NCBI GenBank assembly: GCA_036337435.1
Contig: JAYZEG010000081.1
Coordinates: forward strand, 1-17,146
Direction: 5' to 3'
DNA: 17,146 nucleotides
Source of the DNA: Myxococcota bacterium
Lineage (GTDB): Bacteria; Myxococcota_A; Bradymonadia; UBA7976; UBA1532
Made by a program: the position numbers and the translations under genes. This document shows positions 1-17,146 of this stretch, piece after piece (the first letter of the stretch is position 1; every line of letters starts with the position of its first letter). The notes beneath the pieces were generated by a model. It was not told the origin of the DNA and searched no databases. It saw only the letters and a program-made list of their open reading frames with translations.

Positions 1-2
1 AG

Positions 3-236
3 AACCAAGACACGAGAGAATTCGACCTCCAAGTGAATATCGAAGGCGACCGAATTGACGTGGTTCGCCGAGTTTTGAATGAAGACTTCGTAGTTCGGAT
101 CGTCGCGTCAACCCCATTGCAACTCAGCATTGTCGATTGCGTCGGTCGCTGGAGTTGTGACATGGAAACAAGGCAATGTGGGTTGGAGTCGGCCGATGGT
201 GGCTGTACACCGGAATTCCAGGAGGTCAGCTGGTGA
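3..236 (+). CDS. Hypothetical protein, 3' part only (frame open from the window edge), four Cys near the C-terminus
   Basis: Frame 3 is open from position 3 (NQDTREFDLQVNIEG...EVSW*). Its TGA overlaps the GTG start of the next gene (GTGA 233-236), typical of translational coupling. Confidence 0.65.
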   Translation, partial: NQDTREFDLQVNIEGDRIDVVRRVLNEDFVVRIVASTPLQLSIVDCVGRWSCDMETRQCGLESADGGCTPEFQEVSW

Positions 237-1045
237 AGGGTAAATCCATCAAGTTCAGCCTCGTATTCAGTGTGCTCTTATTGGCTGCACCAGCGACAGC
301 GCGACTCTCCGTTGACGCGCCGCGAGTTGATGACACCGCCTACATTTTGCGCCATCTCGATTGGCGGCTTGGACTCCTGTCGGCCGACGTCGGTCTCTAT
401 GACCGTGTACAGGTTGGCACGGCCTATACGCCTGTCCTCCTCGGAATTAATAATATTAATCTAAAGGTGAAACTGGGCCAAGCCGGTCCGACAACCGTCT
501 CTGCGTCCGGCAGTTTTTACACAGCCAACCCAAGGAATTATTCCGATGACAACCCGGACACACCCGTTCATTTCTATACGGGTGCACTTCACGCGAGCTA
601 CCGACGGGGTAACCTGACCTACAGTCTCACGGCCCTCACGTCACATCTCACAGTCCAACAAAACACCAGCTCTACTGAAGAAGATGTGGACCTTCGTGGG
701 GCACTCACCGGTACGACAGGGTCTGCAAACCTAAATCTTATTTGGCAACGAAGCGACACCTTCGCCTATGTATTCGATGGCTACGCGACCCTCTTTCAGC
801 GTGCCGCTGGGCAAGCGGACAGCAGCAACAGGATTTCAGACCGATTATCGATAAGCACCTACGGTTCGGGGACGGTCTCTGAGGGGGCCGGGCGATACAA
901 TGCTGCAGCCTCCGCGCTTTGGAGTTGGGACCAATTCAATCTAAAGCTCGGCATGAGCTACGGCCACATCCGCCTCCCTTTAATCAATGTTTTCCTCAAT
1001 AGTGTCGGATGGACGCCCGTGATCGACCTCTTCTGGCGCTTCTAG
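233..1045 (+). CDS. Exported protein, probable outer-membrane beta-barrel
   Basis: GGAGG at 221-225 precedes GTG 233. The N-terminus MKGKSIKFSLVFSVLLLAAPATA looks like a signal peptide. The protein has alternating strand-like segments and ends in a beta-signal-like VIDLFWRF with terminal Phe. The track start at 176 looks too long. Confidence 0.7.
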   Translation: MKGKSIKFSLVFSVLLLAAPATARLSVDAPRVDDTAYILRHLDWRLGLLSADVGLYDRVQVGTAYTPVLLGINNINLKVKLGQAGPTTVSASGSFYTANPRNYSDDNPDTPVHFYTGALHASYRRGNLTYSLTALTSHLTVQQNTSSTEEDVDLRGALTGTTGSANLNLIWQRSDTFAYVFDGYATLFQRAAGQADSSNRISDRLSISTYGSGTVSEGAGRYNAAASALWSWDQFNLKLGMSYGHIRLPLINVFLNSVGWTPVIDLFWRF

Positions 1046-1052
1046 CCCGGCA

Positions 1053-1820
1053 TCAGGCCAAGAGCAATTCGATGGGACAGTGGTCAGACCCCATCACTTG
1101 GTCATGAATAGCCGCCGTCGAGACCCTCGGCCACAACCCTTCGGACACAAAGTGGTAATCAATGCGCCAGCCAATATTGCGCTCGCGAACGCCTACACGA
1201 TTCGACCACCATGTGTAGCGGTCAGCAAGGTCTGGGTTCAGCCGGCGAAAAACATCGACATACCCGGCATCACAAAACTCGGTGATCAACGCACGTTCAA
1301 AGTCCGTAAAGCCGGAGGTTTTTCGATTTGTCTTCCAGTTTCTGATGTCTATCTCATGGTGAGCGGTATTCCAATCACCACAAATGATAACCTCTTGTCC
1401 CTGAGCCCGTTCTGTCTCGGCTAGAGTGAGCATCGAGCGATAAAACTCCGTTTTATAGGGTAGTCGTGCATGGTCCCGCTGGCCATTGGGAAAGTAGGCA
1501 TTAATCAAGGTAAGACCATCCCACTTACTCTGCACAACGCGTCCTTCCCGGTCAAACTCTGGAATCCCCATACCGATGACTGACGCGTGCGGTGCAGCCC
1601 GGCAAAAGGTTGCAACACCGCTGTACCCTTTTTTTTCCGCTTTTGCCCAAACGACATCATACCCGTGTTCGAATAGCAGGTCTGCATCGAGTTGTTCAGG
1701 CCACGCTTTGGTCTCTTGCACGCAAAGGACATCTGGTTTTTCACGCTCTATGAGCGAAAGAAACGCCCCTTTCCGATGACATGCTCTAATGCCATTGACA
1801 TTCCAAGAGATGAGTTTCAT
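1053..1820 (-). CDS. xth: Exodeoxyribonuclease III (AP endonuclease, Xth/ExoA family)
   Basis: Motifs MKLISWNVNGIRA, DVLCVQETK, GYSGVA, YFPNG, GDWNTAH, YTWWS, GWRIDY and GSDHCP. The start is placed at ATG 1820, which has an upstream GGAG and matches the family N-terminus. Confidence 0.96.
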   Translation of the reverse strand: MKLISWNVNGIRACHRKGAFLSLIEREKPDVLCVQETKAWPEQLDADLLFEHGYDVVWAKAEKKGYSGVATFCRAAPHASVIGMGIPEFDREGRVVQSKWDGLTLINAYFPNGQRDHARLPYKTEFYRSMLTLAETERAQGQEVIICGDWNTAHHEIDIRNWKTNRKTSGFTDFERALITEFCDAGYVDVFRRLNPDLADRYTWWSNRVGVRERNIGWRIDYHFVSEGLWPRVSTAAIHDQVMGSDHCPIELLLA

Positions 1821-1892
1821 ATGCCCGCACACTCCAAGTTGTTTCTGTTGATATGCCGAGTAAACACCAGCATGACCTGATTGAGTAGGACT

Positions 1893-1922
1893 ATCGACAT
1901 CGACATCGACATCACCATCACA
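1893..1922. repeat. Short hexamer tandem repeat: (ATCGAC)x3 plus two degenerate units (ATCACC, ATCACA)
   Basis: Read directly: atcgac atcgac atcgac atcacc atcaca. Confidence 0.6.
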
Positions 1923-2154
1923 CACCCTTCTGATTACCTCGAACCTGAACGGCGAACCGCCTTAAAAGGTACGTGCCGATGCGGCTACTGCCTTTCGTCG
2001 TCTAAAATATGAGCAACAATGGGCTCCACCTCACGATGCAACATTCCAGGTCGATGATGACACTGATTGCAAGTGACACATCACCATCACCAATCCAAGG
2101 TCGAACGCCACAATCAGCGAGACCTCGTAAGCCTGGTTTAGGACGCACTGTGTA

Positions 2155-2299
2155 CTCTTCAGCAACGGAGGCAATGCCACCGCGATGGGTTTATTGGAGC
2201 AGAAGCCCCCGAGTGCAAAGGATGTCATCACAGCGGTCCGGGGGGCCGGCACTCCTGGCCATCGCCCAAATGTCTCCCTGCGTTTCCCGTCGTGGAGAG
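2155..2299. ncRNA. Candidate structured RNA (long irregular rod-like hairpin); family and strand not identified
   Basis: Nested complementary segments share an axis near 2225: 2155-2161/2293-2299, 2165-2168/2287-2290, 2182-2188/2259-2265, 2196-2199/2252-2255, 2205-2210/2241-2246. It lies in a 659-bp region with no credible ORF. Confidence 0.35.
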
Positions 2300-2479
2300 A
2301 CCAACCACCTGCATGGCATACCTCGTCGAACACCTTGCCCAACAACAAAATAATTGGTGCAGCCACACCACGAACTTGCCGTGAACATATCTGCTTTGGT
2401 CAGCGCCGCAACTGCCCTTGTTATGAGAGCCGATTCGAGCTAGCTTTTGACGTCCATCAGTTTGTGGAGTCGTGTCATC

Positions 2480-3976
2480 ATGTTCGAGCGCGTCCTTGTA
2501 GCCAACCGTGGCGAAATTGCAGTGCGGGTCATGCGCACACTGCGTGAAATGGGTATTTCGCCCATCGCCATTTATAGCGAAGCCGACCGGCACAGCTTAC
2601 ACGTGCGTATGGCCGATCAGGCTGTCTGCGTGGGCCCTGAGGCATCCAGTGCCAGTTACCTGGTTATCGATGCCGTGCTCGATGCAGCCCGCCGAACGGG
2701 TGCTCAGGCCATCCATCCGGGCTATGGCTTCTTAAGCGAAAATGCAGAGTTCGCAAAGCGGGTAATCGCCGCTGGAATAAGCTGGATTGGACCTCCACCG
2801 GCTGCCATTGAAGCGATGGGTGACAAGCTGATTGCGCGCCGAACCGTCGTCGCTGCCGGTGTGCCTGTCGTACCGGGCTTGTCTGAACCCATCACAGATC
2901 CAGACTCGGCTGCACAGTATGCATCTGAAATCGGCTTCCCCGTTATGCTCAAAGCATCCGCAGGCGGCGGTGGCAAAGGCATGCGGCTGGTACAAGACCC
3001 CGCAGACTTCCGGAAAGCACTAGACGCTGCCAAACGAGAAGCCGCGAGTGCATTCGGCAACGACGCCGTCTACCTTGAGAAATTTATTTCTGAGCCTCAC
3101 CATGTTGAAATTCAAATACTCTGCGATACCCACGGCAACGCCATTCATGTCGGGGAGCGGGAATGCTCGGTTCAACGGCGACATCAGAAAGTCATAGAAG
3201 AGGCACCCAGTCCGTTTATCACCGAGGAGACCCGCCAGAAAATGGGTCTGGTTGCCGTCGAGGCAGCAAAGGCGTGTCAGTACGTCGGCGCGGGTACGGT
3301 GGAATTCCTAGTCGGCGGCGATCAAGGGTTCTATTTCCTGGAGATGAATACACGTTTGCAAGTCGAGCATCCTGTCACGGAACTCGTCTACGGCGTCGAC
3401 TTGGTCGCCCAACAGGTGCGTGTTGCCGCGGGGCTGCCACTCAGTTTTACGCAGGCGGACCTTGTCCCAAGGGGTCATGCCTTGGAATGCAGGATCTACG
3501 CGGAGGATCCGGACACCTTCATGCCGTGCCCTGGCGACATTACAGCCCTTCAATGGCCCAGCGGGCCGGGCGTGAGGGTCGATGCGGGCGTCGATGTCCA
3601 TTCCGTTGTGCCCATGGCATACGACCCGATGATCGCGAAGATTTGCACATGGGCACCGACGCGAGAACATGCCATTCAGAGAATGCATAGAGTGCTGGAT
3701 GAAACGGTCATTCTTGGCCTTACGACCAATATTCCACTGCATCATCGGATTCTTGCTCAACCCGATTTTAAACGAGGGCGTTACGATACAAGCTTACTCA
3801 ACGGTGAGCTTCCGACTGTACAGAGGCTGGGTGAGCCTCACCAGGCAGATGCCATCGCAGCGGCAGCGATTGCGCGTTACGAAAATGACCTAGCGAGAAC
3901 ATCGGGCCAGGGTCTCGCGCCGGGCGGTGCAAGCCCCTGGCTGAGTCAAGGTCGTTCAACTCAGCTCGGAGGGTAA
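2480..3976 (+). CDS. accC: Biotin carboxylase subunit of an acyl-CoA (probably propionyl-CoA) carboxylase
   Basis: Motifs VLVANRGEIAVR, AIHPGYGFLSEN, KASAGGGGKGMR, ERECSVQRRHQK, FLEMNTRLQVEHPVTE and YDPMIAK. GGAG at 2466-2469 precedes ATG 2480. No fused biotinyl domain. Context next to the mutase suggests a PccA-like role. Confidence 0.93.
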   Translation: MFERVLVANRGEIAVRVMRTLREMGISPIAIYSEADRHSLHVRMADQAVCVGPEASSASYLVIDAVLDAARRTGAQAIHPGYGFLSENAEFAKRVIAAGISWIGPPPAAIEAMGDKLIARRTVVAAGVPVVPGLSEPITDPDSAAQYASEIGFPVMLKASAGGGGKGMRLVQDPADFRKALDAAKREAASAFGNDAVYLEKFISEPHHVEIQILCDTHGNAIHVGERECSVQRRHQKVIEEAPSPFITEETRQKMGLVAVEAAKACQYVGAGTVEFLVGGDQGFYFLEMNTRLQVEHPVTELVYGVDLVAQQVRVAAGLPLSFTQADLVPRGHALECRIYAEDPDTFMPCPGDITALQWPSGPGVRVDAGVDVHSVVPMAYDPMIAKICTWAPTREHAIQRMHRVLDETVILGLTTNIPLHHRILAQPDFKRGRYDTSLLNGELPTVQRLGEPHQADAIAAAAIARYENDLARTSGQGLAPGGASPWLSQGRSTQLGG

Positions 3977-3980
3977 TGAT

Positions 3981-4511
3981 TTGAGATACACAGTCGAAAT
4001 TGACAATGAACTGGTGCCTGTTGTGGTGCGCCCGGTCGGCACGGGCCGCTACGAGGTTCAGATCGGTGACCAGCCCGCCCGTCTCATGGACGCAGCAGTC
4101 CAGCAGGACTACGTTCACCTAATCGACGGCCTCAAAAGCTCAGCCGTCCAACTTGGAGATGGCGGTCAAACGGTTCAGGCACACCTGGATGGTGCAGTAC
4201 ACAAGCTCGCCGTCCTCGACAATCGTACAGCCCAGAGGCGTGCGCGCGAGCGTGATGCACAGCTCAGCGGCGGCGCGTCTATCATCCGGTCACCCATGCC
4301 AGGACGAATCGTCGCTGTGACCGTGTCGAAAGGCGACCGAGTGAGAACTGGCCAGGGGGTCATCATCGTTGAGGCCATGAAGATGGAAAATGAGCTTCGA
4401 GCAGAAATTGATGGATTGGTTGACGAGATTCACGTCAAACCCGACGACTTGGTCGAAGGGAATGCCACCCTGATCACCTTCGCACCATTGGGAGATGAGA
4501 CTCATGAGTAG
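3981..4511 (+). CDS. Biotin carboxyl carrier protein subunit (N-terminal linker domain plus biotinyl domain)
   Basis: SPMPGRIV...[10 protein letters not shown] biotinylation motif. TTG start lies 7 nt after GGAGGG (3968-3973). Confidence 0.92.
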
Positions 4512-6150
4512 CGATCCGTTTCACAACTGGAAAGAGAGGTATCTAGACCCCGTAACTCAGAAATTCGGCACGCGTCGTGACACCTTCGAGACCAGCAGCG
4601 GCATTCCGGTAGGCCCCATTCAATATCGCCATCAAACCGACTCCGAGACCCGCTTAGGATTTCCCGGTGAATTTCCCTTTACACGGGGGGTTCAACCAAC
4701 CATGTACCGGAGCAAGTTCTGGACCATGCGGCAATATGCAGGTTTTGGCACCGCTGAAGAGTCCAACAAGCGCTATCGATATTTGCTCGAACAAGGGACA
4801 ACTGGTCTGAGTGTCGCCTTCGATTTACCAACTCAGATGGGCATGGACAGCGACGATCCAATGTGTCTCGGAGAGGTTGGCAAAGTGGGTGTTGCCATCG
4901 ATTCTATCGAAGATATGGAAACCCTATTCGACTCTATCCCACTGGATAAGATTTCCACGTCCATGACCATCAACTCATCGGCCAGTGTTCTCTTGGCTAT
5001 GTATTATAGCGTTGCACAAAAGCAAGGCGTCGATGGCAGTCAGATTCGCGGAACAATACAAAACGATCTGCTCAAGGAATATATTGCTCGCGGGACATAT
5101 ATTTATCCGCCGCGGCCATCGATGCGCATCATTACTGACATCTTTGACTGGTGCGCAAAGAACACGCCCAATTGGAATACAATCAGCATCAGTGGCTATC
5201 ATATTCGCGAAGCGGGAAGCACTGCGGCCCAGGAGCTGGCGTTTACGCTTGCGGATGGAATAGCTTACGTCGAAGCGGCGTTGGAGTGCGGCCTTGATGT
5301 AGACCAGTTTGGCCGCCGTTTGAGCTTTTTCTTTAATGCTCACAATCACTTCCTAGAGGAGATTGCAAAATTCCGGGCCGCAAGACGGATGTGGGCCAAC
5401 ATCATGAAATCACGATTCGGCGCCACCACTGACCGAGCGTGTAAGCTTCGGTTCCATACCCAAACGGGTGGCAGTACTTTGACCGCCCAACAGGTCGATA
5501 ACAACGTCGTCCGAGTCACTCTCCAGGCCCTCGCCGCAGTTATGGGCGGTACGCAAAGCCTTCATACGAACGGCAGAGATGAAGCGTTAGGCTTGCCCAC
5601 ACCCGAGGCTGCGAAGCTCGCTTTAAGAACCCAACAGGTCATCGCCCACGAAAGCGGCGTTGCAGATTTCGTCGACCCTTTCGCGGGGAGCTTTGCAATC
5701 GAGCAACTCACTGATGAGCTTGAAGCCAAAGCCTACGAATACATCAAAAAAATAGACGAACTCGGCGGTATGATTTCAGCCATCGAAGCTGGTTACGTCC
5801 AACGCGAAATCCAAGATTCTGCTTATCGAGCCCAACTCGCGATTGAAAGCCGGGAGCAAGTCATCGTTGGTATGAACCAATTTACCGAGACTGAGAGCGT
5901 GGACAACGACGTGCTTAAAATCGATCCGGTTTTGGAGCAACAACAAGTAGAGCGTGTCAGAGCCTGGCGAATCAAGCGATCAGACGGCGTCTTGGAGCAC
6001 CATCAGGCAAGGCTCATCGACGGAGCGCGAGGCAGCGAAAACCTCATGGGCCTCATCGTCGATGCCGTTCAGGCTGGACTGACTGTTGGTGAAATCTGTG
6101 GTGCCATGAAGAGTGTATTTGGCCGCTACGTCGAGCCAGTGATTATCTGA
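4504..6150 (+). CDS. Methylmalonyl-CoA mutase, substrate-binding large subunit without a B12-binding domain
   Basis: Motifs [55 protein letters not shown] and GGTQSLHTN. It ends without a DxHxxG domain. GGAG at 4491-4494 favours ATG 4504 over 4495; the start overlaps the upstream gene end. Confidence 0.95.
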
Positions 6151-6155
6151 TACCA

Positions 6156-6947
6156 TTAATTGGTCGGCCGTTGGCCCGAACTGCCGACAGAGCCTACGAA
6201 GGGGTTCCGATTCCCTTGTATCGCTTCAATGTGTCGGACACGTTTAAACTCCCAGGGACTGACCGGGTCTTGACGATCCCACAGCGTCAGTAACGGGCGA
6301 TTTTTTTTCGAGATAATCCCGGTGCCCGGATAAGCCCATGCCATATAGAGATAACTCCGAGCGATGTCACCGCGGATCTCGGGACGCGGCTCTATTTTAC
6401 GATTTATGATTTCGATATCGCACCCACCATAATGGCGCACCTCTCCTGGGATCATCGCCATGCTATAATTCGACCGATCTGCGTTGACCTCACCAACGGC
6501 GGGCTGAAGATTGAACATGTCAGCTTCCATCAGTCGAAAGTTTCGGGACACCTTCCGCAGACAATTGCGGCCTTTGAATCGAGTGCCGTCCTTGCGCGTA
6601 CAACGCCCATCGCCTTCACGCCACGCCTTGAAGGACTGTCCAAATGCATGGGCAGGGACAACATGCTCGATCTCCGTGCGCGCAGCACGCTTCATGTTTT
6701 TTCGGACCCGATAATCACATGACTGGTGGTCAACAACCCGACCCGAATATTTGCAATCGCAATAGAAAGTGGCCGGCCGCTCTGCGAATAACCGGTAGAT
6801 GTGCTTCTTAGCCTTTGAGAAAGAGTCGATCTTCGTATTACCGCGTCGCTGTTGCTGTGCCGGCGTGCATTGGCACAGGAATACGCAAAAAATAAGGACC
6901 AACCTCGCCAATTTTAAAAGTGCTCCCAAACCCTTGCAAGAGTCCAC
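6156..6947 (-). CDS. endA: Endonuclease I (EndA/Vvn family), exported, possibly a lipoprotein
   Basis: Motifs SFSKAK, TFYCDC, EIEHVVPAHAFGQ, EADMFNLQPAVGEVNADRSN, RGDIAR and QGNRNPFV, with a hydrophobic N-terminus. The start is uncertain (GTG 6947, or TTG 6911 after a GGAG). Confidence 0.92.
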   Translation of the reverse strand: MDSCKGLGALLKLARLVLIFCVFLCQCTPAQQQRRGNTKIDSFSKAKKHIYRLFAERPATFYCDCKYSGRVVDHQSCDYRVRKNMKRAARTEIEHVVPAHAFGQSFKAWREGDGRCTRKDGTRFKGRNCLRKVSRNFRLMEADMFNLQPAVGEVNADRSNYSMAMIPGEVRHYGGCDIEIINRKIEPRPEIRGDIARSYLYMAWAYPGTGIISKKNRPLLTLWDRQDPVSPWEFKRVRHIEAIQGNRNPFVGSVGSSGQRPTN

Positions 6948-7027
6948 AAACCATAGGCCTTTCTGGTATCGGTGTCATCTGTTGAAGAGCTATTTATTCC
7001 GTTCGATTTCCGTAGTATGGTCAGGCC

Positions 7028-7666
7028 ATGGTTAAGAAAACTGAAAAACGCAAGCCCGGTCGACCGAGCAATCCAGTTGGCAGACCGAAATTGATCGAAA
7101 TTGCACGCGGTGTATTTGCCAGTGCGGGATACGCTGGTGCGAGTTTAAGTCGCATCGCTGAAGCTGCGGGTATTCGGAAGGCGTCACTTTATCACCACTT
7201 CGATACCAAGGAAGCTCTGTATCTCGCTGTGATGGACAATGTCATCTCTGATCTGCAGGCTGTCTTCATCGAGGCTGTATCCGCCAAAGGCAGCTTTGAG
7301 GCCCGACTTGATGAAGCAGCCGAAGCCGCCATCAGTTATTTGGGCAGGCAGCCAGATGCCGCGAAAATTGTACTGCGTGAGATGGTTGATGGTGGTCCTT
7401 TCGTCCAGGCTCACGGTGCCCAAGCTATTAACCTGACACTTGCTGTGGCTGCCCAATTTTTTGAATCTGGGATGGATGCCGGAGTCTTTAGACGGCAAGA
7501 TCCGCTGCAACTCACGCTGGCCATTTCTGGCATGTGCCTGTTTGGCTTCGCGGGCGAACGCGTATCACAGCGTCTCCTCCAAAGTGGCCACGATGACTCG
7601 CTATCCACCAACGATCGAGTATTGTTTCTAAAACAACAGGTCCAACAGATGGCAAAGGGTGCTTAG
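7028..7666 (+). CDS. TetR/AcrR family transcriptional regulator
   Basis: N-terminal HTH signature GRP...ARGVFASAGYAGASLSRIAEAAGIRKASLYHHFDTKEALY; 212 aa. Confidence 0.93.
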   Translation: MVKKTEKRKPGRPSNPVGRPKLIEIARGVFASAGYAGASLSRIAEAAGIRKASLYHHFDTKEALYLAVMDNVISDLQAVFIEAVSAKGSFEARLDEAAEAAISYLGRQPDAAKIVLREMVDGGPFVQAHGAQAINLTLAVAAQFFESGMDAGVFRRQDPLQLTLAISGMCLFGFAGERVSQRLLQSGHDDSLSTNDRVLFLKQQVQQMAKGA

Positions 7667-7694
7667 GAGCCTACCGACAGCCGAAGGAGCAGCC

Positions 7695-9416
7695 GTGCGA
7701 ATTCTTGTCCCGACGATCGCGCTCATCCTGTCTGCTTGTGGACACGATTCAACCCGCTTAGATGATGGACCTATGGATGCACAGCCCCAGCCGCGTCAGG
7801 ATGGGTCAATGGACTCGGCCCTGCAGGCTCGTTTGGATTCTGGCGATGATGCCACGGTGCCCGATAGTCACAATCGAGCAGATGCAAATGTATCATTGGA
7901 TGCAGAAGTCGCAGACAGCGGGCTAAGTGCGTCTGATTTGGGCCTCAGAGACCAAGCTGTACTGCCCAATCTGGATTGGCACCTGGATGGTGCCACCCAA
8001 CCAGATTCGTCGATACGGATAGATATGGGGGTCGACTTCGGTTTGATGTCTGATGCAGCCCACATCCCAGAGGATGCGATCATTGCTATGGACGCACAGC
8101 TCGAGGATGTTCCACCGTTGCCGATTTGTGGTAACGGCATCCAAGAAGCTGATGAAGATTGCGATGATGGCAACCAGAATCAGAGGGATCGTTGTACCAA
8201 TGAGTGTCGTTTTAACATTCCCTGCCCTGGTCCTGTCCCCGCCTGTTTAGACAGGGACGATTGGGCACCAAATCTGGATGAGCATCATATGGTGCCCCAG
8301 CACCGTTGCGCATTCCGACTCAACGCACCGTCCGCCGATGCTTGGGACGATGGCCATGATTTAATCAATCGACTGGCCGATGCCATCGGCAACCGCCGCA
8401 ATATCTCAGGTGTCCTCAATGACTTAAATCGTGAGGGTCGCTTCGGTGTGACGAACCAAACAGCGACTCGCTTGCGCAACCACGATTATGTTGGTTTTGT
8501 ATGGAATAATGGAGACATGGACGTCTCCTATTGGTATCCGCAAGGGATTACAGGCACAAGCGATGCCTATGATAATGGGCGTCTTAACGGTCGACGCTTA
8601 ATCATGGTGTCCTGGTACCATCGGACCGACAACCGACCGACCAAGGGAGCACGAATCTCTCTGGTCGATTTAACCAATCCGAACGATATTCGTTATCGAC
8701 ATCTACTTCTGGTCCGTCCAATCGCATTTCCCGGCGGAGTCGACTATCGCGCGGTCCGCTACGACCATGGCGACAACGACGCGTTGCACGCAGGCGGCAT
8801 CGTTTGGCTTGGCAATCATCTTTACGTAGCCGATACCCGTGTCGGCATGCGAGTGTTCGACCTGAACAATATTATGAGAGTGAGTCTTACTGACGATTCA
8901 GACCTGGTGGGGCTGAGCGACGACGGTTCAAGAGCACATAACTACAGATATATCGTGCCACAAATCGCACGTTATGAACTCACTGATGACTCTTGCGCTT
9001 ATTCATTCTCTGCGATTTCGTTAGACCGAAGCACCAACCCACCCACCATCCTCAGTGCCGAGTATCGTTCCTCGGATATCCAAAGTCGACTCGTTCATTG
9101 GCCGGTGGACATGAATAACCAACGCTTGATGGATATCGACGGCCGTGTGGATGGACGAGGAACGGTCATGGCCGCACAAACACGAGTCCAAGGCGCACTC
9201 AGCTGGCGCGGCGACTACTATATTTCATCGTCCAGTCAGTATCTGCGATTCGGACGGCTCTACCGAACCAGGCCTAATTTTGGAGAAAGCAGTATCAGTG
9301 CTTGGGTGTATGGCTGCGAGGACCTTTATTATGAGCGAGACACCAATCTCATTTGGACACCGGCCGAATTCCCCAATTTCAGAGACGTGGTCAGTATTCC
9401 ACTGAGAACGCCCTAG
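7695..9416 (+). CDS. Lipoprotein: Asp-rich linker, Myxococcus-type Cys-rich repeat (DUF4215-like), C-terminal beta-rich (propeller-like) domain
   Basis: AAGGAG precedes GTG 7695. Signal MRILVPTIALILSAC carries a lipobox. CGNGIQEADEDCDDGNQNQRDRCTNEC is the repeat. The C-terminal region has WYPQGIT, YRHLLLV and HAGGIVWLGNHLYVADT..GMRVFD. Confidence 0.8.
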   Translation: MRILVPTIALILSACGHDSTRLDDGPMDAQPQPRQDGSMDSALQARLDSGDDATVPDSHNRADANVSLDAEVADSGLSASDLGLRDQAVLPNLDWHLDGATQPDSSIRIDMGVDFGLMSDAAHIPEDAIIAMDAQLEDVPPLPICGNGIQEADEDCDDGNQNQRDRCTNECRFNIPCPGPVPACLDRDDWAPNLDEHHMVPQHRCAFRLNAPSADAWDDGHDLINRLADAIGNRRNISGVLNDLNREGRFGVTNQTATRLRNHDYVGFVWNNGDMDVSYWYPQGITGTSDAYDNGRLNGRRLIMVSWYHRTDNRPTKGARISLVDLTNPNDIRYRHLLLVRPIAFPGGVDYRAVRYDHGDNDALHAGGIVWLGNHLYVADTRVGMRVFDLNNIMRVSLTDDSDLVGLSDDGSRAHNYRYIVPQIARYELTDDSCAYSFSAISLDRSTNPPTILSAEYRSSDIQSRLVHWPVDMNNQRLMDIDGRVDGRGTVMAAQTRVQGALSWRGDYYISSSSQYLRFGRLYRTRPNFGESSISAWVYGCEDLYYERDTNLIWTPAEFPNFRDVVSIPLRTP

Positions 9417-9444
9417 TTCACAGGTCAACTTACAGGGTCACCAG

Positions 9445-10899
9445 GTGCTTACAACGTCAAACCACATCATATTCGCTGTTCTGTTTTTCTTGGCGACGCT
9501 CGTTCCTTTGTCCGGCTGTGATGAAGCAACGCCACTTGAGCACTCGGTCGATGCGTTGGCACCGCGCTTAGACCAATTACTGCCTCGAGATGTGGGCCTC
9601 CCACCCGACTTACAACTCGATATGGAGCTTGACCAAAGGCTGGCTGAGGATGCGCAGGCGATCGCAGATGGACGTATCGGCGACCAGAGCCTACCAGATG
9701 CTGCTGAACGTCGACAAGATGGCCGAGTCCTTGATGGCGACTTCGGCACTATCACGAGCCACGACATGGGTATAGATTTGGGTTCAGACGACCCGAATGC
9801 GGAACGAACAGCCCGACGCTGGGCCGAAGCCTATTGTGGTTATATTCGTCCCTGTGCAACCGGCGTAATGAAAGTCGCTGCTTGGGCCGACGGGGATTGC
9901 GTGGAGCAGGTCTATCTGAGCATTCGAGACGGCGAGCTCGCTCGGCTCCAATACGGGTTAGCCGCAGGCCTGATTGAACTTGAACCAGACTCGATCACGC
10001 GGTGCATCAACGCTTATGCTAATCTTGACTGTGCTGCTGAGGACCAATTGGCCAATCGCCGACAGCTTGACGCAGCGTGTAAAGAAACCGTTCATGGTCG
10101 CCTAGGGGATGGGCAACCCTGCGTAGATGACACGCATTGTAGCAGTACACTCTGCCTCGGTGCCAGCACCTGCAGTGGAATCTGTTCGCCGCGCTCCGGA
10201 CTCGGCCAACCGTGCTCCGACGCGTGTATTGGACAATGCGAATGCGAACCCAACCTCATTTGTGATCAAGGTCTGTGTCGTCGTCCTCAGCAAGTGGGCA
10301 CTGCGTGTAACAGAGAATCGGTGTGCGAAGGGGCTCCCGTCTTCGCCACGTGTACCGGCGACGGTGATGTTGATGGGCAGTGTGAAACGAGACCGCTCCC
10401 AGAGATTCCTGCCGTGGGCGGCCGCTGTGGACCCGCACGACTCGGAGAACCAAGCTGCCACATCGACCACCACTGCGTTTACAGGCCTGAAGCCGGAACA
10501 GATCGAGGCCGGTGTGAACTGGAATTTGAAGGACCGGGCTGCCCGCTGGCGTTTCCAGATATGTGTCCGGACAACACCTATTGTACCGATGTTGTACCAC
10601 GACGAGGTGCCAGGTCGCCGATTTACATGGGCCGCTGCCAGCCAAGAGCCAGCGACGGTGAGCCCTGCTGGGCTATCGGCATGCGTGCCATTACGCCCGA
10701 GTCAAACTGTCAAAGAGGCTTACTTTGCTTGAATGACCGAGGCCGAGCTGTGGGCCGCTTTGGTCCTGATAACGAAATTGGTCAGTGTACTGCCAGGCGC
10801 GCTCTGGGCACTCAATGTAGCGCAGACAGTCAATGTGCAAGCAGACGCTGTATGGGCGCTGTTTGCGTCGTCCCGCTGGACTGTCCTCAACTCGACTGA
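9445..10899 (+). CDS. Cysteine-rich lipoprotein with tandem Dickkopf/colipase-like Cys modules
   Basis: Hydrophobic signal ending in an LSGC lipobox, an Asp-rich linker, about 39 Cys by hand count, and repeated GxxC-x(n)-C-x(3-8)-C-x(n)-GxC units. Confidence 0.8.
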   Translation: MLTTSNHIIFAVLFFLATLVPLSGCDEATPLEHSVDALAPRLDQLLPRDVGLPPDLQLDMELDQRLAEDAQAIADGRIGDQSLPDAAERRQDGRVLDGDFGTITSHDMGIDLGSDDPNAERTARRWAEAYCGYIRPCATGVMKVAAWADGDCVEQVYLSIRDGELARLQYGLAAGLIELEPDSITRCINAYANLDCAAEDQLANRRQLDAACKETVHGRLGDGQPCVDDTHCSSTLCLGASTCSGICSPRSGLGQPCSDACIGQCECEPNLICDQGLCRRPQQVGTACNRESVCEGAPVFATCTGDGDVDGQCETRPLPEIPAVGGRCGPARLGEPSCHIDHHCVYRPEAGTDRGRCELEFEGPGCPLAFPDMCPDNTYCTDVVPRRGARSPIYMGRCQPRASDGEPCWAIGMRAITPESNCQRGLLCLNDRGRAVGRFGPDNEIGQCTARRALGTQCSADSQCASRRCMGAVCVVPLDCPQLD

Positions 10900-11579
10900 T
10901 CACCGGTTGGAGAACGCTGAGCCCCCCATTCAAGATGTTTCGCCAGCGACTCCGATCCAAACACGGTCTCGGCAAACTCGTATCGGCTCGCCTCTAAGGT
11001 GACACCGAGTCCATCCGCCAAGCGGTTCATAAAGGCAAAACAAGAGGTCACTAAAACAATGTCAGTGACAGCCTCGTCTCCCAGGCCATGACGTGTTAAG
11101 GCATCCACATGCCCCCGCTTCACCGTCTCAGGTCGACGAGTCAACTGCTCGACATAATTCAGAATCGCCATGTCCGCATCGGTGAGAAGGCCGCTCGGAA
11201 GAATCCGCCTAGCCCAGTCATTACACGAGTCACCACCGGTGCCCCTACTTGTTCGGTAAATGGCCCGAACGAACCTAAGGAAGTCTTGCTCTGCCCCGGT
11301 CCAAACATCACGCAGAAACTCTGCATGAGAAATCAGTCAGTAATAGCACTGGTTTAATGCAGAAACCGTGCTTGCAATGAGCTCTTCTCGATAGCGGCCC
11401 AGTGTGGAGCCACCAAATGTCACCGCGTAATTCATCTGAAGAACTCGGCGTAGTGCATCAGGACGATGACTCATTGATGCGATCACGGCAGGTACATTAC
11501 GCCCTTCCTTTCGATACTGTGCCGTCACTCGCGAGAGCGCAGTATCTGGCTTTTCTTCAGGTAAACCAATCCACCCCAT
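10887..11579 (-). CDS. AhpD/carboxymuconolactone decarboxylase-family peroxidase-related selenoprotein (CxxU), 230 aa with Sec81
   Basis: The two track ORFs share a frame. The intervening sequence is stop-free after TGA 11339-11337 (LISHAEFLRDVWTGAEQDFLRFVRAIYRTSRGTGGDSCNDWARRILPSGLLTDAD-MAIL...). The motif EELIASTVSALNQCYYU-LISH matches AhpD-type E..NxCxxCxxxH. The C-terminal half (LTRRP...FAFMNRLADGLGV) is typical of the family. AAGGAG precedes ATG 11579. Confidence 0.9.
11308..11328 (-). promoter_or_regulatory. Putative bacterial SECIS element
   Basis: The mRNA reads UGA-CUGAUUUC-UCAUGCAGA-GUU-UCUGCGUGA: a 9-bp stem with one G-U pair and a small apical loop containing GU, starting 17 nt after the UGA. 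This fits the bacterial SECIS pattern. Confidence 0.75.
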
Positions 11580-11738
11580 AGGAGGTCTCCTTTTAGCCTA
11601 TGACCACACCAGTGAGGGTAACCCCTGCCTGAATGGTATTCAAGCCGAACCGTGTCAAAAGGCAACGCCCCAAAAACCTGAAAACCATTGTGCGGATTGC
11701 ACTTAGAGAAACCTTGACCTGGGTGACGGCATCTTAAA

Positions 11739-11756
11739 ACCAATGGTGCCATTGGT
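11739..11756. promoter_or_regulatory. Palindromic candidate operator ACCAATGG-TG-CCATTGGT in a divergent promoter region
   Basis: Perfect 8-bp inverted repeat with a 2-nt spacer, too tight for an RNA hairpin loop. It lies about 35 nt upstream of the FapA-like gene. Confidence 0.4.
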
Positions 11757-11791
11757 GTACCAAACCCGGCGGCAGAGCCAAAGGGGATACG

Positions 11792-13513
11792 GTGACGATG
11801 CAGTATATTAAGTGTCATGGCTGTTCGGCCACTCTCAAGTTCGCCCATCGCGGGTCAAAAACGCGGGTACGTTGTCCCCGGTGCCGGGCCGTCACGGCCG
11901 CACCAACACGGCCCGATGACACGTCTAAGCTACCCGACTTCACCGAGCCACTCGATGTCGCGACTCAAACCGCCGAATTGGACGATCCTGAGCTTAATTT
12001 CCCAGACATAAGGGACTCTGTAGACCCTCCCACCGATGAATCGAGGCCTGGCTTTGCCATGCAGATTGACCACCAACTCAGCACTGTACATTTGGTCGTC
12101 GAAACCAAGCCCCCAGTTCTCGCCAATTACGAGGGCGTCATCGCAGCTTTAAAAACCAACCGGATCAGCCATGGGATTGCATTCGACACCATCAAGGTCG
12201 CTTGTATGTCGCTCGACTACCCAGAAGACCTGAAAATCGGTCAGTCATTCCTAATCGCACAAGGCGTTCCGGCTGCTGTAGGCGACGATGGCACTATCGA
12301 ATATCTGGTCGACGTGACCGGGGAAAACCAGCAGGCTACAGCGAGTCAAAACGACCAAGATGGACGGGTTGACTACAAAGCCATCGCTGGAATCCTCACA
12401 GTAAACAACGGTGCTCCATTAGCTCAAATAACAAAGCCGACGATGGGAACACCAGGGGTAGGCCTCGATGGCAAGCCGACCCCTGCTTTGCCCGGGCAAC
12501 CTGTCCAAATTCTGCCTGGGGAAGGCGTTCGCTTTAGTCCAGAAGACAATCGGTATTACGCCACTCGAGATGGACGCCCACTGCTGACAGACTCAAATTT
12601 GACGGTCCTTGATATCTATGAAGTTGCCGAAGATGTTGACATGTCAATTGGTCACATTGCTTTCAACGGACATGTCATTGTGAGAGGCAGCGTCTTAGAC
12701 GATTTCGAAATCAAATGTAAGAGTATAGAGGTACACGGTACGGTCGGAGCCGCCCGCATTACGTGTAGTGGGGATGCGATGCTTCACGGCGGTGTAAATG
12801 GTAATCAAAACGGTCGCCTGCGGATTGGCGGCCATTGTTCCGCAAAATATCTCAATGAAGCGGAATTGTTCGTAAACCGCGACTTGACAGTCGAACGTGG
12901 CGTATCGAATTGCCAGCTTGCCTGTGGGAGCGTCGTTTTTGCTGATCGGGTGATCGGTGGTCGAGCCGTTGCGCTAAAGGGCTTCGAAATCAATTATCTG
13001 GGGTCTGACTTGGGAGTGAGCACACATCTCATTTCAGGACGCCATCCTCTACGAGAAAAATTGACAGCGAGGCTATCAACAGAAATGGCACTTCTGGAAT
13101 CCCTTCAGAAGGATCCCCGAAGTGCTGTGTCCAACCATAGCGTGCAAGACGGATCCGCTGGTCCAAATCCAGCCGACCTGAATCCTGAGGAGCAGACGAA
13201 AGACCCCCTAGAAGACACAAACGAAGACGAATCAGCAGCGAGCGCGGGCACCAAAGAAATCTGGGAACGGATCTGTGGCTTACAGACGAAGCTGGCCTCT
13301 TTGGAGGAAAAAGAGTCCGCCTTAGCCATTAAACAGGTCAACATCGGCTCCCAACTATTCGCCGATGTCATCGTCACCCTGGGAGAGCAAACGCGAGAGT
13401 TTAAGACGCCCAAGGGTGGCAAACAATCAATTCGGCTCGATGAAAACGGAGCCATTGATATTGGCCCCTACAAACGCAGGCCACGCAACACTATGCCAGA
13501 GAACCAATCCTAG
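11792..13513 (+). CDS. FapA/DUF342 family protein with an N-terminal zinc-ribbon finger
   Basis: N-terminal CHGC-x16-CPRC. DUF342-like motifs IAQGVPAAVGDDG, DGRVDYK, PTMGTPG, DVDMSIGHIAFNGHVIVRGSV, AKYLN, IGG and LGSDLGVST, then a coiled-coil-like C-terminal part. Start is GTG 11792 or ATG 11798. Confidence 0.85.
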   Translation: MTMQYIKCHGCSATLKFAHRGSKTRVRCPRCRAVTAAPTRPDDTSKLPDFTEPLDVATQTAELDDPELNFPDIRDSVDPPTDESRPGFAMQIDHQLSTVHLVVETKPPVLANYEGVIAALKTNRISHGIAFDTIKVACMSLDYPEDLKIGQSFLIAQGVPAAVGDDGTIEYLVDVTGENQQATASQNDQDGRVDYKAIAGILTVNNGAPLAQITKPTMGTPGVGLDGKPTPALPGQPVQILPGEGVRFSPEDNRYYATRDGRPLLTDSNLTVLDIYEVAEDVDMSIGHIAFNGHVIVRGSVLDDFEIKCKSIEVHGTVGAARITCSGDAMLHGGVNGNQNGRLRIGGHCSAKYLNEAELFVNRDLTVERGVSNCQLACGSVVFADRVIGGRAVALKGFEINYLGSDLGVSTHLISGRHPLREKLTARLSTEMALLESLQKDPRSAVSNHSVQDGSAGPNPADLNPEEQTKDPLEDTNEDESAASAGTKEIWERICGLQTKLASLEEKESALAIKQVNIGSQLFADVIVTLGEQTREFKTPKGGKQSIRLDENGAIDIGPYKRRPRNTMPENQS

Positions 13514-13525
13514 GCGGTCAGCGAC

Positions 13526-14845
13526 TTATGGCTGCCAACTATTGCTTCGGACGCCAGCCACGCCGTACAGGATATCGCCCCAAGTCGAATTCTTAATGCC
13601 TTCGGAAATGGTTATCCAGTCGACCGCCTTCTCGGGCGTTCCGTTATTGATAGCTTCCATACTGTACATCAGACTATCCAAGAGCACATTGAGTGTTCTC
13701 GGTGCCCCCGATGGGTAGGACGATTTACCGGTGGCGACGACGTCAGCCATCGCAAAGCCCTGCGGGTCGCTCGCAGTCGCTTTTGCCCTGAAGACCTGCC
13801 GGGAGTAATAGGCGAAGGATTGGCATGAATGCATTACGATAATCTGATACGTGTCGGAGAAGGCATCGGGGTCGTCCAATAGATGTTTACTGCCGTATGA
13901 CGAATGCCCATTGTAATGCACGAAACTGTAGTCTTTGAGCGTGTTCCGAAAGATGGCTTCGAAACCGCTTCGGCTCCAGCCTGCTTGTGTGGGGTCAAAC
14001 AGGTCGATGACCATGACAACACCACCTTTTCGCCAAAGGTAACGAGTATACGAACCGTCCGGCGATTCGACGCCGGTTAAGCCTAAATCCTGTTCGAGCA
14101 TGTCCGCATGAGCATTGAAACGACTCATCCGGTCGCGGTCACCCAAATTGGGAACGAGGGCTGCACGAAAGCCGATCCCCTCAGGGAGTTGCTGCATCAA
14201 TTGGTCATATTCTGGATAAGTCGTCGGCCGATCAAATACTTCTGTCACCCGCAGCTTCGCTCGAACCAAGGGCAAATTGCACTCCGTTTGCTCCGGCTTA
14301 AAATAGTAGTGGAAGTTATAGGACTTAATCGAGTGACCGTCGTCTGACTTCGCGCATGCTGACATGGTTGTCGAATCGAATCCTGTCGGTGTCTCAGGGA
14401 CCAGTGCCTCAAACTCTGAATTGCGAAGTCGAGACAGGGACGGCACATCGCCATTGAGTCGTCCCAGCATATCGACCACAGCCGTATACTGAATCTCCAA
14501 CCCCTTCTCGGTCTCGACCATCGACTGAACTTGAATGGATTCAGACAGCTGATTGAGGCGCCAGCCACGGTTTTCAGCCGCAACCTTAAAAAACTTTACC
14601 TGGAGGTCAATGAGTCGCTGCTGAGTCGCATAATCCTCAAGGACCAATTCCCATTCATCACCCTCGGGAACTAAAACACGTCCCTCCACTTCGGCGTTGA
14701 CTTCAAAGGAATCTGCACCGATCCATCCACTTTCCTTCTCATTGCTGGCCTCGTTTGGGACAGGGCCCAGTTCCTTCGCACATCCACTCGCAATCAGAGT
14801 CGATAAAGCAAATAGGCTGACCAATGTTAACGTCTTTAGTTTCAT
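13526..14845 (-). CDS. Hypothetical lipoprotein, possible clan CD-like His/Cys peptidase fold at the C-terminus
   Basis: GGAG precedes ATG 14845. Signal MKLKTLTLVSLFALSTLIASGC carries a lipobox. Motifs FVHYNGHS and IIVMHSCQSF are present. The coding call is firm; the function is tentative. Confidence 0.75.
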   Translation of the reverse strand: MKLKTLTLVSLFALSTLIASGCAKELGPVPNEASNEKESGWIGADSFEVNAEVEGRVLVPEGDEWELVLEDYATQQRLIDLQVKFFKVAAENRGWRLNQLSESIQVQSMVETEKGLEIQYTAVVDMLGRLNGDVPSLSRLRNSEFEALVPETPTGFDSTTMSACAKSDDGHSIKSYNFHYYFKPEQTECNLPLVRAKLRVTEVFDRPTTYPEYDQLMQQLPEGIGFRAALVPNLGDRDRMSRFNAHADMLEQDLGLTGVESPDGSYTRYLWRKGGVVMVIDLFDPTQAGWSRSGFEAIFRNTLKDYSFVHYNGHSSYGSKHLLDDPDAFSDTYQIIVMHSCQSFAYYSRQVFRAKATASDPQGFAMADVVATGKSSYPSGAPRTLNVLLDSLMYSMEAINNGTPEKAVDWITISEGIKNSTWGDILYGVAGVRSNSWQP

Positions 14846-15194
14846 AGAGAACTCCAACAGAACACGACCGGGGGCCGGTGAGTTATTCGGGGCGAAGTCT
14901 AGCAGACTCAGTCGAAAAATGAAATTCCCTTCTTCGGTCGCCGATTGGAAACAAACTCATCTCGCTACGGTGCGCTGGTCTGTCCATCGCCCAGGCCATT
15001 TTACTCTTCGACTTTCGAAAAAGCCTGGTTTTCCACGCGACCAACAATCGGTCGAAAAAAAAGTATTACCCTGTGCAGGTTTATCGGCGCAGACACAACG
15101 GCCGGTATTTTCAGCCCGGTTCGACAATTAAAGCTATGCATGAATCGTTGACTGTCGCACACTTCATGGACACGCGAGAAATGGAGTTAATCCC

Positions 15195-16616
15195 ATGGAC
15201 ATTGATCCAAGCTGGCTTTCAACCCTCCCTGTCCTCGTAGCCATCAGTCTTGCATTTCTGACCCGGCGGGTGTTGCCTGCTCTTTTTGCGGCCGTTGTGA
15301 GCGGCGGCTTTGTGTGCGCGTACCAGACCCAAGATTTAGGGGATATCAATGTAGTGCAGAGATTCCTGCTTCCCGCACTGGGGTCGACAGCCTATGCCAA
15401 AATTCTCGTCGTCTACCTCTGGTCCCTCGGGGGTCTTATTGGCATGTGGCAGAAAACAGGCGGTGCGGAGCACTTTGCTCGAACCGTCGGCTCATTGGTG
15501 GCAAAGGGCCGCACATCAGCCAAGTTTTTTGCTTGGCTCGTTGGTGTCATTTTCCATCAGGGAGGCACGATCAGCACGGTCCTGGCAGGCACCACGGTCA
15601 AGCCGGTCACAGATGAGCACGGTGTGTCCCATGAAGAGTTGGCCTATATCGTTGACTCTACGGCATCTCCCGTCGCAACGGTTCTACCCTTCAACGCCTG
15701 GCCTGCTTACGTCGCAGGCTTAGTGCTCGCCACGCTTCCATTTCTTAAGACAGAGACCGATGCATTCAGCCTGTTCTTTTCATCCATCGCCTTTAATTTC
15801 TACGGAATCTTTGCGCTCTTAATGACCTTACTGTTCGCACTCGATAAACTGCCATGGCTGGGCAAGCGAATGAACGCGGCGCGGGTCAGAGCCCTCGAGA
15901 CAGGTGAGCTGGATGGGGCAACCGCGAGACCGCTTCTACCTCCTGCACAAACCGATCAAAGGGCACCAGGGTATCAGCCATCCTTGCTGGATTTCTTCAT
16001 TCCGATAGGGGTCTTACTTTCTCTCGCAATCGGTCCAGTGCTCCTATTTGACAAAACCTATATCGATGAAGCTTTCGTGGCCTGCGTTCTGTCTTCAATG
16101 GTGGTGGCCAAATTACGCGGCATGTCGCTTAATTCAGTCCTCGATGGTTTCATCTCAGGCTGCAAAAGCATGACCATCGGGGCCATTATGTTAGGACTTG
16201 CAGTGACTTTGGCCGCTGTCACTAAAGAGTTACAGACAGCCCAATATTTGGTTTCACTCATGGATGGGTTCATCCCACTCGTGGTGCTGCCGGCTTTCTT
16301 GACAGCGGTCTGCATGGTCATTGCTTTCGCCTGCGGTTCGTCCTGGGGTACCTATGCCGTTGTTTTTCCCGTTGCACTGCCCTTGGCCTACGCACTCAGC
16401 ACCGATATCACCTATGTTCAGATCTGTTTTGGCGCCGTACTTGGTGGGGCTGTCTTCGGCGACCAATGCTCCCCGATTTCAGACACGACCATCTTGTCAA
16501 GTATGTTTACCGGCTGCGATCTGATGGACCATGTTGGGACGCAGCTGCCTCTCGCACTGACAGCGGCGGCAATGGCGGCCGGTGCGTCGACCTTAGCAGT
16601 CCTTGTTCTTGTTTAG
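15195..16616 (+). CDS. Na+/H+ antiporter NhaC family transporter
   Basis: Many hydrophobic helices and motifs VSHEELAYIVDSTASP, GSSWGT and GAVFGDQCSPISDTTILSS...DHV. GGAG precedes ATG 15195. Confidence 0.9.
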   Translation: MDIDPSWLSTLPVLVAISLAFLTRRVLPALFAAVVSGGFVCAYQTQDLGDINVVQRFLLPALGSTAYAKILVVYLWSLGGLIGMWQKTGGAEHFARTVGSLVAKGRTSAKFFAWLVGVIFHQGGTISTVLAGTTVKPVTDEHGVSHEELAYIVDSTASPVATVLPFNAWPAYVAGLVLATLPFLKTETDAFSLFFSSIAFNFYGIFALLMTLLFALDKLPWLGKRMNAARVRALETGELDGATARPLLPPAQTDQRAPGYQPSLLDFFIPIGVLLSLAIGPVLLFDKTYIDEAFVACVLSSMVVAKLRGMSLNSVLDGFISGCKSMTIGAIMLGLAVTLAAVTKELQTAQYLVSLMDGFIPLVVLPAFLTAVCMVIAFACGSSWGTYAVVFPVALPLAYALSTDITYVQICFGAVLGGAVFGDQCSPISDTTILSSMFTGCDLMDHVGTQLPLALTAAAMAAGASTLAVLVLV

Positions 16617-17146
16617 GAGGCCCTGACGTAGACCCATTCATCAGAATCCGACAGCTGAGATTCGAAGCGATAACCATCAGTGCTGAACTCTTTTAGCGCC
16701 TCGGGCTTGGTAATTCGGTTCTGTACGATGTAGCGCGCCATACTTCCGCGTGCCCGTTTCGCGAGAAAGCTGATCACCTTAGCCTTTCCGTCCCGCACTT
16801 CTTTGAAGACCGGCGTAATGACCCGACAACCGAGTGCCCGCACGGGTACCGCGCTGAAGTACTCTTTTGATGCGAGGTTGATTACAACCTGAGACTCATG
16901 TCCGTCTAAGCGATGGCGAATCTCTTGGGCGATGGTTTCACCCCAAAAACGGTACAGCCCTTGACCTGCGTCCGTGTGCAGCTTAGTGCCCATCTCGAGT
17001 CGGTAAGGTTGAATCGAGTCCAAAGGCCTCAGTAGCCCATAGAGACCCGACAATATACCGATGTTTTCTTGGGCGAACGCTAACTCGGAATCACTCAAGG
17101 TACCGGCTTCAAAGCCAACATACGTGTCACCAGCAAACGTCAAAAC
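16613..17146 (-). CDS. yaaA: Peroxide stress protein YaaA (DUF328), 5' end outside the window
   Basis: Motifs FAGDTY, ILSGLYGLLRPLDSIQPYRLEMG, INLASKEY and SFLAKRARGSMAR. The frame is open to the window edge. Confidence 0.93.
   Translation of the reverse strand, partial: VLTFAGDTYVGFEAGTLSDSELAFAQENIGILSGLYGLLRPLDSIQPYRLEMGTKLHTDAGQGLYRFWGETIAQEIRHRLDGHESQVVINLASKEYFSAVPVRALGCRVITPVFKEVRDGKAKVISFLAKRARGSMARYIVQNRITKPEALKEFSTDGYRFESQLSDSDEWVYVRAS

Follow-up and report, generated by a model that had tools for sequence, protein, structure and literature searches.

The AhpD of M. tuberculosis (1knc) is a lipoamide-dependent reductase of AhpC, with the redox signature E118, C130, C133 and H137. 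The AhpD-like family of selenoproteins, in which a CxxU motif occurs, was described in 2005, when 27 of its sequences were reported from the Sargasso Sea (Zhang, Fomenko & Gladyshev, 2005; PMC1088965). In the surveys cited here it ranks with the most frequent selenoproteins of marine samples, with 299 selenoproteins of the entry 'AhpD-like 1, COG2128, CxxU' listed in GOS (Zhang & Gladyshev, 2008; PMC2398784). It appears as 'AhpD-like protein, TIGR01926, CxxU' in the table of a 2026 review, which also equates the model NF041238 with the family that the Sargasso Sea survey named 'hypothetical protein 1' (PMC13188914). DR1765 of D. radiodurans is reported to contribute to H2O2 tolerance, for which its CxxC cysteines are required (PMC8945050).

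The gene described here, for a small redox enzyme of the antioxidant type, is an ordinary member of this already known family (TIGR01926/COG2128, CxxU), and the view taken in the initial annotation of this DNA, that the class is not new, agrees with the 2005 description. We are highly confident that positions 11579..10887 on the minus strand of the window (the whole stretch of 17,146 nucleotides that was analysed) are one intact gene for a 230-residue AhpD-like selenoprotein, operating by the mechanism proposed below. Judging from sequence comparison, its internal TGA very probably codes for selenocysteine.

Gene structure and family assignment

The ORF at 11337..11579 of the minus strand is 80 codons long and ends in the TGA at 11339-11337, directly after N-Q-C-Y-Y. 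Past this TGA there are 54 stop-free codons (82-135) up to the ATG at 11171 (codon 136), where the ORF 10887..11171 begins without a shift of frame. The two ORFs had been proposed to be halves of one gene, and joining them indeed gives one frame of 230 codons, with codon 81 as its single in-frame TGA, no other defect and a terminal stop that is also TGA (10889-10887). It is the only one of the 14 large ORFs of the window to contain an in-frame TGA. The start ATG coincides in the alignment with the opening 'MxW(I/L)xLP' of the homologues, and the end of the gene agrees with theirs too. The features of the gene are as follows, with the evidence for each in brackets.

10887..11579, minus strand: entire coding region of the AhpD-like selenoprotein, with 230 codons followed by the stop TGA at 10889-10887 (translation with TGA=U, TIGR01926, homologue ends, AlphaFold2)
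11337..11339, minus strand: codon 81, a UGA probably read as selenocysteine, at the second redox site of CxxU (homologue codons, PDB alignment, X3 and X17 contigs)
11346..11348, minus strand: codon of Cys78, first residue of CxxU and presumed resolving thiol (invariant column, 26/26 aligned sequences)
11325..11327, minus strand: codon for His85, the histidine of the E-x11-C-x2-U-x3-H signature, lying also in the 5' arm of the hairpin (invariant column; alignment columns 19-21)
11382..11384, minus strand: codon of Glu66 of the same signature (invariant column)
11577..11592, minus strand: ribosome-binding site AAGGAG (11592-11587), 7-nt spacer and ATG at 11579-11577 (read from the sequence)

Scans of positions 10600-11900 gave no promoter-like site and two terminator-like sites, located within the gene or where it begins, when about 1.1 would be expected by chance; no tRNA was found in the window.

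The read-through protein passed the NCBIfam model TIGR01926.1 ("peroxidase-related enzyme") with 89.7 bits (cut-off 81.8, E 1.9e-25), as did all eight homologue proteins scanned, which were hand-picked from 31 loci (90.1-154 bits). The earlier placing of the protein in the AhpD/CMD family is confirmed by this score and by that of Pfam CMD PF02627 (35.9 bits, cut-off 23, E 7.6e-9), the latter a match to residues 40-90 only; the CMD/AhpD core domain TIGR00778 also exceeded its cut-off (29.3 bits, cut-off 27.8). The CMD domain is common to the whole superfamily, and no aromatic-degradation genes, such as those of the protocatechuate pathway that form the context of carboxymuconolactone decarboxylase, were found among the 14 window ORFs scanned. 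Two other models were tried and rejected, namely the canonical AhpD TIGR00777 of the M. tuberculosis type (21.9 bits, cut-off 191.95, no adjacent ahpC) and NF041238 AhpD_rel_CFYUT (66.2 bits, cut-off 175), the match to which involved only profile positions 167-254 of 357. The NF041238 cut-off was reached by none of the eight homologue proteins scanned. At loci L026 and L028 an in-frame upstream ORF ends in TGA just ahead of the homologue start and was treated as a neighbouring gene; it was not found as a coding frame at L023, and L026 taken together with its upstream part (P0157) also stayed below the NF041238 cut-off.

Around the internal TGA the protein reads C78-Y79-Y80-U81-L82-I83-S84-H85, with E66 eleven residues ahead of C78. 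The second cysteine of the CxxC motif in the solved chains 2prr, 2pfx and 6k40 aligns with the UGA codon, which bears out the claim that UGA81 takes the place of the second Cys of the AhpD motif, with His85 following. Homologues had been expected to align across the UGA with Sec or Cys, and the corresponding codon in 31 homologous loci from genome contigs is TGA in 26 and TGC in three, the motif being absent from the remaining two. Residues E66, C78, C/U81 and H85 are invariant in 26/26 aligned sequences, with only C or U at site 81, and the nearest relatives (L023-L026 and L028) carry C-F-Y-U-T. The 149 codons past the TGA are conserved at the protein level in all homologues. In a collection of 5.8 billion proteins, all eight near-length matches start right after the TGA, and N-terminal halves ending just before it are recorded as separate proteins (P0014 and P0061, of 80 aa and 79 aa). 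The practical value of the present reading is one of annotation. Gene callers break up both this gene and related ones at the Sec codon; with the two parts joined, the selenoproteome of a marine bacterium gains one further member.

At an E-value of 1e-10 or below, the gene was found in two of three other genomes of the same genus, each copy with one in-frame TGA, and in none of another 27 genomes from its family, order or class, several of which are incomplete. Its distribution is patchy among the relatives searched, which is not proof of absence.

Selenocysteine machinery and the downstream hairpin

The initial annotation assumed that selA, selB, selD and tRNA-Sec would lie elsewhere in the genome, and all four were located there. 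The selA match reached 426 bits and that of selB 247.5 bits against a cut-off of 242.25, selB being a whole ORF of 606 aa that adjoins selA. The tRNA-Sec scored 71.9 bits with the Rfam model and was called tRNA-SeC(tca) by ARAGORN. The selD match (336 bits) has a TGA at its active site (...GGUAAK...), and as the genome's own selD is thus also a selenoprotein, this marine bacterium clearly uses selenocysteine.

Shortly after the UGA of codon 81 a hairpin is predicted whose core is conserved in the family.

11308..11328, minus strand: SECIS-like hairpin of 9 bp (11328-11320 with 11316-11308) and loop GUU (11319-11317), from the MFE fold
11326-11320 with 11316-11310, minus strand: family-conserved 7-bp core of the hairpin, from the RNAalifold consensus of 27 sequences

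The spacing from the UGA to the stem is 10 nt for the 7-bp core and 8 nt for the 9-bp stem. The RNAalifold consensus, based on 27 aligned sequences that amount to 26 distinct rows, many of them related, consists of a 7-bp stem with a 3-nt loop that opens with G in 25/27. Compensating changes are found at pair 23:33 (GC in 12, CG in 10) and at pair 26:30 (AU in nine, CG in seven, GC in six). The sites concerned are third codon positions (Leu89 CTG/CTC and Phe88 TTT/TTC) with partners at second positions of codons 86 and 87, and as they are third positions, conservation of the protein does not explain the covariation. Paired cells make up 81.6% of the stem alignment; with the partners shifted out of register, the share is 33.8-56.8%. 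The covariation score was 0.346, compared with a shuffled mean of 0.178, and was matched by none of 500 shuffles, a significance that is overstated by these statistics because the sequences are related and the hairpin overlaps the codons for the conserved H-A/G-E-F-L-R stretch.

All seven pairs form in 21 of the 27 TGA forms, the other six having six pairs (two sequences), five (one) or four (three), whereas the five non-TGA homologues retain only 1-3 of the seven and lack the core. A fully paired hairpin in the family register follows four of the 602 TGA trinucleotides of the window, codon 81 among them, and seven of 2430 at other loci of the same genome. Together with the invariant column and the lack of an in-frame TGA in the other large ORFs, these counts make the pattern more than a coincidence. 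The fold of the single 76-nt sequence is unexceptional (z -1.40, with 18 of 200 shuffles as stable), so the evidence for the hairpin comes from comparing sequences. At the terminal TGA just one of the seven pairs forms in the family register and the downstream fold is unremarkable (z -0.87), which fits a plain stop; the suggestion that one mRNA would use UGA in both senses is thereby upheld. Such double use is normal for bacterial selenoprotein genes, and selD of the same genome does likewise. Overall, the reading of the gene as a selenoprotein gene is supported by four independent lines, namely the family, the homologues, the hairpin and the machinery.

Proposed mechanism and alternative explanations

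In the mechanism proposed, the stem-loop past UGA81 would serve as a bacterial SECIS, binding SelB-GTP-Sec-tRNA(Sec) and delivering it to the ribosome paused at UGA81, so that selenocysteine would be inserted there and translation would not terminate. The UGA at the end of the gene, having no such hairpin, would lead to termination. We infer actual insertion at UGA81 from the sequence comparisons given above. In the protein, Sec81, Cys78, His85 and Glu66 would form the family redox centre E-x11-C-x2-C/U-x3-H. Sec81 is most likely the nucleophile, attacking a peroxide or an oxidised partner protein, an assignment that rests on M. tuberculosis AhpD, and Cys78 would resolve the intermediate by forming a selenenylsulfide with it, to be reduced in turn by a cellular thiol system. 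The redox roles of these four residues, like the substrate, are presumed ones.

A different origin of the TGA would be the change of a cysteine codon (TGC or TGT), by mutation or by an error of sequencing or assembly, leaving a gene that is dead or that really encodes CxxC. One base separates TGC from TGA, Cys forms of the same branch are known (L027 with TGC, P0010 and P0011 with CxxC) and the genome is a draft of 95 contigs that is 87% complete, but the TGA recurs at the same codon in the 26 loci, which belong to many lineages, and in the two genomes of the same genus in which the gene was found. Moreover, the rest of the 230 codons is intact, compensatory changes keep the downstream hairpin in the TGA forms only, and contigs of two other sequencing runs carry the same TGA. 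One of these, from X3, covers 11205-11355 and differs only at 11253 and 11255; the other, from X17, covers 11293-11443 with zero differences; the contigs of X1 and X2 do not reach the TGA. Pseudogenisation or error is thus highly improbable and close to refuted. The runs in which the stretch occurs carry the label of seawater or marine metagenomes; X17 is a metatranscriptome, and its contig shows presence in an RNA library only. A reassigned code, in which every TGA would be read as Trp or Gly (codes 4 or 25) and residue 81 would not be Sec, has a negligible probability. The public family representative P0017 is recorded with W at this position (CHYW), so some pipeline has translated the site of this homologue in that way. 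However, TGA terminates four of the 14 large window ORFs, including one for a methylmalonyl-CoA mutase with a Pfam match across all 512 positions of the model, and the code is therefore not reassigned; the other 13 large ORFs have no in-frame TGA, non-TGA homologues have Cys at the site and not Trp or Gly, and the Sec machinery of the genome is complete.

If UGA81 is decoded as selenocysteine, the balance of products and the function of the protein may still be viewed differently. Read-through of UGA in bacteria competes with release factor 2 and drops under selenium scarcity. Termination at UGA81 could accordingly dominate, with the 80-residue fragment as the main or a regulatory product and the full-length protein made only when selenium is available, and gene callers do report P0014 and P0061 as separate proteins. 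This is very unlikely, as the fragment would break off partway through the redox motif, where a helix of a single-domain fold begins, and would hardly be functional; furthermore, codons 82-135 hold no start codon and yet the 149 downstream codons are conserved, so that the downstream part must be translated. The AlphaFold2 model (mean pLDDT 91.6, pTM 0.88) is a single, all-helical AhpD-fold domain of 13 helices, and its top Foldseek matches in the PDB are the AhpD-type chains 2prr, 6k40, 3c1l, 2pfx and 2oyo (E ~1e-6, target TM 0.77-0.83). The marine debrominase Bmp8 (6ohi, 6ohj) is also among the matches (E 1e-4, target TM 0.73), in keeping with an alternative in which this is a true Sec gene with a task other than peroxide detoxification. 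The AhpD fold with a CxxC/U centre also serves other thiol chemistry, for example reductive dehalogenation as in Bmp8, or the reduction of a particular protein disulfide or selenenylsulfide. The branch has an extra insertion of ~25-30 residues and a C-terminal extension that are absent from the ~180-residue forms, and the TIGR01926-type chains 2prr, 2pfx and 2oyo were deposited as 'uncharacterized peroxidase-related protein'. The gene is flanked by a 484-aa ORF with no Pfam match and by a gene with a FapA domain, and the Pfam scan of the 14 window ORFs revealed no ahpC or peroxiredoxin beside it; with no redox partner gene adjacent, the neighbourhood gives no clue to partner or substrate. We nevertheless consider such a function unlikely, because AhpD-like proteins match more closely in structure and sequence (E ~1e-6), the structural alignment with Bmp8 shows no more than 18% identity, and deletion of DR1765 (6k40) is reported to cause H2O2 sensitivity, its CxxC cysteines being needed for full complementation (PMC8945050). 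Where the initial annotation spoke of an 'AhpD-like peroxidase', the AhpD-like family holds, and peroxidase is only a presumed activity.

Comparison with known systems

With M. tuberculosis AhpD the protein shares the signature E-x11-C-x2-C-x3-H and the TIGR00778 core domain over its cut-off. It differs from it in a TIGR00777 score below the cut-off, in a weak structural match (E 0.16-0.21) and in having no adjacent ahpC. The 'alkylhydroperoxidase-related (seleno)protein' NF041238 has a related active-site region, and its C-F-Y-U-T occurs in the nearest relatives of the gene, but the score lies below the cut-off and only part of the profile is matched. D. radiodurans DR1765 (6k40) and the chains 2prr, 2pfx, 2oyo and 3c1l have the same fold (target TM 0.77-0.83), and in 2prr, 2pfx and 6k40 the active-site sequences align with the CxxC on CYYU. 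All five differ from the present protein in having Cys at the second position, 21-25% identity, no insertion and no C-terminal extension.

Within TIGR01926 the branch of this gene is distinguished from shorter forms by its length of 215-230 residues, as opposed to about 175-195, with a helical insertion of ~25-30 residues that follows the active-site helix and, at the C-terminus, two additional helices. The long form (this gene, L020-L028, P0010 and P0011) may conceivably form a subfamily of distinct function, with a partner or substrate of its own, and not a decorated copy of the ~180-residue protein, although we think this rather doubtful. The gene leaves knowledge of Sec decoding and of the AhpD family unchanged. 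In its passing of TIGR01926, its CxxU with probable Sec at the second Cys, the existence of Cys homologues, the stem-loop with G in a small apical loop just past the UGA, and its marine habitat, it resembles the AhpD-like selenoprotein family.

Reading frame and conservation of the internal TGA

To define the AhpD-like gene, the window was translated along the reverse strand, and the following features were recognised:

11579..10887 (-), AhpD-like coding sequence, ATG 11579-11577 to TGA 10889-10887, 230 codons, open save codon 81
11339-11337 (-), internal TGA at codon 81, the sole TGA interrupting the 230-codon frame
7 nt upstream of ATG 11579-11577 (-), AAGGAG, read from the sequence

A standard ORF list splits this gene into 11337..11579 (80 aa) and 10887..11171 (94 aa), which the initial annotation had proposed to be one 230-aa frame with TGA at codon 81, and translation bears this out as stated. 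Codons 82-135 of the frame contain no in-frame ATG, GTG or TTG. With TGA translated as U, the motif C78-Y-Y-U81-L-I-S-H85 is obtained, with E66 eleven residues before C78. The placement of UGA at the second Cys of the AhpD motif, also proposed earlier, is confirmed by this translation and by alignment, where the CxxC motifs of the solved structures 2prr, 2pfx and 6k40 coincide exactly with C78..U81 and the His is conserved.

A scan using one genome per species gave 96 pattern matches, from which 31 loci encoding relatives were obtained. By in-frame translation, the aligned codon is TGA in 26 of these and TGC in three (L027, L047, L049), while the remaining two (L046, L048) have no CxxC/U motif. 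Residues E66, S73, C78, C/U81, H85, G165, R186 and G192 are invariant in a 26-sequence alignment. Thirty relatives of the window's genome were also searched with P0001 (the read-through protein with C in place of U, plus a final C in place of the stop codon) at E <= 1e-10. The gene is present in two of the three other genomes of the same genus, with one in-frame TGA in each, and no match was found at this threshold in 27 more distant genomes.

The splitting of such genes is also visible in protein collections. All eight near-length matches in a search of 5.8 billion proteins begin directly after the TGA (M-S-H-A-E-F-L-R or M-V-S-H-...), and a representative library holds N-terminal halves stopping at ...C-F-Y (P0014, 80 aa; P0061, 79 aa) together with full-length Cys forms (P0010, P0011). 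The public representative P0017 (180 aa) is recorded with W in place of Sec (C-H-Y-W-T-A-H-H-G), some pipeline evidently having translated its TGA as Trp. The BSepDB paper (PMC13326102) describes annotation as routinely truncating or missing such genes.

That TGA is globally reassigned in this organism can be excluded, as 4 of the 14 large ORFs of the window terminate at TGA and the 13 besides the AhpD-like gene contain no internal TGA. Conservation among homologues makes it very unlikely that the TGA of codon 81 arose by nonsense mutation or faulty assembly. Two further runs, from other studies, also have contigs with this TGA, although they may not be independent of the sample from which the window derives. 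A contig from run X3 (record 8, 11205-11355) has the TGA unchanged, differing only at 11253 and 11255, and one from the RNA library X17 (record 2, 11293-11443) covers it with no differences. Two contigs of X17, a marine metatranscriptome, together span 11293-11581 (the gene's 5' half with the Sec codon) without differences; these give a weak hint of expression only, since DNA can occur in RNA libraries.

Probable recoding signal and Sec machinery

The sequence following UGA81 folds into a 9-bp stem with loop GUU, beginning 8 nt 3' of the codon. Taken alone, this window hairpin folds no better than shuffles (z -1.40). When 27 TGA-bearing sequences were compared in an ungapped alignment starting 6 nt before the TGA, RNAalifold returned a 7-bp stem (columns 20-26 with 30-36) closed by a 3-nt loop. 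In this structure 81.6% of cells are paired, vs 33.8-56.8% when the 3' partners are shifted by 1-3 columns. The covariation score of 0.346 (shuffled mean 0.178) was reached by 0 of 500 shuffles, a count that is not a probability because some sequences are related (e.g. L029/L031, L044/L045, L026/L028). Among distinct sequences, pair 23:33 occurs as GC in 12 and as CG in 10, and pair 26:30 as AU in nine, CG in seven and GC in six. The third positions of codons 89 (Leu CTG/CTC) and 88 (e.g. Phe TTT/TTC), which fall in columns 33 and 30, covary with the middle bases of codons 86 and 87, a pattern not predicted by protein conservation alone.

Counted in a register derived from the window's own fold, all seven pairs form in 21 of the 27 TGA forms, six in two, five in one and four in three, with G as first loop base in 25; the five non-TGA homologues form 1-3 of the seven. 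As a background, all seven pairs follow 4 of the window's 602 TGA trinucleotides, among them UGA81, and 7 of the 2430 present in other loci of this genome. Another TGA with 7/7 pairs and G first in the loop lies at 14920 (+), the number of such matches being about that of chance. The true stop (10889-10887) had been noted as also being TGA, which holds, and 1 of 7 pairs follows it in register.

A search of the window's genome, a draft of 95 contigs and 87% completeness, recovered selA (426 bits), an adjoining 606-aa ORF whose whole protein exceeds the selB cut-off (247.5 vs 242.25 bits), tRNA-Sec (Rfam 71.9 vs 47 bits; ARAGORN tRNA-SeC, anticodon tca) and selD (336 bits), which has one in-frame TGA:

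L001:1378-2540 (+), selD, equivalent to G000:C51 about 18425-19587, with TGA at L001:1531-1533

Read through, this TGA gives ...A-C-A-G-G-U-A-A-K-L..., so that SelD, too, is a selenoprotein. The selD gene ends in TGA as well and is a second selenoprotein gene here to use UGA in both senses. In the proposed mechanism, the hairpin would bring in SelB together with its Sec-tRNA(Sec), UGA81 would then be read as Sec, and the terminal UGA, without a hairpin, would stop translation. Given the conserved TGA/Cys column, the covarying hairpin and the full Sec machinery, the original selenoprotein reading was correct, and we consider it highly probable that UGA81 encodes Sec.

Genomic surroundings

The AhpD-like gene stands alone, and the genes adjoining it include no peroxiredoxin or thioredoxin. 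Neighbouring features are:

9445..10899 (+), 484-aa ORF, convergent, overlapping the last 13 nt of the AhpD-like gene including the stop region
11792..13513 (+), FapA-domain gene, divergent from the AhpD-like gene
16613..17146 (-), YaaA peroxide-stress gene (PF03883, E 2.5e-61), 5'-truncated by the window end

The 484-aa ORF has no Pfam match at E <= 1e-5. The YaaA fragment is separated by 5 kb from the AhpD-like gene, to which nothing seen here links it. Elsewhere, a three-gene run at 2447-6150 (+), encoding biotin carboxylase, a biotin-carrier protein and methylmalonyl-CoA mutase, resembles a cluster for the propionyl-CoA/methylmalonyl-CoA pathway. A TetR-family regulator (7028-7666) precedes a 585-aa ORF (7659-9416, +) whose sole Pfam match is one DUF4215 repeat (E 8.2e-7). 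In two homologous loci (L026:2401-3000 and the corresponding part of L028), an upstream ORF shares the AhpD-like frame and ends in a TGA 3-4 codons before the start. This ORF is probably no more than an adjacent gene, and its counterpart stretch in L023 does not code in that frame.

Protein family and comparison with known systems

P0001 matches CMD (PF02627, E 7.6e-9) and exceeds the curated cut-off of the TIGR01926 'peroxidase-related enzyme' model (89.7 vs 81.8 bits). Membership of NF041238 AhpD_rel_CFYUT (66.2 vs 175) and of canonical AhpD TIGR00777 (21.9 vs 191.95) was rejected. A sequence search of solved structures gave the AhpD-type entries 2prr, 2pfx, 6k40, 2oyo and 3c1l as top matches. 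The AlphaFold2 model (26-sequence alignment; mean pLDDT 91.6, pTM 0.88) is a single all-helical domain, for which the first Foldseek matches in the PDB were again AhpD-type chains (E about 1e-6, target TM 0.77-0.83). The gene has every membership feature of the AhpD-like/TIGR01926 family testable here. Its only peculiarity within that family is a long form (215-230 aa), common to the window gene, L020-L028, P0010 and P0011, which has a ~25-30-residue insertion and two extra C-terminal helices relative to the ~176-195-aa TIGR01926 forms. The extra parts, predicted helical in the model (H97-111, H119-126, H197-220), are located by alignment and model as follows:

about 11280-11180 (-), residues ~100-133
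about 10990-10915 (-), residues ~196-222

This is a real selenoprotein gene of a kind already well known. PMC1088965 reported 27 Sargasso Sea sequences of 'AhpD-like protein' (COG2128, CxxU), then a new selenoprotein family, 'AhpD-like 1' accounts for 299 selenoproteins from 37 GOS samples and is the fourth most numerous in the table of PMC2398784, and a 2026 review has the entry 'AhpD-like protein, TIGR01926, CxxU' (PMC13188914).

The E-x11-C-x2-U-x3-H centre of the window protein matches the AhpD signature. In Foldseek, M. tuberculosis AhpD itself matched the model at just E 0.16-0.21. That enzyme uses its second Cys as nucleophile, with activation by way of His and Glu, and its first Cys as the resolving residue; by analogy, Sec81 would be placed at the nucleophilic position. 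Other CxxC/U chemistry, including dehalogenation like that of the debrominase Bmp8, is possible; Bmp8 ranks behind the AhpD-type chains in Foldseek (E 1e-4). Among characterised relatives, D. radiodurans DR1765 (6k40) is the closest. According to the summary in PMC8945050, its deletion makes cells sensitive to H2O2, and complementation is complete only with its CxxC cysteines in place. Given this H2O2 phenotype, and provided that the gene is real, our best guess is that the window protein is likely to be a peroxide-linked thiol/selenol reductase.
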